The notes under the pieces: model-generated
Told to the model about the DNA's origin: nothing
Databases searched by the model: none
The model's input: the letters and a program-made list of their open reading frames with translations, nothing else
Part shown: positions 1 to 64,000 of the stretch, one piece after another
Layout of the letters: every line of letters begins with the position of its first letter
How positions within the stretch are numbered: position 1 is the first letter of the stretch
Source of the DNA: Bdellovibrionota bacterium
GTDB lineage: Bacteria > Bdellovibrionota_C > UBA2361 > OMII01
Length of the DNA stretch: 64,000 bases
Assembly: GCA_044337105.1 (NCBI GenBank)
Contig: JBIIOE010000004.1
Coordinates: forward strand, 3,172-67,171
Reading direction: 5' to 3'
Position numbers and translations under genes: made by a program

Positions 1-840
1 CTCCCCTACACTTTTTATCTCGAGATGATCGATTGGCTGCACTCAACATTCAAGATCGATCTCAATGCATTCTCCCCCTCGGAGATACACCAGATGACTC
101 TCGTCTCCGGGAAGAGCTCTCGACAGGTGCTCGAAGACCTCAAGGCGTGCGGACTCAACGGGCTGCCCGGAGGAGGAGCTGAAATTCTAGACGATGAAAT
201 CCGTCGCCGTATCAGCCCCAAGAAGATATCTGCGGCTCGATGGTTGGAGGTGATGGAGGATGCACAGAGCCTCGACCTCGTGACGACCGCTACGATGGTG
301 ATCGGCTTCGGAGAAACGCTGGAGCATCGAATTAACCACTTAGAGCGTTTGCGCGAGCTTCAGGATAGGGCCAAAAGCCGGGGACACGAGGGATTCAACC
401 TCTTCATCTCCTGGACGCATCAGTTCAATGAACGGACCTCGCTCGGACGTAGCCGTCACGTGGCGAAGTACGGAGCGGGTGCTGTCGAGTACCTCAAGAA
501 CGTGGCGTGGAGCCGCATCTTCCTCGACAACATTCGTCACCACCAGTCGAGTTGGCCGACGTGCGGTCCGCATGTCGCGGAGATCGGATTACACTCAGGA
601 TGTGACGACATCGGTAGCACGATGATGGAGGAGAATGTGGTCTCCAAGGCAGGCGCACCAACCGCAACGAAGTGGTCGATGAGCCCTGCGGAGCTGGAGA
701 TGCACATTCGCCAGGCAGGATTTACTCCGGCGCAGCGCAACAGCTCGTTTAAAATCGTAAAGCGCCCGGATCAGGACGATGTCGCGGTTGGCACTGTGGC
801 AGGAGCAGCCGCTGGTCGCTCGCCAACAGCTCAGCGTTAA
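1..840 (+). CDS. Radical SAM menaquinone-biosynthesis enzyme of the futalosine pathway (MqnC/MqnE-like), C-terminal part; the 5' end lies outside the window
   Basis: The frame is open from base 1 to TAA at 838-840. LPGGGAEILDDEIRRRISPKK, MVIGFGETLEHRINHLERLRELQD and GFNLFISWTHQ resemble the C-terminal half of MqnC/MqnE/CofH-type radical SAM proteins. Confidence 0.75.
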   Translation, partial: LPYTFYLEMIDWLHSTFKIDLNAFSPSEIHQMTLVSGKSSRQVLEDLKACGLNGLPGGGAEILDDEIRRRISPKKISAARWLEVMEDAQSLDLVTTATMVIGFGETLEHRINHLERLRELQDRAKSRGHEGFNLFISWTHQFNERTSLGRSRHVAKYGAGAVEYLKNVAWSRIFLDNIRHHQSSWPTCGPHVAEIGLHSGCDDIGSTMMEENVVSKAGAPTATKWSMSPAELEMHIRQAGFTPAQRNSSFKIVKRPDQDDVAVGTVAGAAAGRSPTAQR

Positions 841-846
841 GCGTCC

Positions 847-1809
847 GTGTGCTCTTCTGCTATGGATGGTACCTTGCACCAGGGCTCTACTCGGTTGACT
901 CGCGATGAGTGGATGAGTCGACGCACCGCGCACAAAGAGCGGGTGCGTCACTGGACCGAGGATCGAGTTACCAGGGCAAATGTCAGCCAAAAGCACCCGA
1001 TCCTTGATTTCCTTTTCACCTATTACTCGTTTAGACCAGCGCACCTCGAGAGGTGGTCACCAGGCGCAGATGTGGTGCTCGAAGGGTGCGCCCTCGAAGA
1101 GGTTGATTGGCACAAGGACTTTCGTGAATGTGATGGCGGGGTTGTCATTCCAGGCGATAGCTTTCCAGCAAACCGCCTCGCTTTCGTTGCGTGGACAATT
1201 CGCTACATGCAAGGTATTGCACAGAGGCCTGCCTCTTTTTGCTGCTTCGGTCTACACGAATGGGCGATGGTGTACCGAAGCGACAAGCCACGACACGAGC
1301 AGATTCCACTGCGCCTCGCTCCTCACGAGATAAATACGGTCGTCGAGAGCTCAGAGTTACGATGCACGCACTACGACGCTTTCCGTTTCTTCACCGCTAA
1401 TGCCGCGCCCCTTAACAAAAACACACTAAGCCGGGAGGAGACGACCGTCTACGATCAGCGCGGGTGCATTCATGTCACTATGGACCTCTACAAATTTGCG
1501 CACAAAATCGCGCCCTGGTGCCCCAGCGAGCTAATCGCCGATGCGTTCCTGCTGGCACTCGATGCCCGTATGGTCGATATGCGAGCGAGCCCCTATGACC
1601 TGAGTAGCTTCGGAGTTGAGGCGATCCCCATCGAATGTTCGGCCGGACGTGAACTTTACGTGCGTGAGCAGCGGCGACTCTCTGAGCAGGCAGTACCGAT
1701 TCGAGAGCAACTGCTGCAGACCTATACGGCCATCGGCAAACGACTACAGGTCTCTACCGGCGAGCATTTCGATTTAGCTTCGTATATGAATAATGGGATC
1801 GACCTCTGA
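847..1809 (+). CDS. Conserved hypothetical protein (family often auto-annotated as 3-methyladenine DNA glycosylase; real function unclear)
   Basis: Long ORF immediately after the mqn-like gene. The HPILDFLFTYYSFRPAHLERW block is typical of that conserved family. Start is GTG 847 or ATG 862. Confidence 0.5.
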   Translation: MCSSAMDGTLHQGSTRLTRDEWMSRRTAHKERVRHWTEDRVTRANVSQKHPILDFLFTYYSFRPAHLERWSPGADVVLEGCALEEVDWHKDFRECDGGVVIPGDSFPANRLAFVAWTIRYMQGIAQRPASFCCFGLHEWAMVYRSDKPRHEQIPLRLAPHEINTVVESSELRCTHYDAFRFFTANAAPLNKNTLSREETTVYDQRGCIHVTMDLYKFAHKIAPWCPSELIADAFLLALDARMVDMRASPYDLSSFGVEAIPIECSAGRELYVREQRRLSEQAVPIREQLLQTYTAIGKRLQVSTGEHFDLASYMNNGIDL

Positions 1810-1978
1810 TTTCCTGCTTCCCTAAGGACCAGACAGCCATTCATGTCGAGACCGCCAATTAACTGTAATTACTAGCCAAAACAATTTGATGGCAACCCAA
1901 GAGAAGGGCAAAGAGGTGTCGACTTCCCTGGCCCCAAAGGCTTCAGAATAGCAGCAACTCCATTCCATAATTCCATTT

Positions 1979-3106
1979 TTGAATTACTATGAAGCGGTTG
2001 ATCCTGCGCAAGTCATAACTCTTGAGAGTCAAGGCGGCGCGGCTCTCAGACAACCGATGCTCCAGAACCGTGACACCCACAATGATTGGCAAACTATAAT
2101 GCTGTCGGAAAAGGAAAAGGTCGTACTTGCCGCTTGCTGTCTCGATGCGGACCTACCCGTACAAGAGATAGCAAAACGCACAGGCTTAAAGGACCACGTC
2201 GTGCGTAGAGCCTTGGACTCGATTGAGGCATCCGGAGCTGTGAGGCGTGTAACCTACATCGATGTATATCCATTAGGACTGTACTATTTCGAAGTTTATT
2301 TCCGATTCCTTCCTGGCACTGGCAACAAGTCGGCCATCCTCGAATATCTTCAGAGCTCTCCCTTCGTGTCGTACCTGGCCCAAACAGGGGGCGATTACGA
2401 GTGCAACATACATGTAATAGCGCGACGCCCAGCAGAGGTCATGACGTTTATCGAGGATGTTGCGGAGCGATTTCAAGGGGTATTCGCCGACAAACAGGTT
2501 CTGCTGATTGAGTCTCTGTGTGACTTCCCCTTACGATTTCTAGGCGATCACTCAGACGCGCATCGTAGTCTCAGTTTCGGAAATACAAAATCTTCTGTGG
2601 AGATCGATGAGCTTGATCACCGCATCCTGAGGTTGCTGTCGAGTACGCATTTCAGAAGCGTCACCGAAATTGCGCGCATGCTTGGGGCTAAGCTTTCGAC
2701 GGTGCAATATCGACTCGATCGTCTCCGGGACAATCGCGTGATCGTCGGAACCCGATACCTTGCTAACCTTCCAGCTCTCGGATACCAAGTCTTCGATATT
2801 CACGTTCAGACCAGAGGGGTTTCTAAAGCAGTAAAAAACGCAATCAATACGTTCGCTGACGCAGAGCCGTCTGTATACGCACTACTTCGAACAGCTGGCG
2901 TCTGGGATTTTGTTCTGATAAGCGCGGTTCCTGCAGCGGCGCAGATCGAACCGCTGATTAACCGACTCAGCGAGGTTCTGGGTAGCGACCTCGTACGCGC
3001 AACTGCTCATCCTTTAATACGACAGCACAAGGTGTCGTTCTATCCGCTCGAGACCTACAATACATCGGGTGCTATTATATCGCACTCTGTGGGAGCTACA
3101 GTGTAG
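1979..3106 (+). CDS. Transcriptional regulator with two fused Lrp/AsnC-like modules (winged-helix HTH plus small effector domain, twice)
   Basis: Two HTH-like segments (PVQEIAKRTGLKDHVVRRALDSIEASGAV and VTEIARMLGAKLSTVQYRLDRLRDNRVIVG) are each followed by a roughly 70-aa beta-alpha region. The start codon is uncertain (TTG 1979). Confidence 0.55.
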   Translation: MNYYEAVDPAQVITLESQGGAALRQPMLQNRDTHNDWQTIMLSEKEKVVLAACCLDADLPVQEIAKRTGLKDHVVRRALDSIEASGAVRRVTYIDVYPLGLYYFEVYFRFLPGTGNKSAILEYLQSSPFVSYLAQTGGDYECNIHVIARRPAEVMTFIEDVAERFQGVFADKQVLLIESLCDFPLRFLGDHSDAHRSLSFGNTKSSVEIDELDHRILRLLSSTHFRSVTEIARMLGAKLSTVQYRLDRLRDNRVIVGTRYLANLPALGYQVFDIHVQTRGVSKAVKNAINTFADAEPSVYALLRTAGVWDFVLISAVPAAAQIEPLINRLSEVLGSDLVRATAHPLIRQHKVSFYPLETYNTSGAIISHSVGATV

Positions 3107-3108
3107 AG

Positions 3109-4161
3109 ATGTCGATTATCCATGGACCCCATCTCGGCCCCGGTGAAAAAGAGAAGACGTCAACAGACGCCGGCTCCGTCGCAGGTATTGGGCAACCGCT
3201 CCTGGACATAATTGTTCCGTGTAAAGAGAGCCTCCTGGCGACAAACGGATTCACGGCTGGGACCCACGAGTTCATGACAACTGAGGAGATTGCTAGACTA
3301 CTCTCTCAAGTACCTGTCGAGCAGCAGCATCTCTTCACGGGCGGCTCTGCCCTTAATTCGATCAAGAGCGCTCGAACGCTAGGTTCAGGCGGTGCCTATT
3401 ATGGCCTGACCGGAAATGACACAGCAGGACAGCGTGTGCGCGACTTGTTTTTGGGAGAAGACATCGTCGCGCCAATCCAAGCAACGGAGAAACTCGCCAC
3501 TGGTGTGTGCGTTTCTCTCATCACGCCGAATGGCGAACGTACGATGAGGACCAATCTCGGCGCTTCGGCGCTTCTCGACGCAGAGCACGTACGTAGTCAT
3601 ACCTTTGGAGAGTATGCATGGGTTATCTTAGAGGGCTACCTTCTTGTCAGCAGTGCGAATAATCGCGCGGCGCTATTTACTGCCGTATCTGCTTTGAAAG
3701 ATCAAAGGGAGAAAGTCGTCTTCTGTCTTGCTTCCGAATATGTTGCTTCGACTGAGAGGGACGTGATCCGTGAATCGATCCTCCCTCACACCGGTCTTTT
3801 GATCGCTAATGAACGAGAAGCGTGTGCGTTGACCAATCGCTCGTGTGCGAACGATGCTCTCTTCATCCTCGAAAAAGAGCTTCCAGGCGTTGTAATTACC
3901 TGCGGGGAACGTGGCGCATGGACCTATCTCCACGGAAAACATTTCTTTACTCCGGCCCACCCGACCGCTGGCGCCGTAGTCGACACGACGGGTGCCGGGG
4001 ATGTGTACCTCGGAGCCTTCCTAGCAGGTCTGTCCGCAGGCTATGACCCAGCGCTAGCCGCAAGCGGCGCTGCTCGGATGGCGGCATTGGTAGTTTCGAA
4101 CCATGGTGCTGACCTTCCGCGAACGGCGAAGGCTATCTGGGCTGAGATGATGAGAGGGTAA
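3109..4161 (+). CDS. PfkB-family carbohydrate/nucleoside kinase (adenosine-kinase or ribokinase-like)
   Basis: DTTGAGDVYLGAFLAGL matches the PfkB signature near the C-terminus. FTGGSALNS lies near the N-terminus. There is a 2-bp gap to the upstream regulator gene. Confidence 0.8.
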   Translation: MSIIHGPHLGPGEKEKTSTDAGSVAGIGQPLLDIIVPCKESLLATNGFTAGTHEFMTTEEIARLLSQVPVEQQHLFTGGSALNSIKSARTLGSGGAYYGLTGNDTAGQRVRDLFLGEDIVAPIQATEKLATGVCVSLITPNGERTMRTNLGASALLDAEHVRSHTFGEYAWVILEGYLLVSSANNRAALFTAVSALKDQREKVVFCLASEYVASTERDVIRESILPHTGLLIANEREACALTNRSCANDALFILEKELPGVVITCGERGAWTYLHGKHFFTPAHPTAGAVVDTTGAGDVYLGAFLAGLSAGYDPALAASGAARMAALVVSNHGADLPRTAKAIWAEMMRG

Positions 4162-4205
4162 TTACTCTGCGGGGACTACCGTAAAGGCGCGCTGTACCAA
4201 CAAGG

Positions 4206-4973
4206 TTACCTCCGTCGAATGGCCTTGTTTATCTGACCAAATAGCCCTGTGAAGATGCGTAACTCGCGCGACGAGAAGTGCCCTCGTCTAGCCATGTTCG
4301 CAAGAAGATCGCGCATGTGAGCAGGTGAGTTGTCGTTGAGAAAACCCACCTCTCCCGCCGTGTCGAGAACCATGCTCACGAAGTGTTCAAGATTGGCGTT
4401 TGTAGGCCATTCACCTCGCTCATCGCCGACTGCCGAGCTTACTCGCTTTCGAATAGAATACAGAGCCAAAAGGACCGACTGCGCCAGATTGTAGGACGGA
4501 TTCTCCGCACTGGAAGGGATCCTCACCAAAAAACTGCAGAGCGGATAGTGCTCTCGCCTGAGGCCTGCCTCCTCTGACCCAAACACCAGCGCCACCGTTC
4601 GATGGGGAGATTTCGCGAGCCGGTCGACCCACTCATCGAGCAGGAGTTGCGGAACTCGATGCGAGGAGCTGTCCGATGCGAAGCCGATTACTTCGTGTGC
4701 GTCGACTAGTGCCTCAGATAACGAGTCGAAGGAAGGTGCCGAATCCACTACTGCAGCACCCCAACACGCAACACCACGAGCAATCGCCACATCAAAGCCG
4801 GCAGGCATCACCAAACGTAGTTCGGTGATGCCGAGATTACTCATAGCTCGCGCTACGGCGCCAATATTTCGTGGATCTTTGGGCTCTACTAGGATAACGA
4901 GCACGCGTAATTGATCCGGCAACGGTAGCAGGTCACCAAATGCTTGTGTCGACATTTTGTCGATTGTGGACAT
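4206..4973 (-). CDS. trmJ: SpoU/TrmH-class tRNA 2'-O-methyltransferase, TrmJ-like
   Basis: VILVEPKDPRNIGAVARAMSNLGITELRLV, ALVFGSEEAGL and NPSYNLAQSV follow the three SpoU motifs. The architecture (N-terminal methylase plus C-terminal extension) is TrmJ-like. Confidence 0.75.
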   Translation of the reverse strand: MSTIDKMSTQAFGDLLPLPDQLRVLVILVEPKDPRNIGAVARAMSNLGITELRLVMPAGFDVAIARGVACWGAAVVDSAPSFDSLSEALVDAHEVIGFASDSSSHRVPQLLLDEWVDRLAKSPHRTVALVFGSEEAGLRREHYPLCSFLVRIPSSAENPSYNLAQSVLLALYSIRKRVSSAVGDERGEWPTNANLEHFVSMVLDTAGEVGFLNDNSPAHMRDLLANMARRGHFSSRELRIFTGLFGQINKAIRRR

Positions 4974-5120
4974 TAACGGGGTACTCTCAGGACAAAAGCG
5001 CGGTTAGAGCGCCCTACTCCAACAAGCACCCCTTTCGCAACGAAGCGGGATAGCCCTGAAGCGCGGCTTGGGGCATTATCTCACAAACGAAACTAAACGT
5101 GAATCAAGAGCCCTCTCACT

Positions 5121-6296
5121 ATGACAAATAACCACTGGCCGATTCTAGGCAAGCTCTCACAAAAAACTTTCCTGAGCCGGTACTGGCAGAAGCGTCCTCT
5201 TTTGATAAAGAAGGCCCTGTATCCCTTTCCTGATCTTATAACCCCCGAAGAGCTCGCGGGAATGGCCTGCGATCCGCAGATTGAGTCGCGCCTGATCATC
5301 GAAAAGGGAGGAAAAAGTCCTTGGGAGCTGCGTCGTGGCCCTTTTAAGCCCTCGACATTCAAGAAGCTCCCCAAAAAACATTGGACGTTCTTGGTAAACG
5401 GTGTCGATCGATTCGTGCCCGCCGTCAACGCGCTGCTGGACGAGTTTTCGTTCGTTCCGTTCTGGCGGATGGATGATATCATGATCAGCTATGCCGTCGA
5501 GGAAGGTAACGTAGGGGCACATGTCGACAATTACGATGTGTTCCTCGTGCAAGCACACGGTAAACGTGAATGGATGATCGAGGACCGTCCAGTAATGGAG
5601 GATGACTTCGTACCGAATCTCCCCATTCGTCTCCTGAAGCGTTTCAAGCCGACACACACCTGGGTACTAGAACCGGGAGACATCCTGTATCTTCCTCCCC
5701 GCTTTCCACATCATGGGATCGCGCGTGACGGGGATTGCATGACGGTCTCGGTCGGGTTCCGTTCCCCCTCGCTTCACGACATTTTGAACGGAGTAGTTGC
5801 TAGTGGGCTTGTTAATACCGACGAATCTCGTCGCTACGTGGATCCCGATCTAAAGCCTCAAGCTCCTGGAGAGATCTCTCGTGACGCCATATCGAAGATC
5901 AAGACGGAGCTCTCCCAGATCCTGCTCTCGGACGACGTGATCTCGGATTGGCTGGGGCATTCGATTACAGAGCCGTACAACGACGTCGATCTGCGCGCGA
6001 CTGCTCGAAAGACTACGGCCTCCGGGGTCGGCAAGTTGATTCGAGGTGCGGAAAATATCGTTCGTGCCGAGGGCTCTCGTTTGGCCTACCTCAGGGATGG
6101 AAAGAAGATCTCGTTCTTCGATAATGGACGCAGATACGAGCTTTCAGGGAAGACTGCAGAGCTCGCTACCATCCTTGCCGATACGATCGTGGTACCCACT
6201 TCAATCATCAGACCGTATCTGAATGACGGGGGGTGTAAACGGCTCTTAGCGGATCTGCTGTCGTCCGGTGCACTTGTGACAGACCTGGGCGATTGA
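5121..6296 (+). CDS. roxA: Cupin-4/JmjC ribosomal protein uL16 arginine hydroxylase (YcfD/RoxA-like)
   Basis: FLSRYWQKRPLLIKKA, GAHVDNYDVFLVQAHGKREW and GDILYLPPRFPHHG are collinear with E. coli YcfD, including the His-x-Asp...His iron site. Confidence 0.8.
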   Translation: MTNNHWPILGKLSQKTFLSRYWQKRPLLIKKALYPFPDLITPEELAGMACDPQIESRLIIEKGGKSPWELRRGPFKPSTFKKLPKKHWTFLVNGVDRFVPAVNALLDEFSFVPFWRMDDIMISYAVEEGNVGAHVDNYDVFLVQAHGKREWMIEDRPVMEDDFVPNLPIRLLKRFKPTHTWVLEPGDILYLPPRFPHHGIARDGDCMTVSVGFRSPSLHDILNGVVASGLVNTDESRRYVDPDLKPQAPGEISRDAISKIKTELSQILLSDDVISDWLGHSITEPYNDVDLRATARKTTASGVGKLIRGAENIVRAEGSRLAYLRDGKKISFFDNGRRYELSGKTAELATILADTIVVPTSIIRPYLNDGGCKRLLADLLSSGALVTDLGD

Positions 6297-6419
6297 TGCT
6301 TATGTTCTCTTGATGGCTTGATGGTCGCAAAGAGAGTTGAGAGCTCGGTGGGTTTCCTGGAGTCGATGCGCTTGGCTTGTCGCTACTGGCTTAGTAGGCC
6401 AGTGGAGATCACTGCATAG

Positions 6420-7112
6420 TTACGCCATCATGGCACGCAATTGCGCAACAACTCGAGGAACTCCCTCGGTTGCCGGTGCCGCCACGACGTGAAAGCTTTC
6501 GTCAGCGAGACCTGAAGGGCTCGTATCGACTACGAACTTCAGGGATTCATACGGAACGTAATCCGTGAGGCTCGCCGCAGGGTATACCTCTAAGGATGTT
6601 CCTATGACTATGAAGAAGTCAGCACTCTTGGCTGTCTCTATAGCTCGCTCCATCATCGGCACTGGTTCACCAAACCACACGACGTGAGGGCGTAGCTGGG
6701 AGCCCAACTCGCACCTATCACCAAGGGAGATATCTCCGGTGCAGTCGTACAGGAGACACTCGTTTTGTGTACTGCGCGATTTCATTATCTCTCCATGCAG
6801 ATGGAGGACCGTGGTGCTGCCCGCGCGCTCGTGTAGATCGTCGATATTTTGGGTGATAACAGAGACTCGAAAAACGTCTTCGAGATCTTTGAGAGCTCGG
6901 TGCGCCTCGTTAGGTTGGGCTTGCCGGACTCCAGCTCGACGCTCATTGTAGAAGCGGAGAACCGTAGTAGGACTACGCTCCCAGGCATCCGGTGTGGCGA
7001 CTTGCGAGATCGGAACCCCCTCCCACAAGCCGCCAGCCCCACGAAAAGTACCTAAGCCACTTTCGGCGCTGATGCCGGCACCTGACAAAACAACTACGTG
7101 CCTATCTCGCAT
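6420..7112 (-). CDS. cobB: NAD-dependent protein deacylase (Sir2 family)
   Basis: VVLSGAGISAESGLGTFRG, TQNIDDLHERAG and VVWFGE are typical Sir2/CobB motifs. Confidence 0.85.
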   Translation of the reverse strand: MRDRHVVVLSGAGISAESGLGTFRGAGGLWEGVPISQVATPDAWERSPTTVLRFYNERRAGVRQAQPNEAHRALKDLEDVFRVSVITQNIDDLHERAGSTTVLHLHGEIMKSRSTQNECLLYDCTGDISLGDRCELGSQLRPHVVWFGEPVPMMERAIETAKSADFFIVIGTSLEVYPAASLTDYVPYESLKFVVDTSPSGLADESFHVVAAPATEGVPRVVAQLRAMMA

Positions 7113-7157
7113 GCCGGTCTCCTCAAAGTTCGAGATCTCAACCGGCCGGAGCCAGTC

Positions 7158-8228
7158 TTACGCGATCGTGACCTCTTTACAGAGGTACACATCCTGAATG
7201 GCATTTAGGATCTGAACGCCCTCTTTGAACGGCTTTTGAAACGCTTTGCGTCCGGAAATGAGCCCCATTCCTCCCGCGCGCTTGTTAATGACTCCCGTCT
7301 TAACAGCCTCTGCGAGGTCGTTGCTGCCTGAACCACCACCCGAATTGATCAAGCCGATCTTGCCCATGTATCCGTTCGCAACTTGGTAACGGGTGAGATC
7401 TATCACGTGATCCGAACTCAGATCCGTATACATTCTCTCATCGAGCTTGCCGTATGACGAGGAGCCCGTATTGAGCGCTTTGAAGCCACCATTGTTTTCA
7501 GGAAGCTTCTGCTTGACGATATCGGCTTCGATGGTTGCTCCGAGGTGATTGCCTTGTCCCGTGAGGTCTGCAGCTGTCTCGTAATTGACGTTACCCACCT
7601 TGAATCCCGGGTTTCGCAGATAGCACCACAGAATCGTCGCCATTCCGAGGGAGTGCGCCTCTGAGAAGGCCTTCGACACTTCGACGATCTGACGAGTCGA
7701 TTCCGGGGAGCCAAAATACACCGTGGCTCCGATTGCGGCACATCCCTGGTTCCACGCATCTCGGACCTGCGCGAACATCACTTGGTCGTGCTTGTTCGGA
7801 TATGTCAGGAGCTCGTTGTGGTTTATCTTGAGAATGAGCGGAATGCGGTGCGCGTACTTGCGTGCTACGAGCCCCAAGCTACCGAATGTAGTGGCAACCG
7901 CATTACATCCACCCTCGATCGCGAGCTTTACGATATTCTCAGGATCGAAGTAATCCGGGTTCTTGGCAAAAGAGGCACCTGCAGAGTGCTCGATACCTTG
8001 ATCGATCGGCAATATCGAGAGATAGCCAGTGCCCTTGAGGCGTCCGTTGTCGTAGAGGGCTTGTAGCGAGCGAAGAACCTGAAGATGACGGTCAGACGAG
8101 GTCCAGACGCGCTCGACGAAATCAGGGCCCGGCAAAGCGAGTCGCTCTTTCGGAATTCCCTTACACGTGTGCTCTAAAAGGTTAGCGGCATCGCCGCCCA
8201 AAAGTTCTTCGATATGGCTGATGTTCAT
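7158..8228 (-). CDS. fbaB: Class I fructose-bisphosphate aldolase (FbaB/DhnA type)
   Basis: 356 aa. The N-terminus is [20 protein letters not shown]...[10 protein letters not shown] and the body is DhnA-type, collinear with FbaB. GGAG lies upstream of the ATG. Confidence 0.8.
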
Positions 8229-8372
8229 AATGATTCTCCTTTCAGTCCTGTAGGACTATAAGGGGGCCAGCCACGTATGATCAAGGAGGGGCGGGGTGAA
8301 ATATGAAGCTACTCAGGCTCCCCCGGAGGCTACTAAGGTAGCCCTGCCCGAGAGAGCGAGTGAGAAGCTCTT

Positions 8373-9239
8373 TTAACCACCTCCGAGGAGCTGAAGCGCC
8401 AATCTTGGCTGCTGATTCGCTTGCGCCAAAATCGCTGTTCCCGCCTGCTGGAGGATACTGACTCGTGTGAGCTCTGCCGATTCGCTGGCGACATCAACAT
8501 CTCGAATGACGCTCTCCGCTGCTTGGAAGTTTTCACGCGCAACGGTCAAGTTCGTGATAGTGGTCTCCAGTCGGCTCTCCGCCGCTCCGAGAGTTCCACG
8601 ATTTCGCGAAATCGTCACGATGGCTGTGCGCAGTGCGTCGAGCGCGAGCCGCGACGCTGACTGTGCAGCTTCCTCGGTATTTGCGATTACGGAGAACATC
8701 GGAGCCGAGGTTCCAGCCGCCGCCAAACCTAACGAGGCTAGCGTCGCCTGCACTCCCGAATACGAGATCTGCGATATCGAACTACCGTCGAAACCAACTT
8801 GGAACGTGATATTCTGTCCGCCGCTCAAGAGCTTCACACCATTGAACTCCGTGGTGGTAGCTATACGCTCTACTTCGCTCATGAGAGCAGAGAACTCGAG
8901 TTGCAGCGCCGAACGTTGCCCGTTACTGTACACTCCGTTCGATGACGACTGTGCAAGCTCCGAAAGACGGCTCAAGATGTTGGTAATCTGTTCGACCGCT
9001 CCATCGGTGATGGAGATGATCGAGATACCGTCGTTGGCGTTTCGGATACCTACCGTCGCCACCCTTGCATCCGCTTTCAAGCTCTCGGCTATCGCCAACC
9101 CGGCCGCATCATCTTTGGCCCGATTGATTCGAAGTCCGCTGGAGAGCCGTTCGTATGCCTGCCTCAACCGTCCGGAGGACTCGGTCAGGTTACGTTGTGC
9201 TCCTAACGAGGAGAGGTTGGTCTTTATCCCTAAACTCAT
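8373..9239 (-). CDS. fliC: Flagellin (short, about 288 aa)
   Basis: The N-terminus has LSSGLRINRAKDDAAGLAIAE and the C-terminus has ILQQAGTAILAQANQQP, which are the canonical flagellin D0/D1 segments. Confidence 0.93.
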   Translation of the reverse strand: MSLGIKTNLSSLGAQRNLTESSGRLRQAYERLSSGLRINRAKDDAAGLAIAESLKADARVATVGIRNANDGISIISITDGAVEQITNILSRLSELAQSSSNGVYSNGQRSALQLEFSALMSEVERIATTTEFNGVKLLSGGQNITFQVGFDGSSISQISYSGVQATLASLGLAAAGTSAPMFSVIANTEEAAQSASRLALDALRTAIVTISRNRGTLGAAESRLETTITNLTVARENFQAAESVIRDVDVASESAELTRVSILQQAGTAILAQANQQPRLALQLLGGG

Positions 9240-9256
9240 ATACTCAGCCTCCTAGC

Positions 9257-10120
9257 TTATCTACCCATCAACTGCAGAGCTAGCTGCGGCTGCTGGTTCG
9301 CTTGGGCAAGGATTGCTGCTCCCGCCTGTTGCAAGATGTTGAGTCGTGTCAATTCCGCTGCTTCCGTTGCTACATCGACGTCTCGGATGCGGCTCTCTGC
9401 GGCCTTGAAGTTCTCTCGCGCTACCTGGAGGTTCGCGATAGTTACCTCTAATCGGCTCTCGGCAGCTCCGAGATTTCCTCGATTGAGGTTCACGGAGGCG
9501 ATCGCCGCATTAATCGCATCAATCGCGAGACGGGCCGCCGTCTGGGAAGCTATCTCGTTCTCTGCGATGATGGATACTCGAGGCGCCGAGCTGTTTACGT
9601 CGGCGAGCCCGAGCGCTGCCAGTGTGGCCTCGACCGTTCCGTAGCTAATTCGCGAGAGCGACGTTCCGTCGAATCCGACCTGGAAAACCACCGACTGACC
9701 GCCGCTCAAGAGGTTTAGCCCGTTAAATTTGGTCGTGAGAGCAATACGCTCAATTTCAGATGTCAGCGCCGTAAACTCATTCTGAAGCGCCGATCTCTGC
9801 GTATTCGCGAAGACGCCGTTGGCGCTCTGCTCCGCTAGCTCACCGAGGCGGGTTAGCGTATTGGCGATCTGCCCTACAGCTTGGTCTGCAATCGATATGA
9901 CGGAGATACCATCATTGGCATTTCGCACCGCCACCGTGGCGACTGCTGCGTCAGCCTTGAGGTTCTCAGCGATTGCCAACCCGGCTGCGTCATCTCGCGC
10001 TCTATTGATGCGGAGACCGCTCGATAGTCGCTCGTATGAGGTGTTCAGTTTGCTCGAGCTTTGATCCAGATTTCTCTGGGCGAGCAACGATGGAATGTTT
10101 GTCCTAATGTTGATTGCCAT
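9257..10120 (-). CDS. fliC: Flagellin paralogue (short, about 287 aa)
   Basis: Same conserved termini as the downstream copy (LSSGLRINRARDDAAGLAIAE, ILQQAGAAILAQANQQP). A 17-bp spacer with AGGAGG separates it from the next flagellin gene. Confidence 0.93.
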   Translation of the reverse strand: MAINIRTNIPSLLAQRNLDQSSSKLNTSYERLSSGLRINRARDDAAGLAIAENLKADAAVATVAVRNANDGISVISIADQAVGQIANTLTRLGELAEQSANGVFANTQRSALQNEFTALTSEIERIALTTKFNGLNLLSGGQSVVFQVGFDGTSLSRISYGTVEATLAALGLADVNSSAPRVSIIAENEIASQTAARLAIDAINAAIASVNLNRGNLGAAESRLEVTIANLQVARENFKAAESRIRDVDVATEAAELTRLNILQQAGAAILAQANQQPQLALQLMGR

Positions 10121-10192
10121 TATCCTTGTCTCCGTGGCGAAACAGTCCAGCTATCCGGACTATACAAATCTCTCCGTAGTAGGGCGCGAATC

Positions 10193-10219
10193 CCTTCGTC
10201 CCTGTGTCGGCAAACTTTG
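10193..10219 (-). promoter_or_regulatory. Weak candidate sigma-28 (FliA) promoter for the flagellin genes
   Basis: The minus strand reads CAAAGTTT-N11-GACGAAGG, compared with the consensus TAAAGTTT-N11-GCCGATAA. That is 7/8 at -35, exact spacing, and only 4/8 at -10. It lies about 70 nt upstream of the flagellin ATG. Confidence 0.3.
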
Positions 10220-10343
10220 CCGTTCATTTTCTCTAGAGGAGTATTGAGCAAGGAGCTTGCCAACATCGGTGCTGGCAGCGCTCCAAGACCCACTTTTCAC
10301 ATCCAACTGCCTACTCCTCTTGATCATTGCTTCCTCACTCACC

Positions 10344-11228
10344 TCAGAAAAGTTTCTTACTGGACACGACTCGCGATACGTACTCGCGTGTTGAGGCGGG
10401 AAGAAATGGGGCTACGTTGTCGTAGTGTGCCGGGTCTTTGCCGGCGCGCTGTGCTCGGTGTTGGGCTGAAGCCACCCGTCCTTCACCAGCATTGAAGGCG
10501 GCAACGGCAAGCATCTCCAGCGAGGTGTCATCTGCTGCCGGCTTTGTGCTTCTGTCGTTGGGCAGCGATGTAGGAGACTTGAAGATGTCATGAAGGTACT
10601 TCAGGTACGAAGTGCCGAGCTCTATGTTGAGGTCCGGATCGAACGGATCATATGGACGGTCGGTCTGCGCTCCGCGAGCAAGCAGGTCTTTACCTGTGGA
10701 GTCGAGGAGCTGAAAAAGTCCCTTCGAAGCATGACCATCTGAGCTCACCGCTCGAGGATTGAAACCGGATTCAGTCTTAACAACTGCAGCCGCCAAACTT
10801 GGATCGATGCCGAATCTCTGTCCGGCGGTCTGGAGCTTCTGACGGATCTCCACTTGTCCGATCTGGGAGCCCGTGACACCAGCCGGGTCGCCGGCAAGCT
10901 CTATACGTTTAACCTGGTAAACCGCCGGGGTTTTGACACCCTCAGTCACCGTTTCGACCTGCTCCTGTGTCGGATCCGGTGGCATCTCCGGCTGCATGCT
11001 CGGTAACTCGAGCGCTGGCTCGTCGAAGCGGTATCGGGCACGGATGTCCTCTGGCGAGCTCGGCGGCACCGGAGGCTCAGGTGATTTCTCTGTGATTACT
11101 GGTGGTTGAGGAAGAAGGCTGTTGAGACTGCCGTCAAAGCTACTCTTGCCCGTAGAGGGCGCAGGCGACGCAGAGGCCCTTAAAAGCCGAGAAACGTCTT
11201 TGAAATGTGCTCCGAAATCTATTCGCAT
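10344..11228 (-). CDS. Lytic transglycosylase (SLT domain) with a Pro-rich N-terminal region, possibly flagellum-associated
   Basis: AVVKTESGFNPRAVSSDGHASKGLFQLLDSTG carries the SLT catalytic Glu-Ser motif. The gene is adjacent to the flagellins. ATG 11228 with GAGGGAAAGGA upstream is preferred over TTG 11252. Confidence 0.8.
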   Translation of the reverse strand: MRIDFGAHFKDVSRLLRASASPAPSTGKSSFDGSLNSLLPQPPVITEKSPEPPVPPSSPEDIRARYRFDEPALELPSMQPEMPPDPTQEQVETVTEGVKTPAVYQVKRIELAGDPAGVTGSQIGQVEIRQKLQTAGQRFGIDPSLAAAVVKTESGFNPRAVSSDGHASKGLFQLLDSTGKDLLARGAQTDRPYDPFDPDLNIELGTSYLKYLHDIFKSPTSLPNDRSTKPAADDTSLEMLAVAAFNAGEGRVASAQHRAQRAGKDPAHYDNVAPFLPASTREYVSRVVSSKKLF

Positions 11229-11398
11229 GGGCTTGGGTATCCTTTCCCTCAAGCCTTACCCCTGCATTGAATGTGCCAAGATCTGCTACCTGACATACGA
11301 CCGGTAACAAATCCTTTTCCTCATCCTTCTCATAATCCTGCACCTGCACCAGCTTCCTGATTCCCCTCGCATTATCTGGATGAGCATACGGTTGAGAG

Positions 11399-11445
11399 GT
11401 GTCCGTCTTCCCAACGACAGGTATTCGCACCGTAGTCCTTTATGA
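11399..11445. repeat. Left copy of a 47-nt inverted-repeat core (partner at 15362-15408)
   Basis: The reverse complement matches 15362-15408 at 42 of 47 positions. Weaker similarity extends outward to about 11300. Confidence 0.8.
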
Positions 11446-11604
11446 AGAGCAGGAAGATCAATCATTTTTCTGTAACTAGCTAAAGAGTGCTGGCGGGCCG
11501 ATGATGGTAGGTGATGGTGCAGCCAAGATTGATAAGATTAGCCCCGAAATGCAGGGTTAGATGCCATGTGACGAGTAGTTGCTAGGTGCAAAATCCGACG
11601 CTAA

Positions 11605-11706
11605 CCGATCACTGATTCCGAAACTGCCGATCACCTGTTCCGAAATGACCGATCACTGATTCCGAAAGTGCCGATCAGGCATTCCGGAGCTGCCGATCTG
11701 CCCCGG
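11605..11706 (+). repeat. 22-bp tandem direct repeat, about 4.5 units (CCGATCACTGATTCCGAAANNG)
   Basis: Units start at 11605, 11627, 11649, 11671 and 11693. The first three are nearly identical and the last two are degenerate. Confidence 0.9.
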
Positions 11707-11744
11707 GCTAGGACCGAAGCGACCTTGAGGGGTAAACCAGCACG

Positions 11745-11872
11745 CCTCTATCTCTGGTACCCTCTATCTCTGGTACACCCCAACTGTCACTAACTCGATA
11801 TCAGAATGATTGCCGCCCTCTATCTCTGGTACACCCCAACTGTCACTAACTCGATATCAGAATGATTGCCGC
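11745..11872 (+). repeat. 56-bp tandem duplication (two full units plus a 16-nt partial), each unit carrying the REP-like motif CTGGTACACCCCAACT
   Basis: Units 11761-11816 and 11817-11872 are identical. The partial copy is at 11745-11760. Confidence 0.95.
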
Positions 11873-12053
11873 CCATTCAATTGTGCCCAAAGATGCTCGT
11901 AATCCGCGGCCAAGTGACTGTTTGCGCCTTTGACAACAACTTTACAAAGGCGCTGAGAGGGAATGTCAGGTTACGAACCCGATTCCGACAACACAACGCC
12001 TGTGGCTATCAGTGTAGCCGTGCGATTAAAGTAGCGAGGATGGACTAAGGTAC

Positions 12054-13022
12054 CTACCAGACATTACATAGCTTTGGCGCAGGAGGAATAAAACACTCCT
12101 TGGGCCAAGGGATATTTTTTGCCCCTTGCTTTAAGAGCTCGTAGCATCTTCTGCACTTGAGCCGAAATGCGCGGAATCGTCTGATATGCGCCGTACGAAT
12201 CTCTTTTGTAGAGCCGTACGCAAAGATTCGTCGCTCTTTAGGAGGTGGAATGTACGCGTCTGTTACTACATAGCCTTCGAGCCTCTCAGGGATCGGCTCA
12301 GACCTTGAAAGTTCAGCCTCTCCTTCTCGAACCTGCCTTATGATTCTTTGGCGTACCGCTTCTATTTCCTCGGGTGTGGTTACCCCAAAGGCTTCGAGCC
12401 ACTTAAAAGGATATATTCGAAGTGTATGAGTCTCTCGTCCCTGTGTCCTCTCCTGTAACTGCTGAACGACCCTCTGCTCTTCGCGTACGGAAGGATTCTC
12501 TTGAGACAAAGGATTGATATCAGTCGCATATATCCAAGGGATCTCCTTCTCAATGCAAGCATTTACGTCTGCGGGGGCAGAGAGGAACTCCTTCCAGGTA
12601 TGAAGCCCCTTGAACGAATCGATTGTCTTGCTCTGCCTGGCTCGGACTGGATTCAAGAAGGTGTACACCATTCTCTGCACTGCAATGTCGATATCCAGTA
12701 CCTCTACCACACTGTCATCGTCATCCCACAATGATAAGCTCCGTAGAGCTAGGAGGCGCTTTAGGAAGTCCGTAATCCGTTTCTTGAGCCCGCCATGAAA
12801 GTCACGGAGAGCAGACGCATCGAGGGAGTAAAGCTGAATATGAGGATGGTTAGCCATCCAGACGAAGGCACAGACGATGACCTGCTCTGTTCGCAAGAGG
12901 CGAGCAATAATACTCTGAAGTAATAGAGCAGTAAGTCTCCTAGCGGGCAGGGGGAGCCCTTGCTTCGACCGGAAGGTCAACTCATACATTCGCTTGCTGA
13001 AGTACATTCTTGGCGATCTCAT
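12054..13022 (-). CDS. Y1 HUH-type transposase-like protein (IS200/RAYT superfamily; REP-associated tyrosine transposase candidate)
   Basis: There is an HUH motif in VWMANHPHIQLY and a catalytic-Tyr motif in VYTFLNPVRA. The gene is flanked by inversely oriented REP-like repeats. Confidence 0.75.
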   Translation of the reverse strand: MRSPRMYFSKRMYELTFRSKQGLPLPARRLTALLLQSIIARLLRTEQVIVCAFVWMANHPHIQLYSLDASALRDFHGGLKKRITDFLKRLLALRSLSLWDDDDSVVEVLDIDIAVQRMVYTFLNPVRARQSKTIDSFKGLHTWKEFLSAPADVNACIEKEIPWIYATDINPLSQENPSVREEQRVVQQLQERTQGRETHTLRIYPFKWLEAFGVTTPEEIEAVRQRIIRQVREGEAELSRSEPIPERLEGYVVTDAYIPPPKERRIFAYGSTKEIRTAHIRRFRAFRLKCRRCYELLKQGAKNIPWPKECFIPPAPKLCNVW

Positions 13023-13054
13023 TCCCTGTTAATCGGAAGGAAGGTGATCTTGTT

Positions 13055-13211
13055 GCTTCACGCGAGAAGAAAAGTTGGGGTGTACCAGCGACGGGACCAG
13101 CGACGGGGGAAGAAAAGTTGGGGTGTACCAGCGACGGGGGGCTTCACGCGAGAAGAAAAGTTGGGGTGTACCAGCGACGGGGGAAAAGTTGGGGTGTACC
13201 AGCGACGGGGG
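13055..13211 (+). repeat. Array of four REP-like units (AAAAGTTGGGGTGTACCAGCGACGGGG), the reverse complement of the motif at 11770 and 11826
   Basis: GTTGGGGTGTACCAG occurs at 13074, 13117, 13160 and 13188. The array begins 33 bp upstream of the transposase-like gene start. Confidence 0.95.
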
Positions 13212-13269
13212 CTATACTGCCAGGTGTAATTCGAAGAATGTAAATTCGAATTCGCTAAATCCGTCGCAA

Positions 13270-13748
13270 CTGTGCCCCCTCTTTCTTCTGAGGTTTTTAG
13301 AGGAGCGTTTCTCAAAGGGTGCACCGCTGCGACAGACGACGTATTGAGCGTGCTCCCTTGTCGCTTGAGAAGTTCTCAATACAGGACGACATCTTGACCT
13401 ACACCACCAAGGACGGTGCAGCTCACGCATTCGATGCTCTGGAATTTCTTGCAGCGCTCTCGGCGCATATTCCTAAAACCTACGAGTCTCTAACAAGGTG
13501 CGATGGAAGGTACTCCTGTAGGCGCAGAGGTGAACGCGCAAAGCTCTCACCTCCTCCAGCAGAAGAACAAGAGAGCGACTATCGGAAAGAGCTCCGCAAC
13601 AGTTCTTGGGCCGCGTGCATAAAGCGTATTTATGAGATCGACCCACTAGAGTGCCCCAAATGCAAATCGCAGACCTGTCTCGCCGTAGCCTAAAAGGCGA
13701 AGGAGGATGAGGATCATCGCCTTCATCCAAGAGGAGACTGCAATGTGA
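13270..13748 (+). pseudogene. C-terminal remnant of an IS91-family (Y2/rolling-circle) transposase, frameshifted and truncated
   Basis: FDALEFLAALSAHIPKTYESLTR..RYSCRRRG...ACIKRIYEIDPLECPKCKSQ is followed by a stop. MRIIAFIQEE continues in another frame (13707-13748). The whole N-terminal catalytic part is absent. Confidence 0.7.
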
Positions 13749-14053
13749 ACTGTGTACGGGAGTGGCGCGCTCACAAGTTGTCGATAGCCTCCGGAGTCAT
13801 TCTATCCGGGAAGATCATGGGCAACTGATTCATCTCTTGCCCTTTCTCAGAAGCCGGAATGAACCGGAGTAATCCCTATGCCGCAGCACAGCCCAAGTGT
13901 CGCCAATAGTGACAAGGAAACAAAGAGGAGCCTGGCACCAGGGAAGGAATGCTTACTTTCTTTCCCCACCTTTCTCCACCAAGGCTACGGCGGCCACGAC
14001 GGCTTGATTGATAAAGCTATGCAAAACACAAGTCGCGTTGTATTTTGCACATT

Positions 14054-15193
14054 ATGATACAGCGCTTTAAGAAAATCACACTAATCCAGATGCTTGGCAT
14101 GTTTCCGGCTGTGGTGATGGTAGGCCCACGCCAGTGCGGTAAGACTACCCTCTCCAAGACTCTAAGCAAGCAGTACTACGATTTGGAGCTTGAGAGCGAC
14201 CGCCTACGACTTGATCTTGAGTGGGAGAGGGCCGTGAAGGGTTCCGAGCTCATCATTCTGGACGAGGCCCAGTGTTTCCCCGAGATATTTCCGCGTGTTC
14301 GCAGCGCTATAGATAGTAATCGAGGGACATACGGACGATTTTTGATGCTTGGTTCTGTTGCTCCGTCGTTAATGCGTGAGGTGTCAGAGTCCTTGGTGGG
14401 GCGCGCAGCCTTAGTCGAGATGGGGCCGCTGAGTTTGTTGGAGCTAGCAGAAGATAAGCTCGATGAGTTGTGGCGATTCGGGGGATTTCCCGAAGGGGGA
14501 GTTTTGGATGAGGCTCGCTATCCGATCTGGCAAGAGAGCTACGTGAGTCTTATGACACAACGTGATCTACCGAATCTAGGGTTGCCATCTAAACCGATGG
14601 TGACGGAGCGGTTGTTGAAGATGATCGCAGCTGTGCATGCTCAGGAATGGAACGCCTCAAAGATAGGGGCGTCTCTAGGTATAAATTATCAGACAGTCAA
14701 TTCCTATTTGGGATATCTTCATGGCGCATTTGTGACCCGTGCGTTGACTCCATTTGAGACGAACTTGAAGAAGCGCTTAGTTAAGCACCCGAAATTATAT
14801 ATTCGCGACGCGGGTTTGTTACACGCTCTTTTGGGTTTAGGAAGACGGCAGGATCTTTTATCCCAACCGTGGGTCGGAGCGAGCTGGGAAGGATTTGTTA
14901 TCGAGCAGATACTCGCGAATCTTGATGCGCGAGATGGCGTTCCAACTCCACATTTCATACGAGCTGGTGAGGCAGAGATAGATCTTGTTATTCGATACCG
15001 TGGAGAGCTTTGGGCTTTCGAAATAAAGCTGACTACGGAGCCGACCCGTGACCACATAAAACATTTGCGCACACTAGGCGCTGCTTTGGGGGCAACCCGA
15101 AGAATCCTCGTTTATCGTGGGCAAGCGCATCAAAGAGGGGATGATTGTGAAGTGATGTCGCTACCAGATGTGCTCCAAGCAGTAGCTGGGTAG
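14054..15193 (+). CDS. AAA-type ATPase with a DUF4143 C-terminal domain
   Basis: Walker A is VVMVGPRQCGKTTL and Walker B is LIILDEAQ. The C-terminal AEIDLVIRYRGELWAFEIK block is typical of AAA_14/DUF4143 proteins. The ORF track starts at TTG 14045; ATG 14054 is preferred. Confidence 0.8.
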   Translation: MIQRFKKITLIQMLGMFPAVVMVGPRQCGKTTLSKTLSKQYYDLELESDRLRLDLEWERAVKGSELIILDEAQCFPEIFPRVRSAIDSNRGTYGRFLMLGSVAPSLMREVSESLVGRAALVEMGPLSLLELAEDKLDELWRFGGFPEGGVLDEARYPIWQESYVSLMTQRDLPNLGLPSKPMVTERLLKMIAAVHAQEWNASKIGASLGINYQTVNSYLGYLHGAFVTRALTPFETNLKKRLVKHPKLYIRDAGLLHALLGLGRRQDLLSQPWVGASWEGFVIEQILANLDARDGVPTPHFIRAGEAEIDLVIRYRGELWAFEIKLTTEPTRDHIKHLRTLGAALGATRRILVYRGQAHQRGDDCEVMSLPDVLQAVAG

Positions 15194-15361
15194 CCTGTTC
15201 AAGTATCAAAGAAAGACTTGAACATGAAAAGGGTAAAGGCTGGCTGCGCGCGACAGAACGCGCCAGGCTTCATACCGCTTCGCTCTTGCTGCTTGATTAG
15301 CTCGTCCCAGCTTCTCTCATCTCGTCCTCCGGCGTCAGTTAAACGTTACGGGAGGCTTCTC

Positions 15362-15408
15362 TCATAAAGGACTACTGCCCGAATACCTGTCGTTGGGAGA
15401 ACGGACAC
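15362..15408. repeat. Right copy of the 47-nt inverted-repeat core (partner at 11399-11445)
   Basis: See 11399-11445. The second shared block GGTGCAGGTGCAGGA lies at 15519-15533, and its reverse complement at 11336-11350. Confidence 0.8.
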
Positions 15409-15600
15409 GGTTGAGAGGATGTTGACGATTGATCTGAGTTTGGTTCTGGTGAGCAGGGAGACACACAAGGTGACTCGTCAGGACCACTCCGAAGTTTCGT
15501 GATGATGACGAAGAAACCGGTGCAGGTGCAGGAGGATGATAAAGAGGAAGAGGAGGAGGAGGTCTCAGGGGACGAATGGACCTCGCTAGAAACACCCTAC

Positions 15601-16344
15601 CTAGACGGCCTCAGGCAACTCCCAGGAGATCCCCGAAATCCCATGCCTTTGAAGGTACTCGTTTGTCTTCGAGAAGTGACGACATCCCAAGAAGCCACGA
15701 TGTGCCGAGAGCGGCGATGGATGAGGTGCCTCTAAGACGAGGTGTTTCGTGCGGTCTACAAAGCTCGCCTTCTTCTGCGCATAGGCTCCCCACAAAAGAA
15801 AAACTATGTGCTCTCTTCGATCGTTTAGTTCCCGTATGACTCGATCGGTGAAGCGCTCCCAGCCACGATTGGCGTGCGAGCCGGCCTTACTCTCCTCTAC
15901 CGTCAAAACCGCATTGAGCAGGAGAACCCCCTGCCGAGCCCACGTCTCCAGACAGCCGTGCTTCGCTCTTTTGATACCGAGGTCGCTCTGGAGCTCGCGA
16001 AAGATATTGACTAGTGATGGCGGCGGAGGCGTGGGGGGCTTCACCGAGAAACAGAGTCCGTGCGCCTGTTGGGGGCCATGGTAGGGATCCTGCCCGAGTA
16101 TGACTACTTTCACCTGTTCGAACGGTGTGAAAGTGAGCGCATTAAAAAACTCGCTGTCCTTAGGATAGATCGTCTTTCCAGAGCTTCGCTCGGTTTCGAC
16201 GAATGTAAGGAGGTCAGTAAAATACGGCTGCTCTCGCTCTCCAGCTAGCACTTCCTGCCACACGCTCGAATGGTGAGGGTCACTGGGGTGTTCACTCTCA
16301 CTCTGAAAGGGCTCTGCGTTATGCATAGTATCGGCGCGCTGCAA
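15601..16344 (-). CDS. ung: Uracil-DNA glycosylase (family 1)
   Basis: [22 protein letters not shown] and HPSPLSA are the canonical Ung motifs. The start is TTG 16344 or ATG 16326. Confidence 0.9.
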
Positions 16345-16368
16345 GGCTAGGCTATGTGGTCTCTTTCC

Positions 16369-17295
16369 TCAATATTCCTTCGACTCTTCTATCTCATTGA
16401 GGATCTGTAAATACGACTCGTACCTCCAGGGCGCAATCTCCCCGCTCTCCACGGCATCTCTCACCCCACACTGCGGCTCTAGCAGATGCTTGCAATCGAG
16501 GAAGCGGCACCCCACCTTGAACTGCGCGAATTCGTCAAAGGCTGCTTCGACGGCTTCGACAGACACGTGAGAAAGCCCGAAGAACTGAACTCCCGGGAAA
16601 TCTATTATGATTTTCCGCGCTGCGCCGCGCGGCTCATAGAGGAACCCGCGCGGTTGAGAGGTGGTCTGCTTCCCCTGGCCCGTCTTCGCACTGACATCAC
16701 CTGTGCGCGCTTTAGCATCAGGGACAAGTCTATTCAGGATCGTACTCTTTCCAACGCCCGATACACCGCACAATGCGGCGACTCTCACCTGCGGCACCTG
16801 TATGCGACGCTCCACTTCAGCGAGTCCTTTGCCGAACTTCGCACTGCACGCGAGGAGTTCGATTCCTATTCTCTTGTAGAGGGAAAAGAGCTCCATTATC
16901 TCCTCCACTCCAAGGTCTGCTTTGTTTATGACCAAGACCGTAGGGATCGCCTGAACTCGCGCTGCAACCAACATTCGATCGATGACGACAGGGTTGAGAG
17001 CGTTACCAACTGCTGTGATCACACACAGGAGGTCTATATTTGCTCCCATTCTCTTCACGGTGCCGCGATACGATCGATAGAGATTCCGAGTGGCGGGATT
17101 AATCCCCGTCACGAATACTCGCCCGTCTCGCACCTCGTAAGAGACGTGATCTCCCGGAGCCACCTCGAGAGTTCGTGAAGAGGTAGTGCCAGATACGATG
17201 CCCTCCTCCTCCGTCAAAAGAGAAACATGGCGCCGTGAAACCTCAAGCACCTGTCCAGCTCCTAATGTATGTGTCGAGTCCGGTTCGTTACGCAC
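16369..17295 (-). CDS. rsgA: Ribosome small-subunit-dependent GTPase A
   Basis: The circularly permuted GTPase order is present: LVINKADL, then GVSGVGKSTILNRL. The C-terminal zinc knuckle is CRFLDCKHLLEPQCGV. Confidence 0.9.
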   Translation of the reverse strand: MRNEPDSTHTLGAGQVLEVSRRHVSLLTEEEGIVSGTTSSRTLEVAPGDHVSYEVRDGRVFVTGINPATRNLYRSYRGTVKRMGANIDLLCVITAVGNALNPVVIDRMLVAARVQAIPTVLVINKADLGVEEIMELFSLYKRIGIELLACSAKFGKGLAEVERRIQVPQVRVAALCGVSGVGKSTILNRLVPDAKARTGDVSAKTGQGKQTTSQPRGFLYEPRGAARKIIIDFPGVQFFGLSHVSVEAVEAAFDEFAQFKVGCRFLDCKHLLEPQCGVRDAVESGEIAPWRYESYLQILNEIEESKEY

Positions 17296-17480
17296 GTTCT
17301 ATACCTTACGCGAGGGCACCATACTTGACGAGGGTAACAGCCTCTTCGAGCACATATTTTTGGTTAAAAAGTGAAGCGGGTTGAGCGATTAGACGTCCAA
17401 AGGCATGGAATTACGGCGGCTAGTGGTTATAAAAGTTCTGTAATACAGTAAGAATTGTCTTTATAGTTTCTCGGCACGAT

Positions 17481-17798
17481 ATGTGGAATCAACATCTCAA
17501 GATACAGGTGGCGCGATCGAGTCAGCGGTCATTTCCTTTCATTCCTGGATTGATATTTATCGTTTTGGGCTTATTGGTGCTTTTTGCGCCTCGGTTATTG
17601 ATCGCCGCCGTTGCCACCGTGCTCTTCTTAATCGGTGGGTTGTTGTGCTTCGTGGCTTGGAAACTCATGCAGTTCAAGCGGCAGCTCTCCACTTTGGCGC
17701 GTGGTCTGGAAGGGCGGATTCAAGTTCAAGCCTTTCATGTCAAGGATCCGAAAGGCCCGCTGTCGGACACTGAGGACAAGAAGATCATTTATCACTAA
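17481..17798 (+). CDS. Small hypothetical membrane protein (two predicted TM helices)
   Basis: An ORF with two hydrophobic stretches (IPGLIFIVLGLLVLFAP, AAVATVLFLIGGLLCFVAW). No recognisable family. Confidence 0.35.
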   Translation: MWNQHLKIQVARSSQRSFPFIPGLIFIVLGLLVLFAPRLLIAAVATVLFLIGGLLCFVAWKLMQFKRQLSTLARGLEGRIQVQAFHVKDPKGPLSDTEDKKIIYH

Positions 17799-17857
17799 GA
17801 GCGCGTAACAAAAATATCCCCTGCTGCGGCTGACGACATGCAGGCTGCGAAGTGGAA

Positions 17858-18859
17858 TTACACCATCTGGTCTTCTGCTCCGCCGCCACCGACGACGATC
17901 TTGCCTTCGGCCTCGAGCTTGCGCACGATATCCACGATACTTTGCTGAGCTTTTTCCACGTCCTTGAGTTTTACAGGGCCCAGCGCTTCGAGGTCTTCTT
18001 TGATCATCTCTGCGGCACGCTGTGAAACGTTGCGGAATATGAGGTCCTTGAGATCTGGGCTGGCGGTCTTGAGTGCCAGTACGAGTTGCTCGCGAGGTAC
18101 ATCCTTGAGAACCGTCTGAACACCGCGATCGTCGATCTTCTTGACGTCTTCGAAAGTGAACATGAGGTTTCGGATCTGCTCGGCAAGATCCGGGAACATC
18201 TCTTCGATCTCGGTGATAATGCGCTCCTCGTTGTTTCGATCGACGAAATTGAGGATGTCGGCAGCGGACTTCGGCCCTCCGATCTCCTCTTCTTGGAGGT
18301 CACTACTGCGAAGCTGACTGCGCAGTACTTCACGCACTTCGTCAACGACATCCGCCTTGACGTTGTTCAGGTTCGAGATACGGATGAGCACATCTGTCTG
18401 CATCTCCTCGCCCATGTGCGTCAGTACGTTCGCCGCCTGGTCAGGATTCATTTTGGTCATCAGAAAAGCGACCGTCTGGGGGTGCTCAGCGGCGATGAAT
18501 CCGTGCAAGATCTTCTCGGGCACCTCGGCAACGATTGAGCTGATAGGCTCCTTTTTCGTGCCCGTGATGTATTCGATCAGGCCCTCTCCGGCAGTCTCGC
18601 CGAATGCGCTAGCAATAACGTCCTTGGCGAATTCGCGGCCGTCAACGAGCATCGTGTCGCCGGCGCGCAGCATGCGTCGAAATTCCTGGGAGATGTCGAA
18701 CTGTGTTTCGCGATCGACCTCAGAAACGGACATGAAGGCACGGCTGATCCGTTTGACCTCTTGCTCATTGAGGTTTTGCATAACCTGAGCAGCCAGGTCT
18801 TTACCCAAGCTCAATAGGGTCAACGCAGCTTTTTCAGTATTGGACAGCTCTCGTGGCAT
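17858..18859 (-). CDS. fliG: Flagellar motor switch protein FliG
   Basis: 333 aa. The N-terminus is EKAALTLLSLGKDLAAQVMQNLNEQEVKRIS and the FliG C-terminal torque-helix region is EDVKKIDDRGVQTVLKDVPREQLVLALK. Confidence 0.9.
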   Translation of the reverse strand: MPRELSNTEKAALTLLSLGKDLAAQVMQNLNEQEVKRISRAFMSVSEVDRETQFDISQEFRRMLRAGDTMLVDGREFAKDVIASAFGETAGEGLIEYITGTKKEPISSIVAEVPEKILHGFIAAEHPQTVAFLMTKMNPDQAANVLTHMGEEMQTDVLIRISNLNNVKADVVDEVREVLRSQLRSSDLQEEEIGGPKSAADILNFVDRNNEERIITEIEEMFPDLAEQIRNLMFTFEDVKKIDDRGVQTVLKDVPREQLVLALKTASPDLKDLIFRNVSQRAAEMIKEDLEALGPVKLKDVEKAQQSIVDIVRKLEAEGKIVVGGGGAEDQMV

Positions 18860-18964
18860 GAACCTAAACCTCCACCTACAGAAGCATATGATGATACGTT
18901 GGGCGTCAGGGTCTCAGATTGATTTCCTTGTCTTCCTGTATCGGCGAAACTAGACTGAAGGGAT

Positions 18965-20002
18965 ATGAATCGGGGCTCCAGCGAGGAATTACTAACGGCG
19001 TATTTTCAGGGGCTTACGGGAACGCCCCCAACCCTTGTATCGAAATTGTGGCCGCACGCATCCGAGCGCTGCATGTACCGGCTTTCCTCGGCTGACTTCA
19101 CCTGCATAGGAGTCATCCACAGGGTGGAGGCCGAAAATGAGGCCTTTGTGTCCTTTGCCAAGCATTTCAAAGCTGCGCGACTTCCTGTTCCCGAGATCTA
19201 TCTCTACGCTCCACACAGCGGCGTGTATCTACAGCAGGACCTAGGGGACGTGACACTGCTCGATGTCCTACAGGAACAACGTCAAAGCAGCGAAGACTCC
19301 TTTCCGCACAAAGCAGATGAGCTGTATAGAACAGCCCTTGAGTTCCTTCCGCGCTTCCAAATCGAGGCCGGCATAACCGTCGATTTTACCAAATGCCACT
19401 CAAGTAGCGATTTTTCCTCCCATGCACTCAGTGCCGATATGACCTCTTTTACGCAGGAGCTTGTCCCACGACTCGCTCCGAGCTGGGACATCTCTTCGCT
19501 CAAGGGGGACTTCGACACATTGATTTCCTTTCTCGCTCGAGCTCAGGGAGAATTTTTTCTGTATCGTGACTTTCAGTCCCGCAACATCATGATTGTCGGA
19601 GACTCCCCGTGGTTCATCGACTTTCAGGGAGGCCGAAAGGGCCCGCTGCAGTACGACGTCGTGTCCCTACTCTATCAATCGAGCGCTAAAATCCCTCAAG
19701 ACTCTCGTTGTGCCTTGCTCAATCACTATCTCGATCACGCGCAGCGCTATACGCACCTCGACAAAGACCAATTCGTCTCCTTCTTAGGTGGTTTCATCAT
19801 CAGTAGGATGATTCAAGTGCTCGGAGTCTACGGCAGAGAGGGTCTGGGTGTCGGTAAAGAGTACTTTCTCGCGAGCATACCTACCGCCTTAGACACCCTA
19901 TACCGAGAGCTGCAATCAAATATGTCTGGGCTCTCGTTGCCGAATCTGATGAATTGCACTGAAGCCCTCATCGATGCACTTGGGCGAACGGATACCCGAT
20001 AG
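18965..20002 (+). CDS. Aminoglycoside-phosphotransferase-fold kinase, AmgK-like (anomeric MurNAc/GlcNAc kinase family)
   Basis: YRDFQSRNIMIVGDSPWFIDFQGGRKGPLQYDVVSLL matches the catalytic loop and DFQ motif of the APH/AmgK family. Confidence 0.65.
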   Translation: MNRGSSEELLTAYFQGLTGTPPTLVSKLWPHASERCMYRLSSADFTCIGVIHRVEAENEAFVSFAKHFKAARLPVPEIYLYAPHSGVYLQQDLGDVTLLDVLQEQRQSSEDSFPHKADELYRTALEFLPRFQIEAGITVDFTKCHSSSDFSSHALSADMTSFTQELVPRLAPSWDISSLKGDFDTLISFLARAQGEFFLYRDFQSRNIMIVGDSPWFIDFQGGRKGPLQYDVVSLLYQSSAKIPQDSRCALLNHYLDHAQRYTHLDKDQFVSFLGGFIISRMIQVLGVYGREGLGVGKEYFLASIPTALDTLYRELQSNMSGLSLPNLMNCTEALIDALGRTDTR

Positions 20003-20150
20003 CTGCGGGCGAGGTCGAGAGCTGCGCTCTACTACAGAGGCCCGGCGCCGTCGAAAATCTCTACCCAAACGTAGAGAGTCAGATAAGGATAGAGGACGTA
20101 CTTGTCTACGTTTATGTAATCGCCCCTCTCGGCTCTACGCTTGCATCCTT

Positions 20151-21200
20151 ATGATCTCGAAGATAGCTCTCCACTCGACAACTTTCTGGTGTGTGATAGT
20201 GAGCGCCTCTGTGGCTCTTGCCGAACCTGCTTTACCTCCGTCACAAACGCCGACTCCGGTCGCAACATTCCCTTCAAGCTCTACGGTCGATGCTCGACTA
20301 GTCCCGGACCAACGCAGAGATCTCATCAGATCCTTAGTGACTATTGCGGACAAGGACCAGGGAGTCGAGCGCGCTCGTAAGCAACTGTGTTCAGAGAGCA
20401 TTACTCCTCCTTCAGCGGAAGCCTCTCTCTCGAAAGCAGCATTAGCTCTCACGGAGACCGACATGTCTGTCGAAGTCGCTTTCGAGAAACCATCAAACGA
20501 GGGTGTTTCTAGCGCAGCTTCTTTTGCAATGCTCATCGAATTTCGCGATTACAACATTCTGCTGCGCTCTTCTCAACCGCGCTTCGCGAGCGAAGCCGGC
20601 GGTGTTTTGCTGATGCCGGAGAAAGTCATGGGAAGAGCTGCCTGGCTCGAGGGCAAAGCAGACACAGATCTCTTGGTGTACGTGCCGCCGGTCGCTGAGT
20701 GCGGAGTACGCGCCATAGCGCTCTGTCCGCGCTCTTATGCTCCGCAAGTCGGTCTCCAACGGAACGGATACACCCCAACCGGCGCGCGATATTTTTACTC
20801 TGCGAAGGCTGATGGTCTCTTCGCAACGGACAAGCAGAACCCCGGCCGCATCCGCGCTAGTGTCATGGGTAGCCGTGATGTTACGATACCGGAGAAGTGG
20901 TTCGATGAGCAGCTATCTGGCGTCACGCCCTCGGCGACATTCAAGCACATCGCAAGTCGCCCCAAAGGTGCTCCTGGCCCCTTCTCTTCCATCAGCTTGC
21001 CCTCGGTAGAAGCGATAGAAGCTCGCTTAGAGTTGGGGCGAGGAGAGCGCGTGCTCAGGACGATCAGCAAACGCACATCCATCGAGATCTCTGAGTTTCA
21101 ACTCCCAGAGAAGCAAAGAGTGCTGGTGCACTATGCCGATACGCCCGTCGAAGCTGGGGCCTGCTATCTCGTGACGAAGTGGAGCGAGACTCAATTATAG
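20151..21200 (+). CDS. Hypothetical secreted protein
   Basis: ATG 20151 gives MISKIALHSTTFWCVIVSASVALAEP, a signal-peptide-like N-terminus. The longer track ORF from 19974 overlaps the upstream gene. No recognisable domain. Confidence 0.5.
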   Translation: MISKIALHSTTFWCVIVSASVALAEPALPPSQTPTPVATFPSSSTVDARLVPDQRRDLIRSLVTIADKDQGVERARKQLCSESITPPSAEASLSKAALALTETDMSVEVAFEKPSNEGVSSAASFAMLIEFRDYNILLRSSQPRFASEAGGVLLMPEKVMGRAAWLEGKADTDLLVYVPPVAECGVRAIALCPRSYAPQVGLQRNGYTPTGARYFYSAKADGLFATDKQNPGRIRASVMGSRDVTIPEKWFDEQLSGVTPSATFKHIASRPKGAPGPFSSISLPSVEAIEARLELGRGERVLRTISKRTSIEISEFQLPEKQRVLVHYADTPVEAGACYLVTKWSETQL

Positions 21201-23003
21201 AAAGTATTCCCGCCACCTGCGGTCTACCAGCTGCCGTGTTTCCGGATCGCATTCAACCACTCCTGGATACCACGGCTTGAAACGCGCATCGATGACGATC
21301 GGCGGTGTGTGACTCAAGTGATGTCGATGTACGGTCGTGCGAGCTGCGTACACATCCGCCGCCGGTTCAAAACGCGTGAATACAGTCCAGAGGAAGGTGC
21401 TCACGTTGGAGAGGGTAGCCTCGAGATCGTCAACGAGCGCAATAAGGGGCCAGTCCGCAAAGCTCTCGTGGCTGGCGATCTCCGCAGGGAGCCCTCTATG
21501 CCTCTCAAATGATCCTACTTCGACAACTAAACACCCTGCGCAAAAAGGACGAACTTTGCGAACCGAGGTTGGGGGGGTGCCCCTGTATTCACGAGGAAGA
21601 TCTCGTTTCGGCGCTCCACATCCGATTAAGACTCCTTTGCTTCCGTGGTTCACTTTCGGACCAGCGTAGTCGAGGGTGTCCATCGCGGTGTTCGAGAAGA
21701 TGAAGAGGTCTCGCGAGAAATCTGCTCGCGCCAAAACTGCTTCCAACACACGGCGAAAATCGGTTAAGTCCATCGGGGAGTCGAGGAGCAAAAGGAATTT
21801 GGTGAGCGCGAGCTGGCCTTCGCCTAAGATCCGGAAAGCAGACTGCAGCGACTCTCGCTCGTAGCGTTCATGAACGACCGCCGCTGCCAGGGCATGGAAT
21901 CCGGTTTCTCCATACGACCAGAGATCCCTCACCTGCGGCATTACTACCGGAAACATCGGAGAGAGTAGTCGCTGAAGATATTCACCTATGAAGAAGTCCT
22001 CTTGGCGAGGCTTTCCGACTACCGTTGCTGGATAGACCGCTCCCGGCCTGCGTACGAGTCCTTTGCAGTGGAAGACTGGATAGTCGTGCTGGAGCGAGTA
22101 GTATCCGTAGTGATCTCCAAAAGGCCCCTCTGGTCGAAACTCGTTAGGATCAACTTCGCCTACGAGCGTGAACTCGGCAGTAGGTATGAGTGGTAGCGGC
22201 CCAAGGGGATTATCTGTCATCTTCATTCGCTGACCAACCAGGAGCGAGGCAAGCAGCAGCTCCGGCACATTCTCAGGCAAGGGCGCAATCGCCGAGATGA
22301 TCAGAGCTGGTGGACCACCGATCACGATGTTCACCGGGAGTCGCTCTCCACGTTCCTTAGCGACAGCTAGGTGGTATCCCCCACCCTTCCCGATCTGGCA
22401 GTGAAGTCCGGTCGTATCATCGTCGTAGCGCTGAATACGATACATGCCGAGATTGTGAACGCGCGTTTCGGGATGCTCGGTATACACCAGCGGCAGCGTG
22501 ACGAAGGGCCCGCCGTCCAAGGGCCAGGTGGTCAACATCGGTAGTCGACCCAAGCGTGGTGGTGCATCAACGATGAGGGAATTGTCGAAGCGCCTGCGAG
22601 AGAGTCCGATCCGGCCCAAGTCAAGCAGCGTGCGACGATTCCGCCACGCCGTGCTGAGGCTCGGAGGCATCATGGTGTGGGGAAGACTCGCAATCTCCCG
22701 TACTAACTGCTCTGGCCGCCCGCCAAACGCGAGGTCTACCCTGCGCGTGGTTCCGAAAAGATTCGTAACGAGCGGAAAATCAGCCCCCTTCACTCTGGTA
22801 AAGAGGAGCGCTGGGCCGCCTCGGTCGATGATTCGACGATGGATCTCTGCGACCTCGAGATACGGATCGACTTCACATGAGATTTCAACCAGTTCATGCT
22901 CCCGTCGCAGAGTCTCAAGAAACTCCGGCAGGGAGCGAGCAGCTTTTCGTTGCGACATGGCGTAGTTCAATCCATCATAGAAGAGAGCCGTTTCATGCAC
23001 CAA
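21195..23003 (-). CDS. UbiD-family (prenyl-FMN dependent) decarboxylase, probably the menaquinone-pathway type
   Basis: 602 aa. GGPALLFTRVKG, YRIQRYDDDTTGLHCQIGKGGGYH and GPFGDHYGYY are UbiD-family blocks. Confidence 0.8.
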   Translation of the reverse strand: MVHETALFYDGLNYAMSQRKAARSLPEFLETLRREHELVEISCEVDPYLEVAEIHRRIIDRGGPALLFTRVKGADFPLVTNLFGTTRRVDLAFGGRPEQLVREIASLPHTMMPPSLSTAWRNRRTLLDLGRIGLSRRRFDNSLIVDAPPRLGRLPMLTTWPLDGGPFVTLPLVYTEHPETRVHNLGMYRIQRYDDDTTGLHCQIGKGGGYHLAVAKERGERLPVNIVIGGPPALIISAIAPLPENVPELLLASLLVGQRMKMTDNPLGPLPLIPTAEFTLVGEVDPNEFRPEGPFGDHYGYYSLQHDYPVFHCKGLVRRPGAVYPATVVGKPRQEDFFIGEYLQRLLSPMFPVVMPQVRDLWSYGETGFHALAAAVVHERYERESLQSAFRILGEGQLALTKFLLLLDSPMDLTDFRRVLEAVLARADFSRDLFIFSNTAMDTLDYAGPKVNHGSKGVLIGCGAPKRDLPREYRGTPPTSVRKVRPFCAGCLVVEVGSFERHRGLPAEIASHESFADWPLIALVDDLEATLSNVSTFLWTVFTRFEPAADVYAARTTVHRHHLSHTPPIVIDARFKPWYPGVVECDPETRQLVDRRWREYFL

Positions 23004-23022
23004 GGACGACGTATGCCCTTCG

Positions 23023-23865
23023 ATGCTTGTGAGCGGCTACAATAGATCACATTCAACGATTGCACAGCAGCGGGAGAACTCGGTGGGATTTGTTACACGT
23101 TCAGTGGATGCGCACGGCATAGCGACCTTGACTCTCAACGACCAAGACAACCTGAACGCCATGAGCGAGGAGATGGCTCAGGAGTTCTCAGCCGCTGTTG
23201 CCGCATTGCGAAACGATGCGGCAGTGCGAGCTGTCATTCTTACCGGCGCAGGAAAGGCGTTTTCAGCCGGGGGACACTTGGCGATGCTCGAGGCTAAACG
23301 TGCCAAGAGTGGCGAGGTCAATCGTGTTGGCATGCAGACCTTTTACGACGCCTTTTTGTGTATCTTGAACCTCAAAGTACCGCTCATAGCGGCATTGAAC
23401 GGAGCTGCTGTCGGGGCCGGTCTGTGCCTTGCCTGCGCGTGCGACGTGCGTGTGGCCTCTGTCGATGCGAAGTTGGGCTTCACGTTCCTCAAGCTCGGTC
23501 TACATCCGGGAATGGGAGCCACGTTCCTTGTGCCGCGAATAGTCGGTCGAAGCATGGCAACAGAGCTACTACTCACCTCGCGGGTCATCAATGCCAACGA
23601 GGCCTTGCGGATCGGATTAGTGTCTCGCGTGTGCCCCAAGGAATCTGTGCTTCAAGAGGCACACACGATCGCTTACGAGATGATATCCTGCGGCCCCGAA
23701 GCGAGCGCTCAGCTTCTGGAAACTATGCGCTGCGATATGTCGAATTTGTCGAATGCTTTAACCCGCGAGGCGCTGTGTCAAAGCATCAACTACGCCGGCG
23801 CCGAGTTCGCAGAGGGGCTCGCGGCTGTCAAAGAGAAGCGCTCACCTAACTTCTCTAAGGCTTAG
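23023..23865 (+). CDS. Enoyl-CoA hydratase/isomerase (crotonase) family protein
   Basis: AVILTGAGKAFSAGGHL and ALNGAAVGAGLCLACACDVRVAS are crotonase oxyanion-hole motifs. Confidence 0.85.
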   Translation: MLVSGYNRSHSTIAQQRENSVGFVTRSVDAHGIATLTLNDQDNLNAMSEEMAQEFSAAVAALRNDAAVRAVILTGAGKAFSAGGHLAMLEAKRAKSGEVNRVGMQTFYDAFLCILNLKVPLIAALNGAAVGAGLCLACACDVRVASVDAKLGFTFLKLGLHPGMGATFLVPRIVGRSMATELLLTSRVINANEALRIGLVSRVCPKESVLQEAHTIAYEMISCGPEASAQLLETMRCDMSNLSNALTREALCQSINYAGAEFAEGLAAVKEKRSPNFSKA

Positions 23866-24060
23866 GGTCGCGCCGATCGCCACGATGACAACGTGCGCCA
23901 GGGAAAACCACATCCCGCGCCAGTTACCGGTTTCGTAAGCAACGAGGGAAAGTTTGTATGCACTGACAACGGTTACTGCCACTGCTACCCACGCAACCTT
24001 GGGAGACACCACGTAACGCTTGTTTTGATTCATTTGATTGTCGTTCACCGCTCGAAGCAT
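23842..24060 (-). CDS. Small hypothetical membrane protein
   Basis: A 72-aa ORF with two hydrophobic helices. Its 3' end overlaps the crotonase gene by 24 bp. There is no homology signal. Confidence 0.3.
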   Translation of the reverse strand: MLRAVNDNQMNQNKRYVVSPKVAWVAVAVTVVSAYKLSLVAYETGNWRGMWFSLAHVVIVAIGATLSLREVR

Positions 24061-24130
24061 ACACTCCGAACGGGATACATAGAAGTGCGCGCATCAAGAT
24101 GGTGAGCGCGCACTGAGGCTGAGCGGAGGA

Positions 24131-24445
24131 CTAGCGTAGGAGGCTCAAGCGCTCCTGGATAGCTTCAGGATTTCCCTCATACTGCTTCAGGCTATCCTGC
24201 AACGAGAGCGGATCGAGGTCGAGATGCAATGCCACCCAAGCAAAACTGAAAGGACGCTTCGGTGTAAGCTTGCCGAACAACCACTGGCGCGCACTACGAA
24301 CTACGTGACGCTCACAGTGAGCAGTACCGAAAGCATCGCAAATTGCTCGAGCAAGAACGGCTGCTAGTAGATTTCTCTCCGGCTTTACCGGGGAGGACGC
24401 TTCGTTCTCATCTTCGGGCAAAAACTTGTTCGCAGAGTTGCTCAT
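24131..24445 (-). CDS. Hypothetical protein (104 aa)
   Basis: An isolated ORF with an ATG start. No recognisable motif. Confidence 0.4.
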   Translation of the reverse strand: MSNSANKFLPEDENEASSPVKPERNLLAAVLARAICDAFGTAHCERHVVRSARQWLFGKLTPKRPFSFAWVALHLDLDPLSLQDSLKQYEGNPEAIQERLSLLR

Positions 24446-24913
24446 ACGATCACAGATCTCCAGCAGTTACAAATAGTTAGAAAGATAAATTAAAGAGGTG
24501 TTGAGAAAGGGGAATCAGGACACCGAGAACGAACCGAAATAACCTCTGCGCTTACCAAACCTGAGATGGCTGTCATTAGCGGGGCCTCCTGCCGTCTGTA
24601 ACGCTTCGGCTTAGATCTCCCCTTACGGGACACTCTAAGCACTACTTACATCGAGAGCGCATTTATTCGACAAGACGATCGACAAAACGCTGGGACGAGG
24701 CAAGTAGCTGGGTCTGTTCGCGAATCCTAACGTGTAGGAGTACATTAGGTTTGATGTAAGCGTCAATAGCTTTTTTAAGTTACTTTAAGCTACTACTCTT
24801 TTTTTTCAGGGGTTTGGGTCGGAATCTGTGTTGATCCAATCCGAGGACCACTGGTTTGACATTTTTGCCTCAGAGAGTTAGCCTTCGCGCTCGTCGATTC
24901 TTAGGAGTAGTCA

Positions 24914-25483
24914 ATGAATTCGGGTGTGAACAAGAAGAAGCTCTTCATCAGCAACCTCGACTTTGAAGTCACCAGTGAGCAGCTGCGCCAGCTGTTCGAA
25001 GAGGTTGGTCCTTCCATCAGCGTAGTCGTAGCATCTGACCGCGAGACGAAGCGCTCAAAGGGATTTGCGTTTGTCGAGATGGAGCGTGAAGAGGATGCCC
25101 AGAAGGCTATCGAGACCCTCAACAATCGCGCTGTCAACGGCCGTCCGATGAAGGTGTGCGAGGATCGCGGCAAGAACAGCTCGTCGGCACCTTCTGAAGG
25201 TGGCGCTGAGGGTGGTCGCAGGTTCGAACCACTTCCGTCGATCCAGAGGATGCAGCTTTTCAAGCGTCGTAAGAAGCTTGATCCGTTTACTGAAGATCCA
25301 AGGAAGACGATCGATTACAAAGACGTTGCTATGCTCTCGAAGTTCGTGAGCGAGCGCGGTCGTATCCTTTCGCGTCGTCTCACTGGCCTCAGTGCGTACA
25401 ATCAGCGCAAGGTTGCCAAGGCTATCAAGAGAGCTCAAAGCCTGGGCCTCATGCCGTTTACGACGTTGCAGAGCAACCCATAA
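24914..25483 (+). CDS. rpsR: RRM-domain RNA-binding protein fused to ribosomal protein bS18
   Basis: The N-terminal RRM has RNP2 (LFISNL) and RNP1 (KGFAFVEM). The C-terminal 75 aa (FKRRKKLDPF...IDYKDVAMLSKFVSERGRILSRRLTGLSAYNQRKVAKAIKRAQSLGLMPF) are collinear with E. coli S18. AGGAG lies upstream of the ATG. Confidence 0.85.
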   Translation: MNSGVNKKKLFISNLDFEVTSEQLRQLFEEVGPSISVVVASDRETKRSKGFAFVEMEREEDAQKAIETLNNRAVNGRPMKVCEDRGKNSSSAPSEGGAEGGRRFEPLPSIQRMQLFKRRKKLDPFTEDPRKTIDYKDVAMLSKFVSERGRILSRRLTGLSAYNQRKVAKAIKRAQSLGLMPFTTLQSNP

Positions 25484-25511
25484 TATCTCTCAACCGCAGA
25501 GATATTTCGAA

Positions 25512-25537
25512 AGCCGGCCTTGTGCCGGCTTTTTTTA
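25512..25537 (+). terminator. Rho-independent terminator of the RRM-S18 gene
   Basis: AGCCGGC-cttgt-GCCGGCT is followed by TTTTTTT, 29 nt after the stop codon. Confidence 0.85.
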
Positions 25538-25605
25538 TGGCTGAAATGCTACCTCGTGAGGCGCTGTTGGCGTTGCGGTCGGGTGGGAGGAGCATGGCTC
25601 TATTA

Positions 25606-25869
25606 GCTCCACTAGATACCAGCACGGCGATCCAAGCACTAGGCGGACCCCCCACGGACCGCGGAGCTTCCGCTCCGCTAGATAATAGCTCCACGATTCA
25701 AGCTAACAGGCGGACTGGAAAGTCCGCGGTCCGTTTCCGCTCCGCCAGATAGCAGCGCTACGATCCAAGCAGCAGGCGACCCCCCACGGACCGCGGAGCT
25801 TCCGCTCCGCTAGATAATAGCACCACGATTCAAGCTAAAAGGCGGACTAGAAAGTCCGCGGTCCGGATC
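25606..25869. repeat. Tandem array of four roughly 66-nt units in A-B-A-B order (about 133-bp period), each ending in a short GC hairpin
   Basis: Units are at 25606-25671, 25672-25738, 25739-25803 and 25804-25869. The hairpins are GCGGAGC-ttcc-GCTCCGC and GCGGACT-gRaa-AGTCCGC. Confidence 0.9.
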
Positions 25870-25884
25870 GCTCGGCTGTCGATA

Positions 25885-26577
25885 TCACTTCTTCGCCGGC
25901 TCCCACGGCTTGTCACCCGGAACCTGAAACACTCGGTGGTCTGACTTCATGACCTGATCGAGTGACACGGCTTTACTCAGCTCGTCGAGAACGAACTTGA
26001 TGCGTTTCCCGCTTTCTTCGACAAGACGGGCGGCTTCCTGCCTGTCCTCGGCCGGTGCGGATGCACTCTTCAGGATGTAGGCAGCTCCCAATACCGCACC
26101 CAGTGGGTTGTTGATCTCGTGCCGCAGGGTATCTACGAGCGTGCGAACCGTATCGACAATAGTTGCTTTGCGTCTTACCTCTTCGAGTTCGCGCTGAGTA
26201 CGATTGCGATCTACGAGGCCGAGAACGAGCGGTTTGAAGCTGGGGTCTCTCACCTTGTCTTTCGAAAGAAAATAGGTGACTCCTGCACGCATAGAACTGC
26301 CAGGAATCTCCGGGTCCGCATCTGAGCTTACCGCGAGCACCGCGAGCCCCTGTAATTGCTCCTCACTCATCAGTTCAAGCCCAATACCATCAGGCAAATG
26401 GTGATCGAGAATAACAAGGTCCGGCTGCAATGTGGGGTTACCCCTGATACCGTTTCGCGCTTCGGTTACAGAGGAGAAAATGACCAATGAGAGGTCGGGA
26501 ATGAAGGATTTCAGGCGCATCGAAAGGAGCTTCCTAAACTCGACGCTGTCATCAAGGATTACTATCGTCGTTTTCAT
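25885..26577 (-). CDS. Response-regulator receiver domain fused to a HisKA (DHp) domain, with no ATPase domain
   Basis: The REC part is IVILDDS...DLVILDHHLPDGIG. The H-box is LRHEINNPLGAVLG. Only about 75 aa follow the H-box, which is too short for HATPase_c. Confidence 0.7.
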   Translation of the reverse strand: MKTTIVILDDSVEFRKLLSMRLKSFIPDLSLVIFSSVTEARNGIRGNPTLQPDLVILDHHLPDGIGLELMSEEQLQGLAVLAVSSDADPEIPGSSMRAGVTYFLSKDKVRDPSFKPLVLGLVDRNRTQRELEEVRRKATIVDTVRTLVDTLRHEINNPLGAVLGAAYILKSASAPAEDRQEAARLVEESGKRIKFVLDELSKAVSLDQVMKSDHRVFQVPGDKPWEPAKK

Positions 26578-26587
26578 CTAGCCCCTT

Positions 26588-28372
26588 TCATACCAACGCC
26601 TGGCGTCTCGCGTACTGTTTGTAGAGCCCCTCGGACGCACTCAGCTCTTCGTGTGTTCCGTGCTGAAGTATTTTCCCCTCGTGCATAACGTATGTGACAT
26701 CTGCACTTTGAACCGTAGCGAGTCGATGAGAAATCAGTAGTACTGTGCAGTTCGGGATCCAAGCGCGAAGTGCGGCGAGCACTCGAGCCTCCGATTCACT
26801 GTCGAGACCCGATGTGGCCTCGTCGAGTATAAGGAGGGCCGGTTTTCTCAGAAGTGCGCGCGCGATTGCAATTCGCTGTCTTTGTCCGCCACTGAGTTGA
26901 GCTCCGTGTTCCCCCAGAGCAGTATCGATTCCCTCTGGTAACGCGCGTACAAAATCCAAAAACTCCCATTTCGACACTATCTCGAGTACCTGTTCGCGGG
27001 TGCAGCTCCGATTCCCGAACACGAGGTTTTCGTATATAGAAAACCCGAAGAGATGTGGCTCTTGAGGGACCCACGCAATCAAGCTACGAATCTCTGCTTC
27101 TTCGAACGACGAGAGAAGGCGACCATCAACCACTATGTCCCCACTCTCCGGCGAGTAGAAAGAAAGGAGCAACTGAACGATAGAGCTCTTGCCTGAGCCC
27201 GAGGGCCCTACCAGAGCCGTGGATTTCCCCGTAAGCAGTCGAAGGCTAATATTGTCCAAGACTCGAACTTCAGGACGATCAGGATATGAGAAGGAGACGC
27301 TTTTGAGTTCTATCGAGAGCGGAGATATCCCGCTGTCTGCCTGAGTGATGGTCGATAATGAATCTTCCCCCGGCACGCCCTCAATAAGCTCAAAGACTCG
27401 CTCAAGCCCTCCCAGGCTCTGCATTAACTCAGCATAAGCGCTCACCAAAAAGCTGAACGACACTGCGACGATCGCTCCGTACAAAACGAACGCAGCCAAA
27501 TCGTTGAGTGGCAGCTCGTTAACGAGCACGAGATGAACGCCGTACCATAGGACTGCGAGCAAGAGAAGATTCAGTACGGCACTCGCACCGGAGGAGAAAG
27601 CTGCCGCTATTGCGGTACGACGCTCGCCGCTCTCGAGAACGCCGTCGTTAATATCTGTGAACCTACGTTGCGCATCCCCCTCTGCGGCCAACGAGCGCAT
27701 GATCTTCGCTCCTGAGAAGCACTCGGAAGCAAACGCCACGAGCCGTGCCAGCGCGCTCTGATACGAACGAGATGCTCTTTTGAGCTTTCCGAGAAACATG
27801 GCCGAAACCGCCATCATGACGATCACGCTTACGACGATAGCTGCCGTCATGCGCCACGACATCCAGAGCATGAGAACGACACCGAGTGCTACCTGCAGAC
27901 CGTAGCGCAAGATGACAGAGAGCTTCGTCGAAACCGCCTCTTGGACCAGGGCGGCATCAGAGTTTATTCTCGATGCGAGTTCACCGGAGCGGTTACTATC
28001 GAAAAATCTGATGTCCTTCGCAAGAATACCGCCGAAGAGGCGCGCTCGAACCTCCTGAAAGACCTTTTGGCCCACAATTCCAAAGAGATATGAGCGACAG
28101 AAAAACGCTAAGCCCTGCACCGCAAACAGAACAGCCAGCGCTCCCATCAGAAGGTGAAAGTTCTCCATGAGCGCAGGAAACACCGTTGGCTCGAGTGCTC
28201 GACGTATAATCTCGGGAAAGACAAGGTTGATGGCGCTTCCCACGAAGAGGGCCACGAGCGCACAAGCGAACCGGATTCTGTGGGGCTTAAGAAGCTGGAT
28301 CAATCTGACAAGAGATGAGAAGGTCGACATACGCGACCCCGCGTCCAGCTTCCCTTTCAGTCGATTTTTCAT
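26588..28372 (-). CDS. ABC exporter, fused permease/ATPase (MsbA/MdlB-like)
   Basis: The N-terminal six-TM region is followed by Walker A (GPSGSGKSS), the signature LSGGQRQRIAIARA and Walker B (LILDEATS). Confidence 0.9.
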   Translation of the reverse strand: MKNRLKGKLDAGSRMSTFSSLVRLIQLLKPHRIRFACALVALFVGSAINLVFPEIIRRALEPTVFPALMENFHLLMGALAVLFAVQGLAFFCRSYLFGIVGQKVFQEVRARLFGGILAKDIRFFDSNRSGELASRINSDAALVQEAVSTKLSVILRYGLQVALGVVLMLWMSWRMTAAIVVSVIVMMAVSAMFLGKLKRASRSYQSALARLVAFASECFSGAKIMRSLAAEGDAQRRFTDINDGVLESGERRTAIAAAFSSGASAVLNLLLLAVLWYGVHLVLVNELPLNDLAAFVLYGAIVAVSFSFLVSAYAELMQSLGGLERVFELIEGVPGEDSLSTITQADSGISPLSIELKSVSFSYPDRPEVRVLDNISLRLLTGKSTALVGPSGSGKSSIVQLLLSFYSPESGDIVVDGRLLSSFEEAEIRSLIAWVPQEPHLFGFSIYENLVFGNRSCTREQVLEIVSKWEFLDFVRALPEGIDTALGEHGAQLSGGQRQRIAIARALLRKPALLILDEATSGLDSESEARVLAALRAWIPNCTVLLISHRLATVQSADVTYVMHEGKILQHGTHEELSASEGLYKQYARRQALV

Positions 28373-28389
28373 GGCGTGAATTGATGCGC

Positions 28390-37688: not shown

Positions 37689-38471
37689 ATGACAATGTTC
37701 GATAATCCTCAGTTGGATCAGCTCGTAAATGCCGTGACAACAGCAGGTGATGTGCTTCTCACGTACTGGCCGGGACGTCAGTCAGAGCGACTCTCGGCCG
37801 AGATTACCGAAAAGCCCGATGGGTCACTCGTCTCAACCGCAGACATGAAGTCAAACGAACTACTCTCTGCAGAGCTCGCCAAACTATTTCCCGATGATCT
37901 TTTGTTTTCCGAGGAGACTGCAATTGATCCGGAGCGAGTGAAGCGATCACAGAGAACGTGGATCATCGATCCGCTCGACGGCACCGCAGCCTTTCTTGCA
38001 GGGAGAGACGACTTCGCGATCCTTGTTGGGCTGTGTGAGTCATATCGTCCCACGGTGGGGATGATGTATTTTCCTGCACGAAAAGAGTTTGTGAGTGCAC
38101 GCGAGGGTAGGGGGGCTATTCGTAACGGTGCTCCTGTGTGTGTCTCAGCGACTCCGCGCTGTCGTAGTGGAGGCGTATATATTCGAAACTTCGAATGCGT
38201 GAGACCCGAACTTGCATCTCCCCCGATGGATTCGAGTCTAGCGCTGCTCAAGGTTGCGTGTGGAGAGCTCGATGCGGCAGTGATTCGTATGACGACCCAT
38301 CGAGAGTGGGATATCGCGGCCCCTATCGCTGTCATTCGAGAGGCTGGCGGGATGATAACTGATGAAACAGGGGTCGAGATCCAGTGTGGCCTGGGGGGCG
38401 TGTCGTTTACATATTTCGTCGCATCGAACGGTTGTGTGCATCAGGAGATCCTGAAGCTTATCAATAGCTAA
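37689..38471 (+). CDS. Inositol monophosphatase / CysQ-family phosphatase (second paralogue in the window)
   Basis: FSEET and WIIDPLDGTAAFL are the family motifs. ATG 37689 is preceded by GGGGAGGAG. Confidence 0.75.
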   Translation: MTMFDNPQLDQLVNAVTTAGDVLLTYWPGRQSERLSAEITEKPDGSLVSTADMKSNELLSAELAKLFPDDLLFSEETAIDPERVKRSQRTWIIDPLDGTAAFLAGRDDFAILVGLCESYRPTVGMMYFPARKEFVSAREGRGAIRNGAPVCVSATPRCRSGGVYIRNFECVRPELASPPMDSSLALLKVACGELDAAVIRMTTHREWDIAAPIAVIREAGGMITDETGVEIQCGLGGVSFTYFVASNGCVHQEILKLINS

Positions 38472-38634
38472 TGTCAGGAAGTAACGTGGCAGGGGTAGGA
38501 TCGAGGTACCAAGACCTCGCCGCTCAGCGATCGTTGTAGAGAGATCTGCTGAGTTCTCTCATGTTCCAACAAGTTCTTGTCGATACAACAACTGACTATT
38601 GAAGTTGGCTCTAGCAACGAGACCGAACACTGAT

Positions 38635-39570
38635 ATGAAGTATACAGAAGAACAGAAACAGCTCATCACGGCAGCTCGGCTCGGAGACATCGACACGCTC
38701 CAGGCGTTGCATGAGCGCGGGTATCCTATCGATTGTGAACTGAAGTACGGATCGAGCGCCCTCATGATCGCCGCTTCGAGAGGTCACGAGCAGGTCGTTC
38801 GCCTGCTAGCTGCACATGGTGCAAAGGTGAATCGCCGGAACAAGTTTGGTGCTACAGCGCTCTTGGAGGCGTGCGAGAAGGGACACGTTGAGGTCATTCG
38901 AGCGCTGGTTGAGCTCGGTGCAGATATCAATATGCCTCACAATAACGGAAACACGGTGTTGCTTTCCGCGACATCTCGGCGGGACATCAAGGTCATACGA
39001 GTGCTGCTCGATCTTGGAGCGAACCCGGATGTTGTAAATTTTGATGGGTGGAATGCTCGTCGGTGGGCAGAGTCAGAGGCTAATCCGGCACTTATGGAGG
39101 TGTTCGGTATCGCAAAGAGAGACTCGAAGGATAAGACTGTGTCTGAGGACCAGGGCGAATTCCCCGGTGTGGTAGGGCAAGAGGGGGTCCCCGAAACGAA
39201 AACTACTGTAGTAGTAGCGAACGACGCCTTCTGGATAGCCCTTATGAGGGCGGCATCGGTTGGTGATGTAGAAACGGTCCGACGCCTCGCCGAAGATGGG
39301 GTGGAGGTGAATGGACAGAGCCCCAATGGCACAACCCCGCTCATAGCTGCGGTGAAGAACGGACAGGCACAGACAGCGTTCGAACTATTAGAGCTTGGAG
39401 CAGACCTCTCTCTCACTGATGCCGAAGGGCTCGACGCGATCGCCTGGGCTCAAAAGAAGGGGCAAGCGCTGATCGTCGAGGGCTTGAAGGAGAGGGGTAT
39501 TCTCTGGGATCCAAAACCTGAGGAGACCACGACTCCGTGTAGTAGCTCAGCACAGATCTCCAGACGCTGA
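38635..39570 (+). CDS. Ankyrin-repeat protein (two ANK blocks separated by a linker)
   Basis: Repeated G-x-TALL/PLI-x-A-x-x-GH-x-x-V/A-x-x-LL-x-x-GA-D/N units are present, for example GSSALMIAASRGHEQVVRLLAAHGAKVN. Confidence 0.85.
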   Translation: MKYTEEQKQLITAARLGDIDTLQALHERGYPIDCELKYGSSALMIAASRGHEQVVRLLAAHGAKVNRRNKFGATALLEACEKGHVEVIRALVELGADINMPHNNGNTVLLSATSRRDIKVIRVLLDLGANPDVVNFDGWNARRWAESEANPALMEVFGIAKRDSKDKTVSEDQGEFPGVVGQEGVPETKTTVVVANDAFWIALMRAASVGDVETVRRLAEDGVEVNGQSPNGTTPLIAAVKNGQAQTAFELLELGADLSLTDAEGLDAIAWAQKKGQALIVEGLKERGILWDPKPEETTTPCSSSAQISRR

Positions 39571-39656
39571 GCGTGTCGCTACGAACGATTTGAACGACCC
39601 GGCAAACCACGCTAGAGTGCTCGCTGCGAGTACATGAGTAGGAGGCTCGGCTTGGT

Positions 39657-40313
39657 ATGGAGTTCATCACCTGGTTCATCGATTTCTTCGTTCACATCGA
39701 CAAGCATTTGGAGGAATTGGTCCGAACGTACGGAGTCGCGACTTATGTGCTCTTGTTCGTCATCGTGTTTTGCGAAACCGGCCTGGTCATTACGCCTTTC
39801 TTGCCAGGTGACTCCTTACTCTTCGCAGCAGGCGCAATCGCTTCCAAGGGAAGCCTGGATGTAAATCTGATGGCGTTACTGCTCTTCATTGCAGCGGTCA
39901 TTGGAGATGCTGTCAATTACGCTGTGGGGCGGTTCATCGGACCCAAGGTATTTGAGCGCAAGAATTCGCGCATTTTCAAGCAGGAGTATCTTACCCGAAC
40001 ACACAAGTTCTTCGAAAAATATGGGGCAAAAGCGATCATCTTCGCCCGCTTTGTCCCGATAGTTCGCACCTTCGCACCATTTCTGGCTGGTGTTGGCACC
40101 ATGTCGTATCCAAAGTTTGCGACGTACAACGTCGTAGGTGCCGTGGCGTGGGTAGGAATCTTCACATATCTCGGTTTCTTTTTCGGATCTACGCCGATCG
40201 TCGAGAAGAACTTCAAGCTCGTGATCTTGGCGATAATCGTCCTGTCGATTTTGCCGGCAGTGATTGAGGTAATCAGAGCACGGCGTGAGGCGCGCTCCGA
40301 GGTTGCTAGCTAA
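39657..40313 (+). CDS. DedA-family membrane protein
   Basis: [24 protein letters not shown] and [16 protein letters not shown] are DedA/SNARE-associated motifs. Confidence 0.85.
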
Positions 40314-40470
40314 TAGAGCGAGGCGACACAGCACGTCTGCGTTGTGTCGCCAACGCGCTAGCGAGGTTTTGTTTTCCTCCGACGCGACGTACTCACCGAC
40401 TCTCCAGAGAGTAGGCCTGTGAGTGGTGCTTTCAGGTCTCACTGCCTACACTGCAGGTGGTACATTATCT

Positions 40471-41445
40471 ATGCATCGAGATCTGTCAGCTACAGCGAGT
40501 CCTGAGGACCTTTGGGCCCCTGAGGCGAGTAGGTTGCCTAGCCAGCTTTATCTTGGGACGAGCACGTGGGCTTTCCCGGATTGGAAGGGGTTGTTGTACA
40601 AGCGACAGTACAAGAACGCGCGTGAATTCGCGGCGAAAAGTCTCGAAGAGTATGCCACAGTTCCGTGGTTCCGAACGGTGTGCATCGACAGCCTCTTCTA
40701 CAACCCACCTAAACCCGAAGTGCTCCAGCGTTATGCCGAGCAAGTGCCTGCCCATTTTCGGTGGGTATCGAAGGTCTGGGAACGTATCACCGTGTTTGCA
40801 TACCCGCCACACGCCCGATATGGCGCTCTCGCTGGCACGAAGAATCCCGATTTCCTCAATGCAGAGCTCTTTCATGATCGTATTCTCTCTGCCTACGGTG
40901 ATGCGGAAGTGCGAGCAAAAACCGGCCCGTTTGTGTTTCAATTCGCCCCTTTCTCGCCGAGAGCGTTAGATTACGACGAGTTCACCGAGCGGCTTGCGGC
41001 CTTTTTGGCCGCGCTCCCGAAAGGCTTGATGTACGCAGTTGAAGTACGCAATCCCGAGCTTCTGACACCTCGGTACTTTCAAGCTCTCAACAGTGCAGGC
41101 CCCACGCACTGCTTCAACCACTGGAACTCAATGATACCCTTGCGGGAGCAGATGCGGCTGGCGGCAGCAGCGGGTGGCTTGACCGCGGATTTTTACGTTG
41201 CAAGACTTCTCACACCGCTGGGACTGAACTATGAAGGAGCTGCGAAAGCCCTCGAGCCGTACGTCTCTGTAAAGCGACCGAGCGCCTCGATGCGGGCAGA
41301 TGTAGTGCTGCTCGCGCGCCGAGCCTTGGCGACAGGAAAGAAGGCCTTTGTTACCGCCAACAACAAAGCCGAAGGGAACGCCCCCCTTACGATGGTGACG
41401 CTGGCGAAGTTGATCGTTGAGTATAGTGAGTCGGGAGCCGTGTAA
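40471..41445 (+). CDS. DUF72-family protein
   Basis: LYLGTSTWAFPDWKGLLY is the typical DUF72 N-terminus. The length is about 320 aa. Confidence 0.7.
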   Translation: MHRDLSATASPEDLWAPEASRLPSQLYLGTSTWAFPDWKGLLYKRQYKNAREFAAKSLEEYATVPWFRTVCIDSLFYNPPKPEVLQRYAEQVPAHFRWVSKVWERITVFAYPPHARYGALAGTKNPDFLNAELFHDRILSAYGDAEVRAKTGPFVFQFAPFSPRALDYDEFTERLAAFLAALPKGLMYAVEVRNPELLTPRYFQALNSAGPTHCFNHWNSMIPLREQMRLAAAAGGLTADFYVARLLTPLGLNYEGAAKALEPYVSVKRPSASMRADVVLLARRALATGKKAFVTANNKAEGNAPLTMVTLAKLIVEYSESGAV

Positions 41446-41449
41446 TTAG

Positions 41450-42487
41450 ATGCCACATATTTTTCCATTCTCTGAATTTTGGCCATTTTACATCGTGTTT
41501 TCGGTGGGCGTACTGGCCGTGCTGTGGGCCTCACTCAAGACCTTTCATCGCAAGGCTCACGAGATATCAGTACGAGAGGCCTCCATCTCCGCGCTAAGCT
41601 GGATGTGCCTTGCGCTGCTGTTTAACGTCATTCTGTATTTCTTCACGTTGCATCGTCTCGGCAGCGTGCCTGATGTGGTGGCTACATTCGGAGCCGAGCC
41701 ATCAGTACTGGCTCAGCGGACCGCGCTGGAGTTTCTTTCGGGCTACCTCGTTGAAAAAGCACTAGCGGTGGACAATCTCTTCGTTTTCATCGTTATCTTC
41801 CGCTTCTTTTCGATTCCTCCCCACTTCCAACACCGGGTTCTTTTCTACGGACTCTTCGGTGCGTTAGCGCTTCGTGCCGTCTTCATTGCCATGGGAGCGG
41901 CCATTATGGATATCCATTGGGTCGTGATCGGCTTTGGCCTTTTCCTTATGTATCAAGGAATAGAGGTGCTGCGAGGAAAAGAGCCGGAGATCCATCCCGA
42001 AAAGAACCGCATGTTACGTTTCCTCAATCGGTATCTTCCGATATCTCAACGTTTGGAGGGCGAAAGATTCTTTATCCGCGACGCGGGCAAGTGGATGGTG
42101 ACGCCCCTTTTCATAGCTCTGATCTTCATCGAAATAACGGATATCATGTTCGCCTTCGATTCAGTGCCCGCGATCTTTGGTCTTACCAAGGAGCCGCTGA
42201 TCGTTTTCACGTCGAACATCTTCGCGGTTATCGATCTGCGAGCGCTGTACTTCTTGCTAGCGGCTTTTATCAGCCGTTTTCATTACCTCAGTGTAGGTCT
42301 CTCCTTAGTCCTTATCTTCATCGGGTCGAAGATGGCGATCCTGGATGGATTCCTCTCGTACAATCTCCCTACAGAGGTATCGCTCTTGGTTGTTCTTGGG
42401 TTGATCGGCGGCTCGATCCTGCTCTCTCTGGTCAAACCGCCTACTAAGGTTCAGGAGCAGATCGAGCCGGTGGCGAAAGCCGAGTAG
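41450..42487 (+). CDS. TerC-family integral membrane protein (Alx-like)
   Basis: YLVEKALAVDNLFVF and FAFDSVPAIFG are the TerC repeats. It starts 4 bp after the DUF72 gene. Confidence 0.85.
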   Translation: MPHIFPFSEFWPFYIVFSVGVLAVLWASLKTFHRKAHEISVREASISALSWMCLALLFNVILYFFTLHRLGSVPDVVATFGAEPSVLAQRTALEFLSGYLVEKALAVDNLFVFIVIFRFFSIPPHFQHRVLFYGLFGALALRAVFIAMGAAIMDIHWVVIGFGLFLMYQGIEVLRGKEPEIHPEKNRMLRFLNRYLPISQRLEGERFFIRDAGKWMVTPLFIALIFIEITDIMFAFDSVPAIFGLTKEPLIVFTSNIFAVIDLRALYFLLAAFISRFHYLSVGLSLVLIFIGSKMAILDGFLSYNLPTEVSLLVVLGLIGGSILLSLVKPPTKVQEQIEPVAKAE

Positions 42488-42512
42488 AACTGCCTTCTCT
42501 GCTTCTCTGTGC

Positions 42513-43892
42513 TCAGTAGTTCACCGCGTGTTTGCGTGTGTCCAGCTTGAGCTCGGCAGAAAGTGGAGCATCCATACTCTCGCCGTGCTGACTGATGTCG
42601 AGGCCAACCTCCTCTTCGCTGTAGCTTACTCGCAGCGGAATGATCGTGTGGGTGATGAGATACAGGGCGTAGGAGCCCACCGTGGTGAACGCTGCCACGA
42701 TCCCGAGAGCATAGAGGTGGTGCACGAACGTTGAGGTTTCACCGAAGATAAGGCCCACTTTGTCGGCAAAAACGGCGGTGAGGATCATCCCGACGATTCC
42801 ACCGACGCCGTGGCAAGGGAATACGTCCAGCGTATCATCGAGGGAGCTCTTTGTGCGCCAGTGAACGGCAATGTTACTGATAATGCTGGCGAAGGCCCCG
42901 ATGCACATGCTGGCACCGACCGTCACGAATCCAGCCGCAGGTGTGATAGCTACCAGCCCAACAACCGCACCGATACAGGCCCCGAGCGCGGATGGCTTGC
43001 GGCCCCTGACGCCGTCAAAGAAGATCCATGCAAGCATGGCGGCAGCCGATGCGGTGTTGGTCGTCAAAAATGCTTTCGCTGCCAAACCGTTTGCGGCAAG
43101 CGCGGATCCGGCATTGAATCCGAACCATCCAAACCACAACATACCGGTGCCCAAAAGCACGTAGGGGATATGCGCCGGTACCTGTGGAGTCTGGCGCTCA
43201 TGTGCAGCGCGCGGCCCAAGGAATAGAGCCCCAGCCAGTGCAGCAAGGCCGCCGGCCATGTGCACCACTGTCCCACCGGCGAAATCGAGAACTCCCCACT
43301 GGCGAAGAAATCCTTCGGGGTGCCAGGTCCAGTGAGCGAGAGGGCAATAGATGCAAAGCGAGAAGAGGCAGACAAACAGCATGTAGCTCGAGAACCGTAC
43401 CCGCTCAGCGAAGGCTCCAGTAATGAGAGCAGGGGTGATAATTGCGAATTTCAGTTGGAAGAGAGCGAAGAGCGCCAGAGGAATCGTCGGAGAGAGCGTG
43501 GTGTGCGGCCCCGCCCCGACGTTGCTGAACATAAAGAATGTGAGTGGGTTGCCGATAATTCCGCCCAAGGAGTCCCCGAACGCGAGGCTGAATCCAACCA
43601 CCACCCACAGGATGCTCACTATGCCCATGGAGATGAAGCTCTGCAGCATCGTAGAAAGAACGTTTCGTCGATCAACCATGCCGCCGTAGAAGAAGGACAG
43701 CCCCGGCGTCATCAAGAGCACGAGTGCGGTTGCCGTAAGCATCCAGGCTGTGTCTCCTGCGCTCAGGGAGCTCAGATCTGCTGCGTCTGATGGGGCAGGT
43801 ACGATAGCCCCTAGAATGCTTAAGGCGACAAGGGCTATCAGAGGTATGAACCAGGTTTGAGGCTTTGAGGATACTGAGCGAGCTGCTGCCAT
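42513..43892 (-). CDS. amt: Ammonium transporter (Amt family)
   Basis: DFAGGTVVHMAGG and CHGVGGIVG match the twin-His Amt signatures. About 11 TM segments. Confidence 0.9.
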   Translation of the reverse strand: MAAARSVSSKPQTWFIPLIALVALSILGAIVPAPSDAADLSSLSAGDTAWMLTATALVLLMTPGLSFFYGGMVDRRNVLSTMLQSFISMGIVSILWVVVGFSLAFGDSLGGIIGNPLTFFMFSNVGAGPHTTLSPTIPLALFALFQLKFAIITPALITGAFAERVRFSSYMLFVCLFSLCIYCPLAHWTWHPEGFLRQWGVLDFAGGTVVHMAGGLAALAGALFLGPRAAHERQTPQVPAHIPYVLLGTGMLWFGWFGFNAGSALAANGLAAKAFLTTNTASAAAMLAWIFFDGVRGRKPSALGACIGAVVGLVAITPAAGFVTVGASMCIGAFASIISNIAVHWRTKSSLDDTLDVFPCHGVGGIVGMILTAVFADKVGLIFGETSTFVHHLYALGIVAAFTTVGSYALYLITHTIIPLRVSYSEEEVGLDISQHGESMDAPLSAELKLDTRKHAVNY

Positions 43893-44084
43893 GTTGTCTT
43901 GTTTTAAGGTTAATTTGTGCGTTGTTGAGGTTAATTATCGCGTCAGTAAGCTTAAATGTTTAGTTGTTAAGCTTAAATATGCGTTTCTGTGTTTTGGCAG
44001 GAATCTTCGCGCATGGCAAGAATAAGGTCGTTGGGCCCGTATAAGTCTTCAAACTTCTTTAAGAAATAGGAGTCTTGCTAAGCG

Positions 44085-45299
44085 CTATCGAGAGGTCACG
44101 TATTGCCTGAGGGCCTTGGCGACCTCGAATTTGTACAGGTGAGGGACCGCACTATTTATTAGGATCGAGAAGCGCGCCTTCTCTGAGGGCGATACATCGA
44201 AATATCCAGCAAGGGTATTAACTCCTCGTAGAGTTCCGGTTTTCGCCTGGAAGCCACTCTCGATAGGCAGGAGGTCCCTGTATTGTTCGAAGCGCTCTAA
44301 GAGCTGATTCATCAGGCGCGTACTGACCTGATTGCGTCTCGAGAGCCCGGCACCCTCCTCGACATGAAACGAGCGCCACTTCGCCTTGGACTCTAAGCAC
44401 TCGGTGACAGCCTTTTGCGCCTTTTCGGCGGTGGCGGGAGCGCCGTATTTCTGTGCACCGAGCACGAGAAAAACCTGATTCGCAGTGAAGTTGGTCGAAT
44501 ACTTCAGCATCCCACGTACGATTTCAGCGAGGTTTTGCGTAGATCGATAGCTCAGGAGCGTGCGTGCATTCGGAGGGACCGTGCCGACCTCGATCTTCAT
44601 CGCACCTGAAGCCCCAGCTTGCCGAAGAAACGCGGCGAGCAGCTCCCCGCCGTATAGCGCGCCGGTGCGCCAGTCAGAGCCTAGGTTGATCCGTTCGGTC
44701 TTTCCTTTCGCGAGCCGTTGGCCTGCCTTGAGAGCCAGCGGTGTCAGGGGTGTTTGGGGTTCAGCGCTCACGATGCTGCCGTCGCGGCGCCGCGTAATGT
44801 GCGCGCTACTGAAATTGCCTACAAAAGCTGCGTTGCGAGCGTCGTAAGGGTTTAACGACTGACTGTAGCCGTCGAGTGTAATGTCATGCGCAAAATAGGA
44901 CGTGTCTATGACGATTCTATCGACTCTGCTGATACGAGTCGCCAGCTGCTGACCAATAACGGCTAGTTCCTCTGACACGAGGGAGGGATCTCCGGACCCC
45001 CGAACGAACAAGACACCTTTTTCCCCCTTGAGGAACTCCGTCGTGAAGTGAAATTCCCGACCAAGTTCCTCCAGCGTACAAAAAGCTGTCGCCACCTTCA
45101 TCGTCGACGCAGGTATAAACAGCTCTTCGTCACGGTGTTGAACGAGGACCTTTCCGCTCTCAGTCTCCACACGAACCGATCCGTTTTTGACCAACTGGGA
45201 CAAGTTAAGAGGTGTCGCAGTTGCATACGAGGTCACGGCAACCAGCAGCGCAAGAGAGACCAAGGCACAGAACGTTCGCATCTCTTGATAGGACCACAA
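44085..45299 (-). CDS. dacB: D-alanyl-D-alanine carboxypeptidase/endopeptidase (PBP4, peptidase S13)
   Basis: SxxK is PASTMKV and KTG is AKTGTLRGVNTLAGY. There is an N-terminal signal peptide. Confidence 0.8.
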   Translation of the reverse strand: MWSYQEMRTFCALVSLALLVAVTSYATATPLNLSQLVKNGSVRVETESGKVLVQHRDEELFIPASTMKVATAFCTLEELGREFHFTTEFLKGEKGVLFVRGSGDPSLVSEELAVIGQQLATRISRVDRIVIDTSYFAHDITLDGYSQSLNPYDARNAAFVGNFSSAHITRRRDGSIVSAEPQTPLTPLALKAGQRLAKGKTERINLGSDWRTGALYGGELLAAFLRQAGASGAMKIEVGTVPPNARTLLSYRSTQNLAEIVRGMLKYSTNFTANQVFLVLGAQKYGAPATAEKAQKAVTECLESKAKWRSFHVEEGAGLSRRNQVSTRLMNQLLERFEQYRDLLPIESGFQAKTGTLRGVNTLAGYFDVSPSEKARFSILINSAVPHLYKFEVAKALRQYVTSR

Positions 45300-45370
45300 A
45301 GCATAAGAGGAGGAAAGGGTGCCGCCCCATCGAGTGGCGCGATAATGTTAGGGTGCCTCGTTCGTAAGAT

Positions 45371-45549
45371 CCTAGGGAAGCGCGGCAAAACCTACCCCAT
45401 AGTCTCACTTTTGAAATAACCACGTGAACGTGCTCGTGCTCGTAAACGTACCCGAAAAACTCGAGGTTTTTGTTTCGGGTACGTTTACGTTCACGTTCAC
45501 GAGCACGTTCACGTGCGAGGAAACATAGGTTTTGCCTCGCTTCCCTAGG
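45371..45549. repeat. Palindromic MITE-like element, copy 1 (179 bp)
   Basis: The 22-nt terminal inverted repeats are CCTAGGGAAGCGNGGCAAAACC. The roughly 40-bp internal arms are built of CGTGAA/TTCACG hexamer units around a central AACTCGAGGTT. The reverse complement matches 54938-55110. Confidence 0.9.
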
Positions 45550-45896
45550 AGGGACGGCGTCCCCGCCGTCCGCGAGGAGCATGCATGGGATTAACGTTCG
45601 AATTGACGTGAACGGTGCATTGACGCATCGCCGATTGGATCGATTGTTCGAATATCTGCGGACGGCGAGGGGTATGCATGATAATAACCGTGTCTTGAAT
45701 GCAGGTGATGATTCGTATCCAAAACGAAAGTCGCCCCGCGCCAAAGGGCAGAACACCACGGATAGAACCAAGGTAGAAGCGACCGAAACGAGCAGAATGT
45801 GACAGGGACAAACAGCTCGGGGTTCTTACATCTCTTTGACTAAGAACGAGGACATACCTACCCTGTATGGGATAGCAGTAATCTCGGAGCGCTCCT

Positions 45897-46313
45897 ATGA
45901 ACATGTTCAATAAGCAGGCAGACCGAACAAGCCCCTTTACAGCTTTAGTCGGGCCTCTCCTGACCGTTATTTTAGGGAGCTCTGCTGGGTGCAATCAACA
46001 GCGTGATGACCAGCTTGTAACTCCAGCACCAGTAAATAAGCCTGAGCGCGACCGCAATGCATCTGATTTGGTCGAGAAGGTCCGGGATGTCTTCGAGGCA
46101 GCCACTCCTGAAGACAAGCAGGATACAGAGCAGCTGGTTCGCGATTGCATTCAGCTCGCAAGCGACAGCGATAAGCGAAGATACCGTGATGCCTTATCCG
46201 AGGAGCTTGCAAATCATACGCAGAAATTTGGTGCGGGTTCGACCGCTTCGGAAGAGATAGCAGATCCGAAGATTCTCCTTCTCCAGGATCTCATGAGTCT
46301 TTGCGCTGATTGA
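45897..46313 (+). CDS. Hypothetical lipoprotein
   Basis: The signal peptide ends in a lipobox-like LGSSAGC. No other recognisable domain. Confidence 0.5.
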   Translation: MNMFNKQADRTSPFTALVGPLLTVILGSSAGCNQQRDDQLVTPAPVNKPERDRNASDLVEKVRDVFEAATPEDKQDTEQLVRDCIQLASDSDKRRYRDALSEELANHTQKFGAGSTASEEIADPKILLLQDLMSLCAD

Positions 46314-46587
46314 GAGGCCACACCGGATAGCCGGAGTAACGCGTAGTGCCTCTAACAATGGGCCCCTGGACCAAGGTGACTCTCCTTGGTTCATACGAAT
46401 CGACTTCATATAATACGTCTGCATAGTGAGGGCGCTGGCGAAAGAAGCCCCGCACCACAGGAGCACCCGCTGGAGTAGCATAAGGCTCTTCACACCCCCT
46501 CGTGTCCCCTCTCTCCTTGTAGTTGGATCTGCGCAGCAAGTGCGAGACCTCGGATGTAAACGCCGAGGCGCCCGTTGAGGGTAGATT

Positions 46588-47840
46588 CAATAACTAAACG
46601 CACCACTTAGAATGCGTATGAAGTCTAAGTGGTTATGGCAGGCAAGAAATTAAAGAAAGAGCAGCGGAGCGAATTGTATCGATTGTGTCGCATGAGTCCG
46701 AAGATGAGCTACCGAGGGATCGCTCGAGAAATCGGGGTGAGTCATTCGACAGTAATCCGGGAGCTAAAGCGTAATAGCCATGTGATTGGCAGGCACGATG
46801 ACTATTACACTCAAGCCCAGAAGGCGCAGGAAGCAACTCACCACAGGAGAGTAGCTGCTAGCAAAAAGAAGATGCGCCTAAAGAGCGAAACGATTCGCTG
46901 GTATGCCGAGTTCCACCTAAAGCACGTGCAGTGGAGCCCAGAGACTATAGCTGGCAAGCTCACAAGTATGGGACTGCCGATATCTGCCGAAGCCATCTAC
47001 CAGTGGATTAATGCAGAGCGCCCTGACTTGAAATCGTCCCTGCTGATAGCGGGCAAGAGTAGGCGCAGAAGACGTGCTGTTGCAGTTTCCAGGATAAAAC
47101 CTCAGGCTGCTGCCCCTAAGCGTAGCATCGACTTCTATACCACCGAGGCAAAGGAGCGTCAGGAGATCGGACACCTTGAGATCGATGCAATGCACGGGAG
47201 GCGGGGAGGAAGGGTGGTTCAAATAAGATAGACCGTAAATCTCGAAAGATGTTTCTCGATTTCGCCTCGTCACTAGAAGCTAAACCGTATGCAGACCTGT
47301 GCTTAGAACGACTTAAACGGGATATAGCACCTGGGGTTATTCGAACACTACTTCAGGATAACGGCGCAGAGCACTCCGACCATGCTCGTTTAGAGCTCGC
47401 TCTAGGTGCTCAAGCCTTCTTCTGCCATCCGTACTGCGCATCGGAGCGCGGCACAGTTGAGAATCGCAACGGAGCGCTCAGGCGATTCCTTCCAAAGGGG
47501 AGCGATTTCGATAACATCTCCGAGGATTTCCTTCAGTGGGTCGAGAACTACTTTAACAATCGACCGATGAAGGTGCTTGGATTTAAAACGCCGAATCAAG
47601 TCTGGGAAGAGGGCTTGAAGTTAGCTGCTTAATTTTTGGCGAATTCAAAAACACAAAAAATCAAAGCGCGGCTCGCACTACTGGACTTATCCACAGGGGG
47701 AGCTTCGCTTGAGCTCCACCCTGACGGGCTCCGCTCAGCTCCCCCTATGGATAAGTCTGCCTCTGTACCTACCGACGTAACAGCACCGATCGCCAAGACT
47801 ACTCCATACCTATAGAGATGCGTGGTGCGTTAAGTTATTG
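46588..47840 (+). mobile_element. IS30-family insertion sequence (1253 bp)
   Basis: The terminal inverted repeats are CAATAACTAAACGCACCAC (46588-46606) and the reverse complement of 47822-47840 (CAATAACTTAACGCACCAC), an 18/19 match. They enclose an IS30-type transposase gene. Confidence 0.85.
46629..47632 (+). pseudogene. IS30-family transposase interrupted by one frameshift near 47215-47225
   Basis: The N-terminal HTH is SYRGIAREIGVSHSTVIRELKRN and the GHLEIDAMHG block ends in a stop at 47231. DRKSRKMF...NGAEHSDH...ERGTVENRNG...FNNRPMKVLGFKTP (DDE domain) continues in another frame. Confidence 0.8.
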
Positions 47841-47865
47841 CAGCTGCCCTTTGATTGAGCCCTGC

Positions 47866-48585
47866 TTACTCGGCTGATCCGCTGCGATTGCGCAGCGATT
47901 TCATCTCTGCCACCAATGGATTGTCTGAGTTATCCGGGATCTCCGTAGGCCAGGGGCGATCCTGCTGCTGCCGGAGCGATTTCCCCAGCTCAACTAGAGA
48001 CAAAAACACTGCCACGCTCCTTTCCCCCGGTCCTGCATCCGGAAGCTTTTGCGCATGCAGTTCTCCAGCCTCTTCATCTGTCATACTGAACGTAGCTTGC
48101 AAAGCTCTTAATCCCAGGATGGCATGCTTAAAATCAACGGAGAAAAGTCTGTGACTAGAATGCCGCGCGAAATTGATGAAGGCTTTTTGCTGAGCATGTT
48201 GTGGTGGGAGGACATATCCTCGGAATACAAGCTCAAGTTCATGATTTGTTAGCGCGATGGATTCACGCAGAGAGCGTAATGAATCAAGAGCGAGCAATAG
48301 CTCGCAATTCTGCCTTTCATGAGCGTAAGAAGTGATATCCCCGTAGATCCTGCTGTGCTCATCTTTGAACACAGTTCCACATAAGGTCACGAACTCCTCG
48401 GCGGTAACCTGATCACGCCTCTGAAGCACTGCGACGTTTGAGTCAAACCGCTCCTGACGGAAGTGGTCCCAGCTATCTGTCCTACGGATGGCCATAAGCA
48501 GCATAACACGCTGCCGCTCATACGTATCCGGCGCCGGAGTTGAGGGCTGATTCGTCTGGCTTTTTTCTACTTTAGGCTCTGTCAT
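47866..48585 (-). CDS. Hypothetical protein (about 240 aa)
   Basis: ATG 48585 is preceded by AGGAG, whereas the track ORF begins at an upstream TTG. No recognisable domain. The stop lies 26 bp from the IS30 end. Confidence 0.5.
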   Translation of the reverse strand: MTEPKVEKSQTNQPSTPAPDTYERQRVMLLMAIRRTDSWDHFRQERFDSNVAVLQRRDQVTAEEFVTLCGTVFKDEHSRIYGDITSYAHERQNCELLLALDSLRSLRESIALTNHELELVFRGYVLPPQHAQQKAFINFARHSSHRLFSVDFKHAILGLRALQATFSMTDEEAGELHAQKLPDAGPGERSVAVFLSLVELGKSLRQQQDRPWPTEIPDNSDNPLVAEMKSLRNRSGSAE

Positions 48586-49405
48586 GGCATCTCCTGTATT
48601 CACTTGCTTCGTCAAGACGCGAGGCAACACCTCCTCGTCGCGAGAAAGTGGAGGTTTGGTTGATATTCGATCTTCGTGATGTCGAAAAACCGCAGGTATA
48701 TCAGCTGAGATACACAGAGGTTTTTCCACATCGCTAAAATCGGAGAGCAAACCAAGCTCCGCTTTCGTAGCCGAGAGGGGGCTTCCCCGACTCTCCTAGG
48801 TTACATCAAGGCTTCTGGCTAAGGAAATGAGCCCCACCACTGCTATGCGTCGAAACACAGGAGCTGTCGTCCCATGTCGAAAGCCGTGCACAGTCGATGC
48901 GAGTAACCGACTGGGATACTTGCCCGCTGAGAAGTTCCTTGCTGTCTTAAACTGTCTGTACCGGCATGTTACGCACGCAGCTTTTATCCGCCTCACAGAG
49001 GAGCATTGGTTGGCTTCCCTGGGCATTAGTTAGAGAGGGTGCTACCAAATAGCTCGCGTGTGAGCTGGTCTTCACCTTCTATTCAAGCAAGAACCCTGCG
49101 CGGACCGCTCTTCCAGGGAGGCCTTCCTCACGAAAGATGTGTGTGAACTGCAACCCCTCACGGAACCTCGTACAAGACGTTTTTTTCGGTGCACAACGAT
49201 TCGGTGGATCTCAAGATAGTCGAACGTGGCTCTCCTGGCTCCCTTAGGCTCGGAAGACCCGAAAAGATATGCTCCTCGATTGCGCTGAGCCGCCCCAGCG
49301 GATATTTTCGGTCAGAGACTTCCGTCCGAGCACGCACAATCGAGTGATCTCCTTTGAGTCGTGCAGAAAGAGAGAGGGGGAGTGCAGCAACAGGAAAGTG
49401 TGCGT

Positions 49406-50287
49406 ATGAAAGGAATAATTCTAGCCGGTGGGTCGGGCACGCGTCTTCACCCAGTCACTTTGGCCGTGAGCAAGCAGCTCCTTCCGATTTACGACAAGCC
49501 GATGATCTATTATCCGCTCTCGAGCCTTCTATTGGCGGGTATTAGGGAGGTGCTCATTATCTCCACCCCGCAGGATCGGCCGGCGTTTGAGCGGCTCTTG
49601 GGAGACGGCTCAAAATTGGGTGTTGCGTTTAGCTATGCGGAGCAGCCGAGCCCAGACGGACTAGCACAAGCCTTTATCATCGGACGGGACTTCATCGGCA
49701 ACGATCGAGTCGCCCTCGCTCTAGGTGACAACATATTCTTTGGGCACGGGTTTCCTGATCTCCTGCGAGATGCTGCAGCACAACAAAGTGGCGCAACGGT
49801 CTTTGGATATAGGGTTCGTGACCCAGAACGCTATGGAGTGGTTGAATTCGACGCGCAGGGAAAGGCTACCAATCTCGTTGAAAAGCCTACTCATCCGAAG
49901 TCTTCGTATGCAGTCACAGGTCTTTACTTCTACGATAACCAGGTCGTTGAGATTGCTCAGAACTTAAAGCCCTCTCCGCGTGGGGAGCTCGAGATTACTG
50001 ACGTGAATCTTGAGTACCTTCGCCGGGAGCAGCTCAACGTGCGGATCATGGGACGTGGAATGGCATGGCTTGATACGGGAACCCACGAATCGCTCTTACA
50101 TGCGTGTAACTTCATCGAGACTCTTCAGGAGCGCCAGGGTCTTATGGTTGCTTGTATTGAGGAGATAGCCTTTAACATGGGCTACATCAGCGCAGCACAG
50201 CTCGAGCAGTTGGCTGAAGGAATCAAGAAAAGCTCATACGGGCAGTACTTGCTAGCAGTGCTGAAGGAGCACGGCACGGTACGATAG
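49406..50287 (+). CDS. rfbA: Glucose-1-phosphate thymidylyltransferase
   Basis: [36 protein letters not shown] is the canonical RmlA N-terminus. EITDVN lies in the C-terminal half. Confidence 0.92.
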
Positions 50288-50341
50288 CGAGCACTGTACG
50301 ATAGCGAGCACTGTACGATAGCGAGCACGGTACGATAGCGA
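50274..50341 (+). repeat. 17-bp tandem repeat x4 (GCACKGTACGATAGCGA)
   Basis: Units are at 50274, 50291, 50308 and 50325. The rfbA stop codon TAG (50285-50287) lies in the first unit. Confidence 0.95.
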
Positions 50342-50603
50342 GATGGAGCAAAGAGCTCGCTTCCGCGAGATCTCTCTGAGCGCTTAGTCCGCATCCGCTC
50401 AATTGCCAAAATCATACTGATCCTCTTCATGGCTCACTACTGTGAGGTAAGGAGGATCGTTATATGGCAAAAAACAGTGGGACACCGCATGGGACGGGCG
50501 CGGCTCAGCGAGCCTCGAAAAAAAGAGGGAAGAGCCGCTCGAAACTTCGAAGTGCAAAGCATACTCGGCGGCAGCTCAATACAGGAGGCTAGCGAAACGA
50601 GGA

Positions 50604-50634
50604 AAACCTCCCCCTTCTCGAGACGGGGAGGTTT
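50604..50634 (-). terminator. Probable intrinsic terminator downstream of typA
   Basis: A 10-bp stem AAACCTCCCC/GGGGAGGTTT with an 11-nt loop. On the minus strand it is followed by TTCCTCGTTTCG (an interrupted U-tract), about 20 nt after the typA stop. Confidence 0.5.
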
Positions 50635-50655
50635 CGCCTAGCTTCCTTCGTAGCC

Positions 50656-52473
50656 TTAATATGATCGCTTGTTTGCCTGTAGAACTGTTTTGCGCAAACG
50701 AATCGACTTAGGCGTAACTTCTACTAGCTCATCGTCACGAATGAACTCGATCGCTTTCTCGAGCGTCATCGGTACCACGGGTGAAAGGATGATGTTCTCA
50801 TCCTTACCTGCGGCGCGAATGTTCGTGAGCTTCTTCTCGCGGCAGATATTCACATTGAGATCGTTGTCGCGGTTGTGCTCTCCTACGATCATCCCTTCAT
50901 ACACTGGGTCTCCAGGCTGAACGAAGAGATTGCCTCGTGGTTGAAGGTGGAAGATTGCGTAAGGGATCGCCTCACCTTGCCGATCGGCGGTGAGCGAGCC
51001 AGTTGTTCGCGAAATGAACTCGCCTTTATAAAGCTCGTATCCTTTGAGATACGAGTTCATTATTCCGGTTCCTCTTGTGTCGGTAAGGAACTCATTGCGA
51101 TATCCGATCAATCCTCGTGAGGGGATGTCGAATTCCAACCGTACGCGTCCCGAGCCGTGGTTCACCATATTCACCATCTTTCCGCGTCGAATCGCGAGTT
51201 TTTCGGTGAGTACGCCAATGTACTGCTCGTCGCAGTCGATCAGGAGATGCTCGATAGGCTCGTGCTTCTCACCGTCGACAGTCTTGAAGATGATCTGAGG
51301 ACGCCCGACAGTGAGCTCGAATCCCTCACGGCGCATCGTTTCGATCAGGATGGCCATCTGGAACTCACCTCGGCCGCGCACGATGACGCTCTCGTCCTCT
51401 TTTGAGTCTTCGATCTTGAGAGCGACATTGAACAGAGCCTCTTTGTAGAGGCGGTCCTTGATCTTTTGTGGCTGAACGAGCTTTCCTTCCTTACCGGAGT
51501 ACGGCGAGGTGTTGGCCATGAATTTCATGGAGATGGTTGGCTCGTCTACCGAGATGCGCGGTAGCGGCTCGGGTGCCTCGACCGTACATATCGTATCACC
51601 GATAGCCACTTCCTCGATGCCTGACAGGATGATGATCTCTCCTGGCTCCGCCTGCTCTACCTCCTCAAAGGAGATTCCCTGGTACACCTGGAGCTTGGTT
51701 ACTCGCAGCGGCTCAGCCTTTCCGCTCTCACCGATTCGAGCGAGGCGCTCGTTTTTGCGTGCCTTGCCGTTGAACACGCGTCCGATTGCAAGCCTTCCGA
51801 GATAATCAGAATACGAGAGGTTGGAAACGAGCATCTGAAAAGGCCTGTCGGGATCGTAGGATGGTCCCGGAACAGTCTTTACGATCTCGTCGAAGAGCGG
51901 AGCAAGGCTCGTTCCCCGCTCGTCGAGTGAGGTTTGAGCGATACCATCGCGGCCGATAGCGTAAAGCAGCGGGAAATCGAGCTGGTCTTCAGTGGCATCG
52001 AGGTCGATGAAGAGGTCGTACACCTCGTTCAAAACTTCCTGCGGACGAGCGTCGTGACGGTCGATCTTGTTGATTACGACGATAATCGCGAGCTTCGCCT
52101 CTAAGGCTTTCTTGAGTACGAAGCGAGTTTGGGGCAGGGGGCCTTCGGATGCATCCACCAGTAGGATAGCTCCATCGACCATCATCATCGCGCGCTCTAC
52201 CTCGCCGCCGAAGTCGGCATGGCCTGGGGTGTCGAGGATGTTGATCTTGACGTCCTTCCATCCGACTGAGCAGTTCTTGGCGGAGATGGTGATACCGCGC
52301 TCGCGCTCGAGGTCCATGCTGTCCATCACTCGGTCTGCCACGTCCTGGTTGGCCCGGAAGAGGCCGCTTTGACGGAAGAGGTGGTCAACAAGGGTTGTTT
52401 TGCCATGATCGACGTGAGCGATGATGGCGATGTTGCGAATATTGGGGTTAGTAGATGTGTTTTTCGAAGTCAT
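50656..52473 (-). CDS. typA: Translational GTPase TypA/BipA
   Basis: [31 protein letters not shown] and NKIDR are the GTPase motifs, and the EF-G-like domains are collinear with BipA. ATG 52473 is preferred over the long track ORF. Confidence 0.92.
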
Positions 52474-52747
52474 GCGGCCGGGATGGTAACGTGACCAGCG
52501 TTTTTGTTCAATCAGACGGGGCGTTTTAAGGCTGAAAACGCCCTTTGATTCGAGAGTTTTCTGATAAAACTGTTTCATTCGCAGCAAAAATGGGCCCCGA
52601 GCGGCTCTTTCCAGTTGCCGAACCACCGTATCGGGTCGATAACGTGCTCTGTAGCCGGCTTGAGTATGCTCTTGTGCTGACCTGCCGTGCTAACCCTCCA
52701 GGTACATCAAGGTGAGCCATCGGGGCTCGCGGTCTAGTAAGGGTTGT

Positions 52748-53971
52748 ATGAGTAAAGACTCTTTCAAATCAGACGCAGCCCTTCCTGTCAGCATCATCGC
52801 CGCTATGTGCGTTGGGGCAGTTGTCGGGGTGGCGCTCGGCCCACACGCCACCCCCCTGGGAGTATTCGGGAAGCTCTTCGTGCAGCTCATCAAGATGATG
52901 GCGATACCGCTCGTATTCTTCTCGATCCTCGAGGCGCTAGTGGCTACCTCCATATCGTGGAAGAGCGCTGGAAAACTGCTCATCGTCGTAGCGATCAACT
53001 CGACCTGTGCACTACTGATCGGATTGACCCTCTCTAATCTGATTGAGCCCGGGAAGGGCTTCATAGTAGAGAGCGACTCAGCAAGCGAACCGATAGTAGC
53101 AGTGAAGGAGTTCGACCTGCACACCGCCCTCAATACGATTGTCCCGTCGAGCATCTTGCAGCCATTCGTCGAAAATAACGTCATCTCGGTCGTGCTGCTC
53201 GCGTTGCTGATAGGAGGTGCGGTTCGACGGCATCTGCATACCCCCACAGCGGATTATGCAGTCGGGCAATTCGAGAAGATGATAGGCACGGTATTGGCGG
53301 TGTGGAGTATTGTGCTGAATTGGCTCGTGCGCCTTGTTCCGATCGCCGTATTCTGTGTTACAGCTCGCACCGTGGGAGAATATGGGTTCGCACCCTTTCG
53401 AGGGCTCGCCTGGTACGTCGGATTGGCGCTCTGCGGCTTGCTGATCCACGTTGCTATTGTCTATCCGGTCTGGCTGCGAATCGTGGCGGGAATGTCGCTC
53501 CGCCAATTCTGGAAGCATGCAAAACGTCCCGTCGTATATGCCTTTGGCACCAACTCAAGCTTGGCCACTCTGCCATTGACTCTTAACGCCCTCGATGATC
53601 TCCGTGTGCCGAAGTCTGCGTCACGGCTTGGGGCCTGCATCGGAACGAACCTCAATAACGACGGAATAATCTTGTACGAAGCGATGGCCGTGCTCTTCGT
53701 TGCACAAGCGTACGGTATCGAAATGTCTGTCGCTCAACAGATAACGACAGCGCTCTTGAGCCTCGCCGCAGCGATCGGTGTCGCTGGAATCCCGGAAGCT
53801 GGGGTAATCTCATTGTCCCTCGTCCTGACCGCCGCCGGATTGCCCCTCGAGATCTTGCCTATGTTGTTGACGGTTGACTGGATCATCGCTCGAGCGCGAT
53901 CGATCACGAACGTTTTGAGCGATATGACGGTGTCGATCGGGATCGCCTCTTTGGAAGGTCGAAGACAATAG
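52748..53971 (+). CDS. Dicarboxylate/amino acid:cation symporter (DAACS family)
   Basis: Multi-TM protein with AIGVAGIPEAGVISL and NVLSD-type reentrant-loop motifs typical of GltP/SstT relatives. Confidence 0.8.
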   Translation: MSKDSFKSDAALPVSIIAAMCVGAVVGVALGPHATPLGVFGKLFVQLIKMMAIPLVFFSILEALVATSISWKSAGKLLIVVAINSTCALLIGLTLSNLIEPGKGFIVESDSASEPIVAVKEFDLHTALNTIVPSSILQPFVENNVISVVLLALLIGGAVRRHLHTPTADYAVGQFEKMIGTVLAVWSIVLNWLVRLVPIAVFCVTARTVGEYGFAPFRGLAWYVGLALCGLLIHVAIVYPVWLRIVAGMSLRQFWKHAKRPVVYAFGTNSSLATLPLTLNALDDLRVPKSASRLGACIGTNLNNDGIILYEAMAVLFVAQAYGIEMSVAQQITTALLSLAAAIGVAGIPEAGVISLSLVLTAAGLPLEILPMLLTVDWIIARARSITNVLSDMTVSIGIASLEGRRQ

Positions 53972-54039
53972 GGCGAAGGCTATCCACGAACTTATTGTAG
54001 CCAATGGCGCTCTGGTTCGGGTCTTGAAAACGCTGGCAG

Positions 54040-54290
54040 CAGATACATCAGAGACACCCCACCCACCACCAGATACTGCACCGGGGACCTGTTCTATTGG
54101 CAGAGCGCGTCAGGGCATGAAGTAGATCTTGTAATTGATCCGGGGGCCGTGCGTGATCCCAGTTGAGATAATCCCGTGGAAGAGTGCCATTCACGAGCCT
54201 CTGCTAGGGGCTTGATACGCCCGAGGGCAGCGGCGGTGGCATTCTCGGCGACGCGCGCTGGTTCACAAAGGAGCCGGAGTAGCTAAGCGG
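54040..54290 (+). pseudogene. Possible degraded C-terminal fragment of a second DUF4143-type ATPase gene
   Basis: One frame reads DLFYWQSASGHEVDLVIDPG, which resembles the conserved Y-W-R..G-x-E-V-D-x-V block of DUF4143 proteins. It is followed by stops and frameshifts, and there is no upstream ATPase part. Confidence 0.3.
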
Positions 54291-54322
54291 ATTCGACTTA
54301 TATCCACATCGCTCGCGTTGGA

Positions 54323-54775
54323 TTATTGCTCTCGGCGTCGTCGGATAGCCTTGAGGAAGGTAAGAAACTTCTTGAGCGACTCCTCCAGCATCTTTCGGAG
54401 GAAGGTGTTGTCGGCAAACTCCTCGTGCTGAGTAATCATATAATCGATAAAGCGTGTCTTTTGAGCAGACGACACATCGAAGATACTTACCTCTATTGAT
54501 GGTTTGGAATTGAGTAGTCGGAAGCTGATATACGGCAGGACGAGGTACAGATACGGTATGAGATCGTCCCCGGTAGCTTTGATACCTTCAGCTCTCAGCC
54601 AATCCGTGTACAGATCCTCAAGGTGGTCTCCCAACTCTCGTACGTTCGGTTCAAGCATCTCGGGTCTCCAATAGCGCCTGCGGTGTAAGTTTATGCTATC
54701 GAGATACCAGAATACGAGTTCGTGAGGATCAATCGGCTTCTCGGCTGGGTATCGGTTCAGGATCTCCTGATTCAT
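54323..54775 (-). CDS. Hypothetical protein (150 aa)
   Basis: A clean ORF with an ATG start and AGGAGGAG upstream. No recognisable family. Confidence 0.5.
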   Translation of the reverse strand: MNQEILNRYPAEKPIDPHELVFWYLDSINLHRRRYWRPEMLEPNVRELGDHLEDLYTDWLRAEGIKATGDDLIPYLYLVLPYISFRLLNSKPSIEVSIFDVSSAQKTRFIDYMITQHEEFADNTFLRKMLEESLKKFLTFLKAIRRRREQ

Positions 54776-54920
54776 GGTGCTCCTCCTGGTTGAATATGAG
54801 TCTCATGAAGTTAGTTCGGCGGAAGAGCTCGAAAGTTGCGCATCACCGTGAAATTTTAATTGTTAAAAAGCTCTGATGAATTTCGCAGATCAACCCAAGA
54901 GCCGCTTTCGTAGCAGGGAG

Positions 54921-55110
54921 GGGTTTTGCTTCGCCTCCCTAAGGAAGCGAGGCAAAACCTATGTTTCCTCGCACGTGAACGTGCTCGTGAACGTGAACGT
55001 ACCCGAAACAAAAACCTCAAGTTTTTCGGGTACGTTCACGTTTACGTGCACGTTCACGTGGTTATTTCAAAAGTGAGACTATGGGGTAGGTTTTGCCGCG
55101 CCTCCCTAAG
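54921..55110. repeat. Palindromic MITE-like element, copy 2 (inverted relative to copy 1) plus an extra terminal repeat at its left end
   Basis: 54938-55110 equals the reverse complement of 45371-45549, apart from one 6-bp (one hexamer unit) indel and roughly ten substitutions. 54921-54960 forms an additional terminal hairpin. Confidence 0.9.
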
Positions 55111-55137
55111 TGAGTTCCCTGCCTGCTTAGCCGAATG

Positions 55138-56364
55138 CTAATTAAGGTGCATGGAGGTTACGCAAAAGTCCCTGAAGGTATACCCCAGCATAGCAGCACC
55201 TAGGATCAGCCACGCTGAATTCACTTTGAATCTTAGCAACAACACGGCGCTGCTGATAGCAAGCAGGGTCGTGAGCGGATCGATCACAGCCGCTCTGCCA
55301 AGTTGCACAGTTACGGCAGCCATGAGAGCCAAAGAGGATGCATTTACGCCATCCAGAAATGCACCAGCTAGGGCGGATCGTCTGATGCGAGGGATGAGTG
55401 GCCCGGAGAGTGCAACAAATACGAAAGACGGCAGAAAAATAGCCACCGTTGCGATAAATGCAGATGTTGGACCTCCCAGTATATAACCGATAAAGGTCGC
55501 CGTCGTGAATACGGGCCCGGGAGTCACCTGGCCAACGGCTGCTGCATCTAAAAGTTGCACCTCCGTCAGCCAGCCCCATTTATCGACGAGGCTCCCACGC
55601 AGGAACGCCAGTAACACATACCCACTTCCGTAGAGCACTGAGCCGATCTTCAGAAAGAACACAAATAAGGTTGATGGCGCGAATGGAGCACCATCTGTCT
55701 GGCCCGGCAAATGCGAGGATAACGCCGCAGGGAGAACAAGTAGAGCGAGCGAGACCGCAATCATCAGCAGCAACGAGGTAAGCCGTGGTCTCTGCCCCAT
55801 TCGTGCAAGAGTTCCCCAGCGTACGAGCCCCGTTAGTAACCCAGCGCCGAAGAGGAGCGTGAGTTCGTCGAATCCAAGGAGTGCCAACCCGAACGACACT
55901 ACCGCGAGGCCCATCAGAAGGCGGTTCTTGAGAGCGCTTCCTGAAAGCATCCAGATCGCTTGTGCGACCACAGCGATGATGACCGGCTTCACAGCGTAGA
56001 GGATCCCAGAGATCTCGGGTAGCGAGCCGAAAGCCACATATCCCCACGCGATGAGCGATACGATCAAAGCTGCTGGAAGGATGAAGCACACGCCGGCGAG
56101 AAGAAGTCCCAGGTACCCACCCTTGAGGTAGCCGAGGTGGATCGCCATCTCCGTCGAGTTGGGACCTGGAATGAGGTTTGTTGCTCCAAGGAGATCGAGG
56201 AACTCAGCCTCTGACAGCCATTTGCGGCGGGTAACAACCTCCTCTCGCATGAGGGCGATGTGTGCGGCCGGGCCTCCAAAGGCGGTACATCCGAGTCGTA
56301 GAAAGAGTCGGCAGAGAGTGAGGAGCTCGGTTCCTTCGGGCCTGTGTGGCGAGTGCTGGGTCAT
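55138..56364 (-). CDS. chrA: Chromate transporter (CHR family)
   Basis: LGCTAFGGPAAHIALMREEVVTRRKWLSEAEFLDLLGATNLIPGPNSTEMA is the typical ChrA N-terminal repeat. The domain is duplicated. Confidence 0.85.
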   Translation of the reverse strand: MTQHSPHRPEGTELLTLCRLFLRLGCTAFGGPAAHIALMREEVVTRRKWLSEAEFLDLLGATNLIPGPNSTEMAIHLGYLKGGYLGLLLAGVCFILPAALIVSLIAWGYVAFGSLPEISGILYAVKPVIIAVVAQAIWMLSGSALKNRLLMGLAVVSFGLALLGFDELTLLFGAGLLTGLVRWGTLARMGQRPRLTSLLLMIAVSLALLVLPAALSSHLPGQTDGAPFAPSTLFVFFLKIGSVLYGSGYVLLAFLRGSLVDKWGWLTEVQLLDAAAVGQVTPGPVFTTATFIGYILGGPTSAFIATVAIFLPSFVFVALSGPLIPRIRRSALAGAFLDGVNASSLALMAAVTVQLGRAAVIDPLTTLLAISSAVLLLRFKVNSAWLILGAAMLGYTFRDFCVTSMHLN

Positions 56365-56376
56365 GCGATAAGCCTA

Positions 56377-56811
56377 CTATTTCCTGTCTAGCTTTGCGTC
56401 CATGGACCACGGACCCGCTCCGACGACAAGCAAGAAAAGGAGGCTCATCAGCATGCTCCAGTCCGTCCGTGCATCGTGAGCCATCTTCCAGAAGCCATCT
56501 CTGAGAAGTATTGGTGGCTTGGTAGAAGCGATCGCCACGAGCATAATCCCAAGCAACACCCCACACGTCGGTCGAGTCAGTAATCCCAGCAGCAGTAGGA
56601 TACCGCCTAGGATCTCACATCCCCCTACAAGCGGCGCGAGAAGATCGGGAGAAGGAATTCCGATCTTCGCGAAGCGACCTATTCCAAGCTCGGCAGGAAA
56701 GAGAAACTTTTGGATCCCTTCGGACAGGAAGACAACCCCTACAATTATCCGTATCAGGATGACGGCCCGAGGTGCATGAGTTGTATAGAGGCTGCGAAGC
56801 TCGACTTTCAT
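56377..56811 (-). CDS. DoxX-family membrane protein
   Basis: 144 aa with four TM helices. RIIVGVVFLSEGIQKF and GGCEILGGILLLLGLLTR are DoxX-like. Confidence 0.7.
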   Translation of the reverse strand: MKVELRSLYTTHAPRAVILIRIIVGVVFLSEGIQKFLFPAELGIGRFAKIGIPSPDLLAPLVGGCEILGGILLLLGLLTRPTCGVLLGIMLVAIASTKPPILLRDGFWKMAHDARTDWSMLMSLLFLLVVGAGPWSMDAKLDRK

Positions 56812-57146
56812 ACAAGTGCCCTTTCGTGGGACGAACTGGAGTGGGATTCCCGAACTCCGGAGTCCGTCCCAGCTCTAACGCGCTTTTAGGCACCGATGCA
56901 ACATTGAGAGTGCGTCAAAGTCGGGAGAAAAGCATGAGGAATATCTACCCAACCCCCACTTTCTCGCGGCGGGTAGGTTTTGCCTTGCTTCCTCAGGTCA
57001 GTATTCGAGATGTGGGCGAGATACGATCTCTCCGTCGTCAAAAGAACAGGGAATTGACCAGCCCGCAGAGGTTGCTATAAAGCCCAGGCAGAGCGTGATA
57101 GTGCGCATACAACCTTTATTCGCTCAACTATGTTAGTGGTTCAACT

Positions 57147-57854
57147 ATGAAAACCAAGTATGCAGTAATCATAGGCGCAAGTCGTGGTATCGGACAGGCA
57201 ATCGCCAGCACGTTGGCGCGTAAGGGGTACACGGCGGTTCTAGTAGGCCGATCGAGGGATGGTCTCGAAGAGACAGCGAACCTTTGCGAAGCTCATGGAG
57301 GTGCCAAGGTCGTAGTCGGTGACATCACGACTGATCTTCCTCGTATCGTTCGTGAGATTCAGGAGATCACGCCAGAGGTACATTTCCTCTGGCTCGGTGC
57401 CGCTGGTTACAGCGAAGATCCCGTATCCCGTCTGGAACCGACTTCGATTCGGGACCTCGTTCGTTCTGGGTTCGAATCGCTGGTAGAAACAGTTCACTCT
57501 CTGTATCCCTTGCTGATCGAGGGCCGTGGTCACATCGTCGGAGCCTGTTCCGATTGGTCTGACTTTCGTTCAGGGGGGCCGAGTGTGTTTGGTTCTACGA
57601 AAGTAGCCCTTGCCGGATTCCTCGACAAACTGCGAGATGAAGCGAAGAGCGACGGCATACGTGTTTCCGCCCTCAAGATGGGAAATGTTGGCAATCTCGG
57701 GGGATTCGGGCTTGCGGATCTCGAGCGGCAGCAACGAGAAACAGGAACTCGATTGGTAGCGCTACAAGATGTGTGCGATGCGATTGAGTTCATCATATCT
57801 CGCAACACCGGAACGGTGTCCGAGCTGACATTGGTGCCGGCGGATGTGGCTTAG
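57147..57854 (+). CDS. Short-chain dehydrogenase/reductase (SDR)
   Basis: VIIGASRGIGQAIA is the cofactor-binding motif. The length is about 235 aa. Confidence 0.8.
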   Translation: MKTKYAVIIGASRGIGQAIASTLARKGYTAVLVGRSRDGLEETANLCEAHGGAKVVVGDITTDLPRIVREIQEITPEVHFLWLGAAGYSEDPVSRLEPTSIRDLVRSGFESLVETVHSLYPLLIEGRGHIVGACSDWSDFRSGGPSVFGSTKVALAGFLDKLRDEAKSDGIRVSALKMGNVGNLGGFGLADLERQQRETGTRLVALQDVCDAIEFIISRNTGTVSELTLVPADVA

Positions 57855-57866
57855 TTGGCGCTGCTG

Positions 57867-58808
57867 ATGAAGATCGTTGTTATTGATAGCGCCACATGCG
57901 GACATGGCGGGCTCTCATGGGACGCGATAAGTTCATTGGGAGAGGTCGCTCTACACCCGCGCACGAGCGAGGACGAGATACTCTCTCGCATGCAGGGTGC
58001 GCGCTGTGTGCTGACGAACAAAGTGCCGTTCTCGAGGAAAACTATCGAGTCCTTGCCCCTGCTAAAGTACATAGGGGTGACTGCTACTGGATATAATATT
58101 GTCGATGTCGACGCAGCTCGCGAGGTCGGGATCGCCGTTACGAACGTCCCCGCCTACTCGACAACATCGGTGACGCAGCATGTATTCGCTCTAGTGCTCT
58201 CGGTGTACTCGCAAGTTCACCGATACGACCACCTCGGACGAGGGGGCGCGTGGTCGCGCAGCCGCGATTTTTGCGTTTTAGACGACAAGCTCGAGGAGCT
58301 CGCGGGCCAAACCATAGGGATCATCGGGTATGGGAACATTGGGAGGCGGATTGCAGCCGTAGCAGAGGCTTTCGGTATGAGCGTGCTAATCCACTCTCGC
58401 TCTGAACTCGGACTTCCCAGCCAAGTTCCGCTCGCACGCTTGTTAGAACGCTCGGATATCGTCACCCTGCACTGCCCGCTATTTCCGGAGACTCGTAAGA
58501 TGGTTAATGCTGAGTTTCTGAATTCGATGAAACGTTCGGCGATCCTCGTGAACACTGCTCGTGGAGGGCTAGTCAATGAAGACGCGCTTTATACGGCCCT
58601 GTCGCAGAGAATCATTCGTCACGCCTGTCTTGATGTCTTGGAAACAGAGCCGCCGCTGATCGCGAATCGATTGCTGACTCTCGGGAATATCACCGTGACG
58701 CCGCACGTTGCCTGGGCCAGCGACGTTGCACGCCAGAGGTTAATCGACGAGTCGATTGAAAATCTCCGCGTTTTTATGCAGGGAGGCGCACGAAATCGTA
58801 TCGTGTAG
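57867..58808 (+). CDS. D-isomer-specific 2-hydroxyacid dehydrogenase (glycerate/hydroxypyruvate reductase-like)
   Basis: GIIGYGNIGRRIA is the NAD motif. LVNTARGGLV and TPHVAW are the catalytic blocks. Confidence 0.85.
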   Translation: MKIVVIDSATCGHGGLSWDAISSLGEVALHPRTSEDEILSRMQGARCVLTNKVPFSRKTIESLPLLKYIGVTATGYNIVDVDAAREVGIAVTNVPAYSTTSVTQHVFALVLSVYSQVHRYDHLGRGGAWSRSRDFCVLDDKLEELAGQTIGIIGYGNIGRRIAAVAEAFGMSVLIHSRSELGLPSQVPLARLLERSDIVTLHCPLFPETRKMVNAEFLNSMKRSAILVNTARGGLVNEDALYTALSQRIIRHACLDVLETEPPLIANRLLTLGNITVTPHVAWASDVARQRLIDESIENLRVFMQGGARNRIV

Positions 58809-58820
58809 TGTGAGGGGGTA

Positions 58821-59906
58821 TTAGTAAGCGAGGTTGCTGAGCTTAACTACCTTGTTTTGACTGGTGGCTCCTCTGACGATGCCGTCACTATCAAGCTTGT
58901 AATGGCCTGTGAGGCCCTTAAAAGAGATGCCGAAGAGATTTTTCTGAAACTCCTCAGGTGAGCCACTCCTTTCGAGAGCTTTGAGCACGAGCGTCATAGC
59001 ATCGTATCCTAGGGCTACAAAGAGGGGCTGGGACGGTGCTTGTCCATACTGTTGCTTGTAGAGGCGCTCTATTTCTTGGAACTCTTCTGAGTTTGAGTCC
59101 CAATCCAAACAGTACAGGTCCAGGCTGGTTTTGCCGGCATTGCTCAAGAACCCGGGGCTCGTAAAGCTAGCTAAGCCAAAGATCGCCGGGAGAAAACCAA
59201 CGTTATTGGATTGCTTTACAAAGAGCCCTGCCTCGTCCCAACCGATCAGAAGCACCGTATCTACGTTGAGACGCTTCATCCTGATGATCGACGCTCGGAA
59301 ATCTGAGGATGCTGGGTTGTACCCCTCGACGAGGACTATCTTGCCAGCGTAGCTGTCTTTGAATGCGTTGACGATTAGCTGCGTGAAGCTCTCGCCCTGG
59401 TTGTAAAATACAGCGACTCGCTGTGCTTTGTGATTCGAGATAGCTTTCGCAAAATTAGCACCGTGCCCATCGGCATAGTAACCGAGACCCAGAGTAAGCT
59501 CGCCAGCCTTGGCGATCTCGCTGCTGGCATCAAGGCTATTTGCGATGAGAACCCTGTCGCGATCGGCTTTCGGAGCGAGAGCCAGCACTCCGTTGTAGGT
59601 TGGCGAGAGTACAATCAAGGGCCTTTCGGCCTTGAGTTTCTCATAGGCGCTGACCGAGTTTTTGACTGTAAATTGGTCGTCTTCGACGATCAGTTTTATC
59701 CGATCTGCCTTAAATGCTCGAATCGCTAACTCAATCCCTCTCAGGTTCTGTTCGCCTAAAGATGCCACAGGTCCCGAAAGCGGCCCGAACCAACCGACAG
59801 TTACCACGGCCTCAGCGCCCTTAAGAGTTTGCGCCTGTAGGGGAGCCACAGCGATAAGCATAGCGGCCCAAAAATAGGCTGCTTTACACCAGGTGTTCAT
59901 AATCAT
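58821..59906 (-). CDS. ABC transporter periplasmic substrate-binding protein (LivK/branched-chain amino-acid type)
   Basis: A signal peptide ending in AVAPLQAQ. The VGWFGPLSGPVASLGEQ N-terminus is typical of the Leu/Ile/Val-binding family. Confidence 0.75.
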   Translation of the reverse strand: MIMNTWCKAAYFWAAMLIAVAPLQAQTLKGAEAVVTVGWFGPLSGPVASLGEQNLRGIELAIRAFKADRIKLIVEDDQFTVKNSVSAYEKLKAERPLIVLSPTYNGVLALAPKADRDRVLIANSLDASSEIAKAGELTLGLGYYADGHGANFAKAISNHKAQRVAVFYNQGESFTQLIVNAFKDSYAGKIVLVEGYNPASSDFRASIIRMKRLNVDTVLLIGWDEAGLFVKQSNNVGFLPAIFGLASFTSPGFLSNAGKTSLDLYCLDWDSNSEEFQEIERLYKQQYGQAPSQPLFVALGYDAMTLVLKALERSGSPEEFQKNLFGISFKGLTGHYKLDSDGIVRGATSQNKVVKLSNLAY

Positions 59907-59930
59907 ACGCGCGTCACTTTCATAGCTCTC

Positions 59931-61166
59931 TTAGTCTATCGCAGCCAATTTCAGAACTGTATGGAGCAAGACATTGGCGCCATTGATACAATCATCGTCG
60001 GTCGAAAACTCGCGAGGGTTGTGACTGACGCCTCTCGCAGAAGGAACAAAAAACATGACCGTTTGCGTGAAATCTGCGAGTGCCTGAGAGTCATGTCCTG
60101 CGAAGCTCATCAGGCGCGTGTGTGAGAGATTGAGGGAGTCAGCGGCACGTTCGACGGCGTGCATGAAATGCTCGGACATCAGGGCGGGCTGCTTCTTCTC
60201 TATGAACTGCGCCTCCACCTGTAGTCCGTATTCAGTTGCGACCTGTGAGGCTAGTTCGAGTAACGCATGCTCGAGTGCCTCGAATTGAGCAGGAACGCCG
60301 TGCCGAAATTCCATACCGAGGATGGCTTCGTTCGGAATAATGTTAAACGTGCCGGGGCTCACAGAGATCAATCCAAAATTAACCACCCCCGGCGAGTATT
60401 CATCAATAACCAGGCGTCTGGCACGTTCCGAAAACACAGCAGCTCCTTGAAAGGCGTCTTTGCGCCGATGCATGGGCGTTGTTCCTGCGTGTCCAGCCTC
60501 CCCGACGAATCGCATGCGATACGAGCTCAGGCCAACGATAGCAGGAACGATACCTATGTTTACGTTGCCCTCCTCGAGGCGCGTGCCCTGTTCGATGTGA
60601 ACCTCGACATATCCATAGATACTCGAAGGTGAGCGCTTAGCGCTCAGCATAGATTCGTCACTGAGTCCGAGTAGGCGCTGTCCCTTCAGCAGATTCTCTC
60701 GACCGCCGCGAGGATTTTCGAGGTGGGAGAGAGAGAGCTTTCCAGCGATCGCCGAGCTGCCCAATAGACCGAGAAGGCTACCCTCTTCATCAGTGAAGTT
60801 GATTACCTCGAGGTCGAAGGGGAGTTTAGCTCCTGATTCGCGCAGTGTCCTTAGGACCTCGTATGCTGCCAGTACCCCCAGGACCCCATCAAAGCGCCCC
60901 CCGTAGATCACGCTGTCGAGATGCGATCCTATCAGGAGCGTCTTTGCCTGAGGAGAGGTGCTCCGCAAAATAGCCGATTGGTTCCCAGCACCATCAAATC
61001 GATATTCGAACCCATCCGCTTCAATCATCTTTTGGAACCAGCCTCGAATGGCTTGGTCAGCGGAGCTCAGCGCCGGGCGAGATACGCCGCCGTCACCGGT
61101 GTCGCCGAACTGAACCTGCTCGCCGAGTGTCTTTAGGAATCGTTCTGTGTTGATCGTCTTCGTCAT
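59931..61166 (-). CDS. M20-family Zn-dependent amidohydrolase (allantoate amidohydrolase / N-carbamoyl-L-amino-acid hydrolase type)
   Basis: GSHLDSVIYGGRFDGVLGVLAAYEVLRTL and the FTDEEGS metal-site motifs are present. ATG 61166 gives the typical MTKTIN...RF N-terminus. Confidence 0.8.
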   Translation of the reverse strand: MTKTINTERFLKTLGEQVQFGDTGDGGVSRPALSSADQAIRGWFQKMIEADGFEYRFDGAGNQSAILRSTSPQAKTLLIGSHLDSVIYGGRFDGVLGVLAAYEVLRTLRESGAKLPFDLEVINFTDEEGSLLGLLGSSAIAGKLSLSHLENPRGGRENLLKGQRLLGLSDESMLSAKRSPSSIYGYVEVHIEQGTRLEEGNVNIGIVPAIVGLSSYRMRFVGEAGHAGTTPMHRRKDAFQGAAVFSERARRLVIDEYSPGVVNFGLISVSPGTFNIIPNEAILGMEFRHGVPAQFEALEHALLELASQVATEYGLQVEAQFIEKKQPALMSEHFMHAVERAADSLNLSHTRLMSFAGHDSQALADFTQTVMFFVPSARGVSHNPREFSTDDDCINGANVLLHTVLKLAAID

Positions 61167-61211
61167 AGGAGCTGTTGAGTAGTTATGCAGTAGAATCAAT
61201 TGAATGATCGG

Positions 61212-61565
61212 TCATACACGCGGACATGTACGCGCGTATTCCGTGACCTGTTCAACTGTTTCGAACCATGGGTTGGGATTCACCACCGAAACCCGCGACA
61301 GACGATCTATGAAATCATCATGACCATCGCCAGACGCCTCCAAAATATAGCTCCCGGAGGCCACCCATCCAACACCTAGCGTGCGACCTTCCCTATTGGG
61401 GGTAATGAATCGTGGTAGCATGGTACGAATCTGGGAGTCGAAAAATGCATATGCCCCGTTCTCTACGTCTACTCCTTCGTACGCCCCATTGAGATTAGTG
61501 CTCGGATCGACAACATCGAGTGAGGAATCATCGAGAAATACGAAGATGAAATCAGGCACTTTCAT
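61212..61565 (-). CDS. Hypothetical protein (117 aa)
   Basis: An ORF with an ATG start directly upstream of the amidohydrolase gene. No recognisable family. Confidence 0.45.
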   Translation of the reverse strand: MKVPDFIFVFLDDSSLDVVDPSTNLNGAYEGVDVENGAYAFFDSQIRTMLPRFITPNREGRTLGVGWVASGSYILEASGDGHDDFIDRLSRVSVVNPNPWFETVEQVTEYARTCPRV

Positions 61566-61794
61566 TGTAAACTCTTCTAGTTACGAGACGGAGCAGTGGA
61601 TTTGAGGGGGGGGCAAGAGTCAAACCAGCGCGCTTATAGCTTAGTCGACACCGAAACGGTGTTCCTATTGAGTGATTTAGGGTCTTTTAATTATTCTTGC
61701 TACCGGTAGGTTTTACCTCTTTTCCTTCGGTAAGCGTTCGACGACATAAAGTAGAGACCTTCCACGACGAGACTACGAGCATGCTGGCATAGTG

Positions 61795-62862
61795 ATGCGA
61801 CTTCAATCATTCCCATCAACTCGACAACCTCTTCAACCAATAGATGTGCGGCAGCACCTGACAGATTTGCGCAGAAGCCAGCTCGGGACTTCTAAGTTCG
61901 TTGGAGCGGTCAAAGAGTTGTCGGAGTCACAGAGCAAGACTCTGAATACCTTTCTCGAGAGCAATTCCGAGTGCATCGCTGGTCAACAGGTTAATCCCCG
62001 ATTCCGTGATGCGTGCGAGCGCTTGTTGTCTCGCTACTTGGAGCTTGCGCGTCGTCGAAATATGACGATTGAGCCGGTTGAGAACTGCATTCCTGTTTTT
62101 CAGGAGCTGGCGAAGGAGCTTCGACACAACTGTGTAACGTTCAAGTTGCCGCCGGAGAGGCTTGTCACGGCGACCCTTCTCAGCGAGCAGCCGCTGGGTG
62201 ACCTGTCAGAGGACAAGAGGCTCGCTCCCTTTTTTCGTCGATTCCGTGGCCTTGTAGCTCGAGCGGTCACGAGCAATCCGTCTGACCCTCACGGATATCT
62301 GCACGATCTGTATTCTCGATTCTCGACATGTGAAACGCAGGAAGCTCGACATGAGGTTCTACCACTCACCGCACCTACCCTGCTCTTTGTGGCCAAGACT
62401 TCGCGAGATCTTGCTCCCTTGGAGCGGCTGGCGTTATTTCGAGCCGAGCTGAAATCGTTGCTCGAAGCGAAGGAATTTCAGCCGCTTTTTGAGCTCTTCC
62501 TCAAAGACTCCGCCCGTAGCAGATTTCTCGAAAGCCTCTTGATTCGTTTGAAGGCGAAGAAATGTCGCCCATTTCTGAACGAGACAGCGAGACTCTACCA
62601 GGAGATCGCTGATGATAGTTCCTTCTCGAAGCTCCTGCCGCGTCGCGCCGATATCCTTGTTGCAGTGCTCCGGCACGGTGATAAGGCCAAGGCGTTCCTC
62701 ACAGGGATGTTGGCGCAGGAGGTTCGTATCACGGAGTTAGCGCAGCGTTGTGGTGAGCCGCTGACCGCCAAGGATATACGGGTTCTCTGCCTTCGAACGC
62801 CTCTCAAGGCGCACAATATGGAGGCGCAACTACGTGAGAAGTGTCCTCGGAATGCAGGATAA
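61795..62862 (+). CDS. Hypothetical, predicted all-helical protein (about 355 aa)
   Basis: A long ORF with no signal peptide and no recognisable motif. Leu/Arg/Glu-rich. Confidence 0.5.
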   Translation: MRLQSFPSTRQPLQPIDVRQHLTDLRRSQLGTSKFVGAVKELSESQSKTLNTFLESNSECIAGQQVNPRFRDACERLLSRYLELARRRNMTIEPVENCIPVFQELAKELRHNCVTFKLPPERLVTATLLSEQPLGDLSEDKRLAPFFRRFRGLVARAVTSNPSDPHGYLHDLYSRFSTCETQEARHEVLPLTAPTLLFVAKTSRDLAPLERLALFRAELKSLLEAKEFQPLFELFLKDSARSRFLESLLIRLKAKKCRPFLNETARLYQEIADDSSFSKLLPRRADILVAVLRHGDKAKAFLTGMLAQEVRITELAQRCGEPLTAKDIRVLCLRTPLKAHNMEAQLREKCPRNAG

Positions 62863-62870
62863 GAGATCTG

Positions 62871-64000
62871 TTAGCCTACCTGAGCGACTGCCTTGGTCTT
62901 AGTCGGTGTCGAGATCTCCGCCCCAAAGTATCGACTCGCAAGCACGTCCGCAGCGTACTCCGCTCCGGCCTTAAGTTCCTTTATAATCGGGCGCTGGCGC
63001 TCTTGAAGCGCTAAACGAGCATCCCAAGCTTCAGCCAACTTTGCTCCGAGGTTTTCAGATGTCAACGAGGCTAGCTCTAATCCGTAGTCCTCGCATTTGA
63101 GAAGTCTTAGGTAGCCGCGTACCTTAGGAGCATAGATCAGACCTACCACTGGGATCTCGACCGAAGAAGCCAAGACGATCGAGTGAAAGCGCATACCTAC
63201 TAGGAGACCACACCGTCCCAGTACTGCCTGAATGTCGTGGCTTAAGTACGTGGTGTTGGTGAGCACCTTGCCGTTTACCATCGACGCGAGCTCGTTGCAG
63301 GTTCGCTCATCCATCGGATGCGTGCACACTATCAGAGGTTGAAAGGGTTGTTGCGCGGCCTGCTGCGCGCGAGAAATCGCCTCCGCAAGCATGGTCAGGA
63401 ATGATTGAGGGTTCTGTAGCCGCTCGTTTGGCTTGAGCCAGCTGTCGAGGTAGCTGGTGGCGTTTACGGCCAGTATCGGCTTCTCAGGATCGAGCCCTAT
63501 TTCGTTCAGAATGCGAACAGCAACGTTGTCAGATGAGACGGGATTGATGAACGCAGCGTCGCCTGTCAGTTCAATCGGCTGAGTTACACCGATCTCCTTG
63601 GCGAGCTTCTCGCTATCTCGCTCGCGCATCATGACGAGGTCACATCCGTTGATGGTCCACTTTGCGAAGAGTCTACTGATAGCGTTTTGAAAGGGCCCGA
63701 TGCCGCAGCTGTAGGCCACCATCTTGCAGCCAAAGAGGCGCGCGAGCGGCACCAAGAACACCAGGGTTATGAGATAATTGAATGCCGGATTGAATAGCTT
63801 CTTACCGAAGATGATGCCGTCACAGATCAGCGCACAGTCGCTCTTTGCGAAGCATCTGAGGGTGGGTAGCCCGAGCAGTCTGATGCTGAGGGTCCACGGC
63901 ATTACATTAATCGCTTTGACGTTGTATTTGTCGCCGTAGTGCTTCGTAACCCAGTCGGGGTTGATCGTCGGAACGAAGAACTCAGCATCGGGGTGTCTCT
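62871..64000 (-). CDS. Polysaccharide pyruvyl transferase family protein; the 5' end lies outside the window
   Basis: The frame stays open beyond the ATG at 63902 to the window edge. LICDGIIFGKKL...MVAYSCGIGPF and the C-terminal GMRFHSIVLA resemble CsaB/WcaK-type pyruvyl transferases. Confidence 0.65.
   Translation of the reverse strand, partial: RHPDAEFFVPTINPDWVTKHYGDKYNVKAINVMPWTLSIRLLGLPTLRCFAKSDCALICDGIIFGKKLFNPAFNYLITLVFLVPLARLFGCKMVAYSCGIGPFQNAISRLFAKWTINGCDLVMMRERDSEKLAKEIGVTQPIELTGDAAFINPVSSDNVAVRILNEIGLDPEKPILAVNATSYLDSWLKPNERLQNPQSFLTMLAEAISRAQQAAQQPFQPLIVCTHPMDERTCNELASMVNGKVLTNTTYLSHDIQAVLGRCGLLVGMRFHSIVLASSVEIPVVGLIYAPKVRGYLRLLKCEDYGLELASLTSENLGAKLAEAWDARLALQERQRPIIKELKAGAEYAADVLASRYFGAEISTPTKTKAVAQVG

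Follow-up and report, generated by a model that had tools for sequence, protein, structure and literature searches.

The stretch of DNA analysed here (the window, 64,000 nucleotides) probably contains, at positions 11746-13211, an intact copy of a TIRtron-type element that is autonomous and IS-like and whose sole gene encodes a long Y1 HUH tyrosine transposase of the TIRYT class. The element is a low-copy, insertion-sequence-like unit, and the product of its gene is related to the RAYT proteins (REP-associated tyrosine transposases) but unusually long. The repeats that flank the open reading frame are the element's own inverted ends, which were re-copied locally, rather than members of a genome-wide REP family. 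The size of the element amounts to about 1.28 kb minus the end re-copies and to 1,466 bp including them. Its parts are as follows:

11746..11760, minus strand: outermost right-end unit, tip only; the gene strand reads GTACCAGAGATAGAG and the outer edge is the exact element boundary
11761..11816, minus strand: second right-end unit, which repeats the right end exactly over 56 nt (direct-repeat family D3, 100% identity) and contains the core; 16-mer at 11770-11785
11817..11872, minus strand: innermost right end, which runs on into the element interior; gene strand ...GACAGTTGGGGTGTACCAGAGATAGAGG; 16-mer at 11826-11841
11873..12053, minus strand: 3′ non-coding region from the stop codon to the right end, about 240 nt counted with the innermost unit
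12054..13022, minus strand: gene of the 322-aa Y1 HUH tyrosine transposase P0001
13023..13072, minus strand: 5′ leader from the left-end core to the ATG, with the motifs GCAAC(A/T) and CGAT(T/G)A
13073..13097, minus strand: innermost left end; gene strand (GT)CCCGTCGCTGGTACACCCCAACT; inverted partner of the right end
13098..13211, minus strand: four more head-to-tail left-end units (approximately 13096-13109, tip-only; 13110-13141; 13142-13183; 13184-13211)

The 16-mer CTGGTACACCCCAACT occurs as an exact match on the plus strand at 11770 and 11826 and on the minus strand at 13073, 13116, 13159 and 13187. By chance 0.01 matches would be expected, and six were not attained in any of 100 shuffles. 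A first-pass annotation of this DNA had already recognised the two copies downstream of the gene and the 56-bp tandem duplication around them, which is exact (11760-11815 and 11816-11871, with a partial copy at 11745-11769). It had also seen the four inverted copies upstream, all of which are present, although its positions for them were one base off, and it had missed a fifth, tip-only unit of the upstream array (approximately 13096-13109). The C-run tip CCCC(C)GTCGCTGGT stands at the start of each added left-end unit, which extends 12-42 nt inward, and the outer edge at 13211 forms the left boundary of the element. Right and left ends pair as inverted repeats (I1-I8), perfectly over 19 nt and at 82% over 28 nt. 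Indeed, the only inverted repeats detected at the locus pair both ends with each other across about 1.3 kb. As the first annotation had remarked, the units are not self-palindromes: folded as single-stranded DNA, the two end regions gave no more palindromic or hairpin structure than shuffled sequences (z = −0.01 and +2.2).

The arrangement had been taken for the signature of RAYT-REP systems (Bertels & Rainey 2011, PMC3116915). In a true system of this kind (REPtron) a domesticated single-copy RAYT would maintain a genome-wide REP/REPIN population, to which the flanking units would belong. The RAYT-like core fold and the Y-x3-NP motif of the protein as well as the inverted repeat clusters bracketing the gene are consistent with this, and 647 copies of an end core in a related genome (G048) indicate that REP-like proliferation is possible in this protein family. 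Nevertheless, we consider this reading extremely improbable. Hundreds of 16-mer copies had been expected for a true REP, whereas only nine copies (≤1 mismatch) are present in the 3.8-Mb genome, and every one of them maps to the intact element or to its remnants on contigs C103, C35 and C205 (86-90% identity). A degenerate form of the core was found 7-10 times in the genome (reversed control 0), and the core of the subfamily has 0-18 copies in 60 relatives. By these counts, in the genome and the 60 relatives, the REPtron reading is largely refuted for this genome, and the outcome is one that the first annotation had itself named as contrary to a REP. Furthermore, the units are non-palindromic and lack excess structure, and the gene, which had been described as single-copy, is neither single-copy nor syntenic, with remnants here and a multi-copy, patchy occurrence in relatives. 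The genome does hold a real abundant palindromic family of about 100-200 copies. A link of this family to the gene was rejected, as it shares no sequence with the ends and is not adjacent to the gene.

Sequence comparison indicates that the unit has moved: three truncated copies exist in this genome besides the intact one, its spread in sister genomes is patchy and multi-copy, and its right end interrupts an IS21-family element. The truncated copies (C103, C35, C205) are about 10% diverged. The left flank in the window is the left end of the IS21-family element, which is continuous in sister genomes, and this fixes the right-end boundary of the element described here. Intact IS21-like copies in the sister genomes (loci L078 and L079) read ...CCAGCACGC|ATCGCAAAGG, while the window reads ...CCAGCACGC|CTCTATCTCTGGTAC at this junction. 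Thus, foreign DNA begins at 11746, where the window departs from the continuous IS21-like sequence of the sisters. A search of this genome for the IS21 continuation was negative, and hence no clean empty site is available. Of the two junctions of this copy only this one is anchored. On the opposite side an unrelated IS91 remnant adjoins, so a rearrangement belongs to the local history. The IS91 remnant also adjoins locus L049, and IS91-like fragments gave at least 15 matches in this genome. The adjacency to IS91 is probably a matter of clustering of mobile elements. In loci L022 and L025, which stem from one MAG, the right end is shared through GTACCAGAGATAGCAGA and the sequences are divergent beyond it. 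A non-exhaustive inspection by eye of the loci with placeable outer edges revealed no target-site duplication or flanking direct repeat.

About 40 homologous loci share one layout, consisting of left end, about 50 nt, open reading frame, about 200 nt of non-coding sequence and right end, and in about 35 loci the positions of the end cores are conserved. The right core lies 193-298 nt past the end of the protein match (mostly 193-242 nt; 28 homologous loci). Among 27 loci that have a left end, the distance from the left core to the start of the protein match is mostly 63-68 nt; where this match begins further in, the core is found about 78-106 nt upstream. Each end measures about 25-28 nt and is an imperfect inverted repeat of the other, composed of a terminal C-run (G-run on the other strand), 5-7 variable, element-specific nucleotides and the 13-nt core CTGGTRCASSCCAAC, which is conserved across the family. 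Left and right core within one element often differ at 1-3 positions. A non-coding stretch of comparable length follows the open reading frame in all homologous loci, and both C103 and C35 have retained the 3′ non-coding region of the element at 90% identity in their truncated copies. This region had no match in Rfam at E values up to 1, and as single-stranded DNA it is no more structured than shuffled sequence (z = −0.01). Upstream of the genes the leader motifs GCAAC(A/T) and CGAT(T/G)A recur family-wide at fixed spacing and may represent a promoter or a binding site; a sigma-70 consensus scan of the leader 13023-13072 gave no promoter match.

At least 281 protein clusters (50% identity) score E values below 1e-30, and 55 of 61 related genomes from this bacterial order carry the family, each with as many as 22 matches. 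Several sister genomes carry multiple full-length copies (E about 1e-165 to 1e-172), and the core of the window subfamily occurs in 20 of the 61 genomes (1-18 copies each). The family is unannotated; its genes are without a Pfam domain and are called hypothetical. Of the divergent RAYT/REP family that had been suggested for this locus, the divergent, unannotated RAYT-like family was borne out, while the repeats are terminal inverted repeats without REP features.

P0001 is a genuine RAYT-like Y1 HUH enzyme with predicted activity, as judged from its sequence and from a structural model. The assignment is based on its fold, on invariant motifs, on weak matches to the REP_Tyr_transpos model and on a paralogue passing the Y1_Tnp model. 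The 322-aa reading frame (12054-13022, minus strand) contains the HUH motif (MANHPHIQL) and the tyrosine motif (VYTFLNPVRA), in agreement with the first annotation. Residues N58, H59, H61, Y120, N124 and P125 are invariant in 32 aligned homologues, among which Y120 is the sole invariant tyrosine and the middle residue of N58-H59-x-H61 is P, V, L, A or Q. The tyrosine motif Y120-T-F-L-N124-P125, with invariant Y, N and P, is of the Y-x3-NP type that defines class 2, as opposed to Y-x3-Q, in PMC6006769. As family motifs NH[PVLA]H and Y[TA][FY]LNP can be given. In an AlphaFold model (pLDDT 83.9) residues 1 to about 135 form a RAYT-like catalytic core, which is compact with strands and helices within residues 11-127. 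The HUH motif is positioned at the start of strand 61-66 and Y120 on helix 111-127. Foldseek against the PDB returned E. coli TnpA_REP as the best match (4ER8, E 6e-6, probability 1.00, TM 0.70 on the target), followed by 2A6O, 2XM3, 2VJV and 2F4F; IS608, ISDra2 and IS200 TnpA are among the fold matches.

The NCBIfam model REP_Tyr_transpos matches all 32 homologues weakly, below the cut-off (best E 9e-8), and against the curated RAYT model NF047646 of NCBIfam P0001 reached 22.3 bits and did not pass the cut-off of 80. The search with the Pfam model Y1_Tnp (PF01797), which had been proposed in the first annotation, yielded no match for P0001 or the 32 aligned homologues at E up to 0.1-1. Only a distant paralogue in the same genome (contig C11), which aligns to residues 15-321 of P0001, passes this model, with 25.6 bits (cut-off 23). 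The tie of P0001 to Y1_Tnp is transitive.

The Y1 HUH fold, together with the fold matches to TnpA of IS608, ISDra2 and IS200, also brings an ordinary insertion sequence of the IS200/IS605 family into consideration, in which the repeats would be subterminal recognition structures. The lack of an obvious target duplication, the single gene and the length of about 1.3 kb are in line with such an element, and the presumed chemistry, a single-strand cut-and-paste without target duplication, would be shared. This alternative, which the first annotation had offered in second place, is nearer to the data than a REP system, but we regard it as highly unlikely. P0001 and its 32 aligned homologues are without a Pfam Y1_Tnp match and carry Y-x3-NP (class 2 RAYT type) instead of Y-x3-Q. 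The protein comprises 322 aa compared to about 150 aa in IS200/IS605 elements, and tnpB is absent. Moreover, the ends are inverted and hairpin-free here, whereas those of IS200/IS605 elements are asymmetric with subterminal hairpins.

The protein has about twice the usual RAYT length, as had been pointed out before. Residues from about 140 to 322 constitute an additional domain of about 190 aa, which ends in CxxC...C and a WP..CF.PP.P tail. The identity of this region, a point raised by the first annotation, did not emerge from the searches: no match was obtained in Pfam, NCBIfam and PDB sequence searches (single sequence and profile), and Foldseek against the PDB with the full model and with a separate C-terminal model left the domain unmatched (best E 1.3). 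In none of the 32 members did Pfam detect a tail of the Bac_DnaA_C, HTH_23 or HTH_28 type. CecR_C and DUF7375 appeared as weak Pfam matches in few members (E 0.005 or worse) and were taken as noise. The C-terminal domain probably provides end recognition or oligomerisation.

Among the described kinds of element the TIRtron with its TIRYT, the TIR-associated tyrosine transposase (Di Nocera, De Gregorio & Rocco 2013, PMC3733652), fits best, and from the sequence features we read the family as a new long subclass. TIRYTs mostly correspond to TnpA_Y1 subclass 2.1 of Quentin et al. 2018 (PMC6006769). Common to both are a RAYT-like Y1 HUH gene with Y-x3-NP and terminal inverted repeats of non-REP type, whose distances from the open reading frame are fixed (PMC3733652). 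A G-rich block in the inverted repeat may likewise be common, GGGGTGTA here compared to the published GGGGWSAS, which is present in the majority of published TIRtron inverted repeats (PMC3733652). The core of the window element reads GGGGTGTAC (variants GGGCTGCAC and GGCCTGTAC) and agrees with GGGGWSAS at six of eight positions, or fully if one T is skipped. TIRtron ends, too, are at times dimeric or clustered, and certain genomes contain them as repeat families of moderate abundance (PMC3733652). The family differs from published TIRtrons by the one inserted T in the core (PMC3733652) and by the protein length of 322 aa versus a median of 238. Its C-terminus of about 190 aa is unmatched in Pfam and PDB, whereas subclass 2.1 has a DnaA_C/HTH_23/HTH_28 tail (PMC6006769). 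The tip-anchored head-to-tail re-copies and the 3′ non-coding region of about 200 nt were not found in the available sections of PMC3733652 and PMC6006769, and the family is clearly multi-copy and patchy, thus IS-like.

Several features also recall TnpA_Y1 subclass 2.3, whose members have about 325 aa, are multi-copy and occur in Chromatiales and Alteromonadales without REPs (PMC6006769). The likeness includes length, several diverged copies per genome, no nearby REPs and a large subclass-specific C-terminal domain. Nevertheless, as tabulated in PMC6006769, the length of subclass 2.3 proteins results largely from insertions of 10 and 55 aa within the core, and their motifs are NHYH and YVDLNP. 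Here, the core is compact, all extra length is C-terminal and the host belongs to the Bdellovibrionota; the family is set apart from subclass 2.3 by comparison with the published description.

With RAYT/TnpA_REP systems the element has in common that the catalytic core of P0001 is structurally closest to 4ER8, that the HUH motif is combined with one catalytic tyrosine in Y-x3-NP, and that inverted copies of the presumed substrate bracket the gene. RAYT/TnpA_REP proteins with their REPs were reportedly described by Nunvar in 2010. The element in the window differs from them in that it has no palindromic REP hairpins, no GTAG tag and nine copies in the genome, is neither single-copy nor vertically inherited, and encodes a protein twice as long. 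From IS200/IS605 elements (IS608 and ISDra2 TnpA), with Y-x3-Q, hairpin ends and 150 aa, it is distinguished by Y-x3-NP, inverted repeats, 322 aa and the lack of tnpB.

About half of the ends in the family bear head-to-tail partial re-copies, which always start at the exact element tip. Extra tip copies were counted at 11 of 21 left ends and at 11 of 26 right ends, compared to 0 for internal control words. Left units nearly always begin 9-13 nt before GGT, right units mostly begin at GTACC and stop 10-12 nt after the ACC of the core, and many re-copies break again near the GTRC of the core. Within arrays, the copies often agree at 100% identity along 41-56 nt, non-core sequence included, and are thus recent. 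The number of left units varies among close relatives (5 in the window copy, 3 in L018 and 1 in L021), and three right units in the window copy compare with one each in C103, C35, L022 and L025. Many family elements have single, unreiterated ends.

Other transposon families (Mu, Tn7, IS21) are well known to have multi-site ends. With this precedent, and with additional tip or core copies at about half of the family's ends, the reiterated units might be functional multi-site binding arrays for the transposase that are kept by selection, and not scars of cleavage and rejoining. This appears rather unlikely in view of the recent, often fully identical copies, of the unit number and extent that differ between close relatives and of the many elements with single ends. 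Furthermore, a fixed outer and a variable inner edge are more readily reconciled with copying than with sites kept at a conserved spacing. It could also be argued that the gene is decayed or domesticated and immobile and that slippage during replication, independent of the protein, produced the arrays, as the genome has one intact copy while the other three are truncated and diverged. We regard this as quite unlikely, since the open reading frame is intact with every catalytic residue and several sister genomes contain multiple full-length copies. Slippage leaves unexplained that the edges of the duplications lie at the tip and at the core GTRC in dozens of independent elements with different tips, and that internal control words are never duplicated.

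For a mobile TIRtron-type element the following course of events can be proposed. The enzyme would bind the conserved core, which might take the form of a duplex stem if both ends pair in single-stranded DNA; the 1-3 core mismatches between the ends of one element weaken the idea of end pairing as a stem. Y120 together with the H59/H61 metal site would nick one strand at the tip boundary, and the element would move as single-stranded DNA without target duplication. The reiterated end units would have arisen as side effects when cleavage and rejoining were repeated, or copying began anew, at both sites. This origin of the re-copied units is a conjecture, and slippage of replication at a protein roadblock would yield a similar pattern. 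The recurrent breakpoints at the tip boundary and at GTRC point to likely cleavage sites. To our knowledge, all known Y1 transposases act on hairpins, which weighs against this interpretation. For the TIRtron mechanism we found descriptive papers only and no test in the literature. The family bears on the question how an enzyme family acting on hairpins handles non-palindromic inverted ends, and it supplies many natural variants with a 13-nt conserved core, variable tips and an additional conserved C-terminal domain.

A more far-reaching idea, which we put forward tentatively and with more doubt than conviction, is that this long Y1 HUH family drives an undescribed kind of repeat proliferation, in which short, non-palindromic, core-headed units are added head-to-tail beside an existing end instead of being scattered as palindromic REPs. 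The target of the enzyme would then be the boundary of its own end, making it a site-specific single-strand "array builder". Genome G048, from a relative, contains 647 copies of a distant member's end core (0 in the control), and about 650 core-headed units of 32-130 nt are organised in long direct arrays of the same orientation. If the idea is true, the arrays of 3-5 units at the ends of the window element would be the small-scale form and the G048 arrays the runaway form. A genome with the end motif at hundreds of copies offers further material for study. During annotation, end arrays of this type might be misread as REPs, iterons or CRISPR-like repeats.

The element (window 11746-13211) carries a single minus-strand gene, P0001, bracketed by inverted repeats; its left end lies on the 5′ side of the gene. 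The elements described by the first-pass annotation were recovered: the HUH and Tyr motifs of the 322-aa protein, the 16-mer twice downstream and four times inverted upstream, and the 56-bp tandem duplication, which is exact, with its partial copy.

Features of the element (window coordinates).
12054-13022, minus strand: ORF of P0001, 322 aa, with MANHPHIQL and VYTFLNPVRA
11770 and 11826, plus strand: 16-mer CTGGTACACCCCAACT, right side
13073, 13116, 13159 and 13187, minus strand: 16-mer CTGGTACACCCCAACT, left side
11760-11815 and 11816-11871: exact 56-nt tandem duplication
11745-11769: partial copy of the 56-nt duplicated unit

The 16-mer matches six times (0.01 expected). The left-side array is made up of five units in head-to-tail order; four of them contain the 16-mer and one consists of the tip alone. 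An antisense 60-aa ORF (11866-12048, plus strand) within the 3′ non-coding region is probably spurious.

This layout had been interpreted as a RAYT-REP arrangement with possibly divergent REPs. In the assembly searched (3.8 Mb, 225 contigs) the 16-mer has 9 copies at ≤1 mismatch, and the degenerate family core 7-10 copies (reversed control 0). BLAST of the element against its own genome placed every repeat copy in the intact element or in one of three decayed copies with 86-90% identity to it.

Decayed copies.
Contig C103: last 60 codons, 3′ region and right end
Contig C35: 3′ region and right end
Contig C205: internally deleted copy

Folding of both end regions as single-stranded DNA was no better than that of shuffled sequences (z = −0.01 and +2.2). 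With nine copies, all element-linked and without excess folding, the REP reading is not supported for this genome; the 16-mer is in substance confined to the locus, the outcome which the first-pass annotation had itself set against a REP, and the element is an IS-like TIRtron with its own inverted ends. The genome does have palindromic repeats that are truly abundant, a family with about 100-200 copies (e.g. window 45424-45532 and 54943-55027). It forms long hairpins with arms GTGAACGT(G/A)C..., bordered by GGGAAGCGAGGCAAAACCTA in inverted pairs, and is REPIN-like; it has no sequence in common with the element ends and is not associated with the P0001 gene.

P0001 matched no Pfam model, and its sole NCBIfam match was REP_Tyr_transpos (residues 4-136; 22 bits vs. 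a cut-off of 80). A database search yielded 107 clusters of full-length homologues (about 311-322 aa), nearly always annotated as hypothetical and none with a Pfam domain; an exhaustive profile search gave 281 representative clusters at E < 1e-30 and 1,177 at E < 1e-3. Alignment of 32 homologues revealed N58, H59, H61, Y120, N124 and P125 as invariant, and all 32 matched the NCBIfam RAYT model weakly. The top PDB fold match of the AlphaFold model (pLDDT 83.9) was E. coli TnpA_REP with bound REP hairpin (4ER8; E 6e-6, TM 0.70 on target), followed by the IS608, ISDra2 and IS200 transposases. Pfam Y1_Tnp, the model proposed earlier for checking the protein, was matched neither by P0001 nor by any of the 32 homologues; a distant paralogue on contig C11 of the same genome, aligning with P0001 residues 15-321, passed its threshold. 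Fold match, invariant residues, weak RAYT-model matches and this paralogue together therefore identify the N-terminal 135 aa as a class 2 (Y-x3-NP) Y1 HUH core. Conservation in the alignment spans the entire C-terminal half (C290-x-x-C293, C310 and a WP..CF.PP.P tail). For residues about 140-322, which include the C-terminal 150 aa whose identity had been queried, neither Pfam nor a profile search against PDB sequences gave a credible match, and a separate model (pLDDT 74.7) matched no PDB fold (best E 1.3).

End architecture was compared across about 45 loci taken from genomes and metagenomes. In most of these the protein match starts 63-68 nt after the innermost left core, GGTRCASSCCAAC, the distance rising to about 78-106 nt when the tblastn match begins further in; from the match end to the right core it is 193-298 nt, mostly 193-242. 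Each end comprises a terminal C-run (a run of G on the opposite strand), a stretch of 5-7 nt that varies between elements, and the conserved CTGGTRCASSCCAAC. Two loci of one MAG (L022, L025) have GTACCAGAGATAGCAGA in common and diverge beyond it, as do the four copies in the window's genome beyond GTACYAGAGATAG(G)n. The variable tip, shared before the copies diverge, belongs to the element. Two motifs, GCAAC(A/T) and CGAT(T/G)A, recur in the leader between left core and ATG, where scanning for sigma-70 sites found nothing. Four further paralogues in the genome show 24-36% identity, and those on C11 and C32 share the layout but have another core, CTGTACCGGGGCTAC, which is likewise repeated upstream and present in inverted form downstream.

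Diverged paralogues of the long Y1 family.
C11:10938-12255: own reiterated inverted ends CCCTGTACCGGGGCTACTA
C32:110-939: own reiterated inverted ends CCCTGTACCGGGGCTACTA
C20:4788-5741
C89:6420-7016

Of 21 left ends, 11 carry the 12-nt tip word again farther outward, as do 11 of 26 right ends; it is repeated at none of the internal control positions. The reiterated units run head-to-tail. Left units nearly always start at the tip, with GGT following 9-13 nt later, and reach 12-42 nt inward; right units mostly start at GTACC and stop 10-12 nt past the ACC of the core. The array edges mark breakpoints that recur at two places, one at the boundary of the tip and one at the GTRC within the core. 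Units in an array often show 100% identity, and how many there are varies among close relatives; the end arrays are therefore recent and dynamic. We infer both the cleavage mechanism of the element and the origin of its end arrays: the reiterated tips would be a side effect of end-specific cutting and rejoining by the HUH enzyme or, alternatively, of re-initiated copying by it.

The long Y1 family is present in 55 of 61 related genomes with up to 22 matches per genome, several of them having multiple full-length copies (E about 1e-165 to 1e-172); the core of the window element's subfamily occurs in only 20 of the 61 (1-18 copies). Window 11584-11745 corresponds to an IS21-family element's left end, whose multi-repeat part is the 'iteron-like' 22-nt array at 11604-11691. 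At two loci of sister genomes (L078, L079) the IS21 end runs unbroken (...CCAGCACGC|ATCGCAAAGGAGG...) into a reading frame starting with MGRTRKELSVIKVREILRLKEQGLSNRQIA, presumably the N-terminus of an IstA-like HTH protein. In the window the right tip of the tyrosine-transposase element interrupts this IS21 end at 11745/11746, an exact boundary. The IS21 continuation is absent from the window's genome and an IS91 remnant forms the flank beyond the left end, which leaves this one exact boundary and no clean empty site. No target duplication was visible at loci with placeable edges. Many copies of the IS21-family end sequence lie at contig ends of a related genome (G029). The IS91-family C-terminal remnant (window 13319-13693) is separated from the left end by about 100 nt, and a similar fragment occurs between two right-end copies at an unrelated locus (L049:2720-2902). 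As the window's genome has at least 15 IS91-like matches, this adjacency is probably due to mobile elements being clustered, not to targeting.

RAYT-like genes with flanking inverted repeats have been named TIRYTs or TIRtrons; their repeats carry a GGGGWSAS motif and occasionally form moderately abundant, clustered families (Di Nocera et al. 2013, PMC3733652). The present family fits the concept. Most TIRYTs fall in TnpA_Y1 subclass 2.1 (median 238 aa, HTH tail), and subclass 2.3 is described as 325 aa, multi-copy and carrying core insertions (Quentin et al. 2018, PMC6006769). By these descriptions, the present family differs from 2.1 in its 190-aa tail without known-fold match and from 2.3 in its compact core. 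The element is read as a TIRtron of a new long subclass. The available portions of both papers make no mention of tip-anchored reiteration or a 3′ non-coding region.

Multiplied ends were found in a genome of the same order (G048; 2.6 Mb, 5 contigs), which carries a distant family member in six near-identical copies (profile match E 5e-45, C-terminal domain included). The left-end core CTGGTGCCACCCTT, the inverted-repeat core of this member, occurs in 647 copies at ≤1 mismatch (control 0), arranged in long same-orientation arrays whose 32-130-nt units all have the core at their head.

Array loci in this genome.
L073 (C3:198600-200200), L074, L075 and L076: units begin with (C/T)TGGTGCCACCC(TT/AC)

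These 647 arrayed copies show that REP-like proliferation is possible for the long Y1 family, in a form that is head-to-tail and non-palindromic; the window's genome has undergone no such proliferation. The arrays contain recurring spacer types, and some units resemble a left core fused directly to a right tip (CCCTT-CAGGGAC).

What the first reader, a model, noticed from the sequence alone, without database searches (positions are those of the whole stretch)
24914..25483. Ribosomal protein bS18 carrying an N-terminal RRM RNA-binding domain
A single uninterrupted ORF encodes a canonical RRM (RNP2 LFISNL, RNP1 KGFAFVEM), then a Gly/Ser/Glu linker of about 30 aa, then a complete S18 (RRKKLDPF, IDYKDV, SERGRIL, TGLSAYNQRKVAKAIKRA, LMPF). 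It has its own Shine-Dalgarno sequence and a strong terminator. It is not in the usual rpsF-(priB/ssb)-rpsR-rplI context. I am not aware of a described bacterial bS18 with an RRM extension. If this is the only rpsR, every 30S subunit would display an extra RNA-binding module near the mRNA/platform side. If it is a paralogue, it could define specialised ribosomes or a moonlighting regulator.
Basis: partly seen in the sequence, partly recalled or inferred. Interest (0 to 1): 0.7.

Follow-up and report, generated by a model that had tools for sequence, protein, structure and literature searches.

The report
RRM domain fused to ribosomal bS18
A real, strongly conserved gene in a large uncultured bacterial lineage joins a single-stranded-RNA-binding RRM domain by a floppy glycine-rich tether to ribosomal protein bS18, which would place an extra RNA-binding module beside the mRNA exit of the small subunit; whether it is the genome's only S18 gene could not be checked here.

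Summary
Window 24914-25483 (+) is one uninterrupted 189-aa ORF. It has an RRM_1 domain (aa 10-79, E=1.9e-24) and a complete bS18 (TIGR00165, 85 bits against a cutoff of 38.75).

It is not an assembly artefact. All 240 listed 90%-identity clusters from independent assemblies have the same architecture. They fall into two subfamilies plus at least two further divergent representatives, and local synteny is conserved, so the fusion is ancient and vertically inherited.

- **Selection:** both domains are under strong purifying selection (dN/dS 0-0.09). The linker is Gly-rich, variable in length and predicted disordered.
- **Expression signals:** a conserved TTGACA promoter element, an AGGAG Shine-Dalgarno, an intrinsic terminator, and the strongest codon bias of 52 window ORFs.
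- **Context:** no rpsF, ssb or rplI lies nearby in any of the contexts examined.

Most likely this is the lineage's working bS18. The RRM would then be tethered at the 30S platform and mRNA exit, acting on single-stranded mRNA leaders.

I could not test whether a conventional rpsR (or rpsF) exists elsewhere in these genomes, so the paralogue reading stays open. Six literature searches found no description of this architecture. Databases label it simply "30S ribosomal protein S18". I rate it a new variant of a known kind, of moderate-to-high interest.

The parts
24856..24884 (+). Putative sigma-70 promoter: -35 TTGACA (24856-24861), 17-nt spacer, -10 TAGCCT (24879-24884). Implies a 5' UTR of about 25-30 nt.
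   Evidence: Read from the sequence. TTGACAT at the same distance from the ATG is conserved in L003, L010, L001 and L006. The other subfamily (L004, L008) has a TTGCAA element instead. The pattern scan did not call it because the -10 is weak. Promoter function is inferred.
24903..24907 (+). Shine-Dalgarno AGGAG, 6 nt upstream of the start codon.
   Evidence: Sequence. The same cttAGGAGtagtcaATG is present in L003.
24914..25483 (+). Complete ORF (189 aa plus stop) encoding RRM-linker-bS18.
   Evidence: The exact sequence is present in NCBI, JGI, ENA and Logan assemblies. It has the lowest effective number of codons of 52 window ORFs.
24935..25168 (+). RRM domain (aa 8-85), with RNP2 LFISNL and RNP1 KGFAFVEM.
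   Evidence: - Pfam RRM_1, E=1.9e-24.
- AlphaFold pLDDT above 90 with a beta-alpha-beta-beta-alpha-beta fold.
- Foldseek matches solved RRMs at about 1 A rmsd.
- RNP aromatic residues are invariant in the family.
- dN/dS is 0-0.09.
25169..25234 (+). Gly/Ser/Glu-rich flexible linker (aa 86-107).
   Evidence: - pLDDT is below 50 for aa 88-101.
- It is the lowest-conservation segment: 62% mean identity to the window, against 81% and 85% for the domains.
- dN/dS is 0.13-0.36.
- Length varies across the family and Gly makes up 26-33% of residues.
25235..25480 (+). bS18 module (aa 108-189): a conserved N-terminal lead-in PSIQRMQLF, the basic tail KRRKKLDPF, and the S18 core.
   Evidence: - TIGR00165 scores 87.6 bits for the module alone.
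- PDB sequence search: aa 111-185 align to residues 4-78 of Lactococcus bS18, chain 5myj_AR.
- 45% identity to E. coli S18 over 71 aa.
- Core pLDDT is 84-91.
- dN/dS is about 0.05.
25509..25538 (+). Intrinsic terminator: a 10-bp stem (GAAAGCCGGC / GCCGGCUUUU), a 5-nt loop and a U-run.
   Evidence: RNA fold of 25484-25545: -22.2 kcal/mol for the segment, including a smaller hairpin at 25484-25504, z=-3.47, and 0 of 200 shuffles fold as well.

Best explanation
This gene encodes the small-subunit ribosomal protein bS18 of an uncultured bacterial lineage. In a common ancestor it acquired, at its N-terminus, a free-standing bacterial RRM-type RNA-binding protein together with its glycine-rich tail.

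**Shown:**
- One ORF with a canonical RRM whose RNA-binding RNP residues are invariant.
- A disordered, variable Gly-rich tether.
- A complete and conserved bS18, including its basic N-terminal tail.
- Its own conserved promoter, SD and terminator, and strong codon bias.
- Ancient, vertically inherited and widespread distribution.

**Inferred:**
- The S18 module assembles into the 30S platform as usual, with S6, next to the 3' end of 16S rRNA.
- The bS18 N-terminus points into the platform cavity at the mRNA exit and anti-Shine-Dalgarno region. The tether, roughly 25 residues and up to about 80-90 A when extended, would therefore hold the RRM over that region.
- There the RRM would bind single-stranded RNA. 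Most likely this is the 5' leader of mRNAs emerging from or approaching the exit channel. That would raise the local concentration of mRNA, or keep leaders unfolded, in the manner of bS1 or a ribosome-attached RNA chaperone.
- It is probably the principal rpsR of these genomes, and quite possibly the only one.
For: - **Architecture:**
- **Independent replication of the junction:** all 120 listed hits to the window protein and all 120 listed hits to P0159 carry PF00076 plus PF01084 in proteins of roughly 170-240 aa. At least 4 clusters at 50% identity appear in a full scan of 1.84 billion representatives.
- **Shared synteny across subfamilies:** ECH and a 104-109-aa gene lie upstream, and a response-regulator/HisKA gene lies downstream.
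- **Purifying selection on both domains, relaxed on the linker:**, with conservation profiles.
- **Two independently folded domains with no fixed orientation:** pTM 0.43, linker pLDDT below 50.
- **The S18 module is full length and keeps the basic tail:**
- **High-expression signals:** lowest Nc (45.8 against a median of 56.0) and Arg CGT+CGC 79% against 46%; conserved -35 element and SD; terminator.
- **Position of the bS18 N-terminus.** It contacts mRNA during initiation, and plant bS18c N-terminal extensions project into the platform cavity (bioRxiv 10.64898/2026.07.03.736309, read). bS18, bS21 and bS6 form the pocket that holds the anti-SD tail (PMC7797042, PMC9976891).
- **Function of free-standing bacterial RRM-1 proteins:** they bind mRNAs and sRNAs and support cold adaptation (PMC11697453, PMC13370968).
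- **Origin of the linker:** the nearest free-standing RRM proteins in the genome scan carry Gly-rich C-tails, for example L049 and L044. This fits the linker being the remnant of such a tail.
Against: - No whole fusion-bearing genome could be searched. A conventional rpsR in an rpsF-rplI operon elsewhere is not excluded.
- The fusion's S18 module scores lower against TIGR00165 (88, 84 and 61 bits) than four ordinary S18 proteins do (102-127 bits). It is somewhat divergent.
- Ribosome incorporation, RNA binding and the RNA target are all untested.
- The gene lies outside any ribosomal operon in every context examined.
- SD-like motifs occur upstream of about a third of window ORFs. There is thus no sign that the lineage needs an SD substitute.
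Confidence: 0.55

Rival explanations
1. It is a paralogue. The genomes keep a normal rpsR in the rpsF operon. The RRM-S18 protein would then be an alternative subunit that makes specialised ribosomes under some condition such as cold. Or it would be an extraribosomal regulator that uses the S18 module to bind S6 or an rRNA-like mRNA leader.
For: - It has a non-ribosomal genomic context and a stand-alone transcription unit.
- S18 paralogues exist in other phyla (own knowledge: Zn-independent S18 copies in Actinobacteria and Firmicutes).
- The S18 module scores 15-40 bits lower against TIGR00165 than ordinary S18s do.
- One source names a family member 'cold-inducible RNA-binding protein'.
Against: - The S18 module is conserved as tightly as the RRM or more so, with dN/dS about 0.05 and 85% mean identity within the subfamily.
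- The gene has the strongest codon bias in the window.
- The family is ancient and kept at a fixed locus in every lineage sampled.
- The three fusion-bearing assemblies found in the genome scan gave no second S18-motif hit among the 80 loci kept.
Confidence: 0.22
2. The RRM is a structural ribosome element rather than an mRNA handler. It would dock permanently on 16S rRNA or on a neighbouring protein, as the RRMs of chloroplast cS22 do on h6 and h10. In the extreme version it occupies or replaces the site of S6, which has the same ferredoxin-like fold and an acidic tail and normally pairs with S18.
For: - cS22 is among the best PDB matches of the RRM by sequence (5x8p_v, E=1.1e-19) and by structure (5mmj_v).
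- cS22 RRMs bind 16S helices (PMC5737520 and bioRxiv 10.64898/2026.07.03.736309).
- The order [alpha/beta domain]-[Gly/acidic tail]-[S18] mirrors S6 followed by S18 (own knowledge of S6 fold and operon order).
- No rpsF lies near the gene in any context.
Against: - The domain is unambiguously RRM_1 by sequence, with no S6 family hit.
- The canonical single-stranded-RNA-binding RNP1 and RNP2 aromatics are invariant.
- AlphaFold predicts no contact between the RRM and the S18 module.
- The linker varies widely in length (RNP1-to-SERGRI spacing 78-155 aa). That is unusual for a domain docked at a fixed site.
- Presence or absence of rpsF in these genomes is unknown.
Confidence: 0.15
3. It is an assembly, frameshift or gene-calling artefact that joins an rbp gene to rpsR.
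For: None found. One 82-aa RRM-only relative (P0164) ends abruptly and looks like a fragment.
Against: - The same continuous ORF occurs in hundreds of independent assemblies from four sources.
- The junction region EPLP[SP]IQRMQLF is itself highly conserved.
- The one partial 'fusion-like' hit that did contain stops (L018, Anaerolineae) is an ordinary ssb-rpsR pair, not a family member.
Confidence: 0.01

Closest known systems
Bacterial ribosomal protein bS18 (rpsR; TIGR00165 / PF01084)
   Same: The C-terminal 80 aa are a full-length S18. They include the basic N-terminal tail and the core helices. Identity is 45% to E. coli S18, and the match runs end to end against bS18 chains in solved ribosomes.
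   Different: It carries about 107 extra N-terminal residues containing a folded domain. It is encoded as a stand-alone unit away from rpsF, ssb and rplI. Its HMM score is lower than that of ordinary S18s.
Free-standing bacterial RRM-1 proteins (cyanobacterial Rbp, Bacteroides RbpA/B/C; NCBIfam NF058537 Rbp_regulator)
   Same: A single RRM with canonical RNP1 and RNP2 followed by a Gly-rich segment. It scores 89.8 bits on NF058537. Identity is 45-57% between the RRM of fusion-family member P0159 and free-standing RRM genes in Bdellovibrionota, Acidobacteriota and others. These proteins bind mRNAs and sRNAs and aid cold adaptation (PMC11697453, PMC13370968).
   Different: It falls below the curated cutoff of 100 bits for NF058537. 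It is covalently joined to a ribosomal protein rather than diffusible. In Bacteroides the free proteins appeared not to act in ribosome assembly (PMC13370968).
Chloroplast cS22 (PSRP2), an RRM-containing 30S protein
   Same: It is an RRM module that forms a stoichiometric part of a bacterial-type small subunit. It is among the top PDB matches to this RRM.
   Different: cS22 is a separate polypeptide with two RRMs bound to h6 and h10 at the foot of the subunit, and it is restricted to land plants. Here a single RRM is tethered to bS18 at the platform.
N-terminal extensions of plastid bS18c
   Same: Extra sequence is added at the same end of the same protein. It is proposed to reach the platform cavity and touch mRNA (bioRxiv 10.64898/2026.07.03.736309).
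   Different: Those extensions are short, unstructured, basic/aromatic heptad repeats of 19-55 aa, not a folded RNA-binding domain.
bS1, the mRNA-capturing protein at the 30S platform
   Same: By inference only: a single-stranded-RNA-binding module placed near the mRNA exit and anti-SD region, which could recruit or unfold mRNA leaders.
   Different: bS1 uses OB-fold (S1) domains, is a separate and loosely bound protein, and docks via uS2 (own knowledge). There is no sequence or fold relationship.

Membership tests
bS18 (TIGR00165 equivalog / PF01084) | Scores above the curated HMM cutoffs over the full model length. | tested here: met
   TIGR00165 scores 85.2 bits (cutoff 38.75) over model positions 1-68 of 70. 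PF01084 scores 86.6 bits (cutoff 21). The module alone scores 87.6 bits.
bS18 (TIGR00165 equivalog / PF01084) | End-to-end alignment with bS18 chains seen in solved ribosomes, including the basic N-terminal tail. | tested here: met
   aa 111-185 align to residues 4-78 of 5myj_AR. Many other bS18 chains match at E=1e-14 to 1e-17. The KRRKKLDPF tail is conserved.
bS18 (TIGR00165 equivalog / PF01084) | Typical, not strictly defining: encoded in the rpsF-(ssb/priB)-rpsR-rplI cluster. | tested here: not met
   No S6, SSB or L9 in the 64-kb window. None lies within 10 kb of the fusion in ten further loci or in the Pfam-annotated contexts.
bS18 (TIGR00165 equivalog / PF01084) | Physically part of the 30S subunit (binds with S6 to the 16S central domain). 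| not testable with these tools
   Needs ribosome purification with mass spectrometry, or cryo-EM. Indirect support only: strong purifying selection and codon bias.
bS18 (TIGR00165 equivalog / PF01084) | Is the genome's rpsR orthologue (no other S18 gene). | not testable with these tools
   No tool gives access to a whole fusion-bearing assembly.
RRM (PF00076 RRM_1) | HMM match above cutoff, with RNP2 and RNP1 motifs carrying the conserved aromatic residues. | tested here: met
   85.7 bits (cutoff 20.7). LFISNL and KGFAFVEM are present. The F residues are invariant in alignments A1 and A2. RNP1 is present in 231 of 240 family members.
RRM (PF00076 RRM_1) | Beta-alpha-beta-beta-alpha-beta sandwich fold. 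| tested here: met
   The AlphaFold model has E8-13, H21-29, E34-41, E48-56, H59-69 and E80-83 with pLDDT above 90. Foldseek TM (target) is 0.89-0.93 and rmsd 0.9-1.5 A to solved RRMs.
RRM (PF00076 RRM_1) | Binds single-stranded RNA. | not testable with these tools
   Inferred from the invariant RNP residues only.
Rbp_regulator (NCBIfam NF058537, equivalog_domain) | Score at or above the curated cutoff of 100 bits. | tested here: not met
   89.8 bits. It is a close relative of the family but is not filed as a member.
Chloroplast cS22 (PSRP2) | Separate polypeptide with two tandem RRMs. | tested here: not met
   There is a single RRM, fused to S18. cS22 matches only through its individual RRMs.
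Ribosomal protein bS6 (PF01250 / TIGR00166), considered for the N-terminal domain | HMM match to S6. | tested here: not met
   No S6 family was reported for the protein at E<=0.01 in Pfam or NCBIfam. E. coli S6 gives no tblastn hit to the locus.

The most novel reading that the evidence does not exclude
In a whole, diverse, uncultured bacterial lineage this fusion is the only bS18. Every ribosome would then carry a built-in RRM on a flexible tether at the mRNA exit and anti-SD site. This would be a bacterial counterpart of the RRM-bearing initiation factors that sit on the eukaryotic 40S, taking over part of the mRNA-recruitment or chaperone role of bS1 or of free Rbp proteins. In the more extreme version it occupies the place of S6.
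Probability: 0.35. Interest if true: 0.8.

Novelty: new variant of a known kind. Interest (0 to 1): 0.6.

Why it matters
Core bacterial ribosomal proteins rarely carry an additional folded RNA-binding domain. An RRM is the archetypal eukaryotic mRNA-handling module.

If this protein is the working bS18, a whole lineage has hard-wired an mRNA-binding or RNA-chaperone domain next to the anti-Shine-Dalgarno site. That would be a natural experiment in how mRNA recruitment can be built into the ribosome.

It would also act as a 'Rosetta stone' hint that free-standing bacterial RRM-1 proteins, whose mechanism is still debated, act at the translating or initiating ribosome.

The hypothesis is directly testable by heterologous expression, because bS18 and the 30S platform are highly conserved.

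Tried and rejected
**Sole copy versus paralogue.** I looked for any route to scan a whole fusion-bearing genome and found none.
It was swamped by ordinary S18 and RRM genes and returned only three fusion loci.
- Contig look-ups give only +/-10 kb. Walking along 0.5-0.9 Mb contigs was not affordable.
- No S6 or L9 sequence from this lineage was available to seed a targeted search.

**Taxonomy.**
- An exact look-up of eight window proteins found none in the collection, probably because of start-codon choices.
- NCBI record labels for family members are inconsistent: SAR324 cluster, Deltaproteobacteria, Oligoflexia, Bdellovibrionales, Bdellovibrionota and Pseudomonadota. The linked small neighbour gene adds Ca. 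Dadabacteria.
- I therefore do not name the phylum.

**Other dead ends.**
- Rfam: there is no r-protein leader or any other family at gathering score in the 64 kb. Only sub-threshold chance hits fall near the terminator.
- L018 (Anaerolineae) looked like a partial fusion in the scan table, but it is ssb followed by rpsR with stops between them. Rejected.
- Internal initiation at Met113 to make a free S18 is unlikely. The GAGG abuts the ATG with no spacer, and the Met is absent from the second subfamily.
- 'SD-less lineage needing a substitute' is not supported. SD-like motifs precede 17 of 52 ORFs, against a 15% background.
- The AlphaFold model of the conserved 104-aa neighbour was too poor (pLDDT 54) to search with. 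Pfam and PDB profile searches found nothing.
- Six literature searches found no description of an RRM-bS18 protein.
Full report
**Observation**

The ORF at window 24914-25483 (+) starts with ATG, runs 189 codons without interruption and ends in TAA.
- Pfam finds RRM_1 at aa 10-79 (E=1.9e-24) and Ribosomal_S18 at aa 131-180 (E=1.2e-24).
- NCBIfam's S18 equivalog TIGR00165 scores 85.2 bits against a cutoff of 38.75, over aa 116-183 and model positions 1-68 of 70.
- An AGGAG Shine-Dalgarno lies 6 nt before the ATG.
It folds as a 10-bp GC-rich hairpin with a U-run at 25509-25538. The 62-nt segment folds at -22.2 kcal/mol, and no shuffle does as well.
- The window has no S6, L9, SSB or second S18. 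The neighbours are enoyl-CoA hydratase, UbiD, a response-regulator/HisKA protein, an ABC exporter and ArgRS.

The only adjustment is that the unstructured linker is nearer 20-26 residues than 30.

**It is a real gene family, not a join artefact**
- A search of 5.8 billion clustered proteins returned 484 hits. All 120 listed have both domains in proteins of about 171-242 aa, at 98-69% identity.
- The exact window protein occurs in NCBI, JGI, ENA and Logan assemblies.
- A filter-free scan of 1.84 billion 50%-identity representatives found four full-length fusion representatives. They are P0122 (71%), P0159 (51%), P0147 (49%) and P0166 (45%).
- Searching with P0159 revealed a second, much more diverse subfamily. 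All 120 listed clusters, mostly singletons, are fusions; apart from the query they share 51-74% identity with it.
- In the genome collection three more fusion loci were read directly from DNA and are continuous.
- The one table entry that looked like a partial fusion (L018, Anaerolineae) is an ordinary ssb-rpsR pair with stop codons, and I reject it.

**One ancient fusion, inherited vertically**

The local gene order is kept across both subfamilies and the divergent clusters.
- A highly conserved 104-109-aa gene of unknown function lies immediately upstream in most of them; in one (L090) five genes intervene. It is divergent in the window's subfamily and co-directional in the other.
- Enoyl-CoA hydratase lies further upstream in most contexts, but not in L006 or L088.
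- A Response_reg+HisKA gene is convergent downstream, and often an ABC exporter follows.

NCBI labels on the records are inconsistent: SAR324 cluster, Deltaproteobacteria, Oligoflexia, Bdellovibrionales, Bdellovibrionota and Pseudomonadota. Ca. Dadabacteria appears for the linked neighbour gene. I therefore describe the host only as a broad, uncultured, 'deltaproteobacteria-like' lineage. True Bdellovibrio (L049) has only a free-standing RRM gene at its matched locus.

**Anatomy and constraint**
- Within the window's subfamily, mean identity to the window protein is 81% for the RRM, 62% for the linker and 85% for the S18 module.
- Nei-Gojobori estimates give dN/dS of 0-0.09 for the RRM and about 0.05 for S18, while synonymous sites are far diverged (dS 0.4-1.2). 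The linker gives 0.13-0.36.
- The RNP aromatic residues are invariant. An RNP1 motif is found in 231 of 240 members.
- The linker is 26-33% glycine, and the RNP1-to-SERGRI spacing varies from 78 to 155 residues.
- AlphaFold, given a 52-sequence alignment, produces two confident domains (RRM pLDDT above 90, S18 core 84-91). They are joined by a low-confidence segment (aa 88-113) with no fixed mutual orientation, pTM 0.43.
- Foldseek superposes the N-domain on solved RRMs at about 1 A.
- No PDB chain matches both halves. The S18 half aligns end to end with bS18 from solved ribosomes, for example aa 111-185 to residues 4-78 of 5myj_AR.
- The segment just after the linker, EPLP[SP]IQRMQLFKRRKKLDPF, is nearly invariant in this subfamily. 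It contains the basic N-terminal tail typical of bS18.

**Expression signals**
- A TTGACA(T) -35 element sits at the same distance upstream in the window, L003, L010, L001 and L006. A TTGCAA element takes its place in the other subfamily.
- With the SD and terminator this defines a monocistronic unit.
- The gene has the lowest effective number of codons of the 52 non-overlapping ORFs of at least 150 aa in the window (45.8 against a median of 56.0).
- It uses CGT/CGC for 79% of Arg codons against 46% elsewhere, and never CGA/CGG against 36% elsewhere.
- This is the pattern expected of a highly expressed gene. It is consistent with a ribosomal protein, though not proof of one.

**Probable origin**
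- The RRM scores 89.8 bits on NCBIfam's bacterial Rbp_regulator model, just under its cutoff.
- The RRM of family member P0159 is 45-57% identical to free-standing RRM genes of several phyla.
- Those genes end in Gly-rich tails.
- The simplest history is read-through fusion of an rbp-type gene, with its Gly-rich tail becoming the tether, onto a relocated rpsR.

**How it most likely works**

From structures of other ribosomes, bS18 sits on the 30S platform.
- Its N-terminus becomes ordered on contacting mRNA during initiation.
- Plant bS18c N-terminal extensions project into the platform cavity (bioRxiv 10.64898/2026.07.03.736309).
- In Bacteroidia, bS18 with bS21 and bS6 forms the pocket that holds the anti-SD tail of 16S rRNA (PMC7797042, PMC9976891).

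Attaching an RRM to that N-terminus by a disordered tether of roughly 25 residues would confine it to within about 80-90 A of the mRNA exit and anti-SD region. This is inference.

Free bacterial RRM-1 proteins bind mRNAs and sRNAs and are needed for cold adaptation. They are thought to act as chaperones or global post-transcriptional regulators (PMC11697453, PMC13370968).

My best model is therefore a ribosome-attached single-stranded-RNA binder or chaperone that captures or unfolds mRNA leaders at the platform. I put 0.55 on the overall statement. The components are:

| Component | Confidence |
|---|---|
| It is a real, functional gene | about 0.99 |
| The S18 module is incorporated into 30S | about 0.8 |
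| It is the only rpsR | about 0.65 |
| The RRM's target is mRNA leaders | about 0.4 |

**Rivals**
1. **Paralogue or specialised-ribosome or extraribosomal regulator (0.22).** The stand-alone locus favours it. So does the somewhat lower TIGR00165 score of the S18 module (88, 84 and 61 bits, against 102-127 for ordinary S18s). The very tight constraint, the codon bias and the ancient fixed locus count against it.
2. **Structural docking on rRNA like chloroplast cS22, or even occupation of the S6 site (0.15).** cS22 is among the best PDB matches, and its RRMs bind 16S h6 and h10. S6 shares the ferredoxin-like fold and an acidic tail, and pairs with S18 (own knowledge). Against this, the domain is clearly RRM_1 with intact RNP residues, and the tether length is highly variable.
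3. **Artefact (0.01).** Refuted by the replication of the junction.

**What could not be done**

The central open question is whether a conventional rpsR, and rpsF, exists elsewhere in these genomes. It could not be answered.
- All other tools expose at most +/-10 kb around a known protein.

The weak negative evidence is that no second S18 appears in about 170 kb of fusion-lineage DNA fetched or among the 80 loci kept from the scan.

**Novelty and verdict**

Databases already hold these sequences under the automatic name '30S ribosomal protein S18', and in one case 'cold-inducible RNA-binding protein'. None of six full-text searches found a description of an RRM-bearing bS18.

It is a new variant of a known kind: a core bacterial ribosomal protein with an appended, folded, conserved RNA-binding domain. 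I score interest at 0.6. It would rise to about 0.8 if the fusion proves to be the sole bS18 and the RRM engages mRNA on the ribosome.

Noticed in passing
window 24131-24445 (-); orthologues at L001 9392-9718 (-), L003 9148-9462 (-), L006 9500-9817 (-), L004 9544-9873 (+), L088 9345-9668 (+), L090 5596-5919 (+): A 104-109-aa protein with no Pfam, PDB or NCBIfam match. It is extremely conserved (75-93% identity, core KPERNLLAAVLARAICDAFG[TS]AHCERH[VI]VRSARQW). It lies directly upstream of the RRM-S18 gene in most of the lineages examined, with five genes intervening in L090. Its orientation flips between the two subfamilies. It returns about as many database hits (453) as the fusion does (484). 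It is predicted all-helical, but the model is poor (pLDDT 54). It forms a conserved gene pair of unknown meaning with the fusion.
   Followed up: partly
window 25885-26577 (-); also L001 12371-13060, L004 10761-11447, L088 10669-11361, L090 10608-11327: A 230-aa protein with a receiver domain plus a HisKA dimerisation/phosphoacceptor domain but no ATPase domain. It lies convergent just downstream of the fusion gene in both subfamilies. This is an unusual truncated two-component architecture that is syntenic with the fusion.
   Followed up: no
L003 10689-19791 versus window 25484-25884: In the relative whose fusion protein is 98% identical (ENA 493-kb contig), about 9 kb of extra genes sit between the fusion gene and the response-regulator gene. 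They include a group II intron-type reverse transcriptase (RVT_1+GIIM). In the window the two genes are only 400 bp apart. This is an insertion or deletion difference between close relatives.
   Followed up: no
window 1-64000: No Rfam family reaches its gathering score anywhere in the 64 kb, on either strand. That means no tRNA, rRNA, riboswitch or r-protein leader.
   Followed up: partly
records behind P0062, P0112, P0118, L008-L010, P0324, P0401: Near-identical members of one protein family, all at the same syntenic locus, come from MAGs labelled SAR324 cluster, Deltaproteobacteria, Oligoflexia, Bdellovibrionales, Bdellovibrionota, Pseudomonadota and Ca. Dadabacteria. The public taxonomic labels for this lineage are unreliable. 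The fusion and its small neighbour gene could serve as a lineage marker.
   Followed up: partly
P0510: A fusion-family member is deposited as 'UNVERIFIED_CONTAM: hypothetical protein [Idotea baltica]'. It is bacterial contamination in a marine isopod genome assembly.
   Followed up: no
L006 / L007 (JGI 3300009417 and ENA ERZ27241769), gene at 10001-10522: The most divergent fusion representative (P0147, 173 aa) comes from a very AT-rich genome. It has a short Lys-rich linker and a weaker S18 score (TIGR00165 60.6 bits). It may be a fast-evolving or reduced-genome branch of the lineage.
   Followed up: no
window 24901-25263 (-) and 25055-25438 (-): Two antisense ORFs of 120 and 127 aa overlap the fusion gene. 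I take them as chance open frames opposite a codon-biased gene, not as genes.
   Followed up: no
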